Assembly: GCA_017829005.1 (NCBI GenBank)
Contig: JAGAJF010000148.1
Location: forward strand, 838-64,837
Direction of reading: 5' to 3'
Source of the DNA: Oscillospiraceae bacterium
GTDB taxonomy: Bacteria; Bacillota; Clostridia; Oscillospirales; Ruminococcaceae
Length of the DNA stretch: 64,000 nucleotides
The translations under genes were made by a program, and so were the position numbers. How positions within the stretch are numbered: the first letter of the stretch is position 1; the number at the start of each line of letters is the position of its first letter. Below are positions 1 through 64,000 of this stretch, in pieces. The notes beneath the pieces were generated by a model. That model was not told the DNA's origin, ran no database searches, and worked only from the letters and a program-made list of their open reading frames with translations.

Positions 1-1
1 A

Positions 2-1771
2 AACGATGAAAAAATAAGTGAAAATACAGAAAATGCGGAAAAGATAGACCCGAAGCTGTGGGAGATCATACACAAAGCCGTAATGCTGAAGTCAGCTGAC
101 AGATATCAGAACGTTTTTGAACTGAGAAACGATCTGTCGGGACTGTCCCTGACTGCCATGCCAATAATCGAGCCGATAGAGCAGCAGGATACAGCGATCC
201 CCTTCGGAGTAACGGCGCAGCCCTATACGGCAACCGCAAGGCGGACGACAAATACTGCCGCCCCGGAAGATAATAGAACTGTCCCCCTGACAGATCCTTC
301 CGTTACCGTTCCTTTGAAAGATGCTTCCGTTACTGTCCCCCTGACAGATCCTTCCATTACCGTTCCTCTTACAGATGATCCATTTACTGTTCCACTGACG
401 TCATCGGTTACGAGCGCTCCCTCTTCTCCCGTTAATAAGCCAAAGGGACACAAAAAGCTTGTTTATGGGGCAGGCATTGCGGCAATTCTTCTTGTGGGTG
501 TATTCTCCGGTATCCTGCTTTCAAAAACAAACGATACCGACATTGAGACAGAAACCACTCAGTCGGAAACCACTCAGTCGGAAACGAGCGAGTCCTCGGA
601 TAATGCTTCCATCGACTCCCAAGAGGAAGAAACAAAGCAGGATAATGATGTAACGCAAGAGACCTCCGTTATAACGGAGGAAGCAGAGCTGCCTGTTACT
701 GCACCAAAAGAAACCGAGCCGAAGGTCACCGAGCCGCCTGTTACCACACCGAAAGTGACCGAGCCCAAGGTCACCCAGCCGCCTGTTACTGCACCGAAAG
801 TGACCGAGCCGAAGGTCACCCAGCCGCCTGTTACCACGCCGAAAGTGACCGAGCCGAAGGTCACCGAACCGCCTGTTACTGCGCCGAAAGTGACCGAGCC
901 GAAGGTCACCCAGCCGCCTGTTACTGCGCCGAAAGTGACCGAGCCCAAGGTCACCCAGCCGCCTGTTACTGCGCCGAAAGTGACCGAGCCTGCTGTTCCT
1001 GCCGTTCCCGATAAGATATCCATAGGCGGAAAAAGCTATAAGACAAGTATGACGGGCACTCTTGATCTCAGCGGAAAGAATCTTAAAAACAGCGATATAG
1101 CAGATCTGAAATATATGACTGATCTGAGCGAGATAATCCTCAGCAATAATATGCTTACAGATCTTTCGGCGCTGAGCGGACTTACAAAGCTTGAAAAGCT
1201 GACCTTCCACAACAACCATGTAAGCAACCTGTCATTTACGGCAAATATGAAAAGCCTTAAGAACATAGGTGCTGAAAACAACGGTATTACAAGCGTTTCC
1301 GATCTGTCACAGCTTACAAAGCTGGAAGAACTATGGTTTGCCGGAAACGGCATAAAGGATATTTCGCCATTGGAGAACTGCGTCAATATGAAAAAGCTCA
1401 GCCTTACGAACAATCCCATAGGCGATATTTCAGCACTTTACGGAATGAAAAAGCTTACGGAGGTTCAGCTGGGAAACTGCGATATAGACAACATAAATGC
1501 TCTGAGCAACTGCAAAATGCTCGAGATCGTTTATGTTTATGACAACAACATTACCGATCTTACGCCCCTTGCGAGCTGCAAAAAACTTGCTCAGCTGTAT
1601 GCTTTTAATAACAGGCTGAACGGTGATCTGGACGCACTGAAGGGTCTTACCATTCTTGAGTATCTGGAGATCGGAAATAACGGCTACAGCGGGTTCAACA
1701 AAATGAATGAATTTTTCAGCACCGAGATATACACCGATGATGACGGATTTCAATATGTATATAGTTACTGA
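2..1771 (+). CDS. Membrane Ser/Thr protein kinase (N-terminus outside window): end of kinase C-lobe, Thr-rich juxtamembrane repeats, one TM, Pro/Thr stalk, internalin-type LRR ectodomain
   Basis: Frame is open from base 2 (NDEKISENTENAEKIDPKLWEIIHKAVMLKSADRYQNVFEL), matching the I..KA....DRYQ end of Hanks kinases. TM LVYGAGIAAILLVGVFSGILL. LRR units LxxLxLxxNxIxDLSxL. Confidence 0.8.
   Translation, partial: NDEKISENTENAEKIDPKLWEIIHKAVMLKSADRYQNVFELRNDLSGLSLTAMPIIEPIEQQDTAIPFGVTAQPYTATARRTTNTAAPEDNRTVPLTDPSVTVPLKDASVTVPLTDPSITVPLTDDPFTVPLTSSVTSAPSSPVNKPKGHKKLVYGAGIAAILLVGVFSGILLSKTNDTDIETETTQSETTQSETSESSDNASIDSQEEETKQDNDVTQETSVITEEAELPVTAPKETEPKVTEPPVTTPKVTEPKVTQPPVTAPKVTEPKVTQPPVTTPKVTEPKVTEPPVTAPKVTEPKVTQPPVTAPKVTEPKVTQPPVTAPKVTEPAVPAVPDKISIGGKSYKTSMTGTLDLSGKNLKNSDIADLKYMTDLSEIILSNNMLTDLSALSGLTKLEKLTFHNNHVSNLSFTANMKSLKNIGAENNGITSVSDLSQLTKLEELWFAGNGIKDISPLENCVNMKKLSLTNNPIGDISALYGMKKLTEVQLGNCDIDNINALSNCKMLEIVYVYDNNITDLTPLASCKKLAQLYAFNNRLNGDLDALKGLTILEYLEIGNNGYSGFNKMNEFFSTEIYTDDDGFQYVYSY
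278..400 (+). repeat. Five ~27-bp coding repeats (TVPLTDPSV-like) in the cytoplasmic juxtamembrane segment
   Basis: RTVPLTDPSVTVPLKDASVTVPLTDPSITVPLTDDPFTVPLT. Confidence 0.9.
692..991 (+). repeat. 45-bp coding tandem repeat (PVTAPKVTEPKVTQP), about 6.7 copies, extracellular stalk
   Basis: Units start at 692, 737, 782, 827, 872, 917, 962; near-identical at the DNA level. Confidence 0.95.
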
Positions 1772-1777
1772 TATATG

Positions 1778-1820
1778 AAAAGCTTCTGCGGTATGGTCAG
1801 GTCATACCGCAGAAGCTTTT
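1778..1820. terminator. Bidirectional intrinsic terminator between the convergent kinases
   Basis: Perfect 18-bp stem aaaagcttctgcggtatg / cataccgcagaagctttt. Confidence 0.9.
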
Positions 1821-3725
1821 TCAGTATCTGATGATCTCATAGCTCATATCCTCAGTGTTATCGGATATGACTGTGCTTTCGGGAAGATAAAGGGTGAATA
1901 CACATTCCCGCCTTGCTTTTGTTTCGTTCACCCAGACATAGTCCTGCATAGGACAGTTATGGAATGCAAAGGCGCTTATGACCTCGACCCCCTCACTGAC
2001 AGTGACCTTCTCAAGCGATCTTATGCCCGAAAATGCGTCGTGTTCTATCTTCTTTACGGTGGAGGGTATGATTTTTTCCACAGTGGACATATCCTCTTCA
2101 ATGTTGGGCGGAAGATAGCTCATATATGGTCCGTCATCCTCCGAATAGGGCTTGCCGTTAAAGGTATAGGGCTTTATCACCTTAACGCCTGCGGGTATAT
2201 TGAAGGACCGCAGATTGCACAGCATAAATGCCCCCTCTCCAAGATATTCCACAGTATCGGGCATAATTATCTTTTCAAGCCTTGCGTTTCCCGCAAAGCA
2301 TTGGTCACCGATGTACCTTACTTTTTCGCCCATATTGACCGTGCGCAGCTTTTCACAGCTCATAAAGGCTTCCATGCCGATATATTCCACATTTTTTCCA
2401 AGGCTTGCCGTTTCAAGAGAGGAGCACATCAGAAATGCGGAGGGCTGTATCACCTTTACGCTGTCGGGTATGGTCACGCTTGTGATCTTTTTAAAGGCAA
2501 AAGCACTGTCGGCTATTTCTGTTACTGGCAGACCGTCAATTTCATTGGGAATGACTGCCTCTGTATCATTTCCCTCATAGCTTGTTATTACGATATGGTC
2601 GGCGTAAATGTCATACCCAAACAGAAAGCCCTCGCTTATGTCCGAGCCTGTATATCCCTCGTCGGAAGAAGCATATTCTGCTTCAAGGGACAGCCGAAGC
2701 TCTTCTGTGCCGTAATCATAATCGGGGTCTGTATCATTTTCCGAAACATCTGATGTATCGGAAATGAGCTTGCTCTCTGACGTTACAAATGAGGTTTCCG
2801 TCAGCTCTGACGGTTCATTTTCAGGGACATCGGCTTCGGAAAATACGGTTTGCTCATCGGTAATGGGAGCAGTAAATGTCTGTTCGGTCTCTGTGATAAC
2901 GGGAGCGGAGGTCTCGGCAGAACTTTCTGCAGTTTCCTGCACGTAAACCGCTGCCGTTTCAAAAGACTCCGCTGCAGAAGGCTCAGTTATACTATTTTGT
3001 GAAATGCACACAGCCGTGACCACAATGGCTGCTGCCGCAATAACAGCGCATATTTTTGAGGGCTGTGAGATTTTTAAAAGAAATTCTATCTGCTTACAGC
3101 TTTTAAATCTTTTATCGGGGTCAAAGCTTGTACAGCGGGATATGATATACCCCACGGGAAAACGTTCCCTGTTTTCAAAAACAAGTCTCAGGGTCTGCCC
3201 CAGCGCAAAAATATCCGTCCTGAAATCCGTCTGGGCATAGCCGTACTGCTCGGGGGCGGCAAAGCCTTCGGTGCCGAGACAAACGGTGTCCTTGTCCATT
3301 TCCTCCTTGAAAAGTCTGGCGGAGCTCATATCAACTATTTTAAGGCAGCCGCTCCCGTCAAGCATAATGTTTGAGGGCTTGATATCACGGTGTATTATGC
3401 CCAGCATATGCAGTCCGTCTACCGCTCTGCAAAGCTGCACCGCTGCCCGAACAGCTTCCTTATAGGATAAGGACAGCTCCTGCAATGTCTTTCCCTCGAT
3501 GTATTCCTCAAATATTTCAAGGGATTTCTGCCCCTGTTCATTTTCGGATATCACGTTGATTTCGTATATCTTCGGGATATATCTGCATTCGGCGGCTTTC
3601 AGCTTTTCATATACCTTCGGGTCGGAGCATAATTCCTTGCATACAGCCCTGCCGCCATCAGACCTCTCACAGAGCCATACTATGCTCTGCCGAGACTTAT
3701 GTATAACAGAAATTTTCTTGTACAT
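1821..3725 (-). CDS. Membrane Ser/Thr protein kinase with BspA-type (LRR_5) ectodomain
   Basis: HRDIKPSNI, GTEGFAAPEQYG, TDFRTDIFALG; TM ICAVIAAAAIVVTAVCI; repeats IPDSVKVI..SAF..C.SL. Start moved to ATG 3725 (MYKK) because the longer ORF start overlaps the -10 box. DFG position reads DMS. Confidence 0.85.
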   Translation of the reverse strand: MYKKISVIHKSRQSIVWLCERSDGGRAVCKELCSDPKVYEKLKAAECRYIPKIYEINVISENEQGQKSLEIFEEYIEGKTLQELSLSYKEAVRAAVQLCRAVDGLHMLGIIHRDIKPSNIMLDGSGCLKIVDMSSARLFKEEMDKDTVCLGTEGFAAPEQYGYAQTDFRTDIFALGQTLRLVFENRERFPVGYIISRCTSFDPDKRFKSCKQIEFLLKISQPSKICAVIAAAAIVVTAVCISQNSITEPSAAESFETAAVYVQETAESSAETSAPVITETEQTFTAPITDEQTVFSEADVPENEPSELTETSFVTSESKLISDTSDVSENDTDPDYDYGTEELRLSLEAEYASSDEGYTGSDISEGFLFGYDIYADHIVITSYEGNDTEAVIPNEIDGLPVTEIADSAFAFKKITSVTIPDSVKVIQPSAFLMCSSLETASLGKNVEYIGMEAFMSCEKLRTVNMGEKVRYIGDQCFAGNARLEKIIMPDTVEYLGEGAFMLCNLRSFNIPAGVKVIKPYTFNGKPYSEDDGPYMSYLPPNIEEDMSTVEKIIPSTVKKIEHDAFSGIRSLEKVTVSEGVEVISAFAFHNCPMQDYVWVNETKARRECVFTLYLPESTVISDNTEDMSYEIIRY

Positions 3726-3764
3726 AGGCTTGCCGTCCCTGTTTACAAAGTTTACTTTAATGAT

Positions 3765-3836
3765 ATTATACCACAGCACAGGGGTGAAGTCAATCCGAAG
3801 AAAATACTTGACAATTCCGTCACGGCGTGCTATAAT
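3765..3836. promoter_or_regulatory. Back-to-back sigmaA promoters (minus: kinase; plus: rsgA leader)
   Basis: Minus TTGACT(3793-3788)-17-TATAAT(3770-3765); plus TTGACA(3808-3813)-17-TATAAT(3831-3836); both have TGn extension. Confidence 0.85.
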
Positions 3837-3885
3837 AAATAAAATCTTTCTTTCGGGGAAGAAAAAATGAAAGGAGCTGTTTTTG

Positions 3886-3918
3886 ATGACTGTTATATTT
3901 GAGGCGGCAGCTTATTAA
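3886..3918 (+). CDS. Putative leader peptide uORF1 MTVIFEAAAY
   Basis: AAAGGAG SD 9 nt upstream; lies between promoter and attenuator hairpin. Confidence 0.55.
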   Translation: MTVIFEAAAY

Positions 3919-4008
3919 CCGAATATCGGGGCTGAAAATTTTCTGAGGGGCTTTATGCCTTTGATTTTCTGCGCCCAAATGAGCCTTTTCGTGAGTAAGA
4001 AAAATTTC

Positions 4009-4036
4009 TGCACACCAAAGGGGTGTGTATTTTTTT
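4009..4036 (+). terminator. Attenuator-type terminator inside the rsgA leader
   Basis: tgcacacc-aaagg-ggtgtgta stem followed by T7. Confidence 0.65.
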
Positions 4037-4079
4037 ACCATTTTGCGAAAAATGCCGCCGTGAAAGGAGATGTTGTACT

Positions 4080-4169
4080 ATGAAAAAAATTTACGAAGCA
4101 GCAAGCATTAAACATTACGGAGGTAATACAAATGAATTTTACAACAGATATGAGAGACTACGGATATAA
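4080..4169 (+). CDS. Putative leader peptide uORF2 MKKIYEAASIKHYGGNTNEFYNRYERLRI, overlapping rsgA SD and start
   Basis: AAAGGAG SD 10 nt upstream; shares I-(F/Y)-EAA with uORF1. Confidence 0.5.
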   Translation: MKKIYEAASIKHYGGNTNEFYNRYERLRI

Positions 4170-5202
4170 GGGCAGCAAAATTATCGACGAAAAGCACATT
4201 CCCGCAAGGATAACCGCCGTTCACAGGGAACGCTTTGAAGCGGTATGCGGCTACGGACAGGTAAGCGCAAGGATAAAAACGGGAGCCTACAAGGACGGCT
4301 TGACCGAATATCCCACAGCAGGAGATTTTGTCTCCATCGAATATAATCCCATCGGCGACAGCCTTATTGCCGATACCCTGCCCAGAAGCTCGTTTTTCTC
4401 ACGCAAGGACCCCACCCCGGGACGTGGAGAACAGGCGGTGGCAGCCAATTTTGACTATGTTTTTATTATGCAGTCCTTAAATCACGACCTTAATCTCAGG
4501 CGTATGGAACGATATCTGACCCTTTCGTGGCAGTCGGGAGCAATACCCGTGATACTGCTTACAAAGGCGGATATTTCGGATAATATAAGCGGTGCCGTAC
4601 GGGATATCTCAAAAGCGGCTGCGGGAGCGGATATCATTCCCGTAAGCTCGAAAACCGGCTATGGTCTTGACAGGCTGGGGGATTATATATGCCCCCGAAA
4701 GACCGCTGTGTTCCTCGGCTCCTCGGGAGTGGGAAAATCCAGCCTTGTAAATGCTCTTGCAGGTGAGGAGATAATGAACGTGAACGGCATAAGAGAGGAC
4801 GACAGCAAGGGCAGGCACACCACCACCCACCGCCAGCTTGTGCTTCTCAAAAGCGGAGCTATGATAATCGACACTCCGGGTATGAGAGAGCTTGGAATGT
4901 GGGACGCCGCCGAGGGCATTTCCACAGCCTTTGAAGATGTGGAGAAGCTTGCCTCTATGTGCAGATTTTCCGACTGCCGCCACGAGAATGAGCCGGGCTG
5001 TGCGGTAAGGGCAGCTATTGAACGGGGAGAGCTTTCCGAGGAACGTCTTCTGAGCTACAAAAAGCTTGCTTCCGAATCGGAATCCAATGACAAGCAGGAT
5101 ATGCTCAGAAAAAAGCGTGAGAAGTTCAAGGACATTGCTCTCCAAAACAAAAACCGCCGAAAGACCGAAAGGCGTTTCGGCGGGAAGAATGAGTACAGAT
5201 AA
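4132..5202 (+). CDS. rsgA: Ribosome small subunit-dependent GTPase A (long ~350-aa form)
   Basis: Circularly permuted GTPase: TKAD, GSSGVGKSS, GRHTT, DTPG; Zn finger CRFSDCRHENEPGC. Confidence 0.92.
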   Translation: MNFTTDMRDYGYKGSKIIDEKHIPARITAVHRERFEAVCGYGQVSARIKTGAYKDGLTEYPTAGDFVSIEYNPIGDSLIADTLPRSSFFSRKDPTPGRGEQAVAANFDYVFIMQSLNHDLNLRRMERYLTLSWQSGAIPVILLTKADISDNISGAVRDISKAAAGADIIPVSSKTGYGLDRLGDYICPRKTAVFLGSSGVGKSSLVNALAGEEIMNVNGIREDDSKGRHTTTHRQLVLLKSGAMIIDTPGMRELGMWDAAEGISTAFEDVEKLASMCRFSDCRHENEPGCAVRAAIERGELSEERLLSYKKLASESESNDKQDMLRKKREKFKDIALQNKNRRKTERRFGGKNEYR

Positions 5203-5249
5203 GGGCAGAGCTTCCTTCTTTTAACAATAATAAAAATTACCCATAGCTG

Positions 5250-5278
5250 TTGACAAATCCGCTGTTTGGCTGTATAAT
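5250..5278 (+). promoter_or_regulatory. sigmaA promoter
   Basis: TTGACA-17-TATAAT. Confidence 0.85.
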
Positions 5279-5329
5279 AAATACAGTAAATGTAATAGCT
5301 TGAACAGGCTAAAATACGCAATATATTCT

Positions 5330-5357
5330 AAAGCCTTGCTTTTTGCAAGGCTTTTTT
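5330..5357 (+). terminator. Intrinsic terminator ~50 nt downstream of the promoter, upstream of the radical SAM gene
   Basis: aaagccttgc-ttttt-gcaaggcttt followed by ttt. Confidence 0.75.
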
Positions 5358-5406
5358 GGTATAACCTTCCCGTCAAGCACATTCACGAAAGGGCGTAAGC
5401 AAGAAC

Positions 5407-6345
5407 ATGGAAAACCCCTTCCCCTATACCGATACCAACAAACGCTACCACACCCAGAGCTATTATCTGAAAAATAGATTTGGCTGCAAGGTGATGAAAA
5501 TATCCTTAAACTGCGGCTTTACCTGCCCGAATATCGACGGCACAAAGGGCGTTGGCGGCTGTACCTACTGCCTTGAGGGCAGCGGCGAATTTGCAGGCTC
5601 TCCCTGTATGACCGTTACCGAACAGTTTGAAGCGGTGAAGCAGGCAATGAACAGAAAATGGAGCGAGGGGCTTTACATTCCCTATTTTCAGGCAGGCACC
5701 AACACCTACGGCTCTGCCGAAAAAATTCGCTCTATGACCGAGGAGGCGCTGGGGCTTGAAAATGTTGTTGGCATTGCCATATCCACCCGTCCCGACTGCA
5801 TTTCGGACAGCGTGCTTGATATACTGAGCGATTTAAATGACCGCACCTATCTTACGGTGGAGCTGGGGCTTCAGACCGTTCACGACGCAACAGCCGCAAG
5901 GATAAACCGATGTCACACCTACGGGGACTTCCTCGGCTGCTGCGAAAGGCTTTTTAAAAGAAATATCAATGTCTGCGTTCATCTTATAAACGGACTGCCG
6001 GGGGAAAGCTTCGATATGATGCTCACATCTGCCCGTGAGATGTCCCGCCTGCCCCTTCACAGCATAAAGCTTCATCTTCTGCATATACTCAAGGGGACGG
6101 TCATGGGAGAGCAGTATCTCAGGGGAGAGATAACTCCTCTTACTCTTGAGGAATACGTTCATATCGTCTGCGAGCAGATAAAGCTTTTCCCCCCCGAGCT
6201 GATAATACAGCGTGTAACGGGAGACGGCGGACGGGACGTGCTTCTTGCGCCCGAATGGAGCCTTAAAAAATTTACGGTAATGAACGAGATAGACAAGACC
6301 TTTGCCCGTGAGGGAAGCTATCAGGGAATAAACTACCGAAAATAA
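5407..6345 (+). CDS. TIGR01212-family radical SAM protein (YtqA/YhcC-like)
   Basis: GFTCPNIDG...GGCTYC, YFQAGTNTY, STRPDC, ELGLQT, IKLHLLH. Confidence 0.9.
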   Translation: MENPFPYTDTNKRYHTQSYYLKNRFGCKVMKISLNCGFTCPNIDGTKGVGGCTYCLEGSGEFAGSPCMTVTEQFEAVKQAMNRKWSEGLYIPYFQAGTNTYGSAEKIRSMTEEALGLENVVGIAISTRPDCISDSVLDILSDLNDRTYLTVELGLQTVHDATAARINRCHTYGDFLGCCERLFKRNINVCVHLINGLPGESFDMMLTSAREMSRLPLHSIKLHLLHILKGTVMGEQYLRGEITPLTLEEYVHIVCEQIKLFPPELIIQRVTGDGGRDVLLAPEWSLKKFTVMNEIDKTFAREGSYQGINYRK

Positions 6346-6357
6346 AGGAGAATTTCT

Positions 6358-6741
6358 GTGGAAAAGGAATACAAGGGAACGCTTTTCAAGCTATTGATGA
6401 CCCTTTCGTTTTTATCGGGGGCAATTGCCTTCTTTTTCGCTCTTATGTATGCGCCGGAGCCGCTTTGCAAGGTTGGCTTCGGGGTGATGATGCTTTTTTC
6501 TCTCCTGTGCGCTGTGGGGATAAATGGGTTGGACGCATCGGCGGCGGCTTATTTCAGATTTTCCACAAAGCTTGCGGTGGTGGTGTTCCCCCTTTCGGTA
6601 AACGGCGGTTCACTGGCTGCGGCTATACTGCTTATGAAGGATAAAGGCATGGCGGCAGTGATAACGCTCATTGCCGCCTGCGCCCTGTCGGTCATATCCT
6701 CCTCGGTGCTGGTGAGGAGATATATGGAGGACGATTTCTGA
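6358..6741 (+). CDS. Small four-TM membrane protein, unknown function
   Basis: GTG start with AAAGGAG SD; four hydrophobic segments. Confidence 0.7.
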   Translation: MEKEYKGTLFKLLMTLSFLSGAIAFFFALMYAPEPLCKVGFGVMMLFSLLCAVGINGLDASAAAYFRFSTKLAVVVFPLSVNGGSLAAAILLMKDKGMAAVITLIAACALSVISSSVLVRRYMEDDF

Positions 6742-6752
6742 TACCAAATAAC

Positions 6753-6788
6753 AAATGCTCTCCCTGTGCAGTCGGGGAGAGCATTTTT
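6753..6788. terminator. Bidirectional terminator
   Basis: aaatgctctccc / gggagagcattt. Confidence 0.85.
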
Positions 6789-6794
6789 CATATG

Positions 6795-8174
6795 TTATGA
6801 TAAATTGTCACTAAGTTTCAGAATGGGATCACCCTTTGCAATGCTGTGATCGACATAACCATCGCTCTGTCTCATATCAAAATACAGCCCGTCAAGGCGG
6901 TCGCTGTCGGCAATAAAGGCAAGGCGTATCTTAACGCTTTCATCGGGAGCGATACTCACGCTGTTTTTGTCGCATTTGCCCGAAGCGGCATAATAGCTGA
7001 ATGGTGAATCGTCCGTATCAAGACGATCGGTAACGGTATAGCTGTAGAAACAGTCATCATAATGAGAAGGGCTTTCCGTTTTTCCGTCTGACACAAGGAA
7101 CATTTTGGGGCATATCCACAATCCACGTTCGGTTTCCGAGGTATTTCTGCCCGTAAGCTCCATTACAATTACCTTTCGTGTAACGGCTTCACGGCTTATC
7201 TCGCTGTCAAGGGAGTTTATTCCGTCTCCGTATTTTATAAGAATACGTTCATCGGAAATAATGCCGTTTTCATCAAGATATCTGCTGTAGTCCTCGGGTC
7301 TGCCGATGCAGTCGGTGTCAATGCCTTCAAAATTATCCTGCACCGTAATGCCGTCAAGGGTCACTTCTAAGCCGTCTCCCCAGTCAAAGGTATCTCCCAC
7401 AGAGCAGAGGTCCATTTTGGTAATATCGGCGCTTTCCTCATTTGCAGGAGAGTTAGCGGGAGCATAGGACACCTCTGCAGGTCTCCATATGCCTGCGGTC
7501 TCGGTTTCTGAGGGAACAAGCGAAAGCCCGTCAGCTATCTTTTTAATTTCCTCGGTGTCAAAGCCGTTTGCGTAAATAAGCGCCGCATAGCTTGTGTCGG
7601 GGAAGAACACCCACAGTTGGTCATAGCCCCTGTCACGCCCAATTATATGAGCTTCTGCGCCGTTTTTTGCGGTAAAGGACTGCTCTGCGGTGGCGTAGCG
7701 CACAGACTCGTGAAAGCTTTCGGGATCATTTATCCTGTAAAAACAGGGTGTGATACCCTTTTCGCCCTCGGGGTCGGTGATGTCCTTGTATTTCCCTGCA
7801 TAGGGACCATTCTCGTTATAGACCATTCCTTCGGGTACATAGCCGATATTCAGAGACATAAACTTATTTTCGCTTTCGACAGCTTCCGACTGTATAACGT
7901 GAAGCTCTACCTCGTATTCCGCTGTGCGTTCAAGATATGAGCGGTAAAGCCTGTCAGCGGCAACAGCGGCGGCGGGTATCATAAGAGCGGCTGCAACGGA
8001 GAATGTTATAACGGCAGATAATTTTATATTCTTTCTTTTCCTTCCCGCAGAAGCGATGACCGCCGCTCTGCGCCGTTTGTAGCTTTCGGAAAAAACGGGG
8101 TCGGGAGCCTTCTCGGAGAAGGCGTATTCCACTATCTCCTCCCATTCCTTTTCTGTGTAGGGTCCATTGTTCAT
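6795..8174 (-). CDS. Single-pass anti-sigma factor (DUF4367-like) with large extracellular domain
   Basis: Directly follows ECF sigma; short cytoplasmic N-terminus (FSESYKRR), one TM, then IGYVPEGM motif. Confidence 0.7.
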   Translation of the reverse strand: MNNGPYTEKEWEEIVEYAFSEKAPDPVFSESYKRRRAAVIASAGRKRKNIKLSAVITFSVAAALMIPAAAVAADRLYRSYLERTAEYEVELHVIQSEAVESENKFMSLNIGYVPEGMVYNENGPYAGKYKDITDPEGEKGITPCFYRINDPESFHESVRYATAEQSFTAKNGAEAHIIGRDRGYDQLWVFFPDTSYAALIYANGFDTEEIKKIADGLSLVPSETETAGIWRPAEVSYAPANSPANEESADITKMDLCSVGDTFDWGDGLEVTLDGITVQDNFEGIDTDCIGRPEDYSRYLDENGIISDERILIKYGDGINSLDSEISREAVTRKVIVMELTGRNTSETERGLWICPKMFLVSDGKTESPSHYDDCFYSYTVTDRLDTDDSPFSYYAASGKCDKNSVSIAPDESVKIRLAFIADSDRLDGLYFDMRQSDGYVDHSIAKGDPILKLSDNLS

Positions 8175-8178
8175 ATTA

Positions 8179-8694
8179 TCACCTATCCTTTAAATTCGTA
8201 ATAATGTTTTTTCTTGCACGTTCAAAGCGTTTTCTTGCGGCGGCTTCGGATATGGACAGCTTTCCTGCTATCTCCTTATATGAAGCGCCTGTTTCTCCTC
8301 TGAGACGGACAATCTCCCTGTCCTCGGAGCTGAGCTTACAAAGCTCATTATCAAGCAGTTCTCTTGTTTCACCCGAGGATATTTCGGAAAGTGTGCCGCC
8401 CTTGTCGGATATAGCTTCGTTAAGCTCGGTAATTTTTTCACGCTGATTTTTTCTGTATCTGCTTATGGCGGCATTTTTCACCGTCTTTATCACATACTGC
8501 CTTGTCTCGGGGCTTTCGGGAGCGGAAAGCTTGTCAATATGAGCGATAAGCCTGCAGAAGGAGTCCGAAACTGCGTCCTCCGCCTGATGATGATCTTTCA
8601 GCACCGCATAGGCTATGTGATACATAGGTCTTTCGTACAGTCTGTAAAGCTCTGCGGCTTTTTCCCCTGCATCCGTCATTTTTCTGACCTTCAA
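8179..8694 (-). CDS. ECF RNA polymerase sigma factor
   Basis: Region 2 DHHQAEDAVSDSF; region 4 SYKEIAGKLSISEAAARKRFERARK. Confidence 0.9.
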   Translation of the reverse strand: MKVRKMTDAGEKAAELYRLYERPMYHIAYAVLKDHHQAEDAVSDSFCRLIAHIDKLSAPESPETRQYVIKTVKNAAISRYRKNQREKITELNEAISDKGGTLSEISSGETRELLDNELCKLSSEDREIVRLRGETGASYKEIAGKLSISEAAARKRFERARKNIITNLKDR

Positions 8695-8734
8695 GTAAGT
8701 TCACCTCTTTGTTTTTTGAAACGTTTCATATAAT

Positions 8735-8763
8735 ATAACGCTTTCCTCGGTACATTTGTGACA
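8735..8763 (-). promoter_or_regulatory. Candidate autoregulated ECF promoter
   Basis: TGTCAC-17-CGTTAT about 40 nt upstream of the sigma start; ECF-type CGT -10. Confidence 0.4.
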
Positions 8764-8770
8764 TAATATC

Positions 8771-8808
8771 AAAAAAATCCCGGGACACTTTGCAATGTGT
8801 CCCGGGAT
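8771..8808 (-). terminator. Terminator of the HD-GYP transcript
   Basis: atcccgggacac / gtgtcccgggat with T7 on the minus strand. Confidence 0.85.
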
Positions 8809-8812
8809 AATG

Positions 8813-9907
8813 TCAACCGTGAATAAGTCTCGCAGTTTCCTCGTCGCAGAGACCCGTTATCACGATATTCATATTTTTTCTGTAATCTCCCAGATCGTAT
8901 TCAATGCCCTCCTCGGTAACAACAAGGGGACGAAGGGGCTGATCGTTGTTGTTTTTCATAACCGTTGCAATTTCGCCGTTTGAGAGCTTGACCCTTGAGC
9001 CTGTGGGGAAGGGTGCTACCTTTCTCAGGAACGCATTGACCACATTTTCGTCAAAGTGGCTGTACATTCCGCCCATAATAAACTCAATGGCTTCATTTGG
9101 CGGCGCAGGGATACGGTAGGGGCGGTTGGAGGTAAGTGCATCATACACGTCCGCCACAGCTAAGATTCGTGCATACTCGTGTATCTCCTCGCCTTTGAGC
9201 TTCATAGGATAGCCCGAGCCGTCCCACCTTTCGTGATGACCGATAATGCCCAGACAGCAGTCCTCGGACACAAGCTTTCTCGCCTTCAGATGCTCTGCCG
9301 CATATATGGGGTGCAGCCTTACCACGTTGTATTCCTCGTCGGTGAGCCTGCCCTTTTTGTTTATTATCTCAATGGGAACGGAAACCTTGCCGATATCGTG
9401 AAGCAGACCCGCAACCCCCAGCTCGTCAAGCTTTTTGCGGTCATAGCCCATCTCAAGCCCGATAGCAATAGCCATAATAGCCACGCTGAGGCTGTGATGA
9501 TAGGTGTAATCGTCATACATCTTGATGTCTGCGATATTTATAAGTATGTCCTTTTTGGAGGCAAGCTCGTCAATAAGCTGCTCGGTGGTGTCGCCGATAG
9601 CGTCGATATCGCTCTGGGTAACGCCCTTGCTGCTGTCCATAAAATTATCCGCAAGGCTGTGGATATTGCTTATGGCATTTTCCTTTATCTGGCTGTTGAT
9701 GGAGGAAATTACTCTTGCTTCGCTGCTGCGGGTGTCGATAAAGGCACCTGCCACAACGCGGCTCATACGCATCTGCGTGATGTTCATATCGGTGAGCTTT
9801 GAGCCCGATCTCAGAGTGACCACCGCTCCTGCCGAAGCGTCAAAAAATGTGATCTCTCTCGCTATGCACATTCCCGGTGCAAGCTCGTTGGTCCTCAGGT
9901 AAACCAG
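8813..9907 (-). CDS. HD-GYP domain cyclic-dinucleotide phosphodiesterase, probable CTG start
   Basis: YTYHHS, LHDIGK, HHERWDGSGYP, ADVYDAL. GGAGG 8 nt before an in-frame CTG at 9907 gives M-VYLRTNELAPGM, the typical N-terminus. Confidence 0.88.
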   Translation of the reverse strand: MVYLRTNELAPGMCIAREITFFDASAGAVVTLRSGSKLTDMNITQMRMSRVVAGAFIDTRSSEARVISSINSQIKENAISNIHSLADNFMDSSKGVTQSDIDAIGDTTEQLIDELASKKDILINIADIKMYDDYTYHHSLSVAIMAIAIGLEMGYDRKKLDELGVAGLLHDIGKVSVPIEIINKKGRLTDEEYNVVRLHPIYAAEHLKARKLVSEDCCLGIIGHHERWDGSGYPMKLKGEEIHEYARILAVADVYDALTSNRPYRIPAPPNEAIEFIMGGMYSHFDENVVNAFLRKVAPFPTGSRVKLSNGEIATVMKNNNDQPLRPLVVTEEGIEYDLGDYRKNMNIVITGLCDEETARLIHG

Positions 9908-10012
9908 ACAGATTTCCTCCCTTCATACATATTGACAAGCCGCATATTACAGCCTGTCCCCGCATATTTATTTATCAGCGTGAAATGTCCTATACTGATT
10001 TTGCGGTAAACA

Positions 10013-10252
10013 TTACTGCTTGAGCTGAGCAAGACATTCGCTGCAGATGCATCTGTCCTTGAAGGTAAGGAGATTTTCGGCACAGCCGCAGAAAACACAG
10101 CTTTCTCCTGCCTTTTTGATGATGATACTGTCATTATCGGCGTATATCTCCACCGAGTCTCTGTTTTCAATGTTCAGATTTCTTCTCATTTCTATGGGGA
10201 TAACGACTCTTCCCAGTGCGTCAAGCTGTCTTGTTATAGCAGATGATCTCAT
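10013..10252 (-). CDS. abrB: AbrB/SpoVT-family transcriptional regulator
   Basis: ITRQLDALGRVVIPIEMRR...ESCVFCG. Confidence 0.85.
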   Translation of the reverse strand: MRSSAITRQLDALGRVVIPIEMRRNLNIENRDSVEIYADNDSIIIKKAGESCVFCGCAENLLTFKDRCICSECLAQLKQ

Positions 10253-10420
10253 AAACGGTCTCCTTTTTTTCAGTCTGTAAAGCGGTAAGGTTTACGCTTA
10301 ACAAATCTTTGCAATTTTTGTATAAAAATATTTATAACATATTATACCAATTTAATTAAAATATTACAAGAAGAAATGATGAACATTTTATTAACAATAC
10401 ATAAAAGAGGGGGATAAAGC

Positions 10421-11017
10421 TTGCTCACTTTTATTTTTTCACTGCTGATAATCATATCCATTATCGCAGGAGCGGCAACGGGAAACCTCCGAGAGCTTAC
10501 AGAGGCGGTTTTAAACGAGCCTGTGAACGCTGTGGAGCTGTGCATATATCTCTGCGGAGGAATGTGCTTCTGGGGGGGACTTATGCGTGTTGCAGAAAAG
10601 TCGGGGCTTACGGAAGGGCTTGCAAAGCTGTTCGCCCTGATACTGGGTGGGCTTTTTAAGGACATAGACAAGCAGGGACGGGCATTCAAGGCAATATGTA
10701 TGAACATAACCGCCAATCTTTTAGGTCTTGGAAATGCCGCCACGCCCTTCGGAATAGAAGCAATGAAAGCCCTTGCCGAGGAAGAGGGTGCAGGGGACAC
10801 CGCCACGCCCTCAATGGTGATATTTACCGTCATAAACACCGCCTCACTGACGCTGATACCATCTACCGCCCTGTCTCTCAGAATGAAATACGGTTCAGCC
10901 GATCCCATTGAGATAGTCCCTGCCGTGTGGATAACCTCAGCCGCCGCCCTTGCGGTCTCGGTAACTCTGGCAGTATTGCCCCTTTCGGGAAAAAGGAAAA
11001 GGGGGAAAAAGCTATGA
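10421..11017 (+). CDS. spmA: Spore maturation protein A
   Basis: FWGGLMRVAE, NLLGLGNAATPFGIEAM. Confidence 0.9.
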   Translation: MLTFIFSLLIIISIIAGAATGNLRELTEAVLNEPVNAVELCIYLCGGMCFWGGLMRVAEKSGLTEGLAKLFALILGGLFKDIDKQGRAFKAICMNITANLLGLGNAATPFGIEAMKALAEEEGAGDTATPSMVIFTVINTASLTLIPSTALSLRMKYGSADPIEIVPAVWITSAAALAVSVTLAVLPLSGKRKRGKKL

Positions 11018-11538
11018 CCGCCGCCGCTGCTGTAATACCTCTTATCATAGTTATCATCATTGCTCACGGGCTGTATAAAAAAGTGGACGTTTTCTCGGAA
11101 TTTGCAGAGGGGGCAAAGGAAAATCTGAAAACCTGCGCCGAGCTTCTGCCCACGCTCATTGCCCTGATAACCGCTGTGGGGTTGTTCAGGGCTTCCGGAG
11201 CGCAGGAGCTGATAACAGACTTTCTTTCGGGATTTTTTGACAGGATAGGCTTTCCTGCGGAGTGTCTGCCCCTTGCCCTTATCCGTCCCGTTTCGGGCAG
11301 CGGAGCGCTTGCGGTGTATGAGTCGCTTTTAGAGGAAAACGGTCCGGACAGCTTTGCGGGCAGGGTGGCGAGCGTGATGCTGGGCTCAACCGAGACTACA
11401 TTTTACACCCTTGCGGTATATTACGGAGCCGTCAGGATAAAAAACACCCGTCACACCCTTGCGGCATCACTTGCGGGGGATATGACAGGGTTTATTGTAA
11501 GCGTTCTAACGGTGAATATTTTCTTTGAACAAATATGA
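11014..11538 (+). CDS. spmB: Spore maturation protein B
   Basis: ATGA overlap with spmA; LIRPVSGSG, GSTETTFYTLAVY. Confidence 0.9.
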   Translation: MTAAAAVIPLIIVIIIAHGLYKKVDVFSEFAEGAKENLKTCAELLPTLIALITAVGLFRASGAQELITDFLSGFFDRIGFPAECLPLALIRPVSGSGALAVYESLLEENGPDSFAGRVASVMLGSTETTFYTLAVYYGAVRIKNTRHTLAASLAGDMTGFIVSVLTVNIFFEQI

Positions 11539-11575
11539 ACATACTGTAAATTTTGACTTTTGGCATTTTATTCTG

Positions 11576-11604
11576 TTGACAAGTGAGCTTTGTTTTGGTA
11601 TAAT
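11576..11604 (+). promoter_or_regulatory. tRNA promoter
   Basis: TTGACA-17-TATAAT. Confidence 0.85.
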
Positions 11605-11636
11605 AATTAAGCATTGTGTATGAAAGCACATTGTTT

Positions 11637-11712
11637 GAGCCATTAGCTCAGTCGGCAGAGCATTTGACTTTTAATCAAAGGGTCTGGGGTTCAAATCCCC
11701 AATGGCTCACCA
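11637..11712 (+). tRNA. tRNA-Lys(UUU)
   Basis: 76 nt; acceptor gagccat/atggctc, anticodon loop CTTTTAA, GGTTCAAAT T-loop, encoded CCA. Confidence 0.97.
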
Positions 11713-11713
11713 G

Positions 11714-11748
11714 AAACCGTCGGTCTTTTTTGAGACTGACGGTTTTTT
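11714..11748 (+). terminator. tRNA terminator
   Basis: aaaccgtcggtct / agactgacggttt with T tract. Confidence 0.8.
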
Positions 11749-11804
11749 TATTTATTCTGTTTTATCCACAAAAAACCGCCTTGACTCCTCAGGGCGGTCT
11801 ATCA

Positions 11805-11933
11805 TTATGCAGGATTTTTACGGGAGGGGTCAGCTTTGGTTTTCTCTTCGTATTTCTTTTTTAAAAGGGCTTCCATTTTTTTTATTTCGTCTGCCTTTAC
11901 TGTATCAAGTTTTCCGAAATTATTGTTTTTCAT
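11805..11933 (-). CDS. 42-aa basic small protein (not in ORF track)
   Basis: AAGGAGG SD 6 nt before ATG; MKNNNFGKLDTVKADEIKKMEALLKKKYEEKTKADPSRKNPA. Confidence 0.6.
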   Translation of the reverse strand: MKNNNFGKLDTVKADEIKKMEALLKKKYEEKTKADPSRKNPA

Positions 11934-11945
11934 AGTCAGACCTCC

Positions 11946-12517
11946 TTACATAGAAATTATTCCGCATTTTTTACATACCTTTAAAAAACGTTTAACGACT
12001 TCGGCGTCATTTTCCTCGTCTAAAACATCAATGCTGTAATCGCTTCTTATTTGGATAAGAGCTTCATAAGCGTACTCAAAGCTGTAGTTTTCGGACTTGT
12101 ACAAAATGTGTACATCGCCTGTGTTTGTTACTACAGTTATTCCCCCGATATTATCGTGCATCAGAAACACGCCGAGATCCGTATAGGAAAAGCTTTTTGT
12201 GCTTGGGTGATTATGGAGAAGATACAATTCTTTTTCAGAGCTTCTGTTAAGCATTTCAAATGCAAACGGGTTCGCAAATATGTCAACGCTTGCTTCGTCG
12301 CCAAACTGAACTTCGTAATTTAATGTTTTAGTGTTGAAAAGAAAGGCAACCTCATTGCTGTCATTTTCGTTCATTGATCTGCGTAACAATTCTTTGTGCA
12401 ATTCGTTTAATTTTGAGTTTTGTTCCTCTGAAAAGTGAGGAATGGCTTGAGTATCAGCTTTTGAAATGGCAATATCTGTAATTTCTATTTTTTATCACGT
12501 GTTTTAGCCTGCTGCAA
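11946..12517 (-). pseudogene. JAB/MPN-like (HNHPS) protein gene interrupted by a 1-nt frameshift
   Basis: SD AAGGAG, TTG start at 12517 (MQQAKTRDKK); one extra A in the A6 run at 12493-12488 joins it to IEITDIAISK...NEVAF...HNHPSTKSFSYTD; AT-rich. Confidence 0.65.
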
Positions 12518-12735
12518 AATTTCCCACTCCTTATATTTATTATACCATTTTCACCACCTTTGTCAAGCGGTTTTATGAGTATTTCCCCTGTCACCGTCAA
12601 TGAAAGCTTTGCTTTATCAAACTGCCACAAAAGTGCATATAAAAGAAGCGAAAATCTATTGAAATCCCGCAGATAATGATGTATAATCATATCATCAGGT
12701 AACAAAAAAACTATCGGGAAAGGACGGTAATAAAA

Positions 12736-13743
12736 ATGGCTATTTTAGTAACAGGCGGAGCAGGCTATATCGGTTCCCACACCTGCGTGGAGCTTCTGAA
12801 TGCAGGGGAGGACATCGTAGTCCTCGATAATCTTTCCAACTCAAAGGAAAGAGCGGTGGAGATAATCAAGGAGCTTACGGGCAAGGATTTTAAATTCTAC
12901 AAAGCCGATCTTCTTGACAGAGAAGCTGTGGAAAAGGTCTTTGAGGAGAATGACATTGACTCGGTCATTCATTTTGCAGGTCTCAAGGCGGTGGGCGAGT
13001 CGGTGAGAAAGCCCATTGAATATTACCACAACAACATCACAGGCACCCTTATCCTCTGTGATGTTATGAGAAACCACGGCTGCAAGAGGATCGTTTTCAG
13101 CTCCTCCGCAACGGTTTACGGCTCACCCAAGTCCGTGCCTATCAGAGAGGACTTCCCTCTTTCCACCACCAACCCCTACGGCTCCACAAAGCTTATGATA
13201 GAGGGCATTCTGCAGGATATCTGCAAGTCGGACAGTGAGTGGAGCGTGGCTCTGCTCAGATACTTCAACCCCATCGGCGCCCACAAGAGCGGAAAGCTGG
13301 GCGAAAATCCCAACGGAATCCCCAACAATCTTATGCCCTACATTCAGCAGGTGGCAGTGGGCAAGCTTCCCTGTCTGGGAGTTTTCGGAAACGATTATCC
13401 CACTCACGACGGCACAGGCGTAAGAGACTATATCCATGTTGTAGATCTTGCTCTCGGTCATCTCAAGGCTATAAGCAAGGTAAGAAATATGACAGGCGTG
13501 GGTATCTGGAACCTTGGCACAGGCAAGGGCTACTCCGTACTTGACGTGGTGAACGCATTTATTAAGGCGAGCGGCGTTAATATCCCCTATGAGATAAAGG
13601 AGCGCAGAGCGGGCGATATTGCCGAGTGCTACGCAGACCCGGCAAAGGCTTTAAACGAGCTTGGCTGGAAGGCGGAGCGTGACATAAACGAAATGTGCGA
13701 GGACAGCTGGAGATTTATCAAGAATAATCCCGAGGGACTTTAA
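12736..13743 (+). CDS. galE: UDP-glucose 4-epimerase
   Basis: [33 protein letters not shown]. Confidence 0.97.
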
Positions 13744-13750
13744 TTAACAA

Positions 13751-13798
13751 AGCAGGACTTTACGGAAGATCATATCCCGTAAAGTCCTGCTGTTTTTT
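13751..13798. terminator. Bidirectional terminator
   Basis: agcaggactttacgg / ccgtaaagtcctgct. Confidence 0.85.
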
Positions 13799-13807
13799 AT
13801 GTTAGCT

Positions 13808-14314
13808 TTATTCGTTTGCCGAAAGTCTTTCCTCGATAAGCCTGCCCACCTCATTTTCGGGTATCCCGAGAACAGCGGAAAATTCCGCGCTTATCTGCCT
13901 GCAGGCGGCGGAAAGAGCCTTTTCGTCACAGGCGATAAGCTCCTTGCCCTCTGCATTGCGGCGGCTTTTTTCCTCAAGCAGCTCTCTTATCATTCCTATG
14001 ATAAGGGAGCTGTCGCCGCTTTTAACGGTCTGACTGAGTATTGCCTTGCGCCTGTTCTTGTCGCTGTCGGTGAGAGCCCTTTCACGAGTGCTGTTGTCAA
14101 TGGCGGCGTATATCTCCTCTCTTGTCATCAGAGGGCGCACTCTGTCCTCTATCCTGTCCGCAGGAACGTAATAGCAGGAAGCAGGCGCATTCTCGGGGAT
14201 AAGGCGAAGATATTCCTCACGGTGAACGCCGTCAAAGCATTTCGTGCAAAGCTCGTCTGTCCTGCAAAGCTCTCTGCCGTCATAGATGACCCGCTGTCCT
14301 TTTTCAAAGCTCAT
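13808..14314 (-). CDS. CarD-family transcription factor (divergent clostridial paralog)
   Basis: Start MSFEKGQRVIY via ATGA overlap with upstream gene; VRPLMTREE, DEKAL..A...EF..VLG pattern. Confidence 0.7.
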   Translation of the reverse strand: MSFEKGQRVIYDGRELCRTDELCTKCFDGVHREEYLRLIPENAPASCYYVPADRIEDRVRPLMTREEIYAAIDNSTRERALTDSDKNRRKAILSQTVKSGDSSLIIGMIRELLEEKSRRNAEGKELIACDEKALSAACRQISAEFSAVLGIPENEVGRLIEERLSANE

Positions 14315-14580
14315 ACCCCATCGCCTCCGCCGTCTTTCCACGGGCGTTTTCCGCCGTAATATTTCTTTGCTATCCTCGACTGCTCCTCCTCCGAAAGCAG
14401 GGACAGACGGGATTTCCAGCCGCTCAGGTCGGTGATGTGTTCCCCGGGAGAGAAAAATGTGCATTTTTCACCTGTGCAGCGCGGAAAGCTCAGCCGCTCA
14501 CAGCCGCCCTTTTCATTTAAAAAGCGGCAGTCGGGCAGGCTGAGCATTTCCTCATCTCCTATAGGAGAATGTTTTCTCAT
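14311..14580 (-). CDS. Small Cys-rich hypothetical protein
   Basis: C-x8-C-x7-C-x4-C cluster; translationally coupled to the CarD-like gene; true start may be MLSLPDC (14547). Confidence 0.65.
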   Translation of the reverse strand: MRKHSPIGDEEMLSLPDCRFLNEKGGCERLSFPRCTGEKCTFFSPGEHITDLSGWKSRLSLLSEEEQSRIAKKYYGGKRPWKDGGGDGV

Positions 14581-14595
14581 AAGCCGTCCTCCAAA

Positions 14596-14793
14596 TCAGT
14601 CAAAGTAATCTCCTACGTCGTACTGATTGTACTGCTTTTTGATGCGGGTAATAAATCCGTCGTTTTTCGGCTCGGCGCTTATAATGCGGAATTTTACGCC
14701 CTTGCGCTCAAGCTGTCCCTTGAAGGCTTCAAATTCTTCCTCTGTTTCAAATTTTATAGTCTGCTCAAGGCAGGCGGTGATTATTCTTTTCAT
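14596..14793 (-). CDS. 65-aa hypothetical protein
   Basis: First gene of a 3-gene minus-strand unit; normal composition (MKRIITACLEQTIKF). Confidence 0.7.
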   Translation of the reverse strand: MKRIITACLEQTIKFETEEEFEAFKGQLERKGVKFRIISAEPKNDGFITRIKKQYNQYDVGDYFD

Positions 14794-14954
14794 TTAATTG
14801 ACCATCTTTCCGAGAGACATTTCTCTCAAATTTATAATATAATTTTATCATATCAAAAAAATTTTTTCAAAGGCGATTTTACACAAAAAAATACGCTTCA
14901 TATACGGCAAAAAACGCATAGGCAAGGCTCAAAATAAAAATGCTCGGATAACTG

Positions 14955-15119
14955 CCGTTACCGAGCTGTATGGTTATTTTCAAAAGCAAACTATAGAACG
15001 GGTGGCTGCAGGCTCAGCCTTCAAGGTTCAAAGTAAAAATCAAAAATTTCTGCCGTTACCGAGCCGTATGGTTATTTTCCAAATAAATTATAGAACGAGT
15101 GGCTGCAGGCTCAGCCTGC
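14955..15119 (+). repeat. Two tandem copies of a dispersed ~67-bp palindromic element (14955-15020, 15053-15119)
   Basis: CCGTTACCGAGC..N15..AATAAATTATAGAACGAGTGGCTGCAGGCTCAGCCTG. Confidence 0.9.
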
Positions 15120-15132
15120 CTGCCTGCAAATA

Positions 15133-15472
15133 AAAAAGCGTCCGCTGCAAGGACGCTTGAAATAAGGAAAATTAAATTATATATTACTCCACAAGGAGGG
15201 TGGAGGAGATATTGGGCGCCGCCCATATTTTTCGGAAGGCGGATATTCCTGCATACCTTCCGCACTATGGACAGCATTTAAAAAAATATGTTGATATCCT
15301 ATTGTTTCAGAGATCAAACTAAGCTGCAGCGCTTGCAATGCAGGGGGCGTTATACGCTGCATTTTCCGGAATGACCGCCGCACAGGGGTGAAGGCGGCGG
15401 CATACCGTATCATAAAAGGAGAGATGGATATAAGGGGTTCTGTCGGATACGGGATATGGGGGATATCCCGTA
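15133..15472. ncRNA. Candidate structured ncRNA (chain of about seven hairpins), strand unresolved
   Basis: Gene-free region with consecutive GC-rich stems; minus-strand terminator at 15133-15158; plus-strand TTGAAA-17-TATATT at 15157-15185. Confidence 0.35.
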
Positions 15473-15663
15473 TCATTCCCTTATCGTGATTACATTATAA
15501 CCGACGAATGTGATAAGAATATGAAAGGAAAGGGAAAAGGAGAAAAAATTACCTTATCCTTTCTTTGATATCATTATATCCCCGCAGCAATGTAAAAAGC
15601 TGTCGGAACAGGAAGGGATACAAAAAAATTCCGCCCATCTTTTAAGATGAACGGAAATCTGCA

Positions 15664-16314
15664 TTACTTCTTTTCATCGGCGACCTCAACAGCGGTCTTG
15701 TTGGCAAGCTCCTTGATCTTTACGCTGTAATATGTACCGAAATAATCCTCAACGCCGTCAACTGTGTCATAGGTAAGCTGCATCGTAAGAGTTACCTCAA
15801 AGCTTGAGAGGGTCATTACCGTAACATTGTCGAGGGTGAGGTCAACGCCCTCTGTGCCTGTTACCGTTGATACCACCGCTTCCTCGGCAGGAGCGTACTT
15901 GGCGATAAGAGCCGCCTTTTTATATTTGTAATACTCCTCGGCGGTCTTTCTGTCCAGCTTGCAGGGGACTTCCTCCATATAGGCGGTAAGGTAATTCTCC
16001 CCGTCGGACTCGCTGTACTTGAAGGTGTAGGTGATAAGGGAGTCATCTGCATAGAAGAACTGACTGTCAGCAGGTATTCGGTCCTTTATCTCCATAAGGT
16101 CGGTGTCGGTGCTGACGCACCATATCTCGGTATCGCTGTCGTAATAAAGCTCCGTACCCGAATTAAGGGCGATTATTTTCTTCATAGGCATTCCGAGCCT
16201 TACCTTGCTGAGTACACCCGTGTAGGTATCGGTGGGAGCCTCCTCCTTTTTGCAGCCGCAGAATATGGAGAGTGCGGACAGTATCACAAGCAGCATTGCT
16301 GTTATCTTTTTCAT
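15664..16314 (-). CDS. Lipoprotein, unknown function
   Basis: MKK, hydrophobic stretch, lipobox FCGC; terminator hairpin at about 15627-15657. Confidence 0.8.
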   Translation of the reverse strand: MKKITAMLLVILSALSIFCGCKKEEAPTDTYTGVLSKVRLGMPMKKIIALNSGTELYYDSDTEIWCVSTDTDLMEIKDRIPADSQFFYADDSLITYTFKYSESDGENYLTAYMEEVPCKLDRKTAEEYYKYKKAALIAKYAPAEEAVVSTVTGTEGVDLTLDNVTVMTLSSFEVTLTMQLTYDTVDGVEDYFGTYYSVKIKELANKTAVEVADEKK

Positions 16315-16511
16315 ATCGTTACAACCTCACATATGTAAAATTGATGACTATATATATAATAATATAAATCTCGGCAATTGTCAAGGAATTTTTATAGTGA
16401 TTTTACAAATCTGTGCAGATATATTTCCGAATAATTTTCCGCTGCTCTTGATTATCGCGGAAAAATGTGGTATAATAACAATATTACGATCATAAAGGTG
16501 GCATTGTCATT

Positions 16512-17222
16512 ATGAAGGGCTACAGAATAAGTATCCTCCGCCACGGCAAAACATCGGCGAATGAGGAAGGAATATACATCGGAAAGACAGACCTCCCCCT
16601 GTCGGAAGCGGGCAAGGAGGAGCTGAGAGAGCTTTACGAAACACATGAATATCCCAAGGTGCAGAAGGTCTACACCAGCCCTCTTGAAAGAGCGGTGCAG
16701 TCGGCGGAGATACTCTTTCCCGACAGGGAGATAGAAGAGGTGGACGATCTTCGTGAAATGGATTTCGGAATTTTTGAGGGCATAAGAGCCGAGGAGCTTT
16801 TAGAGCTTGATACTTACAAAAAATGGCTGAAGGGCGGTCTTGACAACCCTCCTCCGGGCGGCGAGAGCCTTCGGAATATGATGGTGCGCTGCTACACTGC
16901 ACTTAACGGCATTATCCTCGATATGATGGAAAACAATATTACCCACTCGGGAATTATGACCCATTCGGGTATACTTATGAATATGATGTCCTGCTTCGGG
17001 CTGCCCAAAATGAAGCCTATGCAGTTTGCCTGCCCCAGAGGACATGGCTACGAGATAATGGTAACGGCTCAGATGTGGCAGCAGGGCTACTGCTTTGAGA
17101 TACTGGGCAAGATACCCGGATATCAGGCTGTGGGCTACAATGACGCAGGAGAAGCCCTGTTCGATTACGGTGACGGCTCCGATGAGGGCTATGACGACGG
17201 CTATGAGGACGAGAGAGATTAA
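16512..17222 (+). CDS. Histidine phosphatase family protein (CobC/PGM-like)
   Basis: LRHGKT, YTSPLERA, LREMDFG, THSG. Confidence 0.88.
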   Translation: MKGYRISILRHGKTSANEEGIYIGKTDLPLSEAGKEELRELYETHEYPKVQKVYTSPLERAVQSAEILFPDREIEEVDDLREMDFGIFEGIRAEELLELDTYKKWLKGGLDNPPPGGESLRNMMVRCYTALNGIILDMMENNITHSGIMTHSGILMNMMSCFGLPKMKPMQFACPRGHGYEIMVTAQMWQQGYCFEILGKIPGYQAVGYNDAGEALFDYGDGSDEGYDDGYEDERD

Positions 17223-18027
17223 GATAATGGCAAGGGAGCTTCTGAGAGGCTGCTTTGCCGAGTCTGCTTTTATAAGTATGCTGAATATCGGGCTTTTTCT
17301 TATGACCTACCTGCTTATTATCCTTGCGGGACGGTTGACCGGGGCGCATACCTCCGAGTCTCTTTTTCCCGTTTTCAGCTCATGCCCGCCTTTGTTTATC
17401 ATATTTGTATGCGTGATACTTCTGGCGGCGTATATCCTGTCCGCACCCATATATTACGGCTCAAAGTGGTTCTTCTGGCAGGCAGCGGCAGGAAATACCA
17501 TGCCTGCTTCCTCGGTATTTGCAGGCTACAGCTCCCCCGAGCAGTTCAAGCTGTGCATAAAGCTCAGAGTGCTTTCGGATATCCGCAGGCTGCCCTATAT
17601 CCTTATATTCAGCACGGCGGCTGTGGTGGAAGCTGTTCTTGCACAGCGTATGCTTTCCCGGGGAGCAGGCAGCGGCACCACATTTCTTATATACGCAGGT
17701 CTGGTGGTTGTGTCTGTGGGCGTGGTATATATGTGCTTCTGTGCGGGACTGAGATGCGTTCCTGTGGGATTTCTCCTTGCCGACGATCCCGACGCTGTTG
17801 TTTCCAACATTTTCGAGCTGAGCGAACAGGTGGTCAAAAGGAATGCAGGCCGCCTTATGAAGCTGTACATATCCTTTATAGGCTGGTTTCTTGCCTGTCT
17901 GCCTGCATTTCCCATTATGATACTTATTCCCTATTTCAACGTTTCACTGGCTGTTCTGCTCAGAGACTGCATTGAAGGGTCTCAGGAAAAGGCAAGGGCT
18001 GATGTAAAGGAAGAAGTTACGGTCTGA
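17203..18027 (+). CDS. DUF975-like membrane protein
   Basis: MRTREIKIMARELL start type; KLYISFIGW...IPYFNVS end motif; 4-5 TM; exact start uncertain. Confidence 0.65.
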   Translation: MRTREIKIMARELLRGCFAESAFISMLNIGLFLMTYLLIILAGRLTGAHTSESLFPVFSSCPPLFIIFVCVILLAAYILSAPIYYGSKWFFWQAAAGNTMPASSVFAGYSSPEQFKLCIKLRVLSDIRRLPYILIFSTAAVVEAVLAQRMLSRGAGSGTTFLIYAGLVVVSVGVVYMCFCAGLRCVPVGFLLADDPDAVVSNIFELSEQVVKRNAGRLMKLYISFIGWFLACLPAFPIMILIPYFNVSLAVLLRDCIEGSQEKARADVKEEVTV

Positions 18028-18059
18028 TGACCGTTTGAAAAATTACAGGAGGAATGTTT

Positions 18060-19040
18060 ATGTGTACCGCAGCGACCTATACTACCGACAGCCTTTACTT
18101 CGGAAGGACTCTCGATTATGAATTTTCATACGGTGACGCCGTTACAGTTATGCCGAGAAATTATCCCGTTAAATTCCGTCACCTTCCCGAGATGACAGGA
18201 CACTTTGCTCTTATCGGAATGGCTTGCTCAGCCTTTGAATATCCTCTTTTCTATGACGCTATGAACGAGAAGGGGCTTTGTATGGCAGGGCTTAATTTCG
18301 TTAAAAGCGCAGATTACAAGGAGCCTTTGAGCGATAAGGTCAACATAGCTCAGTTTGAGTTTATCCCATATATTCTGGGACAGTGTGCCACGGTAAAGGA
18401 GGCAAGGGAGAAGCTTGCGGATATAAATATAACAAGCGACCAATATGCTCCCGACCTTCCCGCTGCAAAGCTCCACTGGATAATTGCCGACAAGGAGGAA
18501 GCTGTTACGGTGGAGTCGGTGAAGGAGGGCGTGAAGATATATGACAACCCCGTTGGCGTGCTTGCAAACGAGCCTGCCTTTGATATTCAGATGTTTAATC
18601 TGAATAATTATATGTCTTTGTCGCCAAAAAATCCCGAAAACAGCTTTTCGGACAGGCTTTCTCTTAACGCATACAGCCGCGGTATGGGCGGAATGGGTCT
18701 CCCCGGCGACCTTTCCTCAATGTCAAGATTTGTAAGGGCGGCATACACGAAAATGAACTCCCTTTCGGGCAGCTCGGAAAATGAGAGTGTCAGCCAGTTT
18801 TTCCACATCTTAAACTCTGTTGACCAGCAGAGAGGCTGCTGTATGGTGGACGAGGGAAAGTATGAGATAACCCTTTACACCTCCTGCTGCAGTGCCGACA
18901 AGGGGATTTACTACTACACCACCTACGAAAATCATCAGATAACCGCTGTTGATATGAACAGGGAAGACCTTGACGGCAGAGTTCCTGTAAAATATCCCCT
19001 CATTACGGGAGAGCAGATAAAAATTCAGAACGCAGGCTGA
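18060..19040 (+). CDS. bsh: Choloylglycine hydrolase (bile salt hydrolase / penicillin V acylase family)
   Basis: AGGAGG 7 nt before MCT (Cys2 nucleophile); GRTLDYE, DAMNEKGL, GLPGDLSSMSRF. Confidence 0.9.
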   Translation: MCTAATYTTDSLYFGRTLDYEFSYGDAVTVMPRNYPVKFRHLPEMTGHFALIGMACSAFEYPLFYDAMNEKGLCMAGLNFVKSADYKEPLSDKVNIAQFEFIPYILGQCATVKEAREKLADINITSDQYAPDLPAAKLHWIIADKEEAVTVESVKEGVKIYDNPVGVLANEPAFDIQMFNLNNYMSLSPKNPENSFSDRLSLNAYSRGMGGMGLPGDLSSMSRFVRAAYTKMNSLSGSSENESVSQFFHILNSVDQQRGCCMVDEGKYEITLYTSCCSADKGIYYYTTYENHQITAVDMNREDLDGRVPVKYPLITGEQIKIQNAG

Positions 19041-19098
19041 GCCTGCAGCCGCTCGTTCTGTAATTTATTCGGGCGGCAGACTGTCGGCTCGGTAACGG
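19032..19098 (-). repeat. Third copy of the 67-bp palindromic element; supplies the bsh stop codon
   Basis: Reverse complement matches copy 2 except for 15 central nt and 2 transitions. Confidence 0.9.
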
Positions 19099-19282
19099 TG
19101 CAAATAAGCTACCCAGAAAAATTATTATGCGTTAATGCGTTTTGCCCTTTTGGGCAGAAAATTTGCATTAACGCTTCTTTTTGCCTGCATTATTTACGTA
19201 ATATTAACAAACCTTGCCCGATTTTATGTTATTATAATTTTATATATGTTTTTTATTTTATAAATTGAAAGGATTGTGAGAA

Positions 19283-20815
19283 ATGGGATTTTTTGCAAAT
19301 GTAGATGTTCCTGTGCTCATCGCGTTCCTGCTCTATCTTGCGGGTATGCTGGCAATAGGCTTTTACTTTTCAAACAAGTCAAAGAAAATGAGCGACTACT
19401 TCCTTGCGGGAAGAAAGCTTGGCGGCTGGGTAACGGCTATGTCCGCTCAGGCTTCGGATATGAGCGGCTGGCTGCTTATGGGTCTCCCCGGAGCGGCGTA
19501 TGCAACGGGTATGGGCAATTACTGGATAGCCATCGGTCTTGCTGTGGGCACTATTCTTAACTGGGCGTTCGTTGCAAGACCCCTCAGAAGATTTACCGAG
19601 GTCTGCGGTGACTCCATTACCATTCCCCAGTATCTCCAGAACCGCTTCAAGGCGGACAGCCCTCTTATCAGAATGGTATGCGCTCTGGTAATATTCATCT
19701 TCTTCCTTGTGTACACCACATCGGCATTCGTTTCGGGCGGAAAGCTTTTCCAGGTGGTTTTCAATATCGACCCCGCAAACGAGACATACACAAAAATGGC
19801 GGTCATTATTTCCGCGCTTATCATCATCACCTACACCTTTATGGGCGGCTTCAGCGCTGTTGCCTGGACGGATTTCATTCAGGGAATACTTATGTTTGTA
19901 ACTATTGTGGCGCTCCCAATTGCCCTTGTTGCAAATACTCAGAATTTCTCCCCCGAAATGCTTGACGCAACTCAGAAGATAGTTGCAGAGGGTGCAGACG
20001 CAAGCGGATATATGTCCCTCACCTCGAATATGAGCGGCATTGACATCATAAGCAATCTTGCCTGGGCGCTGGGCTATTTCGGTATGCCCCATATTCTCGT
20101 AAGATTTATGGCGATAAAGGACACCAAGGAAGTCAAGAAATCGGGTATCATCGCTATTGTATGGGTGGTAATTTCCCTGACTGCCGCTGTGCTTATCGGT
20201 ATCTTGGGAAGAGTTTTCCTGGATTCTCAGGGCGTGGTTCTCGGAGCTGCCGAGCAGGAGCTTATCTTTATTAAGACTGTTAAAATGCTCTTCCCCTCGT
20301 TCCTGGGCGGTATTTTCCTCTCAGCGGTGCTTGCTTCCATTATGAGTACCGCAGACAGCCAGCTCCTTGTTACCGCTTCGGCTGTTGTCAACGACTTCTA
20401 CAAGGTCATTGTGAGGAAAGAGGTTTCGGAAAAGAAGCTTATGTGGATAAGCAGGATCGCTGTTATCGCAATTTCCGTAATTGCCTGCATTCTTGCTCTT
20501 AATCCCAACGATTCCATTATGGGCATCGTTTCAAACGCATGGGCAGGCTTCGGCGCTGCTTTCGGTCCTGCAATACTCTTCTCCCTTTACTGGAAGAGAC
20601 TTACCCTCAAGGGTACTGCCGCAGGCATCATCGGCGGTGCGGCTACGGTTCTGCTGTGGGAATACATTCTTCCCGATACGGTTACTATGGGGCTTTACTC
20701 CATTATCCCCGGCTGCATTGTTTCCGTTCTCCTTACCGTTATCGTTTCTCTTATTGACAAGGCTCCCTCCGATGAGGTTTGTGCGCTCTTTGATACGGCT
20801 AAGGCTGAGAAGTGA
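19283..20815 (+). CDS. putP: Sodium/proline symporter
   Basis: SAQASDMSGWLLMGLPG, GYFGMPHILVRFM, SIMSTADSQLL. Confidence 0.92.
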   Translation: MGFFANVDVPVLIAFLLYLAGMLAIGFYFSNKSKKMSDYFLAGRKLGGWVTAMSAQASDMSGWLLMGLPGAAYATGMGNYWIAIGLAVGTILNWAFVARPLRRFTEVCGDSITIPQYLQNRFKADSPLIRMVCALVIFIFFLVYTTSAFVSGGKLFQVVFNIDPANETYTKMAVIISALIIITYTFMGGFSAVAWTDFIQGILMFVTIVALPIALVANTQNFSPEMLDATQKIVAEGADASGYMSLTSNMSGIDIISNLAWALGYFGMPHILVRFMAIKDTKEVKKSGIIAIVWVVISLTAAVLIGILGRVFLDSQGVVLGAAEQELIFIKTVKMLFPSFLGGIFLSAVLASIMSTADSQLLVTASAVVNDFYKVIVRKEVSEKKLMWISRIAVIAISVIACILALNPNDSIMGIVSNAWAGFGAAFGPAILFSLYWKRLTLKGTAAGIIGGAATVLLWEYILPDTVTMGLYSIIPGCIVSVLLTVIVSLIDKAPSDEVCALFDTAKAEK

Positions 20816-20830
20816 CCTTAGTATAAAAAT

Positions 20831-20870
20831 AACACGCTGTCCTGCATTAGTACGGACAGCGTGTTTTATT
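20831..20870 (+). terminator. putP terminator
   Basis: aacacgctgtcc / ggacagcgtgtt followed by ttatt. Confidence 0.85.
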
Positions 20871-20903
20871 AAAAAAGCGGTGCTTCATAAGCACCGCAAG
20901 GTT

Positions 20904-21233
20904 TTATGCTATTCTGTTAAGCTCGCTCTGCATAAGGCAGTAGGGAACGATGCCAAGTCCGATACAGGTAAGAATAACGTAAAGGATGCCTGTATTTCCG
21001 CCTGTGTTGCCGCTTATCTCGTCCACCTTCTGACCCTGCTTGTATGTCCAATAAAATGAGTAGATGCCAAAGGTGAGAATAGAGTAGACAAAAGCTGTTC
21101 CTCCACCTGCAGTTTTGGTGTCAGCGTTGGCATTAAGCTCGTCTGTAAGCTTAATGAACCAAAAGATACCATAGATACCGCCGGTGATCAGCCAGAAGAT
21201 GATACAAAGCGGAATGCTTCTGTTTGTTGCCAT
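20904..21233 (-). CDS. DUF4234-like membrane protein
   Basis: ITGGIYGIFW, TFGIYSFYW, MQSELN. Confidence 0.75.
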   Translation of the reverse strand: MATNRSIPLCIIFWLITGGIYGIFWFIKLTDELNANADTKTAGGGTAFVYSILTFGIYSFYWTYKQGQKVDEISGNTGGNTGILYVILTCIGLGIVPYCLMQSELNRIA

Positions 21234-21352
21234 AAAAAATTACCCCCATAAAAAAATTAGTTGTTTTCAAACTTGCTTATAGGATAACATATTTTGACAA
21301 ATATGTCAATAAAAATTTATATTTTTACATTTTATTCATAAGGAGGCTTATT

Positions 21353-21865
21353 ATGCAAGGCAATACCGACTGCTGCTTCTGCTCGGGAAAGGACTGGTTC
21401 CGCTACAGAGTTGGAGCCATAATTATTTCGGGTGAGTACGCTCTTTTTGCATACAGCGAAAGGGATAAATACTATTATTCCGTAGGCGGAGGAGTTCATG
21501 TGGGAGAACATTCCTGTGACGCCGTTTTGCGCGAGACTATGGAGGAAACGGGAATGAAGCTTGAGATAGAGCGCCCTCTGTGCATTGTGGAGAATTTCTT
21601 TTTTGGTACGGAAGGGTCTCTCAATGGGCTTAATTGTCACGCTCTGGAATTTTACTACCTGATGAAGCCCGCCGAAAAGGCGGAGATAAATGTTCGGAGC
21701 ATTACGGCTGACGGCGTTTCCGAGAAAATGTGCTGGCTGCCTGTTTCCCGCCTTGAGGAGTACGATATCCGCCCGAAAATTGCGGTAAGACTTGCTTCGG
21801 CACCGCCGAAGGAGTTTTCGTTTTTTGTTAATGAGCAGAGGAACTTATCGGGAGTTGCCGAATGA
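21353..21865 (+). CDS. NUDIX hydrolase
   Basis: GGGVHVGEHSCDAVLRETMEETG Nudix box. Confidence 0.9.
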   Translation: MQGNTDCCFCSGKDWFRYRVGAIIISGEYALFAYSERDKYYYSVGGGVHVGEHSCDAVLRETMEETGMKLEIERPLCIVENFFFGTEGSLNGLNCHALEFYYLMKPAEKAEINVRSITADGVSEKMCWLPVSRLEEYDIRPKIAVRLASAPPKEFSFFVNEQRNLSGVAE

Positions 21866-23407
21866 TGATATCTGCTGAGCAGCTTTTTCCTTCCTTCCTG
21901 CCGAGATGAGTGCAAACGCTGCCGAAGATGCCGCTGCAAAGAGAATGAGACTTACAAGCTCTCCCGAAAACTGTGCCTTCGATATCCTTACCACCGCCGC
22001 ACTGAAGCCGCAGCAGGCAAGTCCTTTAAGCAGGGGACAGAGGACATATCCCTTGATATCAAAGCGCAGTCCCGATTCTCTGCACACCACTATTATCCTT
22101 GCGATATTGCTCAGCACATTGCTTGCGTAATATGAGATAAGCACGCCGCCGAAGCCTATTTTTCCCACGAATATCATTACACAGCCTATCCTCACCGCAT
22201 ATTCAAACAGGGAATTTACGGTGGAGAAATTCTGCCTGCCCATTCCCTTTAAAAGCCCCTCAAGGACTATTTCCAGATAAATAAAGGGAATGACGGGAGC
22301 GAGTATCACAAGAGAGCGGCTTACAAGCTCATCGCTCGGGCAGAGTACCCGTCCTGCCATATCTCCGCCGAATAAAAACAGGGCGGATATGAAAAATGCA
22401 TAGGAAAAGGCTTTGCGGAAGGCTCCGTCTGTCAGTGAGGCAAGCCTTTTTTGACGTATTTCTTTGTCGGCACAGCGGTTTGCCAGAGCCGCTTCGGGTA
22501 TGATTATTCCCGAAAGGCTTGTAAGGACTGCCGAGGGGAAAAATACTGCGGGAATGATAAGAGCTTCAAAGCAGCCGTAGCAGCTGAGCGCTTCCTCGGC
22601 GCTCCTGCTGTGTTTTAAAAGTGCGGCAGGCACTAAAAGCTCGTTGGCGGCAGACATCAGCATCTGGACATATCCGCTGAGCAAAATGGGCAGAGAGCCT
22701 TTCAGATATCCCCCGAAGGTATCGGTGGCAAGGGGAGCGGTGCAGGGGGGCAGTCCTCTGAAGGATTTGTATTCCTCCGAATATTTTATGAGGTAATACA
22801 CAAAGCTTACAAATTCTCCGAAAAGTATGCTTGCCGCCGTTACGGCATAAAACAGCTCTGTGCCGCCGAAAAAAAGCAGTCCCGAAAAAAGGCTTGCCCA
22901 TTTTGCGGCAAATTCCATAAGGTCTCCTCGCATAGGCACGTCCACACGGCGTATCCCGTGAAAATACCCCTTTATGCAGGAGCCTGCCGAGGCAAAGGGA
23001 AGGCTCAGGGCAATAAAACGCACTGCAAGGGCAAGCTCATTGCTGTGGAGGAGCTTTGTGCCGATAAGCTCTGCTGCCGAAAACGAGCATATGCCGAAGG
23101 TGAGGGACAGGCAGAAGGAAAATGTCAGGGAGTATCTCATTACCTTTGAGAAATTTCTATGCCCCGCACCTCTTGCCTCGGAGACAAAGCGGCTGGTGGA
23201 GGTCAGTATATTTCCGTTTGCAAGCACCATGATAAAGCTGAAAAGGGAAAATATAAGCGACATAAGTCCCACAGCCGCCGTTCCTGCCTTGTCCGACAGA
23301 AGGGCATTGAATACCATTGCGGCGGTCTGCATAGCAAGACTGAGCAGGGTCATTTTTACGGCGTCGCGGGCAATTTGCTTCTCGGAAACGCACAGCACGT
23401 TCATCAT
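21845..23407 (-). CDS. SpoVB/MurJ-like MOP-superfamily flippase
   Basis: About 12-14 TM; IKGYFHG, LLKGMGRQ, ISYYASN. Confidence 0.78.
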   Translation of the reverse strand: MMNVLCVSEKQIARDAVKMTLLSLAMQTAAMVFNALLSDKAGTAAVGLMSLIFSLFSFIMVLANGNILTSTSRFVSEARGAGHRNFSKVMRYSLTFSFCLSLTFGICSFSAAELIGTKLLHSNELALAVRFIALSLPFASAGSCIKGYFHGIRRVDVPMRGDLMEFAAKWASLFSGLLFFGGTELFYAVTAASILFGEFVSFVYYLIKYSEEYKSFRGLPPCTAPLATDTFGGYLKGSLPILLSGYVQMLMSAANELLVPAALLKHSRSAEEALSCYGCFEALIIPAVFFPSAVLTSLSGIIIPEAALANRCADKEIRQKRLASLTDGAFRKAFSYAFFISALFLFGGDMAGRVLCPSDELVSRSLVILAPVIPFIYLEIVLEGLLKGMGRQNFSTVNSLFEYAVRIGCVMIFVGKIGFGGVLISYYASNVLSNIARIIVVCRESGLRFDIKGYVLCPLLKGLACCGFSAAVVRISKAQFSGELVSLILFAAASSAAFALISAGRKEKAAQQISSFGNSR

Positions 23408-23577
23408 AGTTTTTTCACCTTTAATATTTTTTCTTTAGAATATTATATTTCAGACGGTGCGGTATTATGACGATACTGAATTATGATAAAAAGCAGCAAG
23501 CGAAGACGGATTTAGCTCCCTGCCTTTGGGTCAGCTTTTGTATCGTTACAGATATCATTATCCGATGCGCACATACA

Positions 23578-23831
23578 ATTGACAAAAATGCCGCCGTAAA
23601 TGGGGTGTTCTTGCCTTACATACGAAATAAATATGTAATAAGCGAAACCATGCATACAGGTGGGCATTTGCAAAGTTATTATGATGAGATCGAAGACAGA
23701 TTTAAAAAAACGTCCGAACGTATTGCTGAAAAAATCTAAGTCGTGACGAGGCTATAGAAGAGATTTACTCGGAATTAGATGACATACGCAAAGATTTATT
23801 AAACGGCAAACTTAAAACCAATAATTCATAG
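23578..23831 (+). pseudogene. Remnant of an AHH-type HNH nuclease toxin C-terminus, frameshifted
   Basis: IDKNAAVNGVFLP...MHTGGHLQSYY; one extra A in the A6 run at 23729-23734 continues NLSRDEAIEEIYSELDDIRKDLLNGKLK. Confidence 0.7.
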
Positions 23832-23854
23832 TAAAATATTTAGGAGGAATTATT

Positions 23855-24808
23855 ATGAAAATATATGAGTTATACACGGCAGAAGAAGGAGCAACCTGTT
23901 GTTATTCAGAGAATAATAAGATAGATATCTTGGATTCATGGAAAAAATATTATCAATACATTAATAATGATGATTTTATTGTTAATTGGGATACAACTTT
24001 TTTCTATCTCAACGATGAGATCAATAAGAATAAGGTTAAACAAAATATAATGCGATATAATAATCGATATTTCATAGTTGATAATAAAACCAAGGAAATG
24101 ATTGCATCTGCCTTCGGCGAATATATTCAATTTTTAGAGGCTGTTAATGAGGAGGATCTGTCTGCAAAATATTTTTTATTATACCCTGTTCGCAGCCTGG
24201 ACGCACTTGATATTGATAAATCCGAATGCAGGTTTATGGACGAGGAAAAGCTGTATATATCGACGATTTATAAGCATATTTTTAAAAATGACATTGAGTA
24301 TTATCCTGTTTTTAAGTTAAGACGAAAAGAAGTCGTCAATAAATCTCATGTGTATGCGACCGATGAATTTAAAAATTTTATTGAGGAAAACAATATTACG
24401 GGTTTTGATTTTGTCGAGGTTTATGACAGCGAGACCTGTAATTCAGACAATGAAACGTCAGAAGAAACAAAAGCTCCTGTCAGCGAAATAACAACACATA
24501 ACAGCGGGAATTTTACAATGGGAAAACTAATGATACCAATGGCTCACGAGGACGGTGTTTTTGCAGCGGGAGATTTGCACAGCACCGGTGAATGTCTTGA
24601 AGCAGTGTATTTCTGCGGCATGATAACAAACAGTGCCAACAGTTATACTGTATACGATATTGATGACTGCGATATGGCAAGGGATATGGAAGTGACCTAC
24701 AGCAGCGGCAGGCTCAAATCCGTGTATGTTAATTCCGGCAATGCAAAAGTCCCTGTTTATATGTGCTTTGATTTCTCTTCGGGCAGTGAGCCGGAGATGT
24801 ATGACTAA
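23855..24808 (+). CDS. Imm11/DUF1629-like immunity protein with an extra C-terminal domain
   Basis: AGGAGG SD; IVDNKTK, DALDIDKS, VFKL, VYATDEFKNFIEENNITGFDF; AT-rich N-terminal part. Confidence 0.7.
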   Translation: MKIYELYTAEEGATCCYSENNKIDILDSWKKYYQYINNDDFIVNWDTTFFYLNDEINKNKVKQNIMRYNNRYFIVDNKTKEMIASAFGEYIQFLEAVNEEDLSAKYFLLYPVRSLDALDIDKSECRFMDEEKLYISTIYKHIFKNDIEYYPVFKLRRKEVVNKSHVYATDEFKNFIEENNITGFDFVEVYDSETCNSDNETSEETKAPVSEITTHNSGNFTMGKLMIPMAHEDGVFAAGDLHSTGECLEAVYFCGMITNSANSYTVYDIDDCDMARDMEVTYSSGRLKSVYVNSGNAKVPVYMCFDFSSGSEPEMYD

Positions 24809-25208
24809 AAATATGCAAGCAGATGAGGTGCTAAGGTTTTAGCCGGACTGATCTGATCGATCGATAGAAAAATTCGGCAGATATAACTTAACCGCTCTGC
24901 GTCAAATTCCCTTCTCTGTGTCAAGCTATGCTTGAAATATTGCCTGCAGTCGTTTGGGGTTTTCGGAATCAGGCTTTGAAAAAATGATGAAATTACAAAA
25001 TTTATCTCCCCGTAAAATCCCACAACCGCAGAGAAAAAAACGCATAAAAACTGTGCAAAAGGTCAAAATAACTGTAAAGCTATTGTAATTCCCACCTGAA
25101 AGGTATATAATAATATTCGGATAAATATCACAGCAAGGATTGTACGTCTTTTTAAATCATACTAATCCGAATGGAATTATAATATTTGCACCGAAAGGCT
25201 GAGCAAAA

Positions 25209-26435
25209 ATGGAAAAACGTTTTATTTACGCCGATAATTCGGCTACAACAAAGGTCTCCGACAGTGTTCTTCGGGAAATGCTCCCCTATTTTACCGAGGA
25301 ATACGGCAACCCTTCAAGCATTTACAAGATAGGCAGAAGCGCAGGCAGAGCCATTGAGACTGCAAGAGAGAGGATCGCGGCAGTTTTTGGCTGCCAGCCC
25401 TCCGAGATATATTTTACCAGTGGCGGCTCCGAGGCTGACAACTGGGCTATAAGAGGCGCTGCGGCAAAGATGGCTGCAAAGGGCAAAAAGCACATCATCA
25501 CCACCGTGTTTGAGCATCACGCAGTTCTCCACACCTGCGAATATCTGGAAAAGCAGGGCTTTGAGGTAACATATCTCCCTGTGGGCGAAAAGGGTCTTAT
25601 CACTGCCGAACAGGTGGAAAATGCTATCAGGGAGGACACCGCTCTTGTTACCATTATGTACGCAAACAACGAGATAGGCACCATTATGCCTATTCCCGAA
25701 ATTGCTGAGGTTTGTCACAAAAAGGGAGTTCTGTTCCATACAGACGCTGTTCAGGCAATAGGCAATGTTCCCATAAATGTGGCTGAGCAGGGAATTGATA
25801 TGATGAGTATGTCGGGTCATAAAATTCACGCTCAGAAGGGTATCGGCTTCCTTTATGCGAAAAAGGGAATTGTCCTGCCAAATCTCATTTACGGCGGCGG
25901 TCAGGAAAAGGGCAGACGTGCAGGAACCGAGAATGTTCCCGCTATTATGGGTCTTGCCCGTGCGGTGGAGGACGCCTGCTCGGATATCCCCGAAAAGGCT
26001 GAGCGTATTACTGCCATAAGGGAGCATATTATTGACGGTATCCTGAAAAATGTCCCCGGTGCAAGGCTTAACGGCGACAGGGAGAAGAGACTGCCCGGAA
26101 ATATCAATATTTCCTTCCTGGGCGTTGAGGGCGAGTCTCTCCTGCTTATGCTTGATATGAACGGCATATGCGCTTCAAGCGGCTCTGCCTGCACCAGCGG
26201 CTCTCTTGACCCCTCACACGTTCTGCTGTCTCTGGGACTGCCCCACGAGGTGGCTCACGGCTCTATGAGACTTTCCATTGCCGACCCCATTACAATGGAG
26301 GACGGTGATTACATCATCGAGACGGTGACAAATGTGGTTGAGAAAATTAGAAATATGTCCCCTCTCTGGGAGGATATCAAAAATGGTAGACAGGGTACGG
26401 AGCGGCTTCTCAGCTTCGTATCACCTATCGAATAA
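25209..26435 (+). CDS. nifS: Cysteine desulfurase (NifS/IscS)
   Basis: [25 protein letters not shown]. Confidence 0.95.
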
Positions 26436-26450
26436 AGGAGTCTGATAACT

Positions 26451-26876
26451 ATGATGCTTTACAGCGAAAAGGTAATGGATCACTTTGCAAATCCCCGCAA
26501 CGTGGGCGAGATAGAAAACGCCGACGGTATAGGCGAGGTTGGAAACGCAAAGTGCGGCGATATTATGAAAATGTATATAAAGGTGGATAACGGCGTCATT
26601 TCCGATGTCAAGTTCAAGACCTTCGGCTGCGGCGCTGCTGTGGCTACTTCCTCAATGGCTACTGAAATGATAATGGGCAAGAGCATTGACGATGCCCTCA
26701 AGCTCACAAACAAGGCTGTTGTTGAGGCGCTTGACGGTCTGCCTGCTTCAAAAATTCACTGCTCCGTTCTTGCGGAACAGGCTCTCAAGAGCGCAATTGC
26801 CGATTATTATAAGAGGCAGGGCGTTGACCCCGAGCCTATTGTGGGCAAGATAGAAGAGTGCGAAGCCTGCCACTGA
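26451..26876 (+). CDS. nifU: Fe-S cluster scaffold (NifU/IscU)
   Basis: GNAKCGD, KTFGCG, LPASKIHCS. Confidence 0.95.
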   Translation: MMLYSEKVMDHFANPRNVGEIENADGIGEVGNAKCGDIMKMYIKVDNGVISDVKFKTFGCGAAVATSSMATEMIMGKSIDDALKLTNKAVVEALDGLPASKIHCSVLAEQALKSAIADYYKRQGVDPEPIVGKIEECEACH

Positions 26877-27071
26877 ATGACATTAACGGGATATGCCCTG
26901 CAGCTTATGGCATATCCTGTTTTTTTATATAAATATGTAAACCTTTTCACGATAATATATGTGAAAATGTGCCACGATTTTGTAAGTATTCACAAAAATT
27001 ATCGTGAAGTCTGCATATAGCATTATATCGGGTGTGTGTGATAAAATAAATATAAAGAGGCGTGTGCCTTG

Positions 27072-27137
27072 CTTTATATTTATGTTTTATTCTGAACAGT
27101 TCGGTGCTTTTAAAAGAATAAATAATAAATAATAAAG
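27072..27137 (+). repeat. AAAGAAT-type AT-rich hairpin element, empty form, upstream of pfk
   Basis: Left arm ctttatatttatgttttattct; right arm agaataaataataaataataaag; 21-nt loop. Confidence 0.6.
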
Positions 27138-27163
27138 AATAAACGTAAAAAGGACGGTATCAT

Positions 27164-28393
27164 ATGTTTAATATTGCTGTTGCCCAGTCGGGAGGACCCA
27201 CCTCCGCCATCAATGCTTCTCTTGCAGGCGTTTTCCGTCAGGCATCAAAGTCTCCCGAGATCGGCAAGATATACGGCTCAATAAACGGCATTGAGGGTAT
27301 GATAAACGGCAATCTTGTTCCCCTTGACAGCATTCTCACCTCGGAGCATGATGTGGAGCTGCTGAAAAAAACTCCCTCCACCGTTCTCGGCTCCTGCCGC
27401 TACAAGCTGGCGGAATATGACCCCACCGACAGCCGCACCGAGTCCGAATATATGAGGATCATAAACACCTTTGAGGAGTATGACATAAAAGCGTTTTTCT
27501 ACATCGGCGGCAACGACTCGATGGATACCGTTATGAAGCTTGACCGCTACTGCAAAGCGGTGGGAAAGGACGTTAAGATAATCGGCGTTCCCAAGACCAT
27601 TGACAACGACCTCCCCGAGACCGACCATACCCCGGGCTTCGGTTCGGCGGCGAAATACGTTGCCACCACCCTCCAGGAGATAATCAGAGACAGCAGAGTT
27701 TACAGCATACAGTCCATTACCATTGTTGAGATAATGGGCAGAAATGCAGGCTGGCTCACCGCTTCCTCCTGCGTTCTCCGTGCAAACGGAGAGCCTGCTC
27801 CCCACCTTATATATGTTCCTGAGGCATTTCCGAATGGTTTTGATATGGAGCATTTCCTTGATGACGTTGCACGTATGATGAAGCGTTACCGTGCGGTGAT
27901 CATCGCCGTTTCCGAGGGCATTGTCCCCACCGACAGGCAGTATGTGAAAACAGGGGCAGATGCCTTTGGTCATACTGATAATTCGGGTGTGGCGAAATAT
28001 CTTGAGCATCGCTGTGCGGATAAATTCGGCTGCAAGGTGCGTTCCATTGAGCTGAACGTTATGCAGAGGTGCAGCTCCCATATCGCTTCCCAGACCGATC
28101 TTGACGAGTCCGAAAGGATAGGCTCGGCAGCGGTGGACTGCGCTCTTGCGGGAAACAGCGGCAGAATGATGGGCTTTCGCCGCATAAGCAGCGAGCCTTA
28201 CAGGGTGGAGATAGTTTCCTTTGATGTGGCTCAGACAGCAAACAAGGAAAAATATTTCCCCGCAGAGTGGATAACCGATGACAAATGCGATGTTACTCCC
28301 GATGCTCTTAACTATTTCCTGCCCCTCATTCAGGGAGAGGTTACCACCGAATACAGAAACGGCATACCTGTTCATTTCAGACTTAATCAGTGA
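27164..28393 (+). CDS. 6-phosphofructokinase, probably PPi-dependent
   Basis: QSGGPTS, IGGNDSMDT (Asp at the G104 position), PKTIDND, MGRNAGW. Confidence 0.88.
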   Translation: MFNIAVAQSGGPTSAINASLAGVFRQASKSPEIGKIYGSINGIEGMINGNLVPLDSILTSEHDVELLKKTPSTVLGSCRYKLAEYDPTDSRTESEYMRIINTFEEYDIKAFFYIGGNDSMDTVMKLDRYCKAVGKDVKIIGVPKTIDNDLPETDHTPGFGSAAKYVATTLQEIIRDSRVYSIQSITIVEIMGRNAGWLTASSCVLRANGEPAPHLIYVPEAFPNGFDMEHFLDDVARMMKRYRAVIIAVSEGIVPTDRQYVKTGADAFGHTDNSGVAKYLEHRCADKFGCKVRSIELNVMQRCSSHIASQTDLDESERIGSAAVDCALAGNSGRMMGFRRISSEPYRVEIVSFDVAQTANKEKYFPAEWITDDKCDVTPDALNYFLPLIQGEVTTEYRNGIPVHFRLNQ

Positions 28394-28440
28394 TAATTTT
28401 GGGACAGCTTTTCACATTTGCTGTCCCGATTTTTATGCTC

Positions 28441-28497
28441 TATGCATATATGCAGTATAAAACGTATAATATACTGCATATATGCATATTTTATGCA
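28441..28497. promoter_or_regulatory. ArgR operator (ARG boxes) upstream of argG
   Basis: Perfect 19-bp inverted repeat tatgcatatatgcagtata-N10-tatactgcatatatgcata plus a further TGCATattttATGCA; promoter TTGACT..TATAAT follows at about 28558-28586. Confidence 0.8.
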
Positions 28498-28661
28498 ATG
28501 CTCTGCCTTAAAAAGTGAATATTTTGCGTAAATTCGGAAAAATTATGCATTAAAGCCTTGACTTTTCCCACAAAGGGTGTATAATAATAATCAGCAGCGT
28601 TACGGCTTATGTTATGGCGTAAGGGTACGGGCGTACATTTTTTTTACGGAGGTACTGTAAA

Positions 28662-29897
28662 ATGGCAGTAAAAAAGGAAAATATCAAAAAAGTAGTTCTC
28701 GCATATTCCGGCGGTCTCGACACATCTATCATCATTCCCTGGCTCAAGGAAAACTACAATAACTGCGAGGTCATCGCTGTTTCCGCAGACGTAGGACAGG
28801 GTACCGAGCTTGACGGTCTTGAGGAAAAGGCTATCAAGACAGGCGCTTCCAAGCTCTACATAGAGGATCTCAAGGAAGAATTCATTCAGGATTACGTTTA
28901 CCCCACCGTTCAGGCAGGCGCAGTTTACGAGGGCAAGTACCTTCTCGGCACCTCCTTTGCTCGTCCCATCATCGCAAAGAGAATTGCGGAGATCGCACTG
29001 AAGGAAGGCGCTGATGCCATCTGCCACGGCTGCACAGGCAAGGGCAACGATCAGGTAAGATTTGAGCTTGCTATCAAGGCATTCGCTCCCGATATGGCTA
29101 TCATCGCTCCCTGGAGAGAATGGTCAATCAAGTCCAGAGACGAGGAGATCGACTACGCAGAGGCTCACAATATCCCCCTCAAGATAACAAGAGAGACAAA
29201 CTACTCCAAGGATAAGAATATCTGGCATCTTTCCCACGAGGGCCTCGACCTTGAGGATCCCGCAAACGAGCCTCAGTACAGCAAGGACGGGTTCCTTGAG
29301 CTGGGCGTATCTCCCGAAAAGGCTCCCGACAAGGCTACATATGTTACCATTCACTTTGAAAAGGGCATCCCCACAGCTGTTGACGGCAAGGAAATGAACG
29401 GCGTAGAGCTGGTTTCCACACTTAACAAGCTTGGCGGCGAGAACGGTATCGGTCTTGTTGACCTGGTTGAGAACCGTCTTGTTGGTATGAAGTCCAGAGG
29501 CGTATATGAAACACCCGGCGGAACTATCCTCTACAGAGCGCACGAGGCTCTCGAAACTCTCTGCATCGACAAGGAGACTGCAAGGATCAAGTCCTATCTG
29601 GCTATCAAGTTTGCCGATATCGTATATAACGGTCAGTGGTTCACTCCTCTCAGAGAGGCAATGTCCGCATTCGTTTCCGAAACTCAGAAGACTGTTACAG
29701 GCGATGTTAAGCTGAAGCTCTACAAGGGCAACGTTATCAACGCAGGCATCACATCTCCCTACACTCTCTATGATGAGGAAGTTGCTACATTTGACGAGGA
29801 TCACGTTTACGATCAGTCCGATGCAGGCGGATTTATCAACATCTTCGGTCTTCCCACACACGTTAAGGCTAAGCTCGATCAGAAGAGAGGAAAGTAA
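28662..29897 (+). CDS. argG: Argininosuccinate synthase
   Basis: [33 protein letters not shown]. Confidence 0.97.
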
Positions 29898-30061
29898 TTT
29901 CCCGCTTTAAAATTTAAAATAATCTTGTGTTATGCCCGAAACACACCGTTTCGGGCATTGCACTTATTTCGTTTTTATGCTTTATTGAGTAGAACAGAAA
30001 AAGCTTGGAATAATAACAGAAAAAGCCGTATAACGGCATTAAAGAAAGGACGCTCAGGTTT

Positions 30062-30598
30062 ATGAGAACAATTAAAAAAGGAATATTATCCCTGCTGCTT
30101 GCAGCGCTTATGCTGACTCTTGCAGCCTGCGGTCAAGATAAACCCGATTACGAAAAGCTAAAGACCGATATCGTTGGCATATGGTGCGACATCAACGGTC
30201 CCGAGTATTTCGAAAATGACGGAAACCCTTATTATCAGATCTACGAATTTACATCAGGCGGCATACTTGCATATCACACCATAACTCCCGATGTGACTCA
30301 GTATGTAGATGTAAAATACGAGATCAGAGATAATTTCCTCACTGTTGACAATTCAATGTGCAAATTCAGCATTGAGGACGATATCCTTACTATGACCAAT
30401 AATAACGGCGATACAAAATTCCGCCGTATGAGCATGGAAGAGGTCTGCAATTTCGGCGTGGTATATATTGACAGCGGCAACTATGAAAAGCAGCTTGAAT
30501 ACACAGAATTCTTCAAAACCAACTGGCCCGGGGCAGCTCCGTCCGAAGGGGAAATATCTGCCGAAGGTGCCGAGACAGCTGAAAGTCAGGCTTCGTAA
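30062..30598 (+). CDS. Lipoprotein of unknown function between argG and argH
   Basis: Lipobox LAAC; hairpin at about 29934-29958 upstream. Confidence 0.8.
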   Translation: MRTIKKGILSLLLAALMLTLAACGQDKPDYEKLKTDIVGIWCDINGPEYFENDGNPYYQIYEFTSGGILAYHTITPDVTQYVDVKYEIRDNFLTVDNSMCKFSIEDDILTMTNNNGDTKFRRMSMEEVCNFGVVYIDSGNYEKQLEYTEFFKTNWPGAAPSEGEISAEGAETAESQAS

Positions 30599-30632
30599 GA
30601 TCAAAAGCTCCAAACTGAAAGGAATGATATAA

Positions 30633-32018
30633 ATGGCAAAGATGTGGGCAGGACGTTTCTCAAAAGAGGTGGACGAAAAGGTAAATGACTTCAACTCCTC
30701 AATTTCCTTTGACTTCCGTATGTACAGGCACGATATCAAAGGCTCAATGGTGCACGCAAGAATGCTTGGGGAGCAGGGGATAATCGCTCCCGAGGAAAGC
30801 GAGAAAATAATCAATGGACTTGAGGGTATCCTTTCCGACCTTGACAGCGGGAATTTGATATTTGACCCCAATGCCGAGGATATCCATATGTTTGTGGAGC
30901 AGGTGCTTACCGAGCGCCTCGGCGATACGGGCAAGAGACTTCACACCGCAAGAAGCAGAAACGACCAGGTGGCTCTGGATATCAAATACTATCTCAAAGA
31001 TAAGTGCGACGAGATATCAAAGCTTGTTTACGAGCTTATCGAGACGATTATCGAGACCGCTCAGGAGCATTACGACACCGTAATGCCCGGATATACCCAT
31101 CTCCAGAGAGCCCAGCCCGTTACCTTTGCTCATCACATAATGGCATATGCACAGATGCTGACCCGTGACCTTGGCAGACTTGCCGACTGCAAAAAGCGTA
31201 TGGACAGAATGCCTCTCGGCTCCTGCGCCCTTGCGGGAACCACATATCCCTTAAACAGAAAGAGAGTTGCTGAACTCCTTGAATTTGAGGATATCACCTA
31301 CAACAGCCTTGACGGCGTTTCAGACAGAGACTACTGCATTGAGCTTGCGAGTGCAATTTCCATTCTGATGATGCACCTTTCAAGATTTTCCGAGGAGATA
31401 ATAATGTGGTGCAGCTGGGAATTCAAGTTTATTGAGCTTGACGACGCATATTCCACAGGCTCCTCCATAATGCCCCAGAAGAAAAACCCCGACATCACCG
31501 AGCTTATCAGAGGCAAGACGGGCAGAGTTTACGGCGACCTTATGACCCTCCTTTCAATGATGAAAAACCTCCCCCTTGCCTACAACAAGGATATGCAGGA
31601 GGACAAGGAAGCTATATTTGACGCTGTTGACACCGTTAAGCTTTGCCTTTCCACCTTTATCCCCATGTTCAGAACAATGACGGTTTTAAAGGAAAATATG
31701 AGAAAGGCTGCGGCAAAGGGCTTTATAAATGCCACCGACTGCGCCGATTACCTTGTTAAAAAGGGAATGCCCTTCAGAGACGCATACAAGATCACAGGAA
31801 CTCTCGTTGCACGCTGCATTGATCTGGGAACCACTCTTGAGGAGCTTGATATCAAGGAATACAAGCGGCTTTCCGATGTATTTGACGAGGACGTTTACAA
31901 GGCTATCAACCTTGAGACCTGCGTAATGCAGAGAAATGTAGACGGCGGCCCTGCACCCGAGGCTGTTGCAAGGCAGATAGAGAAGCTCAAAGCGGAGCTT
32001 AGAGCATATAATTTCTGA
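30633..32018 (+). CDS. argH: Argininosuccinate lyase
   Basis: MWAGRF, RSRNDQV, GSSIMPQKKNPD. Confidence 0.97.
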   Translation: MAKMWAGRFSKEVDEKVNDFNSSISFDFRMYRHDIKGSMVHARMLGEQGIIAPEESEKIINGLEGILSDLDSGNLIFDPNAEDIHMFVEQVLTERLGDTGKRLHTARSRNDQVALDIKYYLKDKCDEISKLVYELIETIIETAQEHYDTVMPGYTHLQRAQPVTFAHHIMAYAQMLTRDLGRLADCKKRMDRMPLGSCALAGTTYPLNRKRVAELLEFEDITYNSLDGVSDRDYCIELASAISILMMHLSRFSEEIIMWCSWEFKFIELDDAYSTGSSIMPQKKNPDITELIRGKTGRVYGDLMTLLSMMKNLPLAYNKDMQEDKEAIFDAVDTVKLCLSTFIPMFRTMTVLKENMRKAAAKGFINATDCADYLVKKGMPFRDAYKITGTLVARCIDLGTTLEELDIKEYKRLSDVFDEDVYKAINLETCVMQRNVDGGPAPEAVARQIEKLKAELRAYNF

Positions 32019-32037
32019 TTATTTGAGGTAAAGTAAA

Positions 32038-32985
32038 ATGTCATACAAAATTTTCATAGACGGCAAAGAGGGAACAACGGGACTTCGCATTGCCGATCGT
32101 TTCAAAAACAGGAGCGACATAGAACTCCTTGAAATTTCCGAGGAAAAGCGCAAGGACACCGAGGAGAGAAAGAAGCTTATAAATGCTTCCGACTACACCT
32201 TCCTCTGCCTGCCCGATGCGGCAGCAATTGAGGCTGTTTCACTTGTGGAAAACGACCACACCAAGATAATAGACGCCTCCACCGCTCACAGAACAAACCC
32301 CGATTGGGTATACGGTCTCCCCGAGCTTTCAAAGGAGCAGAGACGGGCAGTTGCTGCTTCCAAGAGAACTGCGGTACCCGGCTGCTATGCCAGCGGATTT
32401 AACTGCCTTATGTACCCCATGGTAAGATCGGGAATGATAGCGCCTTACCACCCTGTTATATGCCATGCGGTATCGGGCTACAGCGGCGGCGGCAAGAAGC
32501 TTATCGCAAGATATGAGGACGAAAACAGAGAAAATGAGCTATCAAGCACAAGAGCATATTCTCTTGGCAAGACCCACAAGCACGTTAAGGAAATGATGGC
32601 AGTATCGGGACTTTCCTATCCCCCCATATTCTGCCCCTCTGTGGGAGATTTCTACAACGGAATGGTTGTCACCGTTCCCGTTCATCTGAGAACAATGGCG
32701 AGAAAAGCCACTCCCCACGATGTTTGGGAGATGTTTGCGGAGCATTACGAGGGCGAAAGATTTGTTAAAGTAATGCCCTTCGGTGCAATGGGAATGCCCG
32801 AAGAAGCGGAGCTTTTCTCCAACACCCTTGCGGACACCAATATGCTTCAGATATTCGTTTACGGCAATGACGACCACGTTCTCCTCTGCTCAAGACTTGA
32901 TAATCTTGGCAAGGGTGCAAGCGGCGCGGCTGTTCAGTGTATGAATATTATGATGGGCATTGACGAGGGTACGGGATTGGAATAA
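32038..32985 (+). CDS. argC: N-acetyl-gamma-glutamyl-phosphate reductase (uncommon type-2 form)
   Basis: FIDGKEGTTG, DASTAHR, VPGCY, DNLGKGASGAAVQ. Confidence 0.93.
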   Translation: MSYKIFIDGKEGTTGLRIADRFKNRSDIELLEISEEKRKDTEERKKLINASDYTFLCLPDAAAIEAVSLVENDHTKIIDASTAHRTNPDWVYGLPELSKEQRRAVAASKRTAVPGCYASGFNCLMYPMVRSGMIAPYHPVICHAVSGYSGGGKKLIARYEDENRENELSSTRAYSLGKTHKHVKEMMAVSGLSYPPIFCPSVGDFYNGMVVTVPVHLRTMARKATPHDVWEMFAEHYEGERFVKVMPFGAMGMPEEAELFSNTLADTNMLQIFVYGNDDHVLLCSRLDNLGKGASGAAVQCMNIMMGIDEGTGLE

Positions 32986-32999
32986 ACGGCGGTGCGGCA

Positions 33000-33260
33000 A
33001 TGAGTAAGTACGAAAAGCTGTTCATACAAATTCTGAGCGGAACTCAGGACAACAACATATCATTCGGAGATTTGCAGAAAGCCTTAACCCTTCTTGGCTT
33101 CGTTGTGCGAATAAAAGGCGACCATTATATTTATACAAGAGAAAATGTTGAGGAGATCATCAACATTCAGCCTAATGGAAATAAGGCAAAACCGTATCAA
33201 GTAAAGCAGGTAAGGAATATTATACTCAAGTATAAAATGGGAGGTAATCTTAATGCATAA
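33000..33260 (+). CDS. hicA: HicA-family toxin
   Basis: KGDHYIY (conserved His), KAKPYQVKQVR. Confidence 0.85.
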   Translation: MSKYEKLFIQILSGTQDNNISFGDLQKALTLLGFVVRIKGDHYIYTRENVEEIINIQPNGNKAKPYQVKQVRNIILKYKMGGNLNA

Positions 33261-33462
33261 ATATGAAGTGATTATCTACTGGAGCGAAGAGGACAACAGC
33301 TATATTGCCGAAGTCCCCGAGCTTGCAGGCTGTATGGCAGACGGAGAGTCTATGCTTGCCGCACTTGAAAATGTCCACGTTGTTATAAACGAATGGATAG
33401 AGACCGCAAAAAGTCTCGGACGTGAGATACCTCAGCCCAAGGGCAGACTTGCGTATGCATAA
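33253..33462 (+). CDS. hicB: Short HicB-family antitoxin lacking a DNA-binding domain
   Basis: YIAEVPELAGCMADG, EWIETA, GREIPQPKG; overlaps hicA stop. Confidence 0.88.
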   Translation: MHKYEVIIYWSEEDNSYIAEVPELAGCMADGESMLAALENVHVVINEWIETAKSLGREIPQPKGRLAYA

Positions 33463-33473
33463 AAGGTGATACT

Positions 33474-33845
33474 ATGACCCATACCGAACTCCTTTCCTAC
33501 TGCCTTCAAAAAAAGGGCGCCTATGAAGATCACCCATTCGGTGACGGCTGCACAGTAGTGAAGGTAAAAAAGCGGATATTCGCCCAGCTTTTTATGCTTG
33601 GCGGCGAGCCTATGCTCACCTTTAACGGGGATATCCCCACAGGAGAATTCTACCGCACCATGTTCCCCGAGGACGTAAAACGAGGATATCATTGTCCCCC
33701 CGTACAGCAGCCCTATTTCAATACCGTGAATCTCTCGGGCAGCGTTCCCGACGAGGAACTATTGCGAATGATAGACGGTTCCTATAAATATGTAGTCTCA
33801 AAGCTTACAAAAAAGGTTCGTGAAGAGCTTATGAACGATAAATAA
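33474..33845 (+). CDS. MmcQ/YjbR-family protein
   Basis: EDHPFG, VKKRIFA, RGYH..QQPYFNTV, MIDGSYKYV. Confidence 0.8.
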   Translation: MTHTELLSYCLQKKGAYEDHPFGDGCTVVKVKKRIFAQLFMLGGEPMLTFNGDIPTGEFYRTMFPEDVKRGYHCPPVQQPYFNTVNLSGSVPDEELLRMIDGSYKYVVSKLTKKVREELMNDK

Positions 33846-33871
33846 TTTATAATAAAAAGAAGGTCACTCAT

Positions 33872-35101
33872 ATGGAATTTAAAACCATTGAAGGCGGCGT
33901 ATGTGCCGCAAAGGGATTTAAGGCAAGCGGAGTTTACTGCGGCATAAAGGAAAATCCCACCAAAAAGAACGATATTGCAATGGTGGTATCGGACGTAATG
34001 TGCAATACCGCAGGGGTCTACACTCAGAACAAGGTAAAGGGCGCGCCCGTAATCGTCACAAAGAAAAATCTTGAAAAATCCGGCGGAAAGGCAAAGGCAA
34101 TAATCGTAAATTCCAAGAATGCCAACACCTGCAACGCCGACGGCGAGGAAAAGGCAAACGAAATGTGCCGCCTTACCGCCAAGGCTTTGGGAATCAAGCC
34201 CGAAGAGGTAATAGTTGCTTCAACAGGCGTTATAGGACAGGTGCTGCCCATTGAGCCTATTGTAAAGGCAGTTCCACAGCTTGCAGAAAAGCTCTCCTAT
34301 ACGGGCAACATCGAAGCCGCAACTGCAATTATGACCACCGACACCGTTAAAAAGGAATACGCAGTAGAATTTGAGATAGGCGGAAAGACCTGCCGTATGG
34401 GCGGTATGGCAAAGGGCAGCGGAATGATACACCCCAATATGGCGACCACCCTTAATTTCATCACCACAGACTGTGCTGTTTCCGTTCCTATGCTCCAAAA
34501 GGCGCTTTCGGAAATTGTGAAAATCACATATAACTGCCTTTCCGTAGACGGCGACCAGTCCACCAATGACACCTGTATGCTTATGTCGGACGGACTTGCC
34601 CAAAACCCCGAAATAACTGCCGAGGGAGCGGATTTTGACACCTTCAAAGCCGCACTCTATCAGGTAATGGCAAACCTCACCCGTATGCTTGCAAAGGACG
34701 GGGAGGGCGCAACAAAGCTCCTCACCTGCATATGCTCGAATGCCCCCGACCTTGACACCGCAATAATCGTGGCAAAGAGCGTTATCCGTTCGCCATTGTT
34801 CAAATGCGCAATGTTCGGCTCGGACGCAAACTGGGGACGTGTCCTCTGCGCCATAGGCTATGCAGAAGCTGATTTTGATATAAACAAGGTTGATGTTGAC
34901 CTTGGCTCAAGGGCAGGAAAAATTGCCGTTTGCCGCAATGGCGCAGGCGTGGATTTCTCCGAGGACGAAGCAAAGAAAATTCTCACCGAGGACGAGATAG
35001 AAATTTACATCAGCCTTAATCAGGGAAATGCACAGGCAACCGCCTGGGGCTGCGACCTTACATATGATTACGTTAAGATAAACGGAGATTACCGTTCGTA
35101 A
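33872..35101 (+). CDS. argJ: Bifunctional ornithine acetyltransferase / N-acetylglutamate synthase
   Basis: MTTDT, KGSGMIHPNMAT, DQSTND, KDGEGATK. Confidence 0.97.
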   Translation: MEFKTIEGGVCAAKGFKASGVYCGIKENPTKKNDIAMVVSDVMCNTAGVYTQNKVKGAPVIVTKKNLEKSGGKAKAIIVNSKNANTCNADGEEKANEMCRLTAKALGIKPEEVIVASTGVIGQVLPIEPIVKAVPQLAEKLSYTGNIEAATAIMTTDTVKKEYAVEFEIGGKTCRMGGMAKGSGMIHPNMATTLNFITTDCAVSVPMLQKALSEIVKITYNCLSVDGDQSTNDTCMLMSDGLAQNPEITAEGADFDTFKAALYQVMANLTRMLAKDGEGATKLLTCICSNAPDLDTAIIVAKSVIRSPLFKCAMFGSDANWGRVLCAIGYAEADFDINKVDVDLGSRAGKIAVCRNGAGVDFSEDEAKKILTEDEIEIYISLNQGNAQATAWGCDLTYDYVKINGDYRS

Positions 35102-35112
35102 AAGGTGATGAA

Positions 35113-35727
35113 ATGAAGGACGACATTGACGGCAGATCTGACACTCCCGAGGAGGATATTACAGAGGTTGGATTTTTTGAAAACAGCTTTGCGGAAATAT
35201 CCCCGGACAATGACAGCATTTTCGGCAGAGACCTTCTCCCCTGTGAAAGGATAATATTCACCGCACAGGGAAAAAGCGGAAAAGGCTCGCTTTTTAAAAA
35301 AATTTGTTCCCTTGTCTGGATGCTGTTTGTGATAGTCTGGATACTGACTGCACTGGGAAGCAGAGACGGATTTGCGGCAATTTTCGGACTTCCCCACACA
35401 ATAATTGGAATAATAATGCTGTTCCAAGTGGGCTTTATCCGCACAAAAGTGAGCATTGCAGTTACCGACAAGCGGCTGCTGATAAGATATTTTGGACAAA
35501 CTCAGGCTGTTTATCTTAATCAAGGGGAAAAGCAAGGAAGGGCGATGATACTTCCTACTGATAATGACAGCTATTGGAATATCAGCTTTGAGGGTATCAG
35601 AGGCATAGTTACCCGAAGAGGAGAAGAAAGCGGAAATTGCCTGTTTGATACCTTTGAGCTTCCCCGTGAGGACGCTGTAAAGCTTGCGGGTATCATCGAC
35701 CGCATAATAAAAGGAGAGTACATATAA
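35113..35727 (+). CDS. Two-TM membrane protein with a bPH-like C-terminal domain, between argJ and argB
   Basis: LLPCERIIF, two TMs, AVTDKRLLI. Confidence 0.65.
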   Translation: MKDDIDGRSDTPEEDITEVGFFENSFAEISPDNDSIFGRDLLPCERIIFTAQGKSGKGSLFKKICSLVWMLFVIVWILTALGSRDGFAAIFGLPHTIIGIIMLFQVGFIRTKVSIAVTDKRLLIRYFGQTQAVYLNQGEKQGRAMILPTDNDSYWNISFEGIRGIVTRRGEESGNCLFDTFELPREDAVKLAGIIDRIIKGEYI

Positions 35728-35728
35728 A

Positions 35729-36598
35729 ATGGGAACAGAAAATCTCATATCAAATGAAATACGCTCGCAGGTGCTCATAGATGCCCTGCCCTACATTCAG
35801 AGATATAATGACAAGATAGTTGTCATAAAATACGGCGGCAACGCAATGACCAACGAGGAACTCAAGGACGCTGTAATGAGCGATATCGTGCTTTTAAACC
35901 TTGTAGGCATAAAGACCGTTCTCGTTCACGGCGGCGGACCCGAAATAAACGATATGCTTAAAAGAGTGGGCATTGAGAGCAAGTTCATAAACGGACTCAG
36001 ATACACCGACGAAGCCACGGTGGATATCGTAAAAATGGTGCTTGCGGGCAAGGTGAACAAGGAGCTTGTTTCCCACCTTGCACAGCACGGCGGAAATGCC
36101 CTGGGAATGTGCGGCATTGACGGACAGATGATACTCTGCCACAAAATGGAGAGCGAAGTTGACCTTGGCTTTGTTGGCGAGATAGACACCATAAACACCG
36201 CCCCCATTCTTGATGCCCTTTCAAACGGCTATGTTCCCGTAATATCCACCGTAGCCTGCGACGAGCAGGGTCAGACCTACAACATAAACGCCGACACCGC
36301 CGCCGCAAGAATAGCTGCCGAGCTTAAAGCAGAAAACCTTATCCTTATGACGGATATCGTGGGACTTCTGAGAGACAAGGACGACAACGGCACACTTATC
36401 CCCAAGGTGCAGGTCAGCGAGGTTCCCTTTATGAAGAGACAGGGCATTATCAGCGGCGGAATGATACCCAAGATAGACTGCTGCGTTGAAGCTGTCAGAC
36501 GAGGAGTTAAAAAGACCTGCATAATCGACGGAAGAGTGCCTCATTCCATTCTTATCGAGCTGCTTTCAAATGAGGGAATAGGTACACAGTTTGTATAA
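35729..36598 (+). CDS. argB: Acetylglutamate kinase
   Basis: IKYGGNAM, VHGGGP, NINAD, GGMIPK. Confidence 0.97.
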   Translation: MGTENLISNEIRSQVLIDALPYIQRYNDKIVVIKYGGNAMTNEELKDAVMSDIVLLNLVGIKTVLVHGGGPEINDMLKRVGIESKFINGLRYTDEATVDIVKMVLAGKVNKELVSHLAQHGGNALGMCGIDGQMILCHKMESEVDLGFVGEIDTINTAPILDALSNGYVPVISTVACDEQGQTYNINADTAAARIAAELKAENLILMTDIVGLLRDKDDNGTLIPKVQVSEVPFMKRQGIISGGMIPKIDCCVEAVRRGVKKTCIIDGRVPHSILIELLSNEGIGTQFV

Positions 36599-36611
36599 GC
36601 GGGGGACGCAG

Positions 36612-36684
36612 CTTTATGATCTTCTTTTTTTAATGCAAAGGGACACTTTTATTTAAAGAATAAAGAAAAAAGAATAAATAAAAA
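36612..36684 (+). repeat. AAAGAAT-type AT-rich hairpin element, empty and degenerate, between argB and argD
   Basis: ttctttttt(36622-30) pairs with aaaaaagaa(36666-74); right arm aaagaataaagaaaaaagaataaa. Confidence 0.5.
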
Positions 36685-36714
36685 ATTATAATATATGGCA
36701 AGGAGCTGATACAA

Positions 36715-37884
36715 ATGTCAACCATAGAAAAATTCAACGAACACGTAATGCAGACCTACGGCAGGCTGCCAATTGTCCTTGACAAAGGAAAGGGACGTGA
36801 AGCAGTTGACGAAAACGGCAAGGAATACATAGATTTCGGCAGCGGCATAGGCACAAACTCTCTCGGCTACTGCGACGAAAAGTGGGCAGACGCCGTATGC
36901 GCACAGGTGCGTTCCATACAGCACACCTCAAACTATTTCTACACCAAGGTGCAGGCAGACTTTGCAGAACGTCTCTGCGCTGTCACAGGCTACAAAAACG
37001 TGTTCTTCGGCAACTCGGGAGCGGAAGCAAACGAGTGCGCCATAAAGCTTGCAAGGAAATATTCCTTCGATAAATACGGCAAAGACCGCCACACCATCGT
37101 CACCCTTGTAAATTCCTTCCACGGCAGAACCATAGCCACCCTTTCCGCAACGGGACAGGAGGTTTTTCACAATTATTTCTTCCCCTTTGTGGAGGGCTTC
37201 GTAAATGTTCCCGCCAACGATATTGAAGCGCTTCGCAAGCTCATTTCCGAGGATAAGACAGTCTGCGCCGTAATGTTCGAGTTCGTTCAGGGCGAGGGCG
37301 GCGTAAATCCTCTTGACAAGGCTTTTGTGGAAGAGATTTTCAAGCTCTGCGGCGAAAATGATATCCTTACCATTGCCGATGAAGTTCAGACAGGCGTGGG
37401 CAGAACGGGAACCTTCCTTGCCTCCGAGCAATATGGCGTAAAGCCCGATATCACCTCTCTTGCAAAGGGAATTGCAGGGGGCGTGCCTATGGGAGCCTGC
37501 CTTGCATCGGAAAAATGTGCCGATGTTCTTGTGAAGGGCACTCACGGCTCCACCTTTGGCGGCAACCCCATTGCCTGCGCAGGAGCAAACGCAGTTCTTG
37601 ACCGAGTTACCGAAAAGGGCTTCCTTGAGGACGTAATGAAGAAAAGCGAGTATTTTAAAAAGAAGCTTTCGGAAATTCCCGAGGTTGAGGGCGTTGACGG
37701 CTTAGGCTTAATGCTTGGCGTAAGGCTCAGAACCAAAAAGGCTGCGGATATCCTTTCAGCCGCCGCCGAAAAGGGACTTCTCATTCTCACCGCCAAGGAA
37801 AAGCTACGTTTCCTGCCCCCCCTCACCATCACCTATGAGGAAATTGACAAGGGAATGGAAATACTGGGAGAGCTTTTAAAATAA
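36715..37884 (+). CDS. argD: Acetylornithine aminotransferase
   Basis: NSGAEANE, SFHGRT, DEVQTG, LAKG, GSTFGGNP. Confidence 0.95.
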   Translation: MSTIEKFNEHVMQTYGRLPIVLDKGKGREAVDENGKEYIDFGSGIGTNSLGYCDEKWADAVCAQVRSIQHTSNYFYTKVQADFAERLCAVTGYKNVFFGNSGAEANECAIKLARKYSFDKYGKDRHTIVTLVNSFHGRTIATLSATGQEVFHNYFFPFVEGFVNVPANDIEALRKLISEDKTVCAVMFEFVQGEGGVNPLDKAFVEEIFKLCGENDILTIADEVQTGVGRTGTFLASEQYGVKPDITSLAKGIAGGVPMGACLASEKCADVLVKGTHGSTFGGNPIACAGANAVLDRVTEKGFLEDVMKKSEYFKKKLSEIPEVEGVDGLGLMLGVRLRTKKAADILSAAAEKGLLILTAKEKLRFLPPLTITYEEIDKGMEILGELLK

Positions 37885-37962
37885 TTTTTAATCGGATTTT
37901 AATCTGCGGCTCATATGATATTAACCGATGGGCGGTATACTATCACCAAAGGAGTGATACTG

Positions 37963-38052
37963 ATGCCGAGACTGCCAAGATTTTTCATATGGGATATTAT
38001 CGGAGATATCATTGAAGCCGCCGTTGAAATAATACTCGATCTGATAAACTAA
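37963..38052 (+). CDS. 29-aa amphipathic small protein between argD and argF (not in ORF track)
   Basis: AAAGGAG SD 8 nt upstream; MPRLPRFFIWDIIGDIIEAAVEIILDLIN. Confidence 0.55.
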   Translation: MPRLPRFFIWDIIGDIIEAAVEIILDLIN

Positions 38053-38071
38053 AAAACGGAGGTAAACCACT

Positions 38072-38980
38072 ATGAAGCACCTGCTCAAAATGTCCGATCT
38101 TTCAAAGGCTGATATCATTGATATCTTAAACCTTGCAGACCAGCTCAAATACGAGCTGAAGCACAACATACCCCACCGCCATCTTGAGGGCAAGACTCTT
38201 GGAATGATATTCCAGAAGTCCTCCACACGTACACGTGTATCCTTTGAAACGGGAATGTACCAGCTTGGCGGAAATGCGCTGTTTCTCTCCTCACGTGACC
38301 TGCAGATAGGCAGGGGCGAGCCTGTGCAGGATACCGCACGTGTCCTCTCCCGCTACCTTGACGGAATAATGATACGCACCTTTGCTCAGAAAGAGGTTGA
38401 GGATCTCTCCCAGTTCGGAAATATCCCCATAATAAACGGACTTACCGACTACTGCCACCCCTGTCAGGTGCTTGCAGACCTTATGACTATCCGTGAGTAC
38501 AAGGGACAGTTTGACGGTCTGAAAATGTGCTACATAGGCGACGGAAACAATATGGCAAACTCCCTTATCGTAGGCGGACTTACGGTAGGAATGGAAGTTG
38601 CAGTTGCCTGCCCCGAGGGCTATCGTCCCGACCCCACAGTTCTTGAATTTGCCAAGGCATACGGCAACAAGTTCACCCTTACCGATAAGCCCGTGGAAGC
38701 TGCCGCAAATTCAGACGTGCTTTTCACCGATGTATGGGCATCAATGGGACAGGAGGGCGAAGCGGAAATTCGCCGCAAGGCATTCGCGGGCTATCAGATA
38801 AACGACGAGGTTATGGCAGCCGCAAAGCGTGACGCAATGGTACAGCACTGCCTGCCTGCACACCGTGAGGAGGAAATTACCGCAAAGGTGTTCGAGGCTC
38901 ACGCAGAGGAAATTTTCGACGAGGCAGAAAATCGTCTCCATGCTCAGAAGGCAGTAATGGTCAAGCTGATGAAGTCTTGA
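38072..38980 (+). CDS. argF: Ornithine carbamoyltransferase
   Basis: KSSTRTR, HPCQ, HCLPAHR, AENRLH. Confidence 0.97.
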   Translation: MKHLLKMSDLSKADIIDILNLADQLKYELKHNIPHRHLEGKTLGMIFQKSSTRTRVSFETGMYQLGGNALFLSSRDLQIGRGEPVQDTARVLSRYLDGIMIRTFAQKEVEDLSQFGNIPIINGLTDYCHPCQVLADLMTIREYKGQFDGLKMCYIGDGNNMANSLIVGGLTVGMEVAVACPEGYRPDPTVLEFAKAYGNKFTLTDKPVEAAANSDVLFTDVWASMGQEGEAEIRRKAFAGYQINDEVMAAAKRDAMVQHCLPAHREEEITAKVFEAHAEEIFDEAENRLHAQKAVMVKLMKS

Positions 38981-38981
38981 T

Positions 38982-39028
38982 GAACGTTTGTTCTTATATA
39001 TTATAGCATATTTGTTCTGATTTGTCAA
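38982..39028 (-). promoter_or_regulatory. Consensus minus-strand promoter with a LexA (Cheo) box at +1, pointing into argF
   Basis: TTGACA(39028-23)-17-TATAAT(39005-00) with TGn; GAAC-N4-GTTC at 38982-38993. Confidence 0.7.
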
Positions 39029-39137
39029 GCCCCCCGAAGAAATATTTTGTATTTCCTCGGGGGAATTTTCCTTTTATCATAACACTTGACAACAATTCCT
39101 ATAAATGATAAAAAAATTAACCGAAAGGAAGTAAACT

Positions 39138-40286
39138 ATGAATATCCATAAGCTTTTGGCTCTTGTATGCGCAGGAGCAATGTCAATGGCAATGAGCGCC
39201 TGCGGAGGAGAGAAGGCAGACCCAATACAGACCTATATCCCATCATCGGAAAACGTGAAGCCTCTTGGCAGAACAATGCTCACCGATGATATGCTCTGGC
39301 TTGCTTTCTCAGGCTCGGGAGCCGAGTTTACCGTAAGCGGCACAAGGGCAGAGATAGTCATTGCAGGAGATGACAGCGCCGAAAAGCCCGACAACGAGGA
39401 CGATAAGGCGAGAATTGCAGTATACGTTAACGGTGAGAGGGTGGTTGACGATATGATAGACCACGCCGAGGAAACATATACCGTTTTTGAAAGCGAAACA
39501 CCGGAAGAATGTGATATAAAAATAGTCAAGCTGTCCGAGACAGCAATGTCCACCTGTGCAGTCAAGTCAATAACGGTGGAGGGCGGCGAGATAAAGCCCG
39601 GGGAGAAAAAGGAGCATTTCATTGAATTTGTGGGCGACTCCATCACCTGCGGCTATGGCGTTGACGATGAAGTAAAGGAACACCACTTCTCAACCAAGAC
39701 CGAGGACGTGACCAAGACCTATGCCTACAAGACAGCCGAAAATCTGAATGCAGACTACAGTATGGTATCCATCAGCGGCTATGGCGTTATTTCAGGCTAT
39801 TCCGACGGCAAGAAAAAGGTTGCAAACCAGCAGCTTCCCAAGTATTACACCAAGCTTGGAAATTCCTACAGCACATTCAGGGGCAAAAAGGTCAGCTCTG
39901 AAAGCTGGGATTTCACAGGCTATACTCCCGATGTTATAGTTGTAAATCTGGGAACAAATGACGAATCCTACACCAAAAACAAGGAGGACAGGGTCAAGGA
40001 TTACACCGATTCATACGTGGAATTTCTAAAGACTATCCGTTCAAACAACCCTGACTCGCAGATAATATGCACCCTTGGAATAATGGGCAACGGACTTTAC
40101 CCCTCCGTTGAGCAGGCGGTTCAGACCTACACCGAGGAAACGGGCGATACAAAGGTCTGCGCAATGCCCTTTGACGTACAGTCTCCCGATGACGGCTATG
40201 CCGCAGACTGGCACCCCACCGATGCGACCCACACAAAGGCAGCAGAAAAGCTCACTGCTCAGATAAAGGAAACAATGGGTTGGTAA
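39138..40286 (+). CDS. SGNH/GDSL esterase lipoprotein (CE2 acetylxylan esterase-like)
   Basis: Lipobox MSAC; FVGDSITCG, NLGTND, DWHP; CE2-type N-terminal beta domain. Confidence 0.85.
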   Translation: MNIHKLLALVCAGAMSMAMSACGGEKADPIQTYIPSSENVKPLGRTMLTDDMLWLAFSGSGAEFTVSGTRAEIVIAGDDSAEKPDNEDDKARIAVYVNGERVVDDMIDHAEETYTVFESETPEECDIKIVKLSETAMSTCAVKSITVEGGEIKPGEKKEHFIEFVGDSITCGYGVDDEVKEHHFSTKTEDVTKTYAYKTAENLNADYSMVSISGYGVISGYSDGKKKVANQQLPKYYTKLGNSYSTFRGKKVSSESWDFTGYTPDVIVVNLGTNDESYTKNKEDRVKDYTDSYVEFLKTIRSNNPDSQIICTLGIMGNGLYPSVEQAVQTYTEETGDTKVCAMPFDVQSPDDGYAADWHPTDATHTKAAEKLTAQIKETMGW

Positions 40287-40346
40287 ATAAAAAAAGAAAG
40301 TCCCCTCAGCCGCAGGATATACAGCTGGGGGGAATTTTCTGTTATA

Positions 40347-41729
40347 TCAATACTCAAGCTTCTTGTCAATATAATTGATAAGCTCGTCTATCTTAACTCT
40401 CTCCTGAGCCATAGTGTCTCTGTCACGAACGGTAACGCAGCCGTCCTCGAGAGAATCAAAATCAAAGGTAATGCAGAAGGGTGTGCCTATTTCGTCCTGA
40501 CGGCGGTAACGCTTGCCAATCTGACCTGCCTCGTCATATTCAACGTTCCACTTCTTTGCAAGCTTGGTGTAAAGCTCAATAGCAGGCTCCTTGAGCTTCT
40601 TTGTAAGAGGAAGTACAGCAGCCTTAACGGGTGCAAGAGCGGGGTGGAGGTGCATAACTGTTCTTACGTCGGACTTGTCGCCCTCGCCAATCTCCTCCTC
40701 GTCATATGCCTCGCAGACAATGGTGAGGAAAAGTCTCTCAACGCCGAGAGAAGGCTCGATAACGTAGGGAACGTACTTCTCGTTTGTCTCGGGGTCGAAA
40801 TATTCCATAGACTTGCCGCTTGTTTTCATATGCTGAGTCAGGTCATAGTCGGTTCTGTCCGCAATGCCCCACAGCTCGCCCCAGCCGAAGGGGAAGAGGT
40901 ACTCAAAGTCGGTAGTTGCCTTGGAGTAGAAGCAAAGCTCCTCGGGGGAGTGGTCACGAAGTCTCAGGTGATCTTCCTTGATGCCCAGACCGAGAAGGAA
41001 GTCCTTGCAGTAGCTTCTCCAGTACTGGAACCACTCAAGATCTGTGCCGGGCTTGCAGAAGAACTCAAGCTCCATCTGCTCGAACTCTCTTACACGGAAG
41101 ATGAAGTTGCCGGGAGTGATCTCGTTTCTGAAGGATTTGCCCACCTGTCCAACGCCGAAGGGAACCTTTTTGCGGGTAGTTCTCTGAATGTTGTTGAAGT
41201 TTACGAAAATACCCTGAGCGGTCTCGGGACGGAGATAAAGCTCAGCCTTGGAGTCCTCGGTAACGCCCTGGAAGGTCTTGAACATCAGATTGAACTGACG
41301 GATATCGGTAAAGTTCTTCTTGCCGCACTGAGGGCATACGATATTGTTTTTGTCGATATATTCGAGCATCTGCTGATTTGTCCAGCCGGCAACGTTTGTG
41401 CCGTCAAAATCCTCAATAAGCTTATCTGCACGGTGACGGGTCTTGCACTCCTTGCAGTCCATAAGGGGGTCGGAGAAACCGCCGATATGACCCGAAGCCA
41501 CCCAGGTCTGAGGATTCATAAGGATAGCCGAGTCAAGACCAACATTGTAAGGGCTTTCCTGAACGAACTTCTTGAGCCACGCCTTTTTGATGTTGTTCTT
41601 AAGCTCAACGCCGAGAGGACCGTAGTCCCAGGTGTTTGCAAGACCGCCGTAGATCTCGCTTCCGGGATATACAAAGCCTCTGCCCTTACAGAGAGCCACG
41701 ATCTTGTCCATAGTTTTTTCAACAGCCAT
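40347..41729 (-). CDS. glyQS: Glycine--tRNA ligase (alpha2 type)
   Basis: [36 protein letters not shown]. Confidence 0.97.
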
Positions 41730-41927
41730 TTTTTAAACCACCTTTTATATATTCCTGCCGAAGAGCGGCAGATATTTTCATAGTTATATTCTATTATATT
41801 CCATATCGGGGCTGTTGTCAAGTGATTTGGTTTATCTTTATCAAATATTGGCTTTGCATTGCAAAAAAAGCGGCAAGACTGTTGCAGTCCTCAAATATAA
41901 TCTGAGAACTGCAAAATAAATTAAATT

Positions 41928-42455
41928 TTACAAATATTCACGCACTTTTTTGCTTACAAATCTTTCTCTTGGCTTACCTGTTCCAATTTCATTCCATGGC
42001 AAAGCAACGCCGTAATCTTCGCTGTATTGTTCGTTCCAAAAAATCTCGGAATTTTCTGCAATTAATCCTGCGCCGCAATAAAAAACTCCGGATTCACCAA
42101 TAAAATCATACGCTCCGCCATCAAACTTAATTACCGGCAATATTTTTTCCTTTGTCAAGCCGCATAAGTTAAATTCAAATTTGTCTCTTTCATCATATTC
42201 ATCGTAAAATTCTAAAATTTCAGTAACATACGTTGTATGCCTTTCTTCATGATAGCTATTCATAAGCGTAAAAATATACTTATTTACAATATGCAGCTTT
42301 CCAAACTCCTCCATGAATTTCACGGCAGCATCAAAGGTCTGATACCCATGGCTTTCCCAAAATTCGATCTGGTCGGAAATATCCACTTTCCTACCGGGAT
42401 ACCAACCAGCTTTTCTCAATTGCTGCTCGGCTATTTGGTTTAGCATATCATTCAT
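41928..42455 (-). CDS. SUKH-3-family immunity protein (orphan)
   Basis: LRKAGWYPGRKVDI, KFMEEFG; AT-rich; own promoter at about 42499-42526. Confidence 0.75.
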   Translation of the reverse strand: MNDMLNQIAEQQLRKAGWYPGRKVDISDQIEFWESHGYQTFDAAVKFMEEFGKLHIVNKYIFTLMNSYHEERHTTYVTEILEFYDEYDERDKFEFNLCGLTKEKILPVIKFDGGAYDFIGESGVFYCGAGLIAENSEIFWNEQYSEDYGVALPWNEIGTGKPRERFVSKKVREYL

Positions 42456-42719
42456 CTCCCCGTCTGATAATAATAGCTGAAATATAGTGCTGTTTACATT
42501 ATAATAAAAAATAATTTATCAGTCAACAGCTTTTTACGGGAAAAGCCGAAAAATAATGCGGGATTTGATATGTACGCTTTACAAAACAATAAAATCTCCC
42601 GAAATTTTGCACTCCCAGCGAAAAACACTTGCAAAACCGCAAAATATATGGTATAATAATTAGGTATTATTGTCTGTGGCTTGTCCGCAGCGAAAAATCA
42701 AGAGAAAAGAGGAACTTAT

Positions 42720-42998
42720 ATGGAGCTTGATATGGTCAAATACCTTGCAAAGCTTGGAAAGCTGAGCTTCACCGATGAGGAGCTTGAGCAGGCTGTCAAG
42801 GATATGACAAGCATTATCGAAATAATGGATACCATCAAGGAAATAGACATTGCCTACGACCCTCTCAAGGACAATCACAACGTTTATCTTAAAGATCTCA
42901 GAAAGGACGAGGCTAAGCCCTCTCTCCCCACCGAAAAGCTTTTGCAGAACGCCGTACAGAGCGAGAACTGCTTTGTAGTGCCCAAGGTCGTTGAATAA
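42720..42998 (+). CDS. gatC: Asp/Glu-tRNA amidotransferase subunit C
   Basis: YLAKLGKL, LRKDE, FVVPKVVE. Confidence 0.93.
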   Translation: MELDMVKYLAKLGKLSFTDEELEQAVKDMTSIIEIMDTIKEIDIAYDPLKDNHNVYLKDLRKDEAKPSLPTEKLLQNAVQSENCFVVPKVVE

Positions 42999-43018
42999 AA
43001 ATTAAGGAGTTGTGTTTA

Positions 43019-44470
43019 ATGGAAGTAACTTCCCTTACCATAAAGGAAATGCGCAGCAAGCTTGACAAGAAGGAAATTTCCTCCCCCGAGCTTACAAAGG
43101 CATACCTTGACAGGATAAAGGCTGTGGACGGAAGCCTTGAGAGCTACATCACCGTCACCGAAAGCGAAGCTATGACTGCTGCCGAAGCGGCTCAGAAGAA
43201 AATTGACGCCGGAAACGCTTCACCTCTCTGCGGAATACCCCTTGCCATCAAGGACAATATCTGCACAGACGGCGTAAAGACCACCTGCGCTTCAAAAATG
43301 CTTGAGAATTTCATTCCTCCCTACAACGCTACCGTTATGGAGAAGCTTGAAGCCGAGAATATCGTAATGCTGGGCAAGACCTCTATGGACGAGTTCGCAA
43401 TGGGCGGCTCTACCCAGACCTCCGCATTCAAGAAAACTAAAAACCCCTATGACCTGACAAGAGTTCCCGGCGGTTCTTCCGGCGGCTCCGCTTCGGCTGT
43501 GGGCGCAGACCTTTGTGCTGCGGCTCTCGGCTCTGATACAGGCGGATCTATCCGTCAGCCCTCCTCCTTCTGCGGAGTTACGGGACTCAAGCCTACCTAC
43601 GGCAGAGTTTCCCGTTACGGTCTTGTGGCATTCGCAAGCTCACTTGACCAGATAGGTCCTATTGCAAGAAGCGCCGAGGACTGCGGAATTATTCTTAATG
43701 CCATTGCAGGCTACGACCCCCACGACGGCACAGTTTCCAAAAATCCCGTTGATGATTATACATCAAAGATCGGTATGGATATGAAGGGCGTCAAGATCGC
43801 CGTTCCTGCGGAATTTTATGCAGAGGGCATTGACGATGTGGTAAGAAAGACCGTTCTTGCTGCGGCTGACAAGTACAAGGAAATGGGTGCAGAGCTTGTT
43901 GAATGCTCAATGCCTTCTCTGAAATATGCCGTTGCCGCATACTACCTCATTTCTTCCGCAGAGGCTTCCTCAAACCTTTCCCGTTATGACGGAATAAAGT
44001 ACGGTCACAGAAGCGATATTGCAGGCAACTACAACGAGCTTGTGACCGCTTCAAGAAGCGAGGGCTTCGGCGACGAGGTCAAGAGACGTATCCTCCTGGG
44101 AAACTACGCTCTCTGCTCGGGCTACTATGACGCATACTACGGCAAGGCTATGGCTCTCAAGCAGAAGATCAGAGAGGAATATGGCGAGATATTCGAGAAA
44201 TGCGATATGATACTCACTCCCACCGCTCCTACCGTTGCATACGGCGTGAACGAGAATATCGACGACCCCAAGAAGATGTATCAGGCAGATATCTGCACCG
44301 TTACAGTTAACATCGCTTCTCTTCCTGCAATTTCCACCACCTGCGGCTATGACGAAAAGGGTATGCCCATCGGTATGTCACTTATCGGCAGAATGTGGGA
44401 CGAGGCTTCCATTATCGGTGCCGCAGACGCATTTGAAAAGAATTTCAGCCGCATTGCGGCAAAAATATGA
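43019..44470 (+). CDS. gatA: Asp/Glu-tRNA amidotransferase subunit A
   Basis: IKDNI, GGSSGGS, SDTGGSIRQP. Confidence 0.97.
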   Translation: MEVTSLTIKEMRSKLDKKEISSPELTKAYLDRIKAVDGSLESYITVTESEAMTAAEAAQKKIDAGNASPLCGIPLAIKDNICTDGVKTTCASKMLENFIPPYNATVMEKLEAENIVMLGKTSMDEFAMGGSTQTSAFKKTKNPYDLTRVPGGSSGGSASAVGADLCAAALGSDTGGSIRQPSSFCGVTGLKPTYGRVSRYGLVAFASSLDQIGPIARSAEDCGIILNAIAGYDPHDGTVSKNPVDDYTSKIGMDMKGVKIAVPAEFYAEGIDDVVRKTVLAAADKYKEMGAELVECSMPSLKYAVAAYYLISSAEASSNLSRYDGIKYGHRSDIAGNYNELVTASRSEGFGDEVKRRILLGNYALCSGYYDAYYGKAMALKQKIREEYGEIFEKCDMILTPTAPTVAYGVNENIDDPKKMYQADICTVTVNIASLPAISTTCGYDEKGMPIGMSLIGRMWDEASIIGAADAFEKNFSRIAAKI

Positions 44471-44491
44471 TCAGAAAGGGTGAATGAAGCT

Positions 44492-45943
44492 ATGTCAGTA
44501 TCAGATTACATTCCCGTTATCGGTCTTGAAATACACTCGGAGCTGCTTACCAATTCAAAGGTATTCTGCACCTGCTCCGCTGAATTCGGCGGCGACAGAA
44601 ATACCCGCTGTTGCCCCGTTTGCTCGGGTATGCCCGGAACTCTTCCCGTTATCAATCAGACTGCTGTTGAATATGCGGTAAGAGCAGGCTATGCTTTAAA
44701 CTGCGACATCAATAAATTCTCCGTTTTCGACAGAAAGAACTACTTCTATCCCGATCTCCCCAAGGCGTATCAGATATCCCAGATGCCCCTTCCTCTGTGC
44801 ATTAACGGCTCTGTGCCCATCGAGTACGAGGAGAACGGCGAGAAGAAGCAGAAAACTATCCGCATCAACCGTATCCACCTTGAAGAGGACGCAGGAAAGC
44901 TTATCCACGATGATTTGAACGGCGTTTCCCTCTGCGACTACAACCGCTGCGGAATACCCCTTATCGAGATAGTTACCGAGCCCGATATGTCCTCTCCCGA
45001 GGAGGCAAGGACTCTCGTTGAGACTATTGCACTTCTGCTCCAGTATTCGGGCGTTTCCGACTGTAAGATGGAGCAGGGCTCTATCCGTGCGGACGTTAAC
45101 ATCTCCCTTATGAAAAAGGGCGACACCGAGTTCGGCACAAGAGCCGAGATAAAGAACGTTAACTCCCTCAAGTCCATTTACCGTACCATTGAGTTTGAGA
45201 TAAAGCGTCAGGCGCAGATACTCGACCGTGGCGGCAAGGTAGTCCAGGAGACAAGACGTTTTGACGCAAACCGCGGCGAAACCAAGTCTATGAGAACCAA
45301 AGAGGATGCTCACGATTACAAATATTTCCCCGACCCCGATATCCTGCAGGTAAACTTCTATGACGAGGACCTTGAGAGGATAAAGAATTCTCTCCCTGAA
45401 ATGCCCAAGGACAGACTTGCAAAATATATCGGCTTCGGCATTCCCGAGAAGGAAGCAAAGGTCATCGTCAACACCAAGAAGATATCCGACCTCTTTGAGG
45501 AAGCGCTTAAATGCTACAATAATCCCAAGTCTCTCGTGAACTTCATCAACGGCGAGATAATGAGACGTATGAACTTAGGCGAGATAGACATTGACAAGCC
45601 CATGTTCACCGCCGCAGATATCGCAAAGCTGGTGGAGATGTCCGACACCGACAAGGTAACAAAGAACGATGCTAAGGAAATTTTCCGTGAAATGGCTGAA
45701 AAGGGCGGCGACCCCGAGGCTATCGCAAAGCGTGAGGGTATGCTCATTGTCAGCGATACGGGCAAGGTGCTTGAGGTCATCGAAAAGGTGCTTGCCGCAA
45801 ACGAAAAGGCTGTTAATCAGTACAAGGGCGGCGACGTCAAGGTATTCGGTTTCCTTATGGGACAGTGCAACAAGGAGCTGAGAGGTGCGGCTACTCCCAA
45901 GGTAGTCAAGGAAGAGCTTGAGAAGAAACTCAAGTCGCTTTGA
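44492..45943 (+). CDS. gatB: Asp/Glu-tRNA amidotransferase subunit B
   Basis: GLEIHSEL, YFYPDLPKAYQISQ, HLEEDAGK, YKYFPDPD. Confidence 0.97.
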   Translation: MSVSDYIPVIGLEIHSELLTNSKVFCTCSAEFGGDRNTRCCPVCSGMPGTLPVINQTAVEYAVRAGYALNCDINKFSVFDRKNYFYPDLPKAYQISQMPLPLCINGSVPIEYEENGEKKQKTIRINRIHLEEDAGKLIHDDLNGVSLCDYNRCGIPLIEIVTEPDMSSPEEARTLVETIALLLQYSGVSDCKMEQGSIRADVNISLMKKGDTEFGTRAEIKNVNSLKSIYRTIEFEIKRQAQILDRGGKVVQETRRFDANRGETKSMRTKEDAHDYKYFPDPDILQVNFYDEDLERIKNSLPEMPKDRLAKYIGFGIPEKEAKVIVNTKKISDLFEEALKCYNNPKSLVNFINGEIMRRMNLGEIDIDKPMFTAADIAKLVEMSDTDKVTKNDAKEIFREMAEKGGDPEAIAKREGMLIVSDTGKVLEVIEKVLAANEKAVNQYKGGDVKVFGFLMGQCNKELRGAATPKVVKEELEKKLKSL

Positions 45944-46046
45944 TATCAGAATAAATAATTTTTTAGGGGGACGTTTTCGTCTCCCTATTTTTTTGCTTGA
46001 ATTTTTATGCGTTATGTGTTATACTAAAGAAAAGGGAGGCATGGCT

Positions 46047-46886
46047 ATGGGACGTGACGTTGTATCGGCAAAGCTTGATGTGATATTCAAGAAAATTTTT
46101 ACGGAAAACAGGGATATGCTCCACGATTTTATCTCGGCAATTCTTGATATTCCCAGCGAAAAAATTACAGAAATAACCATAACAAATCCCGAGCTTCCGC
46201 CCGAGAGCGCTTTGGGAAAATTCAGCAGGCTTGACCTTAGTTTAAAAGTTGACGACAAGCTTGTGAATGTGGAAATTCAAGTAAAGGAACACGCCGATTA
46301 TCGTGACAGGACGCTATTTTACTGGGCGAAGCTTTACACCTCGGAGCTTAAAAGCGGCGAGGATTACGGCGACCTCAAGCAGACCATTGCAATTAACATC
46401 ATAAATTTCAATATGTTCGGCGGTGAGAACTACCATAATGAAGTTGTGACCACCATCAAGGACACGGGAGAAATTTTCTCGGATAAATTCTCCATTCATT
46501 TCTTTGAACTTAAAAAGATAAGCCGCAAGCCAAACCCCAAAAACAGGAAGGAGCTGTGGCTGCAGTATATCAATGCCGACAAGGAGGAGGAGCTTGCTAT
46601 GATCGAAAATACCAATGTGCCTATAATGCAGAAAGCGGTAAGAGTTATTTATGATATGAGTGAGGACACACGTGTCCGTGAGATAGCACGTATGCGTGAA
46701 AAGGCTCTCCACGACGAGGCTACTTATCTGAGAGAGGCAATGGAAAAGGGAATAGTTCAAGGCAGAGCTGAGGGCAGAGCTGAGGGCATAGCCGAGGGCA
46801 GAGCTGAAAGAGACGATGAGATCATTGCCCGAATGAAAGCAATAGGTTATTCAGACAATGATATTAAGAGTATTTTTGGCTTATGA
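46047..46886 (+). CDS. Rpn-family PD-(D/E)XK nuclease with an internal in-frame start at 46599
   Basis: LDVIFKKIF, RLDL...VNVEIQ, RTLFYWAKLY, GRAEG repeats; AAGGAGGAGGAG precedes internal ATG 46599. Confidence 0.9.
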   Translation: MGRDVVSAKLDVIFKKIFTENRDMLHDFISAILDIPSEKITEITITNPELPPESALGKFSRLDLSLKVDDKLVNVEIQVKEHADYRDRTLFYWAKLYTSELKSGEDYGDLKQTIAINIINFNMFGGENYHNEVVTTIKDTGEIFSDKFSIHFFELKKISRKPNPKNRKELWLQYINADKEEELAMIENTNVPIMQKAVRVIYDMSEDTRVREIARMREKALHDEATYLREAMEKGIVQGRAEGRAEGIAEGRAERDDEIIARMKAIGYSDNDIKSIFGL

Positions 46887-47119
46887 GTGAAGAAAAATTC
46901 AGAGTAATTTACGATACGAGCGAGAAAACGAGAATAAAGGAGCTTGCCCGTATGCGTGAAAAGGCTCTTCACGACGAGGCTACTTATCTGAGAGAGGCAA
47001 TGGAAAAGGGAATAGTTCAAGGCAGAGCCGAGGGTTTTGCTCTTGCAAAGGAAGGTTTTATTGCTAAGCTTAAAGCCAAAGGAATGACCGATTCGGAGAT
47101 TGCGGATTTTCTTGAATAA
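46883..47119 (+). CDS. Stand-alone paralog of the Rpn C-terminal domain (78 aa)
   Basis: ATGA overlap with Rpn; 46949-47034 matches 46689-46774 at 84/86 nt; divergent tail. Confidence 0.8.
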   Translation: MSEEKFRVIYDTSEKTRIKELARMREKALHDEATYLREAMEKGIVQGRAEGFALAKEGFIAKLKAKGMTDSEIADFLE

Positions 47120-47121
47120 CC

Positions 47122-47172
47122 AAAATATCTCCCCTTCATACCATAAAAGACGGTATGAAGGGGAGAATTTTA
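47122..47172. terminator. Bidirectional terminator
   Basis: tctccccttcatacc / ggtatgaaggggaga. Confidence 0.85.
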
Positions 47173-48057
47173 TTTATCCGTTTTAAGGCTGCTGCCCATA
47201 ATGTCCGAAACGTCCGTAATAGTTACAAAGGCTTTAGAGTCGTGCTTTGCAACGATGGCCTTGAGCTTTGCTATCTGGAAACGGTTCACCACAAAGTAAA
47301 TTATGGTCTGCTCCTTGCCCATGTAATAGCCGTGAGACTGAATGTGTGTTATGCCGTGACCGAAGGTCTCGGAAAGGTCCTCGCTTATCTCGTCCTTTTT
47401 GCTTGTGATTATCATAGCAGACTTTGCCTTGTCGAAGCCCTCGACGATAAAGTCAACGGTCTTGATGGCGGCGCAGTAGGTGATTATTGAGTAAAGAGGA
47501 AGGATAAAATCGCTCAGAATAGCGCCTGCTGTGATGTAAAGGACGGCATTATATATCATAACAAAGTTGCCCACCGTAAGACCCAGCCGCTTTGCAAATA
47601 TGACCGCCATAACTTCTATTCCGTCAATGGCACCGCCGAAGCGGATAGTGAGACCGCTGCCCACGCCCGAGATAAGTCCGCCGAAAATAGCGCACAAAAG
47701 CAGATCGTTTCCCGCAACAGGAGAGCCTGCGCTCAGGTCAAAGCCGCATAAATACGTGATTATGTAGGAGGCTGCCGAATACACAATGACCGCAAAGATG
47801 GAATAGACCGTAAAATGCATACCCTGCATTTTCGTTCCGAATATAAAAAGGGGAACGTTCAGGATAATGAGGAACACCGACATAGGTACCGCAGGGAGCA
47901 GCCTGCACATGAGCATCGAGGTTCCCGAAATTCCACTGTCGTAGAGGTGAACGGGGGCTAAAAACAGATTTACTCCAATGGCATTGATAATGCCTGCCGC
48001 AAGGAGCAATATGAAATTCACTGCCTTGAACTCGCCCAAAAAGCCTTTTGCTTTCAT
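47170..48057 (-). CDS. YitT-family membrane protein
   Basis: DSGISGTS, NVPLF, GGAIDGIE, AFVTITDV. Confidence 0.9.
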   Translation of the reverse strand: MKAKGFLGEFKAVNFILLLAAGIINAIGVNLFLAPVHLYDSGISGTSMLMCRLLPAVPMSVFLIILNVPLFIFGTKMQGMHFTVYSIFAVIVYSAASYIITYLCGFDLSAGSPVAGNDLLLCAIFGGLISGVGSGLTIRFGGAIDGIEVMAVIFAKRLGLTVGNFVMIYNAVLYITAGAILSDFILPLYSIITYCAAIKTVDFIVEGFDKAKSAMIITSKKDEISEDLSETFGHGITHIQSHGYYMGKEQTIIYFVVNRFQIAKLKAIVAKHDSKAFVTITDVSDIMGSSLKTDK

Positions 48058-48284
48058 AACATATACGCTCTCCTTTTCTTTGTTATTATAATTATAGTAT
48101 AATATATTCCGAAAATCTTGTCAATGCCAACGGGGATTGCATTTCAATTTTGTAGGATATCCTCAAAACACGCTGACAATGCGGCTTGAAATAGTGCAAG
48201 GCTATGATTTTAATGCATTTCACTTGAAAACTGTTTCCTGTGTGGTATAATTAGTATGACAATGTATGCATACAAGTCGAACAA

Positions 48285-48487
48285 TTTAATAAAGGCAAGC
48301 GGTGCCCCGGCGGGCTTTTCTGTCCGGTCCGGGGGTAAAAGGGAAACAGGTGAAAATCCTGTGCGATCTCGTCACCGTGATAAGGGAGCGAACGGGCAAA
48401 GCCTTGAAAAAAGGCAGTCACTGACCATAGCGGTCGGGAAGACGTCCCGTAAGTGCTGATCTTTAAGCCGGGAAACCTGCCGCTTGT
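48285..48487 (+). ncRNA. Cobalamin (AdoCbl) riboswitch
   Basis: GGTGCCC..AAAAGGGAAACAGGTGAAAATCCTGTGCGATCTCGTCACCGTGA, GTCACTG..GGGAAG, AAGCCGGGAAACCTGCCG; SD-sequestering hairpin cctccg/cggagg plus T tract before cbiK. Confidence 0.93.
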
Positions 48488-48649
48488 CTGTACAGAGTTT
48501 AAATACTCAAGATCACGAGGTATTGATCGTACATATCGGACACCGCCAAAAATTTTTTAAATGGCGGGGGTCTTGTTTGCTGTACCCTCTTTACGTATCG
48601 TAGGAGGGCATTTTTTGTCAATACCTCCGAAAAAACGGAGGAGTTTTTT

Positions 48650-49723
48650 ATGAAAAGGTCAAAGCATATTCTTGCGGCTGTTACAGCGCTTTTAGTTTTG
48701 TCGGCAATGACAGCCTGTGGTGGAACAAACAACAGTGAAAACACTTCGGAAACTGTTTCGGAGACTGTCTACGAAGCAGTACAGACTGAGCCGACAGAGC
48801 AGTCCGAAGAAACTGTTCAGTCCGAAGTAACCGAGGAGACTTCCGCACAGAAAGAAGTCTCGGAAGAGGACGAAGAAAACTATGATACAGGAGACGCATC
48901 ATTGGATAATGTAAGAAATCAGGACGATATCGGCGAAAACGAGCTTTTGGTGGTAAGCTTCGGCACAAGCTATAACGACAGCCGCCGCCTTACTGTGGGA
49001 GCAATTGAAAACGACCTTGAAGCGGCGTTCCCCGATTATTCCGTAAGACGTGGATTTACCTCAAATATCATTATCGACCACGTTCAGAGGCGTGACGGTA
49101 TTCTTATTGACGATATTGACGCCGCTCTCACCCGTGCGGCTGACAACGGAGTCAAAAATCTTGTTATCCAGCCCACTCACCTTATGAACGGCATCGAGTA
49201 TGACGAGATAGTGGAAAAAGCGGCAAATTATTCCGACGCCTTTGAAAAGGTGGTATTCGGCGAGCCGCTTCTCACAAGCGATGAGGATTTTGAAAGAGTG
49301 GTAAAAGCAATTACCGATGATACCAAGGAATATGACGACGGGGAAACTGCCATCTGCTTTATGGGTCACGGAACGGAGCATTCCGCAAACGGCGTTTACA
49401 CGAAAATTCAGGAGCTTTTTACCGCAGGGGGCTATAATAACTATTATATCGGAACCGTTGAAGCTGCTCCCACTCTTGATGATGTTATGGCTTTAGTCAA
49501 GGCAGGAAATTACAAGAGAGTTGTTTTACAGCCTCTTATGGTAGTTGCGGGCGACCACGCAAACAACGATATGGCAGGCGACGAAGAGGATTCATGGAAA
49601 AGTGTGTTTGAGAGCGAGGGATATGAAGTTGTCTGCGTTCTTAAAGGTCTGGGCGAAAATGAGGAAATAAGAAAAATTTACGCCGACCACGCTCAGGCGG
49701 CAATTGACTCTCTGAACCGATAA
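48650..49723 (+). CDS. cbiK: Lipoprotein-type sirohydrochlorin cobaltochelatase
   Basis: Lipobox MTAC, acidic linker, VSFGTS, QPTHLMNGIEY, FMGHGT, PLMVVAGDHANNDM. Confidence 0.88.
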   Translation: MKRSKHILAAVTALLVLSAMTACGGTNNSENTSETVSETVYEAVQTEPTEQSEETVQSEVTEETSAQKEVSEEDEENYDTGDASLDNVRNQDDIGENELLVVSFGTSYNDSRRLTVGAIENDLEAAFPDYSVRRGFTSNIIIDHVQRRDGILIDDIDAALTRAADNGVKNLVIQPTHLMNGIEYDEIVEKAANYSDAFEKVVFGEPLLTSDEDFERVVKAITDDTKEYDDGETAICFMGHGTEHSANGVYTKIQELFTAGGYNNYYIGTVEAAPTLDDVMALVKAGNYKRVVLQPLMVVAGDHANNDMAGDEEDSWKSVFESEGYEVVCVLKGLGENEEIRKIYADHAQAAIDSLNR

Positions 49724-49786
49724 CCATATTATACACAGCAGACCTCTCTCCGTTTATACGGAGGGAGACTGCTTTTAGATAAAGGA

Positions 49787-50701
49787 ATGAAAAAGATGAA
49801 TAAAAAATCAAATCTGTCTCTCCTGCTTGTGATATCGTTGCTTATGATGACCGCCTGCGGAAATACGGATAGTAACAATTCTAATGAAACCACAATATCC
49901 GAAGCTGTTTCCGAGGTAACGGAAAGCACAAATGACGTTGCCGAGGGAGCAGAAACAGTTCCAAACGGGCTTGTTATCCCCGAGGATATGACGCCTGTTT
50001 ATGCCGACAGCCTAAAGGACGGAGAATATAACATCAAGGTGGACTCAAGCTCCTCAATGTTTACAGTTACCGACTGTGTTCTTACCGTATCCGAGGGAAA
50101 AATGACCGCCCGAATGACAATGGGGGGAACGGGATATCTGTATGTATTTATGGGCAAGGGAGAGAATGCCTCCGAGGACGGGTATATCTCCTTTGAGGAA
50201 AATTCCGACGGAACACATTCCTTCACCGTTCCCGTGGAGGGGCTTGATATGGGCATTGACTGCGCCGCATTCAGCAAAAAGAAGGAAATGTGGTATGACC
50301 GCACTCTCCTTTTCCGTGCGGACTCCCTTCCTGCGGACGCTTTTGCAGATGGTGTTATCAATACTATCGAAAGTCTGGGACTTGCGGACGGTGAATATAC
50401 CGTAGATGTGTCCCTTGAAGGCGGCTCGGGCAGGGCAAAGATAAATTCTCCCGCAAGGCTCACCATAGAAAACGGAGAAGCATTTGCCGAAATTGTCTGG
50501 GGCAGCTCAAATTATGACTGTATGACCGTTGGCGGCGAGAAATATTATCCTCAGAACACCGAGGGCAATTCGGAATTTGTAATTCCTGTAACGGGCTTTG
50601 ACTACAAAATGCCCGTCTTTGCAAACACCACCGCAATGAGCACTCCCCACGAGATCGAATATACCTTGTATTTCGACTCGGCAACAATTACGGCAGAATG
50701 A
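49787..50701 (+). CDS. Lipoprotein with two beta-sandwich tetrapyrrole/metal-binding-type domains
   Basis: Lipobox MTAC; SSSSMF and LEGGSGRA modules; TTAMSTPHEIEYTL. Confidence 0.7.
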   Translation: MKKMNKKSNLSLLLVISLLMMTACGNTDSNNSNETTISEAVSEVTESTNDVAEGAETVPNGLVIPEDMTPVYADSLKDGEYNIKVDSSSSMFTVTDCVLTVSEGKMTARMTMGGTGYLYVFMGKGENASEDGYISFEENSDGTHSFTVPVEGLDMGIDCAAFSKKKEMWYDRTLLFRADSLPADAFADGVINTIESLGLADGEYTVDVSLEGGSGRAKINSPARLTIENGEAFAEIVWGSSNYDCMTVGGEKYYPQNTEGNSEFVIPVTGFDYKMPVFANTTAMSTPHEIEYTLYFDSATITAE

Positions 50702-51831
50702 GAAATCTTATAAAGCTTGCAGGAATACTTCTCTGCACCATAGTGTTCTGTGCCTGTTCAAAGAAAGCCGATACAGACGGATTTTCCCTTGAAAATGCAA
50801 AGCCTGTGGGACAGATGGAGCTTATGTATGCCAATCAGTTTTCGGTCGCTCATTACGAAAAGGGAATTTCCCTTGTGACCATATCTGACGGGGAAAAATA
50901 TCTCCTTGTTCCCGAAAATGAAAATGTGGAGGGGCTGACGGGAGATATCACCCTTATCCGCACTCCTGCTGATAATATCTACCTTGCCGCCTCCTCCGCA
51001 ATGGATATGTTTTCAGGCATTGGTGCAATGGGTAATATCCGAGCCACAGCCACCCTTGAAAGAGACTGGGCGCTGCCAGAAGTAAAAGAAGCAATGGCGA
51101 ATGAGGATATCCTCTATGCCGGAAAATACTCCGCACCCGATTACGAGCTTATCCTGTCCGAGGGGTGCGGTCTTGCCATTGAGTCAACAATGATATACCA
51201 CAAGCCCGAGGTAAAGGAGCAGCTTGAGCGGCTTGGAATACCTGTGCTTATCGAGCGCTCAAGCTACGAAACTCACCCCCTGGGACGGCTTGAATGGGTA
51301 AAGCTGTACGGACTTCTGACGGGCAGAGAGGAAGAAGCCGAGAGGCTTTTTTCGGAGCAGGTAAGGCTTCTTGACAGCATTACCCAAAGCGGCAGTACGG
51401 GAAAGACCGCCGCATTTTTCTACATTTCATCAAACGGCTATGCTGTTGTGCGAAAGCCCGGGGACTATGTTTCCCGAATGATAGAGCTGGGGGGCGGCGA
51501 GTATATTTTTTCTCCCGAGGAGTTAAATGTTGATGAAAATGCTCAGTCCACAATAAATATGCAGTTTGAGGTCTTTTATTCCGAAGCAGCGATGGCAGAT
51601 GTGCTTATTTACAACAGCACCATTGACGGGGGAATGGAAACCCTTTTGCAGCTTACAGAAAAAAACAGTCTCCTTTCCGAATTTAAGGCGGTGAAAACGG
51701 GAGATGTGTGGTGTACGGATAAAAATATGTTCCAGCAGACAACGGGAGCGGCGGAGGTCATTCGTGAGATGAACCTTATTTTTACGGGAGAAGCCGAGGA
51801 CAATATGGAATATTTTTACAGGTTAAAATAA
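50698..51831 (+). CDS. ABC transporter substrate-binding lipoprotein (BtuF/FhuD class)
   Basis: Lipobox FCAC; GKYSAPDYE, ETHPLGRLEWVK. Confidence 0.88.
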   Translation: MRNLIKLAGILLCTIVFCACSKKADTDGFSLENAKPVGQMELMYANQFSVAHYEKGISLVTISDGEKYLLVPENENVEGLTGDITLIRTPADNIYLAASSAMDMFSGIGAMGNIRATATLERDWALPEVKEAMANEDILYAGKYSAPDYELILSEGCGLAIESTMIYHKPEVKEQLERLGIPVLIERSSYETHPLGRLEWVKLYGLLTGREEEAERLFSEQVRLLDSITQSGSTGKTAAFFYISSNGYAVVRKPGDYVSRMIELGGGEYIFSPEELNVDENAQSTINMQFEVFYSEAAMADVLIYNSTIDGGMETLLQLTEKNSLLSEFKAVKTGDVWCTDKNMFQQTTGAAEVIREMNLIFTGEAEDNMEYFYRLK

Positions 51832-51853
51832 TCGGCAGAAGGGAGAGTATGAA

Positions 51854-52867
51854 ATGAAAAAGGAGACAAAGCGGTATATCTTGGGCTACACTATCCTTGT
51901 GCTGCTCCTGCTTTTCCTTATGGCGGCAAGCCTTTTTTCGGGCAGCGTCAGCTTTTCCCCCGAAGAGGTCATAAAAGTCCTTACGGGAGCGGAAAGGGGA
52001 ACCACAGCCGCAAATATCATACTCTCCATACGCCTGCCGAGAATGCTTGCGGCAATGGTGCTTGGGGGCGGACTTGCGGTTTCGGGATATCTTTTACAGA
52101 CCTATTTTGCAAATCCCATTGCGGGACCTTTTGTCTTGGGAATATCCTCGGGGGCAAAGCTGACGGTTGCAATGGCGATGATATTTTTTCTGCAAAGGGG
52201 AATTCCCCTTACCTCGGGAGCGCTTATCATATCCTCATTTGCAGGCTCAATGCTGTCCATGGGCTTTATCCTTGCGGTGTCACCAAAGGTCAAGCGAAGC
52301 TCTATGCTTGTGGTGTGCGGCGTTATGATAGGCTACATCTGCTCGGGAATAACCGATATTGCGGTCACATTTGCGGACGACTCCAATATCGTCAATCTCC
52401 ACAGCTGGTCAATGGGCAGCTTTTCGGGAATAGATTCGGAAGATGTGAAAGCCTTTTCACCCGTAATATTTATCTGTCTCGGGGCGGCATTTCTGATGTC
52501 AAAGCAGATAAACGCATACCGCCTGGGAGAGGTATACGCACAAAGCTCGGGGGTGAATATCAAGGCGTTCAGAGTGGGGCTGATACTTGTCTCAAGCCTG
52601 CTTTCCGCCGCCGTGACCGCATTTGCGGGGCCTGTTTCCTTTGTAGGGATAGCCGTTCCTCATCTTATCAAAAAGCTTTTTAAAACTGCCGACCCGAAGC
52701 TTATTATCCCTGCCGCATTTCTGGGGGGAGGGGTATTTTGCCTTATGTGCGACCTGCCTGCAAGGATACTTTTTGCCCCCTCGGAGCTTAGCATAAGCTC
52801 GGTAACGGCTCTTGCGGGTGCGCCTGTGGTCATAAGTATAATGGCTGGGCGGCACCGAGAGCAATGA
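51854..52867 (+). CDS. FecCD/BtuC-family ABC permease
   Basis: IRLPR, ANPIAGPFVLGISSGA, GPVSFVGIAVPH. Confidence 0.92.
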   Translation: MKKETKRYILGYTILVLLLLFLMAASLFSGSVSFSPEEVIKVLTGAERGTTAANIILSIRLPRMLAAMVLGGGLAVSGYLLQTYFANPIAGPFVLGISSGAKLTVAMAMIFFLQRGIPLTSGALIISSFAGSMLSMGFILAVSPKVKRSSMLVVCGVMIGYICSGITDIAVTFADDSNIVNLHSWSMGSFSGIDSEDVKAFSPVIFICLGAAFLMSKQINAYRLGEVYAQSSGVNIKAFRVGLILVSSLLSAAVTAFAGPVSFVGIAVPHLIKKLFKTADPKLIIPAAFLGGGVFCLMCDLPARILFAPSELSISSVTALAGAPVVISIMAGRHREQ

Positions 52868-52870
52868 CTC

Positions 52871-52913
52871 CTTTATTATTTATTCTTTTTTATTTATTCT
52901 TTATTCTTTAAAG
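52871..52913 (+). repeat. Left arm of the AAAGAAT inverted repeat flanking the inserted gene
   Basis: ctttattatttattcttt(52871-88) and ttctttattcttt(52897-909) are exact reverse complements of 53609-26 and 53595-607. Confidence 0.85.
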
Positions 52914-52998
52914 CTATGTTCCGGGCGGCGGTTGAATTTTGCGGATAAATATGATATAATACCCAAAAAGAGAAACGCTGAATAAATCAAATTGCAAG

Positions 52999-53011
52999 CA
53001 GGCTCAGCCTG
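52999..53011. repeat. Core palindrome CAGGCTCAGCCTG of the dispersed element
   Basis: Exact 13-mer in the leader of the inserted gene. Confidence 0.75.
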
Positions 53012-53034
53012 TTTTAAAACTGCGAGGAAAAACT

Positions 53035-53631
53035 ATGCCTGAAAAATCATTTAAAATATATCAGATATCTGCCGGCTGGATAATGGGATATATCAGCGAC
53101 GGGGAAAACACCATTTCCTTTTGCGCAAGCTATCTTTCAAATTTTCTTGATGATCTTATGTCGGGACTGATATACATTCTCGGCAGATCGCCCCGGGACG
53201 AGCCGAAAAACTCATTCAGAGTGTTTGAGGAGCCTGCATATTCAATATGGAATATGGGAACTTCAAGCGAGCAGCTCATATTTCACGCTGTGACCTATGA
53301 ATCTCAGAAATCCGATAAAGAAATTGATAATAAAACCGTACAGATCAAAAAAGAAACATTCATAAATGATCTAATTGATGAAATGCAGGATATCCTGCAG
53401 CGTTTTGGTTTGTATGGCTTTCGTTTTGAATGGGGATATGAATTTCCCCTTAGCTTATTCCTGCAATTAAAAGACATAAGAGATAAAACACAGCTGCTTA
53501 CATTATCGGAAAAAGACGGCTCCCATAATTTGGGCTTAGAATATTGTTCTTCAAGCTTTGAATGTGAGTGTGAGTTTTTGACGGACTTATCCCAAAAGAA
53601 TAAAGAAGAAAGAATAAATAATAAAGAATAA
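53035..53631 (+). CDS. AT-rich hypothetical protein inserted between the ABC permease and ATPase
   Basis: GAGG SD; TATAAT at about 52955; C-terminus KNKEERINNKE is encoded by the repeat arm. Confidence 0.7.
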   Translation: MPEKSFKIYQISAGWIMGYISDGENTISFCASYLSNFLDDLMSGLIYILGRSPRDEPKNSFRVFEEPAYSIWNMGTSSEQLIFHAVTYESQKSDKEIDNKTVQIKKETFINDLIDEMQDILQRFGLYGFRFEWGYEFPLSLFLQLKDIRDKTQLLTLSEKDGSHNLGLEYCSSSFECECEFLTDLSQKNKEERINNKE

Positions 53632-53635
53632 AGAA
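53595..53635 (+). repeat. Right arm of the AAAGAAT inverted repeat
   Basis: aaagaataaagaagaaagaataaataataaagaataaagaa. Confidence 0.85.
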
Positions 53636-53674
53636 CCCGGTTTTTTGAAATTGCAAAAAGGAGGAGGGTGCAGA

Positions 53675-54772
53675 ATGCAGGAAACAGTCCTTACCGCCAA
53701 CGACCTTGCGGTGGGCTACGGCTCGGAAATACTCATTGACAATATCCGCATATCCCTCCTCCCGGGGGAAATAGTCACCCTCATAGGACCCAACGGCGCA
53801 GGAAAATCCACTATACTCAAAACCATTTCCCGACAAATAAAACCCCTTGGCGGAGCCGTTTATATTGGTAAAGAGGAGCTTGCCGCTTTCAAGGGTGAGG
53901 AGCTTGCAAAAAAAATGTCCCTGCTAATGACGGTGCGGACAGACCCCGAGCTTATGACCTGCCGTGAGGCGGTGGGTGCGGGCAGATATCCTTATACGGG
54001 CAGGCTTGGCATACTTTCTCCCGAGGATAAGCGTGCGGTGGCTGAGGCAATGGAGCTTACAGATGTGTCATTGCTTGCGGACAGGGACATTTCCCGAATA
54101 AGCGACGGACAGCGGCAAAGGGTAATGCTTGCGAGAGCTATATGTCAGGAGCCAAAAATACTTGTCCTTGACGAGCCCACCTCATTTCTTGATATCCGCC
54201 ATAAGCTCAAGCTCCTTGACATTCTCCGCCGACTTGTACGTGAAAAGGGGCTTGCGGTGATAATGTCAATGCACGAGCTTGATATGGCGGAACGTATCTC
54301 CGACCACGTTATATGCGTGGGGAACAATGGCATTGAGGGGCAGGGAACACCCGAGGAAATATTCACAAAGGAGCGGATAACTGCTCTCTACGGCATTGAA
54401 AAAGGCAGCTTCGAGGAACGCTTCTGCACAGCGGAGCTTGCTCCTCCCACGGGCGAACCGAGAGTGTTTGTAATTGGCGGAAACGGCAGGGGAACGGGAG
54501 TGTTCCGCAGGCTCCAGAGGCTTGATATCCCCTTTGCGGCGGGAGTTATCCACGAAAACGACATTGATTTTCCTGCGGCAAAGGCACTTGCGTCAAGGGT
54601 CATATCCGAAAAGCCCTTCGAGCCTGTTTCGTATGAAAATGAGCAGGCGGCAAGGGCGCTTATTGACAGCTGTGAACAGGTCATCTGCAGTATTGACAGC
54701 TTCGGCTCTATGAATGCCGCTAACGGCAGGCTGAGAGACTATGCCGAAAAACAGGGGAAACTTAGAAAATAA
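53675..54772 (+). CDS. ABC transporter ATP-binding protein with C-terminal extension
   Basis: GPNGAGKST, ISDGQRQR, LDEPT; AAAGGAGGAGG SD. Confidence 0.92.
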   Translation: MQETVLTANDLAVGYGSEILIDNIRISLLPGEIVTLIGPNGAGKSTILKTISRQIKPLGGAVYIGKEELAAFKGEELAKKMSLLMTVRTDPELMTCREAVGAGRYPYTGRLGILSPEDKRAVAEAMELTDVSLLADRDISRISDGQRQRVMLARAICQEPKILVLDEPTSFLDIRHKLKLLDILRRLVREKGLAVIMSMHELDMAERISDHVICVGNNGIEGQGTPEEIFTKERITALYGIEKGSFEERFCTAELAPPTGEPRVFVIGGNGRGTGVFRRLQRLDIPFAAGVIHENDIDFPAAKALASRVISEKPFEPVSYENEQAARALIDSCEQVICSIDSFGSMNAANGRLRDYAEKQGKLRK

Positions 54773-54855
54773 GATGAGCGGTTATCACCATATAATGAGA
54801 ATAGCCGCAAAAAATTTATCTTGACAACCAAATTAAAATATGCTATACTGAAAAT

Positions 54856-54962
54856 AAAGAAGCAGCCGTGCAGACGGCGTGCCTCCATTGATGGTTTATG
54901 TCGCTAACTTGATGTTAGACAACTAACCGCTCAACTGACACTTGGGCGGTTAGTCTTTTTTG
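54856..54962 (+). ncRNA. Antitoxin RNA of a type I TA locus
   Basis: TTGACA(54821)-17-TATACT(54844); terminator actaaccgc/gcggttagt plus T tract; antisense to the toxin 3' end. Confidence 0.75.
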
Positions 54963-55048
54963 TCGCTTCTGTACTTCAGAATTTCTATGATAAGGCGAAT
55001 TACGTCAACCACAAGAGCTGACAACGCACATACTTCGATAATCGTCAT
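54950..55048 (-). CDS. Type I toxin, 32-aa hydrophobic peptide
   Basis: GGAGGT SD; MTIIEVCALSALVVDVIRLIIEILKYRSDKKD; promoter TTGACA(55188-83)-17-TATAAT(55165-60). Confidence 0.8.
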   Translation of the reverse strand: MTIIEVCALSALVVDVIRLIIEILKYRSDKKD

Positions 55049-55298
55049 ACAATCTGCACCTCCCTCCCATTGAAATTTGCGAGGGGAAAGAGGAGACACA
55101 CCGCCTGCCGTCAGAGTATTTAAACTCTATTGGCTGCTTCGGTACTATGTACCGATTTAATTATACATTTTCGGACAAGATTTGTCAAGCGTTTATTTTT
55201 TCGCCTGATGGTCTTTTTTATGATTTCCCTCGGTTGACATACAAGCCATAATGTGCTATAATCTGAACTGATAGAAAAAGTGAAAGGATCTGCGGAAA

Positions 55299-55775
55299 AT
55301 GATAACCTACAGAAAAGCAAAGCCTGCGGATATCCCAACGCTCATAGAGCTTCGTCTCGGGTATATGCACGAGACCCACGAAGACCTTGAGCAGTCAGTG
55401 TTTGACGAGATAGCCGATAAATCAAAGGGATATTTTCAGGAGCATCTTAACAGAGACTGCGTTGTATATCTTGCGGAGGAGGACGGCAAAGCGGCAGGCT
55501 GCGTTTTCTTCCTGCTTATAAATAAGCCCGCCAGCCCCCTGTTCATTACGGGAAAAACGGGAACGCTGATGAATGTCTATACCCTTCCCGAGTTTCGCAG
55601 AAGAGGAGTGGGCGAAACTCTTGTGAATATGGCGATAGAGGACGGCAAGGCTTGGGATCTGTCATACATAGAGCTTCGTGCCACAAAGTGCGGATATCCT
55701 CTGTACAAAAAGCTTAAATTCATCGAGGACAAGTCCATTTATATGTCAATGAAGCTGAGCTTCACCGAAGAATGA
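55299..55775 (+). CDS. GNAT-family N-acetyltransferase
   Basis: MNVYTLPEFRRRGVG, LYKKLKF. Confidence 0.9.
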   Translation: MITYRKAKPADIPTLIELRLGYMHETHEDLEQSVFDEIADKSKGYFQEHLNRDCVVYLAEEDGKAAGCVFFLLINKPASPLFITGKTGTLMNVYTLPEFRRRGVGETLVNMAIEDGKAWDLSYIELRATKCGYPLYKKLKFIEDKSIYMSMKLSFTEE

Positions 55776-57061
55776 AAGGAATGAATAAAGTGAAAAGATC
55801 ATCAACAGCTTTCGGTGCTGCCGATATACTTCTCCCCGCCGCTCAGGATATGAGCAAATGGGCAGTGGTTGCCTGTGACCAGTTCACCTCACAGCCCGAA
55901 TACTGGGAGGACGCCGCAAATATCGCAGGAGACTGCTCCGCATTAAAGCTTATTCTCCCCGAAGCATATCTTGAAAGCCCCGATGCTGAAAAGCGTATCG
56001 AGGATATACGCCGCACAATGAACGATTATCTTGACAAAGGCATTTTCAAGGAATACAAGGATTCACTTATATACGTGGAGCGCACCGACAGCACGGGCAA
56101 GCTCCGTCAAGGACTTGTGGGTGTGATAGATCTTGAGCAGTATGATTTCCGCAAAGGCAGCACATCACCCGTCAGAGCCACCGAAGCTACAGTTGCCGAG
56201 CGCATACCCCCCAGACTCAAGGTGAGAAGAGGCGCACCACTGGAACTTCCCCACATAATGATACTCATTGACGACCCCGAAAAGACGGTTATCGAGAAGA
56301 TAAGCGAAAAGAAAAGCTCCCTTGAAAAGGTATATGATTTTACTTTAATGAAAAACGGCGGCAGTATCAGGGGCTACCTTGTACAGGGCGAGGATATCGA
56401 CGCCTGCGACAAGGCTCTTGCGGAGCTTGGCAGCAAAGAAAGCTTTGAAAAACGCTATGGCATAAAGGACGTTCCCGTTCTGCTGTATGCAATGGGCGAC
56501 GGAAACCATTCCCTCGCCACCGCAAAGGAGTATTACGAGGAATTAAAGCGTGAAAATCCCGATAAGGATATGTCCTCCCACCCTGCCCGATATGCTATTG
56601 CAGAGGTAGTAAATCTCCATAGCGATGCACTTGAGTTTGAGGCTATCCACAGGATAATCACCGATATCGACACCGCAGATCTCCTTGAGAAAATGACCTC
56701 CGCACTTGGACTTACCGAAATTATTTCCGATAATATGCAGTCCTTTGAATGGGTAACAGGCGGCGATACAAAGAGGTATGGAATATCAAAGCCCACCTCA
56801 AATCTCACCGTAGGAAGCGTTCAGAGCTTCCTTGACGGATATCTTAAAGAAAACGGCGGCAAGATAGACTACATTCACGGCGCAGATGTGGTAAAACGTC
56901 TTGCGGCTGCTCCCCGAAGCGCAGGCATACTTCTTCCCGATATGGGCAAGGAGGAGCTTTTCCCAACGGTAATAAAGGACGGCGCACTCCCGAGAAAGAC
57001 CTTTTCTATGGGTCACGCCGAGGACAAGAGATATTATGTTGAAGCAAGGCGCATAAAATAA
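55772..57061 (+). CDS. DUF1015-family protein
   Basis: WAVVACDQFTS, VRATEAT, GDGNHSLATAK, LPRKTFSMG. Confidence 0.85.
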   Translation: MKGMNKVKRSSTAFGAADILLPAAQDMSKWAVVACDQFTSQPEYWEDAANIAGDCSALKLILPEAYLESPDAEKRIEDIRRTMNDYLDKGIFKEYKDSLIYVERTDSTGKLRQGLVGVIDLEQYDFRKGSTSPVRATEATVAERIPPRLKVRRGAPLELPHIMILIDDPEKTVIEKISEKKSSLEKVYDFTLMKNGGSIRGYLVQGEDIDACDKALAELGSKESFEKRYGIKDVPVLLYAMGDGNHSLATAKEYYEELKRENPDKDMSSHPARYAIAEVVNLHSDALEFEAIHRIITDIDTADLLEKMTSALGLTEIISDNMQSFEWVTGGDTKRYGISKPTSNLTVGSVQSFLDGYLKENGGKIDYIHGADVVKRLAAAPRSAGILLPDMGKEELFPTVIKDGALPRKTFSMGHAEDKRYYVEARRIK

Positions 57062-57099
57062 TGACTGCCCGTTCTGCGGATTTTGCAGAACGGGCAGTC

Positions 57100-57149
57100 A
57101 TTATTTTAAACAAACCAAATTGGAATTTGGCAGCTGCAGGCTCAGCCTG
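57100..57149 (+). repeat. Degenerate copy of the palindromic element; supplies the histidine kinase stop codon
   Basis: ttattttaaacaaacc..ggcagctgcaggctcagcctg; TGA on the minus strand at 57144-57142; hairpin at 57065-57097 adjacent. Confidence 0.7.
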
Positions 57150-59301
57150 TTTCAAGCTCCGAGGCAATTTTCATTGCCTCCTCATTGACCGCCCTGTAAT
57201 TTTCCAGAAGCTTGTCAATATCTTCGGAAATAGGCTCCCAGTTTCCGTCTTTTGCGGCAAACTCGTGGGTGCGGGCTTCTTCGGAAAGAGCGACAGCGCC
57301 TATGTTCAGAGAGGTGCTTTTTAAGGAGTGGGCAACAATGCGGTAGTTGTCAATATCCTTTTGCTCATAAAAATCACGAAGCTTTTTTATTCTCTCCTCA
57401 AATTCCTCGCAGTAGGTCTGGAGGATAATCATAAAAAGCTCCTCGCTGTCGCCGCAGTAGGTCATTGCAACGCTTTTGTCTATAAGAGCGGCAGGCTTTT
57501 CATCGGCTGTTTTCTTTGTTTCTGCCGTTTTTTCAGAAGCAATATCTTCGTTAGCCTTTTCTTCGGTAATATGTACAAGCTGGGGGGGCAGAAGCTTTAA
57601 GAGCATTTTTTCAAGGCTGTTTCCCGAGATGGGCTTAGGCAGGTAGTCCTCAAAGCCGTATTCCACATACATATCCCTTGCACCGGAAATTGCATTTGCG
57701 GTCAGGGCGACAACGGGCATTCCCAGAGCCAGATTTTCCTCCCGTATCTTTTTCAGGGTCTCCACGCCGTCCATTTCGGGCATCATATGGTCAAGAAGCA
57801 GGACATCATATTTATTTGTTCTGAGCCGATTAAGACATTCAAATCCGTTTGAAGCACAGTCCACCTGTATGCCCGTGGGCTTTAAAAGTCCCTCGGCAAC
57901 GAGAAGATTTGACCTGTTGTCATCGGTAACGAGAACACGTGCTTCGGGAGCGGTGAAGCTCTCGCGATATTTTCTTCGGTCGGAAGTGCATTCGCTGCGG
58001 GTGCAGAATTCGCCCGAAGGCTCGGCACTTATCACCTTCTGAGGGAGCTTTATAATAAATTCCGAACCTTCGCCATAAACGCTTTCCACCTCAATGGTGC
58101 CGTTCATCATAGAAACAAGGCGTGAGGTGATTGAAAGTCCCAGACCCGTATCCTCGATATTTCTGTTTCGTACCTGATCCACACGGGTAAAGCCGCTGAA
58201 AAGCTTTTCCCTGTCCTCTTCCTTAATGCCCCTGCCTGTGTCCTTGACCGAGAGAATGAGCATAATAGTGTCCAAAGAGTGCTTTTCAAAGCCTGCAGTA
58301 AGGGTGACAGAACCCGAGTCGGTGTATTTAACGGCGTTTGTCATAATGTTTGTGAGTATCTGCCTGATACGGACCTCGTCACCGAAAAGACAGCTGGGTA
58401 TTTTGGGGTCGGCGTTTATTTTTAGCTCAAGTCCCTTTTCCTCAAAGCGGCGGTTCAGCATATTAACAGTATCATTTACCACCGAGGCTATCTGATATCT
58501 TACGGGAACTATCTCCATCTTGCCCGACTCTATCTTTGAGAAATCAAGGATATCGTTAATAAGGGACAAAAGGAGCTTTCCCGAGGTCTCCACGTTGCAG
58601 GCGTAATTTATAATGCTTTCGTCCTCGGCTTCACGGAGGATAAGCTCGTTCATTCCAAGAACGGAATTGAGGGGAGTACGTATCTCGTGGGACATATTTG
58701 ACAGAAAGTCCGATTTGCTCTTTGTAGCGGCTCTTGCCTCGTCGCACTTGTCCTCGACAATTTTCAGAAGGTCGTCCAGACTGCGCTCCTGCTCTCTGTT
58801 TCGGCGGTCTCGCAGCTCAACGAATTTGATAACATTCCGACACATCCACTGAATGCCCATAACAGTCAGGGCGCAGGCGATGTATTGAAGGGGGTTTGCC
58901 GCTCTTTGAAATCCAATAACGGAGGGAATGCCAAAAACTATAAAAATGCCTGTCATCAGAATGCTTTGGAACCGCATAAAGCCCGAGTCCATATACATAA
59001 GCATTATTGCGCACTGCAAAGCCATAGTGCAGAAGAATATGGTGGTGCTTTCGAAAATGCATCCCAGCAATACGGCGATAAGCATAAAGGAAACGCTCTG
59101 TAATAACTGATAGGACAGCTTTTTTATCCTTTTCTGGAGAAATACCAGCGTAAGAAATACCCCCAGCAGGAAAAAACCGCTTGCTGTGCGTATGGGGAAG
59201 GAAGCCGACTTCATTACCGACGCCGAGATAATAACTATTATTGCTCCCACAAAGAAGAAAAACAAGCCGTTTTTGCTTCCACGGTTAAAATCCTCATTCA
59301 T
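57142..59301 (-). CDS. Hybrid sensor kinase: multi-TM, HisKA, HATPase, REC, HPt
   Basis: MSHEIRTPL, NAVKYT, DTGRG, LLDHMMPEMDG, AHSLKS; G2 box reads EDTGLGL. Confidence 0.92.
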   Translation of the reverse strand: MNEDFNRGSKNGLFFFFVGAIIVIISASVMKSASFPIRTASGFFLLGVFLTLVFLQKRIKKLSYQLLQSVSFMLIAVLLGCIFESTTIFFCTMALQCAIMLMYMDSGFMRFQSILMTGIFIVFGIPSVIGFQRAANPLQYIACALTVMGIQWMCRNVIKFVELRDRRNREQERSLDDLLKIVEDKCDEARAATKSKSDFLSNMSHEIRTPLNSVLGMNELILREAEDESIINYACNVETSGKLLLSLINDILDFSKIESGKMEIVPVRYQIASVVNDTVNMLNRRFEEKGLELKINADPKIPSCLFGDEVRIRQILTNIMTNAVKYTDSGSVTLTAGFEKHSLDTIMLILSVKDTGRGIKEEDREKLFSGFTRVDQVRNRNIEDTGLGLSITSRLVSMMNGTIEVESVYGEGSEFIIKLPQKVISAEPSGEFCTRSECTSDRRKYRESFTAPEARVLVTDDNRSNLLVAEGLLKPTGIQVDCASNGFECLNRLRTNKYDVLLLDHMMPEMDGVETLKKIREENLALGMPVVALTANAISGARDMYVEYGFEDYLPKPISGNSLEKMLLKLLPPQLVHITEEKANEDIASEKTAETKKTADEKPAALIDKSVAMTYCGDSEELFMIILQTYCEEFEERIKKLRDFYEQKDIDNYRIVAHSLKSTSLNIGAVALSEEARTHEFAAKDGNWEPISEDIDKLLENYRAVNEEAMKIASELETG

Positions 59302-60238
59302 TTATGCCGCCCCCTTCTGTTTCCTTTGGAATTGTTATTCCCTTCGGAACTACAAATTTCAAGCCCTTGCGAATGATCTCTGCTTCAAGGAAGGATATCC
59401 CGCTCTGCAGCTCGCCATCGAAATTCAGCATAAAGGGTGAGCCGTCTGTACGGCGAATGCTGAACCGCTTAAATTCTCCGCAGCGGCATATCTTACGTGT
59501 GTGTTCCAGATCACGCTTGATAAGGGCGCCCATCATTTTTATTTCTTCGGCGGTATTAAGCTTCGGGGCGTTCAGATAGCCGCCTATGCCGTCAAAAACA
59601 TTGTTTGATTCCGAAATATACAGATTGCCGCCGAAGAAGTTGCCGTTTCCGAAGATGGTCTCGGCAGTAATATCCGAGATCATTTTTCCGTCTATCTCAA
59701 TATCGTAGCTTAGCTGCTTTGCAAGGAGTATGGAGTGGATTATGGCTGCATTGTAGGGCAGGCTGTCGTTAAATATCTGCAGGGGGCGGTAATTGTCCGT
59801 AAACATTACCGTATTGGAGTCAAGTCCAAATGATACAGTGTTAAGAGCATAGCCGCAGTTGGTCTTTATGTAGTCCACGTTAATAACATCGCCGTATATC
59901 AGCTCTTCAATGTTTTTAAAACGTTCTGCATCGCTGCCGAACACCTTGAGGAAGTCATTTGTCATTCCGCAGGGGAAAAACGCCACCTCTGCTTCGGAAA
60001 GATCCTCAAAGCCGCATAGCATATTTCGCATAGTTCCCGAGCCGCCGCAGCAGTAAAAGCGCAGCTTCTCCCCCTGGAAAAAATGCAGCACCTTTCCCAC
60101 CAGCGTTTTTTCATAGCCTGCACATCTGGTATTGAACACGTAATAATTCAGTCCGCTTATCCGGCTGAGCCTGTCTCTCAGGTCATCTGCAAGACTATGC
60201 TGACCCGAGTAGGGATTGATTATAAAAATGTGAGTCAC
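59294..60238 (-). CDS. Diacylglycerol-kinase-family (YegS/BmrU-like) protein
   Basis: FIINPYSG, GGSGT (canonical GGDGT), PCGMTNDF, NGNFFGG, NFDGE; overlaps the HK start by 8 nt. Confidence 0.8.
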   Translation of the reverse strand: MTHIFIINPYSGQHSLADDLRDRLSRISGLNYYVFNTRCAGYEKTLVGKVLHFFQGEKLRFYCCGGSGTMRNMLCGFEDLSEAEVAFFPCGMTNDFLKVFGSDAERFKNIEELIYGDVINVDYIKTNCGYALNTVSFGLDSNTVMFTDNYRPLQIFNDSLPYNAAIIHSILLAKQLSYDIEIDGKMISDITAETIFGNGNFFGGNLYISESNNVFDGIGGYLNAPKLNTAEEIKMMGALIKRDLEHTRKICRCGEFKRFSIRRTDGSPFMLNFDGELQSGISFLEAEIIRKGLKFVVPKGITIPKETEGGGINE

Positions 60239-60334
60239 AAGCGATCTCCCCTAAATTTATTTTTGTCCATATTCCGACCGTTTCCGACACCTGTGGCAGA
60301 AACGGGAGAGAGCTATCCTCCCGTTATTTTGCTG

Positions 60335-63199
60335 TCAATCAAGCTCAACGGTCATTATCCTGCCGAGATAGGTGTCAAAGTTTATGCCGTTTTCCGTTGC
60401 GGCAACGTACTGGAGCGTTCTGGGACCAGAGGCACGGACGTAAACGCCGGCTTTTTCATATACCACGTTAAGTCTGCACTTCTTCTTCATAACCTGACCG
60501 ATGGGCAGGGTGTTGGTGACAGCTTCGGCAAGGGGGGTGTAGAATATTTCAAAGGTGTCCTCGTCGGCATCGGTGAAGTTGTACCATACGTTGTAATCAG
60601 GCTTGCCCGCAAGGGTCATAGGCGCATTTTCATCGGACAGGATAGTAAAGCGTCCACGTTTGTTAAAGCCAATAAAATACTTGAATGGAATTTCTTCTTC
60701 CTTTGCGCTGAGAGCCTTGCGCTCGATAACACCGCCCTTGCGGCACATAATGAGACCGAATGCCACACCGGTTTTGCCTGTGGGACGCTCAAGGCTGCCC
60801 CGATTGGGGTCAATGCCCCTGCTTTCCATAAGCACGCACGCCTCCTCCGTACCCAGCGGAGGGTAGAGTATAAATTCAAATTCCCTGTCGGTATGAAGGG
60901 CATTTCTGAGCTTGTCCGCTCCTTCTGCAAATTTCTCCTTGAAAAGCTCGGAAACAAGCTTGTTTTTGCAGGAATTGCCCGCAAGCATAATGTTCACCCT
61001 GTCGGGAACAGAAGCGTTTGCAGCGGTGTAGGCAAGGCTCATAGAGGAGAAGAAATTGTCAATGCCCTTGCTGATATTGTCTCTGATAATGCCGATAAGC
61101 TTTTCAGCGGAGACCTCAAGCTCAAAGCGGGGGATAAGCTCCCCGTTCCTGTCAAAAAGGTCTACGCAGATAACGCCCCTCTGAAATTCCTCTGCATAGC
61201 CTTCCGTATTTTCCCACACGGGACGAAGATGCTCCATCATATGGCGCATATTTGCTTCTGCTTCCTTGGAGCGAGCCACCACAGCCGCAGAGCCTGCAAA
61301 TTCGGGGCAGCGGGGAGGAAGGGTAAAGGTTATGCCCTTTTCGGCGATCTTGTCGTAATTATCGCGGAAAACGGTTACGGAAAGAAGCTCAAGGAGATTT
61401 TCTCCTCCCAGATATCTGTCTCCTCCTGCGCCGTAATTTTCAATTGTATAGTCGAATTTGCGCTTGTCGGAGGTCCTGCACACGCCAAAGTCGAAATCTG
61501 CCGTGCCGCCGCCGAAATCGAATATGCCGTAGTGAAATTCCTCGCCTTCCTCGGGAAATACGCCGTATTCTTTAAGTGCGCATACCGCATAAGCCGCAGG
61601 CTCGCTTACAGAGCCGTCCACGCGGAAATCCGCCATGACCTCCTCATTTTCGAGAATGGAAGGGGGCAGAGACTTCATAAGTCCCCGTTCAAAGGAGGCA
61701 GTTATCCTCTCCCGCACCGATTTTTCAAAGGTAACGGGGAAGGAAAGGTAATAGTCAAGGAAAATCCCGTTTCTCATATTGTTGATATACAGACCGATAT
61801 AGTAAGCATACAGCTCAATGGGGTCAAAATCCGCAGCCTCACCGCTCATATAGGGCGGCAGGAGATATTCTCCCCCCGAGCGGTCGCATATCCTTAGAGG
61901 ATAGCTGCCCTCGCCTGCCCATTGCTTTAGGTCGCAGAAGAAGGAGTAATAATCTCTGCTGGCGCTGTTTTTCATATCGGAGTAGGCAGTGTGGGATATG
62001 GGAAGGTCTTCCCATAAAGTTTCGGGTCTGCCCGTACGGGAATAGTATTTGGAAAGGAATGTGGTCATATCCGCAAATTCCATCACAGTGGGATTTTCGT
62101 AATGCTCCGCCTTGCCTGCGTCAGCAAGTCTGCCTGTGCCTATAGCCATAGGCAGAGTATGCTCGGAGGATTTCTGATATACCACAACGGTGCTTTTTGT
62201 GCCGAAGTCAATGGCGATTATGCCGTCCCTGTCCACATCGGCAAGGGGGTCTCTGGCAATTAGCGGCTCGGATATCTCAATGGCATAAGCAGGGTCGTCC
62301 CCCTCATTGCTCCACAGCTCCCAGTGCCCTCTGTTGGGGTCGGAGAGAAGCTTTTCATCATAGGGGTCGATGTCCGAACGGCGTTTTTCGCAGTTTAAAA
62401 GGCTTATTTTCAGTGCCTTGGAAAAATCCTCGTCAGCCTTTATCCTTGTGACCGCAAGAAGAGTGTCCATTGAGAAGTCAAGCCCGTTCACGCTGCCTGC
62501 GAAGGTGCCTGCGGCAATATCTCCCGAAAGCTTTTCGCAGTCGAAATATATATGCCCCTCGGGAGAGAGACCCATATATCCCCTGTCTGATTTATAAAGC
62601 CTTATAAGGTCGAAAAAGCTGTCCTCCTCGGCAGGAGACAGACCTGTCGGTACAAGCTCCTTGTCGAGAAGCACCATAATAAGCTCCTCGCCTGCAAGAG
62701 GAAGCCCGTTTTTACGGGTAAAGCGCAGGGAGGGGATACATACAGCCTCGTGATGATTTGCGGTATTGAAGCCGTAAACGGTGCCGTCTGAGGTATCGTA
62801 AGCCTTGGTAAGACCGCCGTCCTTGAAAGCGAAAAGCTTTCCCGAGAATTTTGACAGCTTCTCAACACCCGATGCTCTCAGCTCGGGCAGGGTCATAAGG
62901 TTACCCTCAAAGCCCTCAAAGCTTTTTATGAATTTAGTCTCGGCAAAGGAGAAGAAAACGTTCTGCTTTGACGGCTCGAACACATCAAGATCGGGAAATA
63001 TGCCGCTTACGGCGGTATTGAACCACACATTGCGGTTGGATATTTTTACCCACAGTTCTCCCAGAGCAGAGAGAAGCTTTTTTATAAGCGGATCGAAAAG
63101 TCTGACCTGAGCCTCCACGGTCTGGGGAATACGGCTGATCACCGCATTGGCGATATAATCCCTTTCGGTGGGTATCAGGCTTATCTTTTTAGTATCCAC
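60335..63199 (-). CDS. Atypical Hsp70/actin-fold ATPase (954 aa) with about 320-aa unknown N-terminus and no DnaK substrate-binding domain
   Basis: AIDFGTKSTV, SEPAAYA, FDFGGGTADF, GGENL, MLAGNS, KTGVAFG. Confidence 0.75.
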   Translation of the reverse strand: MDTKKISLIPTERDYIANAVISRIPQTVEAQVRLFDPLIKKLLSALGELWVKISNRNVWFNTAVSGIFPDLDVFEPSKQNVFFSFAETKFIKSFEGFEGNLMTLPELRASGVEKLSKFSGKLFAFKDGGLTKAYDTSDGTVYGFNTANHHEAVCIPSLRFTRKNGLPLAGEELIMVLLDKELVPTGLSPAEEDSFFDLIRLYKSDRGYMGLSPEGHIYFDCEKLSGDIAAGTFAGSVNGLDFSMDTLLAVTRIKADEDFSKALKISLLNCEKRRSDIDPYDEKLLSDPNRGHWELWSNEGDDPAYAIEISEPLIARDPLADVDRDGIIAIDFGTKSTVVVYQKSSEHTLPMAIGTGRLADAGKAEHYENPTVMEFADMTTFLSKYYSRTGRPETLWEDLPISHTAYSDMKNSASRDYYSFFCDLKQWAGEGSYPLRICDRSGGEYLLPPYMSGEAADFDPIELYAYYIGLYINNMRNGIFLDYYLSFPVTFEKSVRERITASFERGLMKSLPPSILENEEVMADFRVDGSVSEPAAYAVCALKEYGVFPEEGEEFHYGIFDFGGGTADFDFGVCRTSDKRKFDYTIENYGAGGDRYLGGENLLELLSVTVFRDNYDKIAEKGITFTLPPRCPEFAGSAAVVARSKEAEANMRHMMEHLRPVWENTEGYAEEFQRGVICVDLFDRNGELIPRFELEVSAEKLIGIIRDNISKGIDNFFSSMSLAYTAANASVPDRVNIMLAGNSCKNKLVSELFKEKFAEGADKLRNALHTDREFEFILYPPLGTEEACVLMESRGIDPNRGSLERPTGKTGVAFGLIMCRKGGVIERKALSAKEEEIPFKYFIGFNKRGRFTILSDENAPMTLAGKPDYNVWYNFTDADEDTFEIFYTPLAEAVTNTLPIGQVMKKKCRLNVVYEKAGVYVRASGPRTLQYVAATENGINFDTYLGRIMTVELD

Positions 63200-63217
63200 G
63201 GTAATTCACGCCTTTCG

Positions 63218-63928
63218 TTATAGGGTAACAACAGCTTTTCTGATGACCTTGCCGTTTGCGGCGGCGATACAGCCCTGGAGCAGAACGGTCTTTATCCTGC
63301 CCTGCCTGGCGGTCCCCAGGTTGTGATGAAGCTCTTCGTTAAATTCATCTCCCGACTTTACCTCGGTGAGCTTGTATACGGGACGGGTAAAGGTGGAATT
63401 GTAGCAGGAGAGCAGATATGCATACAGCTCGCAGAGAACGGCAATGTCCGCCTTCGACTCCTCGTATCTGTTTATGGCAAGCTGCTCGGTATAGTCTCTG
63501 AGGCTCTTTAAATTCTCGGGGAGAATGCCGCAGAGGAATATTCCGCTCAGGGTGTTATTTTTAAATATGCCGCTCATTACCCGTGCGGAGCTTTCGGATA
63601 GGGTCTTGTATTTTTCATAAAGGGATATCTGCATAGCGTAGGAGCTGCAATAGCTGTTAAGGGTCTCCTTGCAGCGCTTGAGCTGGGAGGTAAGCTCGGC
63701 GTTTTCGGTCCGGAGCCTGCCGGTTTCAAGCTCTAAAAGGGCAATTTTTCGGGAGAGAGAGGCATTTTCCGCACTGAGAGCGGTGGTATCCGACCCGGGG
63801 AAAAGCTCGGTCTGACCCTCAAGCCTGTCCTCCTCAGCCTTTCCGGCGATAAGCTCCACAAGCTCCGCCTTTATCCTTTCGTCGCAAAGGGCTTCGGTAA
63901 ATATTTCGTATAGCTTCTGCGGTTTCAT
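63218..63928 (-). CDS. Coiled-coil protein with a GrpE-like C-terminal domain
   Basis: Heptads ENASLSRKIALLELETGRLRTENAELTSQL; GDEFNEELH..GRIKTVLLQG..KVIRKAVV. Confidence 0.6.
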   Translation of the reverse strand: MKPQKLYEIFTEALCDERIKAELVELIAGKAEEDRLEGQTELFPGSDTTALSAENASLSRKIALLELETGRLRTENAELTSQLKRCKETLNSYCSSYAMQISLYEKYKTLSESSARVMSGIFKNNTLSGIFLCGILPENLKSLRDYTEQLAINRYEESKADIAVLCELYAYLLSCYNSTFTRPVYKLTEVKSGDEFNEELHHNLGTARQGRIKTVLLQGCIAAANGKVIRKAVVTL

Positions 63929-63946
63929 AGCAGTATGTTCTCCTGT

Positions 63947-64000
63947 TTATTTAAATTGATTGGTTTCCTTGTCATATTCGTATCCCACAGCCCTCAGTCT
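63947..64000 (-). CDS. C-terminal end of the upstream gene of the same operon (truncated by window)
   Basis: RLRAVGYEYDKETNQFK*, stop 19 nt before the next ATG, followed by an AGGAG SD. Confidence 0.6.
   Translation of the reverse strand, partial: RLRAVGYEYDKETNQFK

Follow-up and report, generated by a model that had tools for sequence, protein, structure and literature searches.

In Firmicutes, ribosome-mediated leader-peptide attenuators that govern inducible resistance genes include those of ermC and ermB, cat-86, B. subtilis bmrB-bmrCD and vmlR (PMC9226507), Listeria lmo0919 and hflXr, and these have in common with the leader described here a consensus promoter, a strong Shine-Dalgarno sequence (SD), a very short upstream open reading frame (uORF) and an intrinsic terminator before the gene. 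As in hflXr, the client of this leader is a paralog of a ribosome GTPase, and a second leader ORF beside the ribosome-binding site of the gene, like the uORF2 found here, occurs in some erm leaders (ermBL/ermBL2; PMC8274638). The design would be a variation on such uORF attenuators: unlike them, it has no conserved arrest peptide, and what is conserved is an SD-like word of nucleotides set at a constant spacing from the stop codon. The SD of the uORF has a cis anti-SD as its pairing partner, the terminators are mostly in tandem, and an antiterminator is not demonstrable.

Similar client genes are known from actinobacteria, where the S. coelicolor WblC/WhiB7 regulon, which is induced by translation inhibitors, contains the RsgA/EngC paralog SCO6149 together with GNATs, methyltransferases, ABC proteins, TetM and HflX (PMC7157823). 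These are nearly the same gene classes as those behind the present leader, and control again involves a translation-stress-sensing uORF; however, in whiB7/wblC a single uORF leader acts on a trans-acting transcription factor, whereas here each gene or operon has its own cis leader. The two leaders have no sequence similarity, and their RsgA paralogs are compared as a gene class, not as orthologs. Several classes of ribosome inhibitor are sensed by the E. coli toiL-topAI uORF (PMC12121999), where stalled ribosomes that occupy the uORF rearrange the leader and control premature termination. This resembles the behaviour proposed below, but the E. coli system is Rho-dependent, Gram-negative and unrelated in sequence, and lacks the SD-like word and anti-SD design.

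Upstream of hflX in Bacillales, uORFC-6-1 carries an Arg-Leu-Arg motif (PMC8632094). It shares with our leader a conserved uORF set within RNA structure before a ribosome-rescue GTPase; it differs in its RNA structure and in its motif, which is absent from all 103 uORF1 peptides of the family described below. Internal SD-like words act on elongating or terminating ribosomes at the prfB +1 and dnaX -1 frameshift sites. In these genes, as here, the word lies a few nucleotides 5' of the decisive codon and a hairpin follows just downstream; in contrast to them, the present leader has no slippery sequence and no frame open past the uORF1 stop, and recoding is therefore not its purpose.

An accessory rsgA and its leader

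The leader lies in a stretch of DNA of 64,000 nucleotides, called the window here, in which positions 3808-4169 read as the promoter and ~290-nt 5' leader of an accessory rsgA; this gene and every feature named below are on the + strand. The gene itself (4132..5202) encodes a paralog of 356 aa with a basic C-terminal tail, RsgA2, which matches PF03193 (2.6e-47, 174 of 174 positions covered) and TIGR00157 (160 bits against a cut-off of 100). RsgA2 contains an RsgA GTPase domain with its G motifs, the motif CRFSDCRHENEPGC and a C-terminal zinc finger (CxxxxCxHx5C), and its closest PDB relatives are E. coli RsgA (2e-37). We rejected an assignment to the housekeeping rsgA (cpgA/yloQ locus), as a canonical 293-aa rsgA adjoining a PASTA-domain gene is found on another contig of the same genome, the two proteins are 28% identical, and RsgA2 is present in only 15 of 121 genomes of the bacterial family.

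A predicted sigma-70 promoter at 3808..3836 (TTGACA-17-(TG)TATAAT, extended -10 TGnTATAAT) matches the consensus at 12 of 12 positions and would place the transcription start at ~3843. The region holds 10 promoter-like sites against 3.7 expected, and in other genera equivalent promoters are found upstream of the same leader. MFE folds put a 5'-terminal hairpin, P0 (3845..3862), just 5' of the first SD, with the tract CUUUCUUUC having that SD as an alternative pairing partner; most family members have a hairpin at this place, with differing sequences (AUCUGC/GCAGAU, GUUUGC/GCAAAC, etc.). SD1 (GAAAGGAG, 3869..3876) doubles as the 5' strand of a long-range helix, P1, and is followed by uORF1 (3886..3918), whose ten codons, MTVIFEAAAY, end in TAA and include, at codons -5/-4, an SD-like core conserved at the nucleotide level (GAGGCG, 3901-3906).

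The uORF1 stop codon is overlapped by a conserved word, AACCGAATA (3917..3925), beyond which lies a long hairpin predicted in the MFE, P2/P3 (3928..3976; base GGGC/GCCC, tip hairpin 3946-3962). The cis anti-SD that comes next, CCTTTTCG (3984..3991; family consensus AACCUUUCGUG), is complementary to SD1 and forms the 3' strand of P1; its duplex with the SD1 region, at -11.9 kcal/mol, is present in the MFE. The sequence of the cis anti-SD is also written CCUUUUCG. A terminator scan detected the intrinsic terminator T1 (4009..4036), composed of a stem at 4009-4029 (8 bp, 5-nt loop) with an A-tract upstream and seven Ts at 4030-4036 (U7 in the RNA). Between T1 and the gene, SD2 (again GAAAGGAG, 4062..4069) precedes uORF2 (4080..4169), 29 codons encoding MKKIYEAASIKHYGGNTNEFYNRYERLRI out of frame with rsgA; this ORF crosses the rsgA SD (GGAGG, 4119-4123) and start codon (ATG, 4132), and its own end lies 38 nt into the gene. 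The promoter, SD1, uORF1, T1, SD2 and uORF2 had all been proposed in the initial annotation, and all are present, at most a base or two from where they had been placed.

A leader family in Clostridia and Bacilli

On sequence criteria, the leader belongs to a conserved, patchily distributed and apparently undescribed leader family of Bacillota. The same leader stands before RsgA relatives (49-61% identical) from six other genera. The AACCGAATA word is kept in every relative recovered by protein homology alone, with one substitution in L011, and among the six relatives from protein homology, at a stage when no pattern was yet in use, five had an exact CCTTTCG. One genome per species was then scanned with a pattern that included the AAYYGAAYA word (added after the protein-homology relatives) and P1 (SD1:anti-SD) and required no ORF, start or stop. 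The scan returned at least 120 loci; about 105 of the matches listed are true and distinct, giving at least 105 distinct leader copies in Clostridia and Bacilli. Culturable carriers among these matches include Ruminococcus sp. JE7B6, Anaerocolumna jejuensis DSM 15929, Lysinibacillus odysseyi NBRC 100172, Shouchella rhizosphaerae DSM 21911 and Paenibacillus spp. A strict pattern matched none of 401 genomes sampled across the phylum, which shows that the family, broad as it is, is thinly and patchily spread; the genome of the window itself gave no second copy. In RsgA2 orthologs at a greater distance (L014, L015) the uORF leader is a different one, again with GAG-GUN at codons -5/-4 and an anti-SD hairpin.

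The initial annotation had not recognised the leader motif as a described family, and this agrees with Rfam 15, in which the best match in the window leader has E = 1.2 and the leaders of seven relatives have no match at E <= 1. An rsgA-associated motif is likewise absent from the Breaker-lab uORF candidates of PMC8632094 and from the motifs of PMC11109978, and no description of an rsgA-associated uORF leader was found in the open-access full-text literature. The suggestion of the initial annotation that a leader ORF and a terminator control a non-housekeeping rsgA paralog is supported. Beyond chance, uORF1, the terminator and the uORF2 module recur in orthologous and non-orthologous loci of many genera. 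The parts of a typical member are ordered as a 5' hairpin, a strong SD, a uORF of 8-14 codons, a stop fused to AAYYGAAUA, a covarying long hairpin, the CCUUUCG word as cis anti-SD, between one and three intrinsic terminators and, optionally, a second SD and uORF across the ribosome-binding site of the gene.

Among the leaders listed, the first downstream gene encodes RsgA2 in 68 cases, an APH-fold kinase in about 20, a GNAT in 3, an ABC ATPase in 3, a methyltransferase in 2 and an ABC exporter in 1, and APH or GNAT genes often lie behind that of RsgA2. None of the client enzymes is a known resistance determinant, and their best NCBIfam matches are weak. These classes (APH-fold kinases, GNATs, ABC proteins and methyltransferases) fit a translation-stress or antibiotic response.

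Conservation of uORF1 and uORF2

An SD-proximal start codon in frame with a stop at the AAYYGAAYA word is present in 103 of the 105 distinct leaders listed (99 of them ATG), at 4-13 nt from the SD (mode 9). In 102 leaders the uORF1 stop ends -2 to +1 nt from the word, and the ORF ranges from 8 to 14 codons, always in frame, with indels of whole codons. These data bear on a structured RNA sensor, that is, a riboswitch or a protein- or RsgA-binding mimic, in which the short ORF would be secondary and the P1-closed domain, with the junction words AACUGAAUA and AAAGUAACC and P2/P3, would bind a small molecule or protein. The family does have strongly conserved unpaired words beside a covarying hairpin closed by an invariant helix, as aptamers do, and the full window leader folds somewhat better than shuffles (z = -2.1); however, a pure aptamer needs none of the start, SD spacing, stop and frame that are kept in 103 of 105 leaders, the client genes have no metabolite in common, and Rfam contains no relative, so that we consider such a sensor unlikely.

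At codon -5 of uORF1 the third base is G in 102 of 103 ORFs (1.92 bit), while the residue is E, M, K, R, G, T or L; codon -4 is GUR (GUA or GUG), encoding Val in 95 of 103, and the Ala (GCG) at this codon in the window is a rare variant. Since the residue at codon -5 varies and the wobble G is invariant, the constraint lies on the nucleotide word G-GUR, which is placed exactly 6 nt 5' of the last sense codon. The conserved part of uORF1 is thus its nucleotides, an SD-like G-GUR word, and not its peptide. The 16S 3' end is complementary to GGUGAU. The initial annotation had proposed stalling at IxEAA, but with the variation at codon -5 IxEAA is not the motif that is conserved; looking for conserved IxEAA uORFs before RsgA paralogs, as it had suggested, recovers uORF1 as an ORF throughout the family, but not IxEAA beyond the genus.

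The uORF2-type ORF, preceded by an SD and running out of frame over the rsgA start, is present in about 30-39 of 63 rsgA-linked leaders and thereby forms a recurrent module of about half of them; in other genera it follows the same SD context, GAAAGGAG-N-TGTT. Its peptide is unconserved and lacks the GG word. The I-(F/Y)-E-A-A likeness of uORF1 to uORF2 from which a homology of the two had been proposed does exist letter for letter, yet only this genome and its congener show it; between genera, uORF2 peptides are unrelated, and their likeness to uORF1 is confined to this genus.

A drug-dependent arrest-peptide attenuator had been the original proposal for this locus: IxEAA together with a lincosamide, macrolide or pleuromutilin would stall the ribosome in uORF1 and free an antiterminator, and arrest in the homologous uORF2 would then open the rsgA ribosome-binding site. 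The architecture, with its SD, short ORF, terminator and second ORF over the ribosome-binding site, is like that of erm, cat and bmrB leaders, Val/Ile-rich uORF1 peptides recur with x-V-I at codons -4/-3, and the client genes look resistance-like. Against this stand the chemically unlike residues at codon -5 beside an invariant wobble base, the rarity of the EAA variant of the window and the uORF2 peptides, unrelated between genera and without the core; an amino-acid arrest motif conserved as in ErmCL, ErmBL or CatA86L does not occur in the uORF1 of the family, and no antiterminator was found (see below). Taken together, we regard drug-dependent peptide arrest as distinctly unlikely.

RNA structure, terminators and the proposed switch

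The 6-bp base of P2 is 90.7% paired across the family, with every pair changed on both sides, and scores above all 500 shuffles. Across the family, 95% pairing is kept in T1 alongside numerous compensatory changes, and the covariation of both elements exceeds shuffles and slid controls. P1 (SD1:anti-SD), which was also part of the scan pattern, is invariant across the family; because it contains the SD and cannot vary, it is beyond a covariation test. At least two terminator-like hairpins are present in 82 of 104 leaders, for which a simple one-hairpin switch gives no explanation.

No antiterminator competing with T1 was demonstrable by masked folds, duplex swaps or covariation. When any stretch of uORF1 was masked as a ribosome footprint, T1 was kept in the MFE folds of the window and three relatives. 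Pairing of the 3' strand of P2 with the 5' strand of T1 (2:3) is possible in 78% of cells, with cognate duplexes no better than swapped ones, and for the candidate 2:3 and 1:4 pairings, which are pairable at the consensus level, no covariation above shuffles was detected. The initial annotation had noted that ggcggca in uORF1 (3903-3909) can pair with tgccgcc just upstream of SD2 (4053-4059), and had inferred that stalling would first relieve termination and then control initiation. The complement is exact (duplex -16.5 kcal/mol), and the pair forms in both the MFE and the centroid of the full leader; but tgccgcc was not seen upstream of SD2 in those other genera that were inspected by eye, which makes the pairing genus-specific, and in the congener L006 it is identical, hence uninformative. 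Since its partner lies downstream of T1, this pairing cannot relieve termination at 4036, which also argues against the arrest-peptide proposal.

As T1 is predicted in every modelled state, it could serve as a leaky insulator, or mark where a small independent transcript for a 10-aa micropeptide ends, with rsgA2 read at a constant low level and no regulation. We hold this to be very improbable, given that the whole leader, including its non-coding words and spacing, is conserved before unrelated genes in many genera, and that the uORF peptide itself is poorly conserved. Processive antitermination, in which the P1-closed fold would modify RNA polymerase to ignore both tandem terminators, is compatible with the prevalence of tandem terminators and with the missing local antiterminator. 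A ribosome that the SD-like tether keeps parked at the stop of uORF1 would prevent that fold, and the genes would be on when functional 30S subunits fail to load SD1; the fixed geometry of SD-like word, 6 nt, last codon, stop and conserved word, and the mutually exclusive partnership of SD1 and the cis anti-SD, agree with such a scheme. However, Rfam holds no likeness to put, EAR or LoaP-dependent leaders and the window has one terminator only, and processive antitermination seems quite improbable to us.

From the order and conservation of the parts, the ORF signature, the covarying P2 and T1 and the genes linked to the leader, we infer with moderate confidence a ribosome-occupancy-sensing attenuator; its mechanism, signal and direction are put forward here as a model. 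If uORF1 is translated as predicted, the presence and dwell time of a ribosome on it would select the fold of the nascent leader. With the stop codon in the A site, the anti-SD of the ribosome could pair with the G-GUR word, and the ribosome would cover the AAYYGAAUA word and abut the hairpin. The two folds would correspond to SD1:anti-SD closed and open, and the fold would set whether RNA polymerase stops at 4036, with uORF2 providing a second check, at the translation level, on readthrough transcripts. In healthy cells rsgA2 would be off; its induction would probably come with ribosome trouble, when drugs or defective ribosomes disturb translation, most plausibly at the 30S subunit.

An extension of the occupancy-sensing attenuator, which we offer as speculative and rather unlikely, is that the leader gauges how well the anti-SD of the 30S subunits in the cell works, as a cis-acting small-subunit quality sensor in which SD1, the G-GUR word and the cis copy of the 16S 3' end (CCUUUCG) would compete for one another. 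Loading on SD1 and parking at the stop would be confined to 30S subunits that are mature and drug-free, keeping the leader open and the tandem terminators active, whereas with immature, damaged or blocked subunits the SD1:anti-SD helix would close and the folded RNA would let the polymerase through. The accessory RsgA would then be switched on along with kinases and acetyltransferases acting on the ribosome rather than on drugs.

If the occupancy-sensing attenuator is correct, an undescribed cis-regulatory RNA would be common to many members of the Clostridia and Bacilli, among them soil Paenibacillus and anaerobes of the rumen and gut, and would link ribosome status to a small set of genes, those for an accessory 30S GTPase, for kinases of the APH fold, for GNAT acetyltransferases and methyltransferases, and for ABC proteins. 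Accessory RsgA would gain a role that can be put to the test, that of a ribosome factor inducible in the manner of HflXr or of the actinobacterial paralogs under WhiB7 control, and the uncharacterised kinase and acetyltransferase genes would become candidates for resistance or ribosome modification.

Two further candidate mechanisms were rejected. Stop-codon readthrough or frameshifting into the terminator is contradicted by the frames after the uORF1 stop, which close at a median of 15, 2 and 12 codons; in many copies another stop in the same frame follows two codons past the first. Although cognate-specific, a long-range pairing between AACUGAA, behind the stop, and UUCAGUU, behind the second terminator, is confined to 16 of 72 and 3 of 20 leaders, which marks it as a subgroup feature.

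Leader of an accessory rsgA

The 356-aa product encoded at 4132–5202 (+) is a bona fide RsgA, as it matches PF03193 (2.6e-47), scores above the TIGR00157 cut-off, retains the zinc-finger motif and has E. coli RsgA as its closest PDB relatives. This rsgA is an extra copy: another contig of the same genome carries a canonical 293-aa rsgA adjoining a PASTA-domain gene, whose product shares 28% identity with the paralog (RsgA2). Of 121 genomes sampled within the window's taxonomic family, only 15 carry the paralog.

Upstream, a plus-strand promoter (TTGACA-17-TGcTATAAT, 3808–3836) matches the consensus at 12 of 12 positions and places the expected transcript start at ~3843, followed by a small 5′ hairpin (P0, 3845–3862). 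The first Shine-Dalgarno sequence (SD1, GAAAGGAG, 3869–3876) lies 9 nt upstream of uORF1 (MTVIFEAAAY, 3886–3918), and an intrinsic terminator rated good (T1) follows, with an 8-bp stem at 4009–4029 and a U7 tract at 4030–4036. A second Shine-Dalgarno sequence identical to the first (SD2, GAAAGGAG, 4062–4069) precedes the 29-codon uORF2 (4080–4169), which crosses both the rsgA SD (4119–4123) and ATG (4132) out of frame. In addition, ggcggca (3903–3909) is exactly complementary to tgccgcc (4053–4059), and this pairing appears in both the minimum-energy and the centroid fold of the entire leader. All elements named in the initial annotation, namely the promoter, SDs, uORFs, terminator and complementarity, are therefore present, and its description of a uORF-and-terminator leader on an inducible-looking rsgA paralog was right in kind. 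At the 5′ end (3846–3876), a pyrimidine tract CUUUCUUUCG can alternatively pair with SD1 (UGAAAGGA), replacing the 5′ hairpin, as seen in the minimum-energy fold of the full-length window leader; this alternative was not seen in other genera, where the 5′ hairpins differ in sequence.

A sparse leader family with a nucleotide-level core

Paralog orthologs in six other genera (49–61% protein identity) have the same upstream layout with recognisable sequence blocks, from which we derived a scan pattern (GAAAGGRG, gap, AAYYGAAYA, gap, CCTTTCG) that makes no start-codon, stop-codon or terminator requirement. Scanning one genome per prokaryotic species matched at least 120 loci, and the matches listed contain at least about 105 true, distinct leaders, showing that the leader is a family member and not a one-off. 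Carriers among the matches listed include Oscillospiraceae, Ruminococcus, Acutalibacteraceae, Lachnospiraceae, Christensenellaceae and Anaerocolumna, as well as Paenibacillus, Lysinibacillus, Heyndrickxia, Shouchella and Gorillibacterium. The family is nonetheless sparse, because the strict pattern matched none of 401 genomes sampled evenly across the phylum, and the window's own genome holds no second copy. As the initial annotation had supposed, the leader appears not to have been described previously: neither the window leader nor any of seven relatives is matched by a model in Rfam 15, and no description was found in the open-access full-text literature searched, Breaker-lab surveys of uORF candidates included. 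Relative to these sources, the element is new but of an already known kind, the uORF-and-terminator leader, and it is unusual in having a core conserved at the nucleotide level.

Family members share a common order of elements. The promoter and a P0 hairpin of lineage-specific sequence are followed by SD1 (CGAAAGGAG), uORF1 and a stop codon fused to AAYYGAAUA; then come P2/P3, a long irregular hairpin closed at its base by GGYRC/GYRCC, a linker that finishes with AAGUAA, and the cis anti-SD CCUUUCG(UG), whose complementarity to SD1 defines helix P1. Next is the small P4 hairpin, whose stem (CUAUAAC/GUUGUAG) has variants with visible compensation, for example CUGAAU/AAUCAG. T1 comes after it, and most copies then have T2, a second terminator-like hairpin (CCGCAG...CUGCGG-AUUUUUGCG); roughly half of the rsgA-linked members also have SD2 and a uORF2 that extends across the gene start. 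Compared with the family, the window leader has a single terminator, lacks T2 and carries the variant CCUUUUCG.

In a 98-leader alignment, pairing reaches 90.7% at the P2 base, where all six pairs have changes on both sides, and 95% in T1, where compensatory changes are numerous; the structure taken as a whole scores above every one of 500 shuffles and every slid control. Helix P1 is invariant and part of the scan pattern, so that covariation is uninformative on it; CCTTTCG is exact in five of six relatives recovered by protein homology alone. Within 200 nt past the anti-SD, 82 of 104 leaders have two or three terminator-like hairpins. The T2 arms often contain SD-like and anti-SD-like words (CCGCAGAAAG ... 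CUUUCUGCGG; L020–L139), giving up to seven such words per leader (SD1, the G-GUR word of uORF1, cis anti-SD, T2 arms, SD2 and gene SD). In a subgroup (L023, L024, L026, L041, L048, L092, L097, L112, L128, L135 and others), the post-stop AACUGAA/AACCGAA has an exact complement, UUCAGUU/UUCGGUU, just 3′ of the last terminator within a conserved CCCAUUUUCAG(UU). This complement matches the leader's own variant: the cognate form occurs in 16 of 72 leaders against 1–2 for the non-cognate form, and in 3 of 20 against 0. It could form a long-range helix only in read-through transcripts.

A start codon, ATG in 99 leaders, lies 4–13 nt past SD1 in 103 of the 105 distinct leaders listed, and in 102 the in-frame stop ends −2 to +1 nt from AAYYGAAYA. 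Lengths of uORF1 are 8, 9, 10, 11, 12, 13 or 14 codons, and therefore all indels are whole codons. Together, the SD-proximal start, kept frame, fixed stop and whole-codon indels read as a signature of translation.

With the uORF1 sequences aligned from their stops, the conserved positions cluster in two codons. Codon −5 encodes Glu in 66 leaders, Met in 22 and Lys in 9, plus Arg, Gly, Thr, Leu and Val, and its third base, G in 102 of 103, is conserved above its first two; codon −4 is GUN (Val in 95), its wobble base being A or G in 97. This pattern argues that the selected object is R-W-G-G-U-R, a word that is in many cases lengthened to GGUGAUY, and that the conserved part of uORF1 is RNA. 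GGUGAUY is complementary to the 16S rRNA 3′ end, making the word an internal Shine-Dalgarno-like sequence. The proposed IxEAA arrest motif is thus not a family motif, the window codons GAG-GCG (Glu-Ala) being a rare variant that keeps the GG.

Proposed sensing of ribosome occupancy, and the second uORF

Exactly 6 nt separate the G-GUR word from the last sense codon downstream of it. With the stop codon in the A site, the word would lie as far from the P site as an SD normally does, the conserved AAYYGAAUA would occupy the mRNA channel, and the P2 hairpin, starting ~9–12 nt past the stop, would stand at the leading edge of the ribosome. The parts fit a ribosome-occupancy sensor in which SD1 has two possible partners, a 30S subunit and the cis anti-SD. 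The G-GUR word may be engaged by the anti-SD of a ribosome at the stop or, less strongly, by the cis anti-SD (GAGGU:ACCUU can pair in 78–99% of sequences). A ribosome held at the uORF1 stop would also cover the adjoining conserved word. Our best reading is that ribosome presence and dwell time on uORF1 would set the nascent leader fold and, through it, whether transcription stops at T1 (and T2 if present), with uORF2 as a second, translational gate.

In folds with masked ribosome footprints, T1 was never lost. The P2 3′ arm and T1 5′ arm could pair (consensus UGUGC:GCACA, 78% pairable), with neither cognate specificity nor covariation. Since tandem terminators are prevalent, a mechanism acting on the polymerase, as in polymerase-modifying processive antitermination, or on both hairpins is worth considering. 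Readthrough or frameshifting into the terminator is ruled out by the stop-codon pattern.

Among 63 rsgA-linked leaders, 39 showed an out-of-frame uORF that has its own SD and crosses both the SD and the start of rsgA, which makes uORF2 a recurrent module; ~30 of the 39 have the same GAAAGGAG-N-UGUU context as SD1. No relationship links the uORF2 peptides of different genera, the position of the stop varies and the GG word is absent. The start, frame and stop of uORF1 (103 of 105) and the presence of uORF2 recur; the IxEAA peptide motif does not. The homology proposed between the two uORFs is confined to the window and its 96%-identical congener (L006). The proposed 3903/4053 pairing is identical in that congener, which is therefore uninformative, and tgccgcc upstream of SD2 is absent in the other genera inspected by eye. 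As 4053–4059 lies downstream of T1, this pairing is unable to affect termination at 4036 and at most could shape translation of read-through transcripts.

Client genes, a second leader type and neighbouring signals

Among the matches listed, the first downstream gene is an RsgA paralog at 68 loci and an APH-fold kinase (PF01636) at ~20, for which the best NCBIfam matches are weak and to CotS-type kinases; the others are GNAT acetyltransferases (3), DrrA-like ABC ATPases (3), SAM methyltransferases (2) and one each of an ABC exporter, a protein-kinase-like protein and a nitroreductase-like protein. At ~30 loci, same-strand APH-fold or GNAT genes follow the RsgA paralog. Same-strand APH-fold kinase, GNAT or fused APH-GNAT genes follow the accessory RsgA at L023, L026, L032, L046, L047, L050, L052, L053, L099, L122, L131, L133, L134, L139 and others, which suggests a functional unit.

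These client classes closely mirror those of the Streptomyces coelicolor WblC/WhiB7 regulon, which is induced by translation inhibitors, reportedly holds the RsgA/EngC paralog SCO6149 (the housekeeping copy being SCO5211), and includes 16 GNATs, 7 methyltransferases, ABC proteins, TetM and HflX (PMC7157823). We infer the direction of the switch and its signal solely from the client genes and this actinobacterial parallel.

Two more distant RsgA2 orthologs have a different leader upstream (L014, ~1330–1440; L015, ~1315–1428), with a uORF of 18–19 codons (MTNRINVEIVFNREVLKK / MKKNNGKLDIVTEKEVLKK) ending in REVLKK or KEVLKK and carrying GAG-GUN at codons −5/−4. A GGAGGUG...CACCUCC hairpin comes right after the uORF, and its ACCUCC anti-SD adjoins the gene SD, with which it could alternatively pair. 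Because neither locus has a terminator, this second type looks like a translational attenuator. Since it differs from the main family yet has GAG-GUN and an anti-SD hairpin, the RsgA paralog seems to have been placed repeatedly under ribosome-sensing uORFs.

The leader promoter is one of two divergent, back-to-back consensus promoters (3765–3836). Its minus-strand partner (TTGACT-17-TGnTATAAT, 3793–3765, 11 of 12 matches), 14 nt from the leader promoter −35 box, probably serves the LRR/Ser-Thr-kinase gene on the left (ORF 1821–3779), whose start is likely the ATG near 3725. Downstream of rsgA, a second perfect promoter (TTGACA-17-TATAAT, 5250–5278) is followed ~50 nt later by a strong terminator (5330–5354 plus U-run), and a radical-SAM gene (PF04055 and PF16199) starts at 5407; the 5250–5360 segment would be either a ~75-nt small transcript, a radical-SAM leader with a terminator, or an rsgA terminator overlapping a promoter.

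Follow-up and report, generated by a model that had tools for sequence, protein, structure and literature searches.

A putative gene-within-gene Rpn toxin–antitoxin locus with a free-standing copy of its antitoxin domain in an uncultured gut Oscillospiraceae bacterium

Why should a nuclease gene be followed directly by a second copy of its own 3′ end that carries a different tail? This arrangement is found in a 64,000-nucleotide stretch of contig JAGAJF010000148.1 from an Oscillospiraceae bacterium (hereafter the window), and the initial annotation had interpreted it as an Rpn nuclease with an intragenic antitoxin start and a second, separately encoded C-terminal variant, the latter being offered as an extension of the known model. 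Rpn proteins are gene-within-gene toxin–antitoxin antiphage systems in which the small form, RpnS, is translated from an internal site, as shown for E. coli and for a gene of C. difficile, and in which a 4-aa repeat in the long Rpn helix varies among strains (Zhong et al. 2023, PNAS, PMC10400941). The same study describes RpnS as a separate gene as well: ypaA (rpnESs) lies downstream of rpnE and is expressed, rpnCSs occurs in some E. coli strains, and these rpnSs copies arose from the upstream genes and are lost via deletion or when the N-terminal domain becomes fused to the rpnSs region (PMC10400941). Because the downstream rpnSs, its expression, its origin and its loss by deletion or fusion are already on record there, the idea of an extension could not be upheld. 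In K-12, ypaA lies 12 nt after rpnE and corresponds to RpnE residues 244–299, with 75% identity and a 4-aa indel. Orthologous loci place the bacterium in a species of Huintestinicola. The features of the locus in the window are collected in Table 1; for comparison we used 83 related loci, made up of 80 from genome contigs and three paralogues from the bacterium's own genome.

Table 1. Features of the Rpn locus, in positions of the window.
Feature	Position	Strand	Basis or remark
Terminator-like hairpin and T-run after gatB	45964–45994	+	
Promoter-like TTGAAT-17-TG-TATACT (extended −10) of the rpn unit	45997–46025	+	consensus match only
rpnL, 279-aa Rpn-family PD-(D/E)XK nuclease, putative toxin	46047–46886	+	profile matches, invariant residues
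Internal Shine-Dalgarno AAGGAGGAGGAG	46581–46592	+	codons 180/181 GAG family-wide
Predicted rpnS (putative intragenic antitoxin), 95-aa C-terminal product starting in frame at Met185	46599–46886	+	predicted translation
86-nt near-identical repeat, copy 1, helix ARMREKALHDEATYLREAMEKGIVQGRAEG, in rpnL	46689–46774	+	
Four 12-nt repeats encoding GRAE/GRAE/GIAE/GRAE, long helix	46761–46808	+	different repeat numbers in relatives
rpnSs, 78-aa free-standing copy of the C-terminal domain, ending in another tail (type B, ...GFIAKLKAKGMTDSEIADFLE)	46883–47119	+	
AAAGGAG-N9-ATG within rpnSs (Met24, ATG 46952)	46936–46954	+	not conserved
86-nt repeat, copy 2, within rpnSs	46949–47034	+	
20-nt inverted repeat, predicted bidirectional terminator shared with a convergent YitT-family gene, closing the rpnL–rpnSs unit	47123–47171	.	

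The designation of the long gene as an Rpn nuclease proved correct. Its product matches PF12784 (PDDEXK_2) with an E-value of 5e-51 and 174 bits (cut-off 27.4), and it matches the NCBIfam profile TIGR01784, named 'Rpn family recombination-promoting nuclease/putative transposase', with 144 bits against a curated cut-off of 52.1. TIGR01784 also matches the E. coli proteins, namely RpnE with 172 bits and YpaA over profile positions 220–271. An hhalign comparison of the family alignment with the single RpnE sequence was uninformative (probability 4.6%), and it is therefore TIGR01784 that carries the family linkage. Residues D63, E76 and Q78 are invariant among 67 homologues of the long protein, and the E-x-Q motif and the acidic catalytic residues of the nuclease core are intact. 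The AF2 model (pLDDT 80) consists of an alpha/beta nuclease core followed by a helix spanning residues 208–265, and it places D63, E76 and Q78 on the consecutive strands 60–68 and 71–80. The D...E-x-Q pattern is also present in RpnA (SD63, IE82-H-Q84), a correspondence that was matched by eye, the MAFFT alignment being 2 columns off. A sequence search of the PDB with the long protein gave no relevant match, Foldseek against the PDB with its AF2 model gave only weak, non-significant matches of PD-(D/E)XK type (McrC, VC1899, MspJI and XisH), so that no similarity to the RpnA-S crystal structure emerged, and no PADLOC model matched the nuclease. As for the limits of the gene, the start ATG at 46047 has GGGAGG 7 nt 5′ of it, the alternative ATG at 46041 being merely 1 nt away from this Shine-Dalgarno (SD) sequence, and the stop is the TGA at 46884–46886. 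Several related long genes, those of L041, L052, L068, L017, L046, L058 and L074, contain in-frame stops (at codon 41 in L041 and codon 36 in L068). In L041, L052 and L068 the downstream tail genes are intact despite these stops; they may be orphan antitoxin-like genes left after decay of the toxin, or the stops may be errors of metagenome-assembled genomes (MAGs).

An in-frame ATG behind AAGGAGGAGGAG had been proposed as the start of a 95-aa C-terminal product, and this signal is not only present but is kept in relatives even at synonymous sites. The ATG (46599–46601) is codon 185 of rpnL and lies 6 nt 3′ of AAGGAGGAGGAG. An alignment of 81 homologues has Met at residue 185 in 74 of them and Val in 5, and codon 185 is ATG in 71 and GTG in 5 of 80. 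Glu codon 180 is GAG in 73/81 homologues and Glu codon 181 in 79/80; by comparison, the neighbouring Glu184 has a GAG:GAA ratio of 29:27, and the overall share of GAG in these genes is 47%. The mean energy of the anti-SD duplex 5′ of codon 185 is −11.5 kcal/mol, compared with −0.5 kcal/mol 5′ of Met194 and with an in-gene background of −3.2, the first percentile of which is −11.5. These alignments indicate that the internal SD and ATG are under selection in this clade, that is, they give comparative support for an internal ribosome-binding site. In another locus (L086:862-1182) a free-standing copy begins at the equivalent of Met185 (MIENTNVPIM...), the duplicated unit thus including the internal start, which fits Met185 as the natural start of an S form. 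A promoter-like element inside rpnL, CCGACA-16-TG-TATGAT at 46576–46603, matches the consensus at only 9/12 positions and overlaps the internal start. It was set aside, because transcription from it would begin downstream of the ATG at 46599. Internal promoters are present in the E. coli rpn genes.

The locus is flanked by gatB and a YitT-family gene, with no recognisable defence island there. The hairpin after gatB sets the Rpn unit apart from the upstream operon. No terminator lies between the long and the short ORF. The description of the short ORF as a coupled 78-aa gene that repeats the helix with a different tail was confirmed: its ATG overlaps the TGA of rpnL (ATGA), and it has no SD of its own at 46883. 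The 86-nt segments at 46689–46774 and 46949–47034 are identical at 84/86 positions, both differences being synonymous, and they are nested in a 134-nt repeat with 86% identity. At the protein level, the short product shares 64% aa identity over 75 residues with the C-terminal domain of rpnL, and it matches TIGR01784 at profile positions 199–261. Its AF2 model (pLDDT 78) is one long helix (residues 14–65) with a short terminal helix, for which Foldseek against the PDB found nothing. DUF4351 (PF14261) is the annotation name of some stand-alone RpnS genes and is not defining for rpnSs; neither the short ORF nor the 95-aa tail matched PF14261 at E ≤ 1. Homologues in the database are annotated as 'hypothetical protein', without any Pfam domain. 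The number of 12-nt repeats differs among near-identical genes, being 5 in L035, 6 in L041 and 8 in L044. A further internal start proposed within the short gene stood only in part: AAAGGAG-N9-ATG does exist there, with its ATG at 46952 (codon 24) rather than at 46951, but it is not conserved. As most homologues have Leu at this position, a conserved start at Met24 was rejected and the site is probably incidental.

The short gene of the window is one of many. In 27/83 related loci, one or two extra ORFs encoding the C-terminal domain directly follow the nuclease stop; all of these tail genes begin at about residue 198, each with an ATG that precedes 'VIYD' by a few codons, and most start between −8 and +19 nt from the preceding stop, several with GGAG or AGGAG 5–8 nt 5′ of the ATG. 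Since the offset from stop to start and the frame vary over this range among homologues, a fusion of the long and short ORFs by frameshifting or readthrough was rejected. Could the short ORF nevertheless have arisen neutrally, when a 3′ end rich in repeats was duplicated in tandem or recombined unequally, and be a functionless remnant in decay? Individual copies do fall apart. At the orthologous locus of L005 most of the short gene is deleted, its last 14 codons remaining; in L006, a Huintestinicola MAG of another species, the orthologous short gene is frameshifted near its 3′ end; in a 99.8%-identical contig from another sample (L093:151-318, equivalent to window 46883–47119) codon 4 is changed from GAA to TAA; and truncated second and third copies are seen in L010, L012, L051, L068 and C72 of the own genome. 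The lack of an SD before 46883 would also suit a remnant. The deletion, the frameshift and the nonsense codon lead us to regard rpnSs as dispensable and subject to turnover. Against decay of the class as a whole, the tail genes in 27 loci have kept their ATG and open frame, and their between-species dN/dS is 0.06–0.24, which denotes purifying selection and is not the value of about 1 that had been named as the mark of a decaying duplicate. Moreover, rpnSs of the window retains every residue that is invariant (12) or near-invariant (8) in 24 tail genes; in L094, a 96%-identical variant with the same layout, the short gene differs at 1/237 nt as against 11/320 nt just downstream; and the E. coli counterpart YpaA is expressed (PMC10400941). 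Judged by these comparisons, the downstream copy is a member of a class of intact genes under selection, and its being a mere by-product appears improbable.

Related observations concern other copies. Downstream of its premature stop, L093 has a 55-aa ORF that begins at Met24, behind AAAGGAG, Met24 being close in profile position to the internal start of E. coli. The own genome encodes a second Rpn paralogue with 67% aa identity (C72:2050-3243, minus strand); 3 nt after its stop begins a free-standing tail gene that is 88% identical to the paralogue's own tail, and next comes a truncated third copy starting IMYIVIYDMFEI. A third paralogue (C118:39683-41200) has no tail gene and is followed by an ORF resembling the N-terminus of a serine recombinase, for which reason this copy may lie on a mobile element. 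In L057 (3879-4409) a 176-aa ORF behind the Rpn gene combines some 90 aa of unrelated N-terminal sequence with a complete RpnS-like C-terminal domain.

How, then, can a duplicate be almost identical to its source in the helix and differ from it in the tail? Comparison with the L006 orthologues divides the shared region into two parts. In the first 48 nt the two copies of the window, long and short, are identical at 30/48 positions, whereas the long copy matches the L006 long gene at 44/48 and the short copy the L006 short gene at 47/48. Over the next 84 nt the relation is reversed: the two copies of the window agree at 81/84 positions, and each agrees with its own orthologue at just 66–67/84. 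Because their first 48 nt resemble the orthologues more than each other, the long and short copies represent separate old lineages, and the higher identity within the genome than between genomes over the next 84 nt indicates that the interaction helix was homogenised by gene conversion after the duplication. The only contig informative on the direction of conversion is L094, which has 1.7x coverage, so that its four differences are possibly errors.

Tails have also been exchanged among relatives. The tail types at the gatB-adjacent locus are A (...EIIARMKAIGYSDxDIKxIFGL), B (...GFIAKLKAKGMTDSEIADFLE), C (...EIMAQLKAMGLSDNDIRRALGL) and D (...RMRELGYSEDIINEILTK). In the window and in L094, type A is fused to the nuclease and B is free-standing; in L006, A is fused and D free-standing; in L087, the N-domain of which is 94.7% identical in nucleotides to that of the window, B is fused and is followed by free-standing C and then A; and in L088, C is fused and A free-standing. 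L088 equals L087 minus 294 nt and is otherwise identical, and the junction lies inside a 57-nt exact direct repeat, the fused tail being swapped as a result; L087, L088 and L094 are short metagenome contigs, in which repeat-induced misassembly is possible. In a second syntenic group, tail X is fused and Y free in both L035 and L041, and L070, which has an N-terminal frameshift, has Y fused and no free copy; the free copy of L044 is of type X. Mosaics occur in a metagenome protein collection too, such as P0004 (A/D) and P0009, in which a short-type head is joined to tail A. Relatives in which the alternative tail is fused to the nuclease, which had been named as a thing to look for, thus exist (L087 compared with the window, and L070 compared with L035 and L041), and the suggestion that the duplicate serves as a donor cassette or spare antitoxin gains comparative support from the swapped fused and free tails and from the 294-nt deletion between 57-nt repeats.

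Two readings would make more of this exchange than a conventional toxin–antitoxin locus with an additional antitoxin-domain gene does. According to the first, the arrays of tail genes in gut Clostridia would be a dedicated diversification device, in which fused and free tails are exchanged by frequent recombination, which the Rpn nuclease itself might promote, and not by rare accidental homologous recombination. We hold this to be unlikely; if it were true, the affinity between toxin and antitoxin or the specificity of the trigger would be re-tuned under pressure from phages, in a way reminiscent of antigenic-variation cassettes. According to the second, which we rate as more doubtful still, the short ORF would be a silent donor cassette only, an untranslated DNA template for tail change as in pilS-type cassettes. 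Such a cassette would account for tail types that, at one orthologous locus, are fused in some relatives and free in others, for the recent conversion tract that links both copies and for the short ORF having no SD of its own. A start codon and an intact N-terminal head would not be required for it, yet an ATG is placed at or beside the preceding stop in every free copy, several free copies have the good SDs described above, purifying selection spans the whole ORF, and YpaA is translated in E. coli (PMC10400941). Finally, an assembly artefact, an explanation raised at the outset and conceivable for a 163-contig, 2.9-Mb MAG with 12-nt and 86-nt repeats at the locus, can practically be dismissed, since the 86-nt repeat, which is far from the ends of its 75.8-kb contig, is bordered on either side by diverged sequence, the identical layout is present in the L094 assembly, in the other species L006 and in L085, an independently assembled metagenome with 100% identity across the locus, and the pattern recurs in 27 loci.

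We consider it probable, with good confidence, that the locus is an RpnL/RpnS gene-within-gene toxin–antitoxin system of the E. coli type with an additional gene, rpnSs, that encodes the antitoxin domain on its own and corresponds to ypaA. We infer translation of both small products, toxicity, neutralisation and a part in phage defence at this locus, and the system might work as follows. The 279-aa product would be a PD-(D/E)XK nuclease bearing a long C-terminal oligomerisation helix. Ribosomes would also begin at the conserved internal SD and ATG (46599), giving rise to a 95-aa tail-only protein, and this protein would pair with the helix of the long form and hold the latter inactive. The 78-aa gene would be co-transcribed with rpnL, as there is no terminator before 47123, and would probably be translated by re-initiation at the ATGA overlap. 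It would add a second helix-plus-tail protein, with a helix kept near-identical to that of the toxin via gene conversion and with a different tail. Because the copies are direct repeats, homologous recombination between them would occasionally replace the tail fused to the nuclease, and in this way the free copy would double as a reservoir of alternative tails.

The layout described for E. coli in PMC10400941 is found at the locus of the window, which therefore has the same design as rpnE–ypaA. As in rpnE–ypaA and rpnC–rpnCSs, an Rpn-family nuclease gene contains an internal SD and ATG (here predicted). As in rpnE–ypaA, a small gene for the C-terminal domain lies a few nucleotides past the stop and originated locally from the upstream gene; the 4-aa/12-nt repeat varies; relatives have lost the downstream copy by deletion or through its fusion to the N-domain; and the long and short proteins match TIGR01784 at corresponding positions. 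The locus differs from its E. coli counterparts in several respects. It belongs to the PF12784 PDDEXK_2 branch of Gram-positive Oscillospiraceae, PF12784 being without a match in E. coli, and its predicted S form is longer (95 aa), with a start about 36 residues earlier than the E. coli internal translation start. In addition, the free copy in the window starts 10–14 residues after the internal start and not at it, as ypaA does, and here the start and stop codons overlap (ATGA). The free copy also ends in another type of tail rather than in a near copy of the fused one, and relatives array up to three tail types per locus.

The C. difficile Rpn/RpnS pair, which was expressed in E. coli (PMC10400941), is likewise Gram-positive, has an internal ribosome-binding site and start (predicted for the locus in the window) that yield a small C-terminal protein, and likewise varies in its four-aa repeat; a downstream copy like that of the window is not reported for C. 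difficile in the main text of that paper. A looser resemblance exists to pilE/pilS gene conversion and to the orphan CT modules of polymorphic toxins, where behind an expressed gene lie partial copies that have a homologous stretch in common with it and differ in their C-terminal ends, and recombination changes the expressed end. Unlike those systems, the downstream copies considered here have their own start codons and are selected as proteins, and there is no sign of programmed or high-frequency switching, so that the likeness is one of logic only and not of family.

The published Rpn model is left unchanged by this locus, the layout being already known from rpnE–ypaA. What the locus does is to carry the E. 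coli design, with the toxin, the antitoxin inside it and a spare antitoxin gene behind it, to an uncultured gut Oscillospiraceae bacterium and to the PF12784 branch. On the comparative side it adds selection at synonymous sites on the internal start, a conversion tract that matches the helix of the free copy to that of the toxin, and natural variants, all at a single orthologous locus, with tail types A, B and C placed either on the nuclease or free-standing. These tail variants would be good material for studying how tail identity and repeat number tune the neutralisation of Rpn proteins.

What the first reader, a model, noticed from the sequence alone, without database searches (positions are those of the whole stretch)
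52871..53635. Foreign gene inside the B12 operon is enclosed by AAAGAAT inverted arms; empty versions of the hairpin occur at two other junctions
Seen: 18-bp and 13-bp perfect inverted matches bracket a ~690-nt insert (promoter-like -10, CAGGCTCAGCCTG palindrome, AT-rich 198-aa ORF), starting 4 nt after the permease stop and ending about 40 nt before the ATPase start. Related U-rich/A-rich arm pairs with only short loops lie before pfk (27072-27137) and between argB and argD (36612-36684), always with the A-rich arm downstream next to an SD. Inference: a cassette system in which a heptamer-repeat stem is the landing or excision site. In mRNA the ~31-bp stem would loop out the passenger, like an rRNA intervening sequence, and could be cut by RNase III, making the insertion tolerable. 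No dedicated mobility gene is visible.
Basis: partly seen in the sequence, partly recalled or inferred. Interest (0 to 1): 0.65.

Follow-up and report, generated by a model that had tools for sequence, protein, structure and literature searches.

The report
Heptamer-armed gene insert in B12 operon
A small foreign gene with its own promoter sits between two genes of a vitamin-B12 uptake operon, flanked by inverted copies of an AT-rich 7-base repeat that is scattered through this gut bacterium and a few close relatives. The cassette idea is only partly supported, and how the repeat spreads remains unknown.

Summary
Arms of 39-40 nt built from tandem AAAGAAT/TTTATTC heptamers bracket a 198-aa ORF that has its own promoter. 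The insert lies between a BtuC-like permease and a BtuD-like ATPase, downstream of a cobalamin riboswitch.

The arms belong to a dispersed family: about 48 arm clusters in this Huintestinicola-like genome, roughly 14 of them short-loop hairpins. Only 5 of 30 species of the genus carry the family; it also turns up in other gut and rumen Oscillospirales.

Empty alleles exist, but they are tight 20-nt junctions with no hairpin. One sister species (G010) holds a different gene at the same junction. A second hotspot, glyA-rarA, shows the same pattern.

Against a dedicated cassette system:
- This is the only loaded pair in the genome.
- Partner arms pair no better than non-partner arms.
- Arms also flank core genes, in every relative orientation.
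- Distant homologues of the cargo carry no arms.
- No mobility gene, target duplication, inversion or excision was seen.

This scan has noted heptamer-armed foldback elements before on other DNA. This genome also carries a 23S-rRNA-IVS-protein gene between inverted heptamer arrays of another sequence.

The parts
48283..48498 (+). Cobalamin riboswitch heading the operon
   Evidence: Rfam RF00174, 108 bits, E 4e-26
51854..52867 (+). BtuC/FecCD-type ABC permease; its stop lies 4 nt before the left arm
   Evidence: PF01032 E 7e-77; best NCBIfam match BtuC, below that model's cut-off
52871..52910 (+). Left (T-rich) arm: about five and a half TTTATTC-type heptamers ending in the family's inner end TTCTTTAAA
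52932..52960 (+). Sigma-70-like promoter of the cargo (TTGAAT-17-TATAAT with an extended TG)
   Evidence: 10 of 12 hexamer positions match plus TG. AAATATGATATAAT is this genome's usual -10 context, seen at 8 promoters
52999..53011 (+). Small palindrome CAGGCTCAGCCTG followed by TTTT. It matches the core of a second dispersed repeat (66-nt unit) and is absent from the G004 leader
53035..53631 (+). Cargo ORF, 198 aa, conserved hypothetical protein; the last ~12 codons are encoded by the right arm
   Evidence: No Pfam, NCBIfam or PHROG family. 15 homologues, 37-100% identical. AF2 model pLDDT 88.7. Weak PUR/Whirly/CdiI-like fold matches, E 5e-3, TM 0.37-0.48
53595..53635 (+). Right (A-rich) arm: about six AAAGAAT-type heptamers
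53657..54772 (+). SD (AAAGGAGGAG) and BtuD-type ABC ATPase (ATG 53675)
   Evidence: PF00005 E 2.5e-29; best NCBIfam match corrinoid ABC ATPase, below cut-off. Start placed by alignment with relatives
27072..27143 (+). Gene-less copy before pfk: degenerate T arm, short loop, A arm 27113-27143. Absent in G010 and G020
36655..36685 (+). Solo A arm between argB and argD. Absent or replaced in G004, G017, G010 and G020

Best explanation
The 765-bp segment is a horizontally acquired accessory gene with its own promoter. It became fixed between btuC and btuD in one subclade of a Huintestinicola-like genus. Its two arms are ordinary copies, one per side and inverted, of a subclade-restricted dispersed repeat built from tandem AAAGAAT heptamers.

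That repeat mostly occurs as gene-less foldback hairpins (T arm, 15-70-nt variable loop, A arm) and as solo arms in intergenic spacers. So this element is the rare gene-bearing form of a heptamer-array foldback repeat. It is the same structural class as cyanobacterial STRR-like heptamer repeats and the inverted heptamer arrays that bracket 23S-rRNA-IVS-protein genes. It is not a locus-specific palindrome and not a dedicated landing pad.

Shown:
- The tight 20-nt operon spacer seen in the arm-less species was replaced by a block that brings its own promoter and a new SD for btuD.
- Arm length varies by whole heptamers between genomes.
- Arm-bearing spacers are hotspots where small genes differ between species.

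Inferred:
- Blocks spread by recombination or spacer replacement, not cut-and-paste transposition.
- Whole-heptamer length changes arise by replication slippage.
- In the operon transcript the arms can pair and loop out the cargo.
- The internal promoter lets btuD be transcribed independently of the B12 riboswitch.
- Cleavage of the stem by RNase III is possible but untested.
For: - Family: about 48 arm clusters in G000, with about 14 T->A pairs having 15-71-nt loops.
- Lineage restriction: 84, 59, 25, 10 and 9 motif hits in G000, G004, G017, G010 and G009, and none in 25 other species of the genus. The family is also present in other Oscillospirales MAGs.
- Empty alleles: G020, G006 and G007 have permease TAA + 20 nt + ATG with no arms.
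- Same cargo, site and orientation in G004, G017 and more than 10 metagenome contigs.
- A different cargo at the same junction in G010.
- Second hotspot glyA-rarA: three arm-free empty alleles and two alternative small ORFs beside arms.
- A gene-less hairpin block with its own SD replaces a 17-nt spacer in G000 relative to G004 and G010.
- Whole-heptamer length differences between genomes.
- Foreign origin of the cargo: low GC, not found in 199 other genomes of the family, and distant homologues sit in unrelated contexts.
- The RNA minimum-energy fold pairs the arms.
- The same architecture in another heptamer sequence surrounds a PF05635 gene in this genome.
Against: - No mechanism of spread was observed. 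There is no target-site duplication, no transposase or RAYT, and hairpin loops are not conserved in G000.
- Every filled allele, even in the arm-poor G010, starts with the inner end of a T arm (TTTATTCTTTAAA). That fits arms arriving together with the cargo as one unit.
- The order of events (cargo first, arms first, or together) cannot be resolved, because no hairpin-only or arm-less filled allele of this junction was found.
- There is no RNA evidence for arm pairing or cleavage.
Confidence: 0.5

Rival explanations
1. Mobile insertion cassette: the arms are terminal inverted repeats, the gene-bearing form is a passenger cassette (MIC-like), and the hairpins are its MITE-like derivatives. All would be moved in trans by a transposase that is not assembled or not recognised.
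For: - Arms and cargo are both missing from the empty alleles.
- The T->A order dominates among short-loop pairs in G000.
- The family expanded in a restricted lineage.
- Every filled allele starts with the T-arm inner end.
- In rumen MAGs the same arms form about 110-nt elements with a conserved loop and conserved flank, like true MITEs.
Against: - No target duplication.
- Loops are not conserved among G000 copies.
- No multi-copy ORF and no Y1 transposase in G000.
- Insertions replace the old spacer and do not simply interrupt it.
- Solo arms are gained on their own.
- The cargo is found at only one site.
Confidence: 0.17
2. Landing pad and cassette exchange: a gene-less hairpin first occupies a spacer. 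Cargo then enters its loop, either by double crossover in the two arms with arm-flanked donor DNA or by repair of a break in the extruded AT-rich hairpin. Cargo can later be swapped.
For: - Alternative cargo at the same junction in G010 versus G000, G004 and G017, with remnants of both arms kept.
- Alternative ORFs between the same outer arms at glyA-rarA.
- The cargo sits exactly where other copies have their loop.
- One hairpin in G004 holds a unit of another repeat family in its loop.
Against: - No hairpin-only allele of this junction was found.
- No arm-flanked donor copy of any cargo was found. Cargo B and the cargo A homologues lie in arm-less contexts.
- Only two loaded loci were seen among the listed arm positions of the five arm-bearing genomes.
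- The arms are only about 40 nt and imperfect.
Confidence: 0.15
3. Functional RNA or DNA element: the arms are kept because the long AU stem is processed (RNase III) or insulates operon segments, or because a lineage-specific protein binds the heptamer arrays. Its place around the cargo would then be selected and not incidental.
For: - The minimum-energy fold of the 791-nt transcript pairs the arms (z -5.3 for the whole fold).
- Hairpins in other lineages fold at -25 to -58 kcal/mol.
- 23S rRNA IVS stems are cut by RNase III (PMC4990558).
- Arms often abut terminator stems or SD sequences.
Against: - Partner arms show no pair-specific complementarity.
- 25 of 30 species of the genus do without the arms at the same junctions.
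- Arm length and presence vary freely between sister species.
Confidence: 0.12
4. Invertible (phase-variable) segment: the inverted arms allow the promoter-bearing cargo to flip.
For: Inverted repeats bracket a segment that contains a promoter.
Against: All 13 independent contigs or genomes with this cargo have the same orientation. No invertase is adjacent. The same arms mostly have 15-70-nt loops, which are too short to invert.
Confidence: 0.03

Closest known systems
23S rRNA intervening sequences carrying an S23p/IVP ORF (Coxiella, Leptospira; PMC4990558), and the heptamer-armed intergenic cassettes noted earlier by this scan
   Same: - A small ORF lies between inverted arms that can form a long stem in the transcript of a host gene or operon.
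- Gene-less foldback copies exist alongside gene-bearing ones.
- In this genome a PF05635 gene is bracketed by inverted heptamer arrays.
   Different: - The host is an mRNA operon, not 23S rRNA.
- The cargo is not a PF05635 four-helix protein and has its own strong promoter.
- The heptamer is AAAGAAT, not AACAGTT.
- RNase III cleavage is untested here.
Cyanobacterial STRR (short tandemly repeated repetitive heptanucleotide) sequences (own knowledge: Mazel et al. 1990)
   Same: Dispersed intergenic arrays of tandem heptamers, lineage-specific, function unknown.
   Different: A different phylum and different heptamers. Here the arrays are typically paired in inverted orientation, and one pair encloses a gene.
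MITEs / Correia elements / mobile insertion cassettes (MIC231 of Bacillus cereus; own knowledge)
   Same: - Inverted arms, many copies, intergenic or intra-operon sites.
- Hairpin formation in co-transcripts (Correia elements are cut by RNase III).
- MICs carry a passenger gene between IS-type ends.
   Different: - No target-site duplication, no cognate transposase and no conserved internal sequence in this genome.
- The arms are tandem-repeat arrays of variable length, not fixed TIRs.
REP/REPIN elements with RAYT transposases
   Same: Extragenic hairpin-forming doublets, tens of copies, lineage-specific.
   Different: No Y1/RAYT gene in the genome. The arms are not themselves palindromic and carry no GTAG-type head.

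Membership tests
MITE / mobile insertion cassette (TIR transposon derivative) | Terminal inverted repeats | tested here: met
   39-nt arms, 87-94% complementary
MITE / mobile insertion cassette (TIR transposon derivative) | Target-site duplication at the insertion | tested here: not met
   Filled versus empty comparisons at btuC-btuD, C109, C118 and C115 show replacement of the old spacer and no flanking direct repeat. The only ambiguous case is an ATAAAGA repeat at the pfk site
MITE / mobile insertion cassette (TIR transposon derivative) | Copies share internal sequence | tested here: not met
   Hairpin loops in G000 are unrelated, apart from one larger duplication (C11/C65). Rumen MAG copies do share a loop
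MITE / mobile insertion cassette (TIR transposon derivative) | Cognate transposase with the same ends | tested here: not met
   No ORF family with 3 or more copies in G000. The only T->A multi-heptamer pair with a long interval is this one. The genome is a 94%-complete MAG, so absence is not proven
REP/REPIN-RAYT | RAYT (Y1_Tnp, PF01797) gene in the genome | tested here: not met
   No match in G000, while the control genomes do match
Integron gene cassette / attC | Cassette array next to an intI/attI platform; promoterless ORF followed by attC | tested here: not met
   A single insert inside an operon. The cargo has its own promoter and lies between the arms, not beside a complete hairpin. intI was not searched for
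23S rRNA IVS-type cassette | Inverted arms able to form a long stem in the host transcript | tested here: met
   The minimum-energy fold and part of the centroid pair the arms
23S rRNA IVS-type cassette | Cargo of the S23p/IVP family (PF05635) | tested here: not met
   No Pfam hit for the cargo; the model is a mixed beta/alpha fold. The one PF05635 gene of G000 lies elsewhere (C9), with other heptamers
23S rRNA IVS-type cassette | Excision from the transcript by RNase III | not testable with these tools
Inverton (invertible promoter segment) | Both orientations present in populations | tested here: not met
   One orientation in 13 independent assemblies. A read-level test was not possible
STRR-like heptamer repeat | Dispersed intergenic arrays of tandem heptamers | tested here: met
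   22 or more AAAGAAT arrays of at least 4 units, plus one 190-nt array

The most novel reading that the evidence does not exclude
AAAGAAT-armed foldback hairpins are the empty form of a gene-capture and exchange system that needs no dedicated recombinase and works in Oscillospirales operons. Cargo would enter or be swapped between the arms, as suggested by the G010 versus G000 alleles and by glyA-rarA. The long AU stem would then be cut by RNase III, so the passenger is excised from the operon mRNA much as an IVS is excised from 23S rRNA. That would make insertions inside essential operons tolerable.
Probability: 0.17. Interest if true: 0.75.

Novelty: new variant of a known kind. Interest (0 to 1): 0.42.

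Why it matters
Heptamer-array foldback repeats (STRR-like) have long been known and remain unexplained. Here one such family is caught at species-level resolution. It is present in 5 of 30 species of a genus, with filled, empty and alternatively filled alleles at two junctions, one of them inside a riboswitch-controlled operon. That gives a workable system for three questions: how these repeats spread, whether they mark hotspots for small accessory genes, and whether the stem lets a foreign gene sit inside an operon without harm. If the IVS-like reading is right, it links rRNA intervening sequences to a general mRNA-level phenomenon. If not, this is an ordinary accessory gene next to ordinary selfish repeats.

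Tried and rejected
- **REP/RAYT:** no Y1 transposase.
- **IS hunt:** all-against-all comparison of ORFs of at least 150 aa found no family with 3 or more copies.
- **Shared cassette leader:** the 13-mer shared by the G000 and G010 leaders is simply the genome's consensus extended -10, not homology.
- **Interior of the insert** is single-copy in the genome.
- **Plasmid and phage collections:** no match.
- **Literature search** for the arm sequence: no paper.
- **Pair-specific complementarity** of partner arms: none.
- **Cargo B of G010 as a translocated arm-flanked cassette:** its homologues in 19 other genomes of the genus; the five loci read lie in arm-less, varying contexts.
- **Arms next to distant cargo homologues:** none.
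- **Empty-site test for the IVP cassette on C9:** the whole region has no orthologue in five relatives.
- **Cargo function:** only weak PUR/Whirly/CdiI-like fold matches, so no function is assigned.
- **My third fold** used wrong coordinates and should be ignored.

Full report
**1. What is there**

The window belongs to contig C110 of a 2.88-Mb, 46% GC MAG. Its closest named relatives are Huintestinicola sp. and 'Oscillospiraceae bacterium' MAGs.

A cobalamin riboswitch lies at 48283-48498. Downstream of it are a NEAT/Ig-like lipoprotein, a Peripla_BP_2 binding protein, a FecCD/BtuC-like permease (51854-52867) and an ABC ATPase (ATG 53675). The 'B12 operon' label is therefore reasonable.

Between permease and ATPase lies an 807-nt spacer containing:
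- a T-rich arm at 52871-52910;
- a promoter-like TTGAAT-17-TG-TATAAT at 52932-52960;
- a small palindrome at 52999-53011;
- a 198-aa ORF at 53035-53631;
- an A-rich arm at 53595-53635, which overlaps the last ~12 codons of the ORF.

The arms are 39 nt at 87% complementarity (32 nt at 94%). The motif is far above chance in the window: 13 hits against 0.26 expected. GC falls to 35-43% inside the insert, against about 50% in the flanks.

**2. The arms are a dispersed, lineage-restricted repeat family**

In the whole genome I found about 48 arm clusters made of tandem AAAGAAT/AAATAAT heptamers. The inner end is conserved (TTTAAAGAAT) and the outer end is often GAATAAATTATAAAG. About 14 clusters form T-arm/loop/A-arm pairs with loops of 15-71 nt. 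The only pair with a long interval (683 nt) is the one under study. There is also a 190-nt tandem array on C55.

- Loops are unrelated between copies.
- About half of the arms abut GC-rich terminator stems, and about a quarter abut an SD/ATG.
- Arms also flank core genes (prmA, rubrerythrin) and occur as T..T and A..T pairs.
- Partner arms are no more complementary to each other than to arms from other loci: mean score 17.7 against 20.2. For the loaded pair, 9 of 22 non-partner comparisons score at least as high.

Within the genus the 17-mer (up to 1 mismatch) gives 84, 59, 25, 10 and 9 hits in G000, G004, G017, G010 and G009. It gives none in 25 other species, and the reversed control pattern gives 0-1 hits.

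Outside the genus the family appears patchily in other Oscillospirales. In several rumen 'Ruminococcus sp.' and Acutalibacteraceae MAGs it forms A-arm/loop/T-arm hairpins with a conserved loop (GGCGTTTCTGTAT) and a conserved flank. These fold at -25 to -58 kcal/mol. That variant is absent from G000.

**3. Filled, empty and alternatively filled alleles**

| Genomes | State of the btuC-btuD junction |
|---|---|
| G004 (92% identical), G017 (96%), more than 10 metagenome contigs | Same cargo, site and orientation; arms differ only by single bases or one heptamer |
| G020, G006, G007 (about 80% identical flanks) | Permease TAA, 20 nt with an SD, ATPase ATG; no arms at all |
| G005, G021, G019 | Equally tight junction, no arms |
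| G010 (90-93% identical flanks) | A different gene: 107 aa, pyrophosphatase-like (PF00719, E 2e-4, below cut-off). It has its own consensus promoter, a two-heptamer T-arm remnant (TTTATTCTTTAAAG) and a degenerate A-arm end |

That pyrophosphatase-like gene is a single-copy small gene in 20 of 30 genomes of the genus. Elsewhere it sits in varying contexts without arms.

A second hotspot, glyA-rarA, behaves the same way:
- G002, G044 and G021 have only the glyA terminator.
- G017 has a T arm, a 91-aa Zn-ribbon/TM ORF and an A arm.
- G004 and G010 have that ORF with a short T arm and no A arm.
- G000 has hairpin, a 121-aa ORF, hairpin.
- G009 has hairpin plus that ORF.

Gene-less copies are equally dynamic. 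The pfk and argB-argD copies are missing or replaced in sister species. A 183-nt hairpin block with its own SD replaces a 17-nt operon spacer in G000 relative to G004 and G010. In none of these comparisons did I find a target-site duplication. The old spacer is replaced, not interrupted.

**4. The cargo**

The ORF is a real, conserved protein. There are 15 homologues, 37-100% identical, with 21 invariant residues. No Pfam, NCBIfam or PHROG family matches.

It was not found in 199 other genomes of the family. Its distant homologues lie after LRR-protein genes or in arrays of GNAT and NUDIX genes, without arms.

An AlphaFold model is confident (pLDDT 88.7). Foldseek gives only weak matches to PUR-alpha, Whirly, MRP and CdiI immunity folds (E 5e-3, TM 0.37-0.48). 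I assign no function.

**5. Mobility**

No Y1/RAYT gene is present, and there is no multi-copy ORF family. The insert has no match in the plasmid or phage collections, and no paper holds the arm sequence. No inverted or excised form appears among 13 assemblies.

**6. Link to earlier notes of this scan**

The scan has noted this kind of element before on other DNA. Notes on other genomes describe heptamer-array foldback repeats as gene-less forms of cassettes that carry a 23S-rRNA-IVS protein gene (PF05635), and compare them with cyanobacterial STRRs.

I tested this lead here. G000 has one PF05635 gene (C9:17728-18024, 100 bits). It is indeed bracketed by inverted arrays of another heptamer, AACAGTT (33 nt, 85% complementary), with an extra direct array downstream. 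In G000 only these two heptamers form arrays of at least four units in more than two places. AAAGAAT is dispersed; AACAGTT occurs only at that cassette.

None of the other arm-bearing genomes has a PF05635 gene. The C9 region has no orthologue in relatives, so no empty site could be examined there.

This supports placing the AAAGAAT element in the same structural class. It does not show that the cargo or the mechanism is the same. RNase III excision is documented for the Coxiella IVS (PMC4990558) and is only an analogy here. The RNA minimum-energy fold of 52860-53650 does pair the arms.

**7. Verdict**

The best reading is an accessory gene with its own promoter that is fixed in a hotspot and flanked by inverted copies of a lineage-specific heptamer-array foldback repeat. 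It is the rare gene-bearing form of that family. My confidence is about 0.5.

The cassette readings stay open, each at roughly 0.15-0.17: a MIC-like unit, or a landing pad with cargo exchange.
- In their favour: every filled allele begins with a T-arm inner end, and cargo differs at the same junction.
- Against them: there is only one loaded pair in this genome; no donor copy, target duplication or mobility gene was found; and arms are gained on their own.

The element is a new variant of a known but unexplained kind (STRR/IVS-like heptamer foldbacks) and is of moderate interest.

Noticed in passing
G000:C26:56040-56440; G000:C159:36400-36590; window 52999-53011, about 15106, about 57137: A second dispersed repeat family: a 66-nt unit holding the palindrome GCAGGCTGAGCCTGC and CGGCTCGGTAACG, in tandem runs of up to six units. 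About 32 copies of its GTTCTGTAATTTATTC core occur in the genome. Units often lie next to AAAGAAT arms, and once (G004:C8, L031 593-730) inside a hairpin loop.
   Followed up: partly
G000:C9:17614-18092 (L216 1388-1867): A 23S_rRNA_IVP (PF05635) gene of 118 aa between inverted arrays of AACAGTT heptamers, in an intergenic site after a histidine-kinase-like gene. It is present only in G000 among six genomes checked, and its surroundings have no orthologue in relatives.
   Followed up: partly
G000:C115:66796-67404 (L034 1490-2110): The glyA-rarA spacer is a hotspot. Among the species read it is 79-125 nt where empty and 452-695 nt where filled, with larger intervals of roughly 0.8-3 kb implied by flank matches in species whose spacer was not read. 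It holds a Zn-ribbon/TM ORF, a 121-aa ORF, or nothing.
   Followed up: partly
G000:C55:23875-24064: A 190-nt uninterrupted tandem array of AAAGAAT/AAAGAAC/AAAGATT heptamers, followed by a GC stem.
   Followed up: no
G000:C5:3980-5250: A 1.2-kb ECF sigma / anti-sigma gene pair, present in G000 but not in G017, is flanked by a direct duplication of a ~45-nt terminator hairpin. This is a different way of inserting genes beside an AAAGAAT hairpin.
   Followed up: no
L119 1393-1486, L132 1068-1163, L144 127-209, L176 7021-7119, L179 2372-2466: In rumen 'Ruminococcus sp.' MAGs the same arms form A-arm/loop/T-arm elements with a conserved loop GGCGTTTCTGTAT and flank CACTTACGTG.GGGGCTTA. This is a MITE-like variant of the family with the opposite arm order.
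   Followed up: partly
L009 2190-2513 (G010); G000:C100:11791-12108: A small pyrophosphatase-like gene (107 aa), single-copy in 20 of 30 genomes of the genus, lies in a different neighbourhood in almost every lineage examined. In G000 the reading frame runs on into the downstream P-loop kinase-like gene (275-aa ORF).
   Followed up: partly
window 53582-53600 compared with L001 5540-5575: A one-base difference in a T run (5 versus 6 T) decides whether the cargo protein ends before the arm (189 aa, G004) or reads about 12 codons into it (198 aa; G000, G017 and others).
   Followed up: yes
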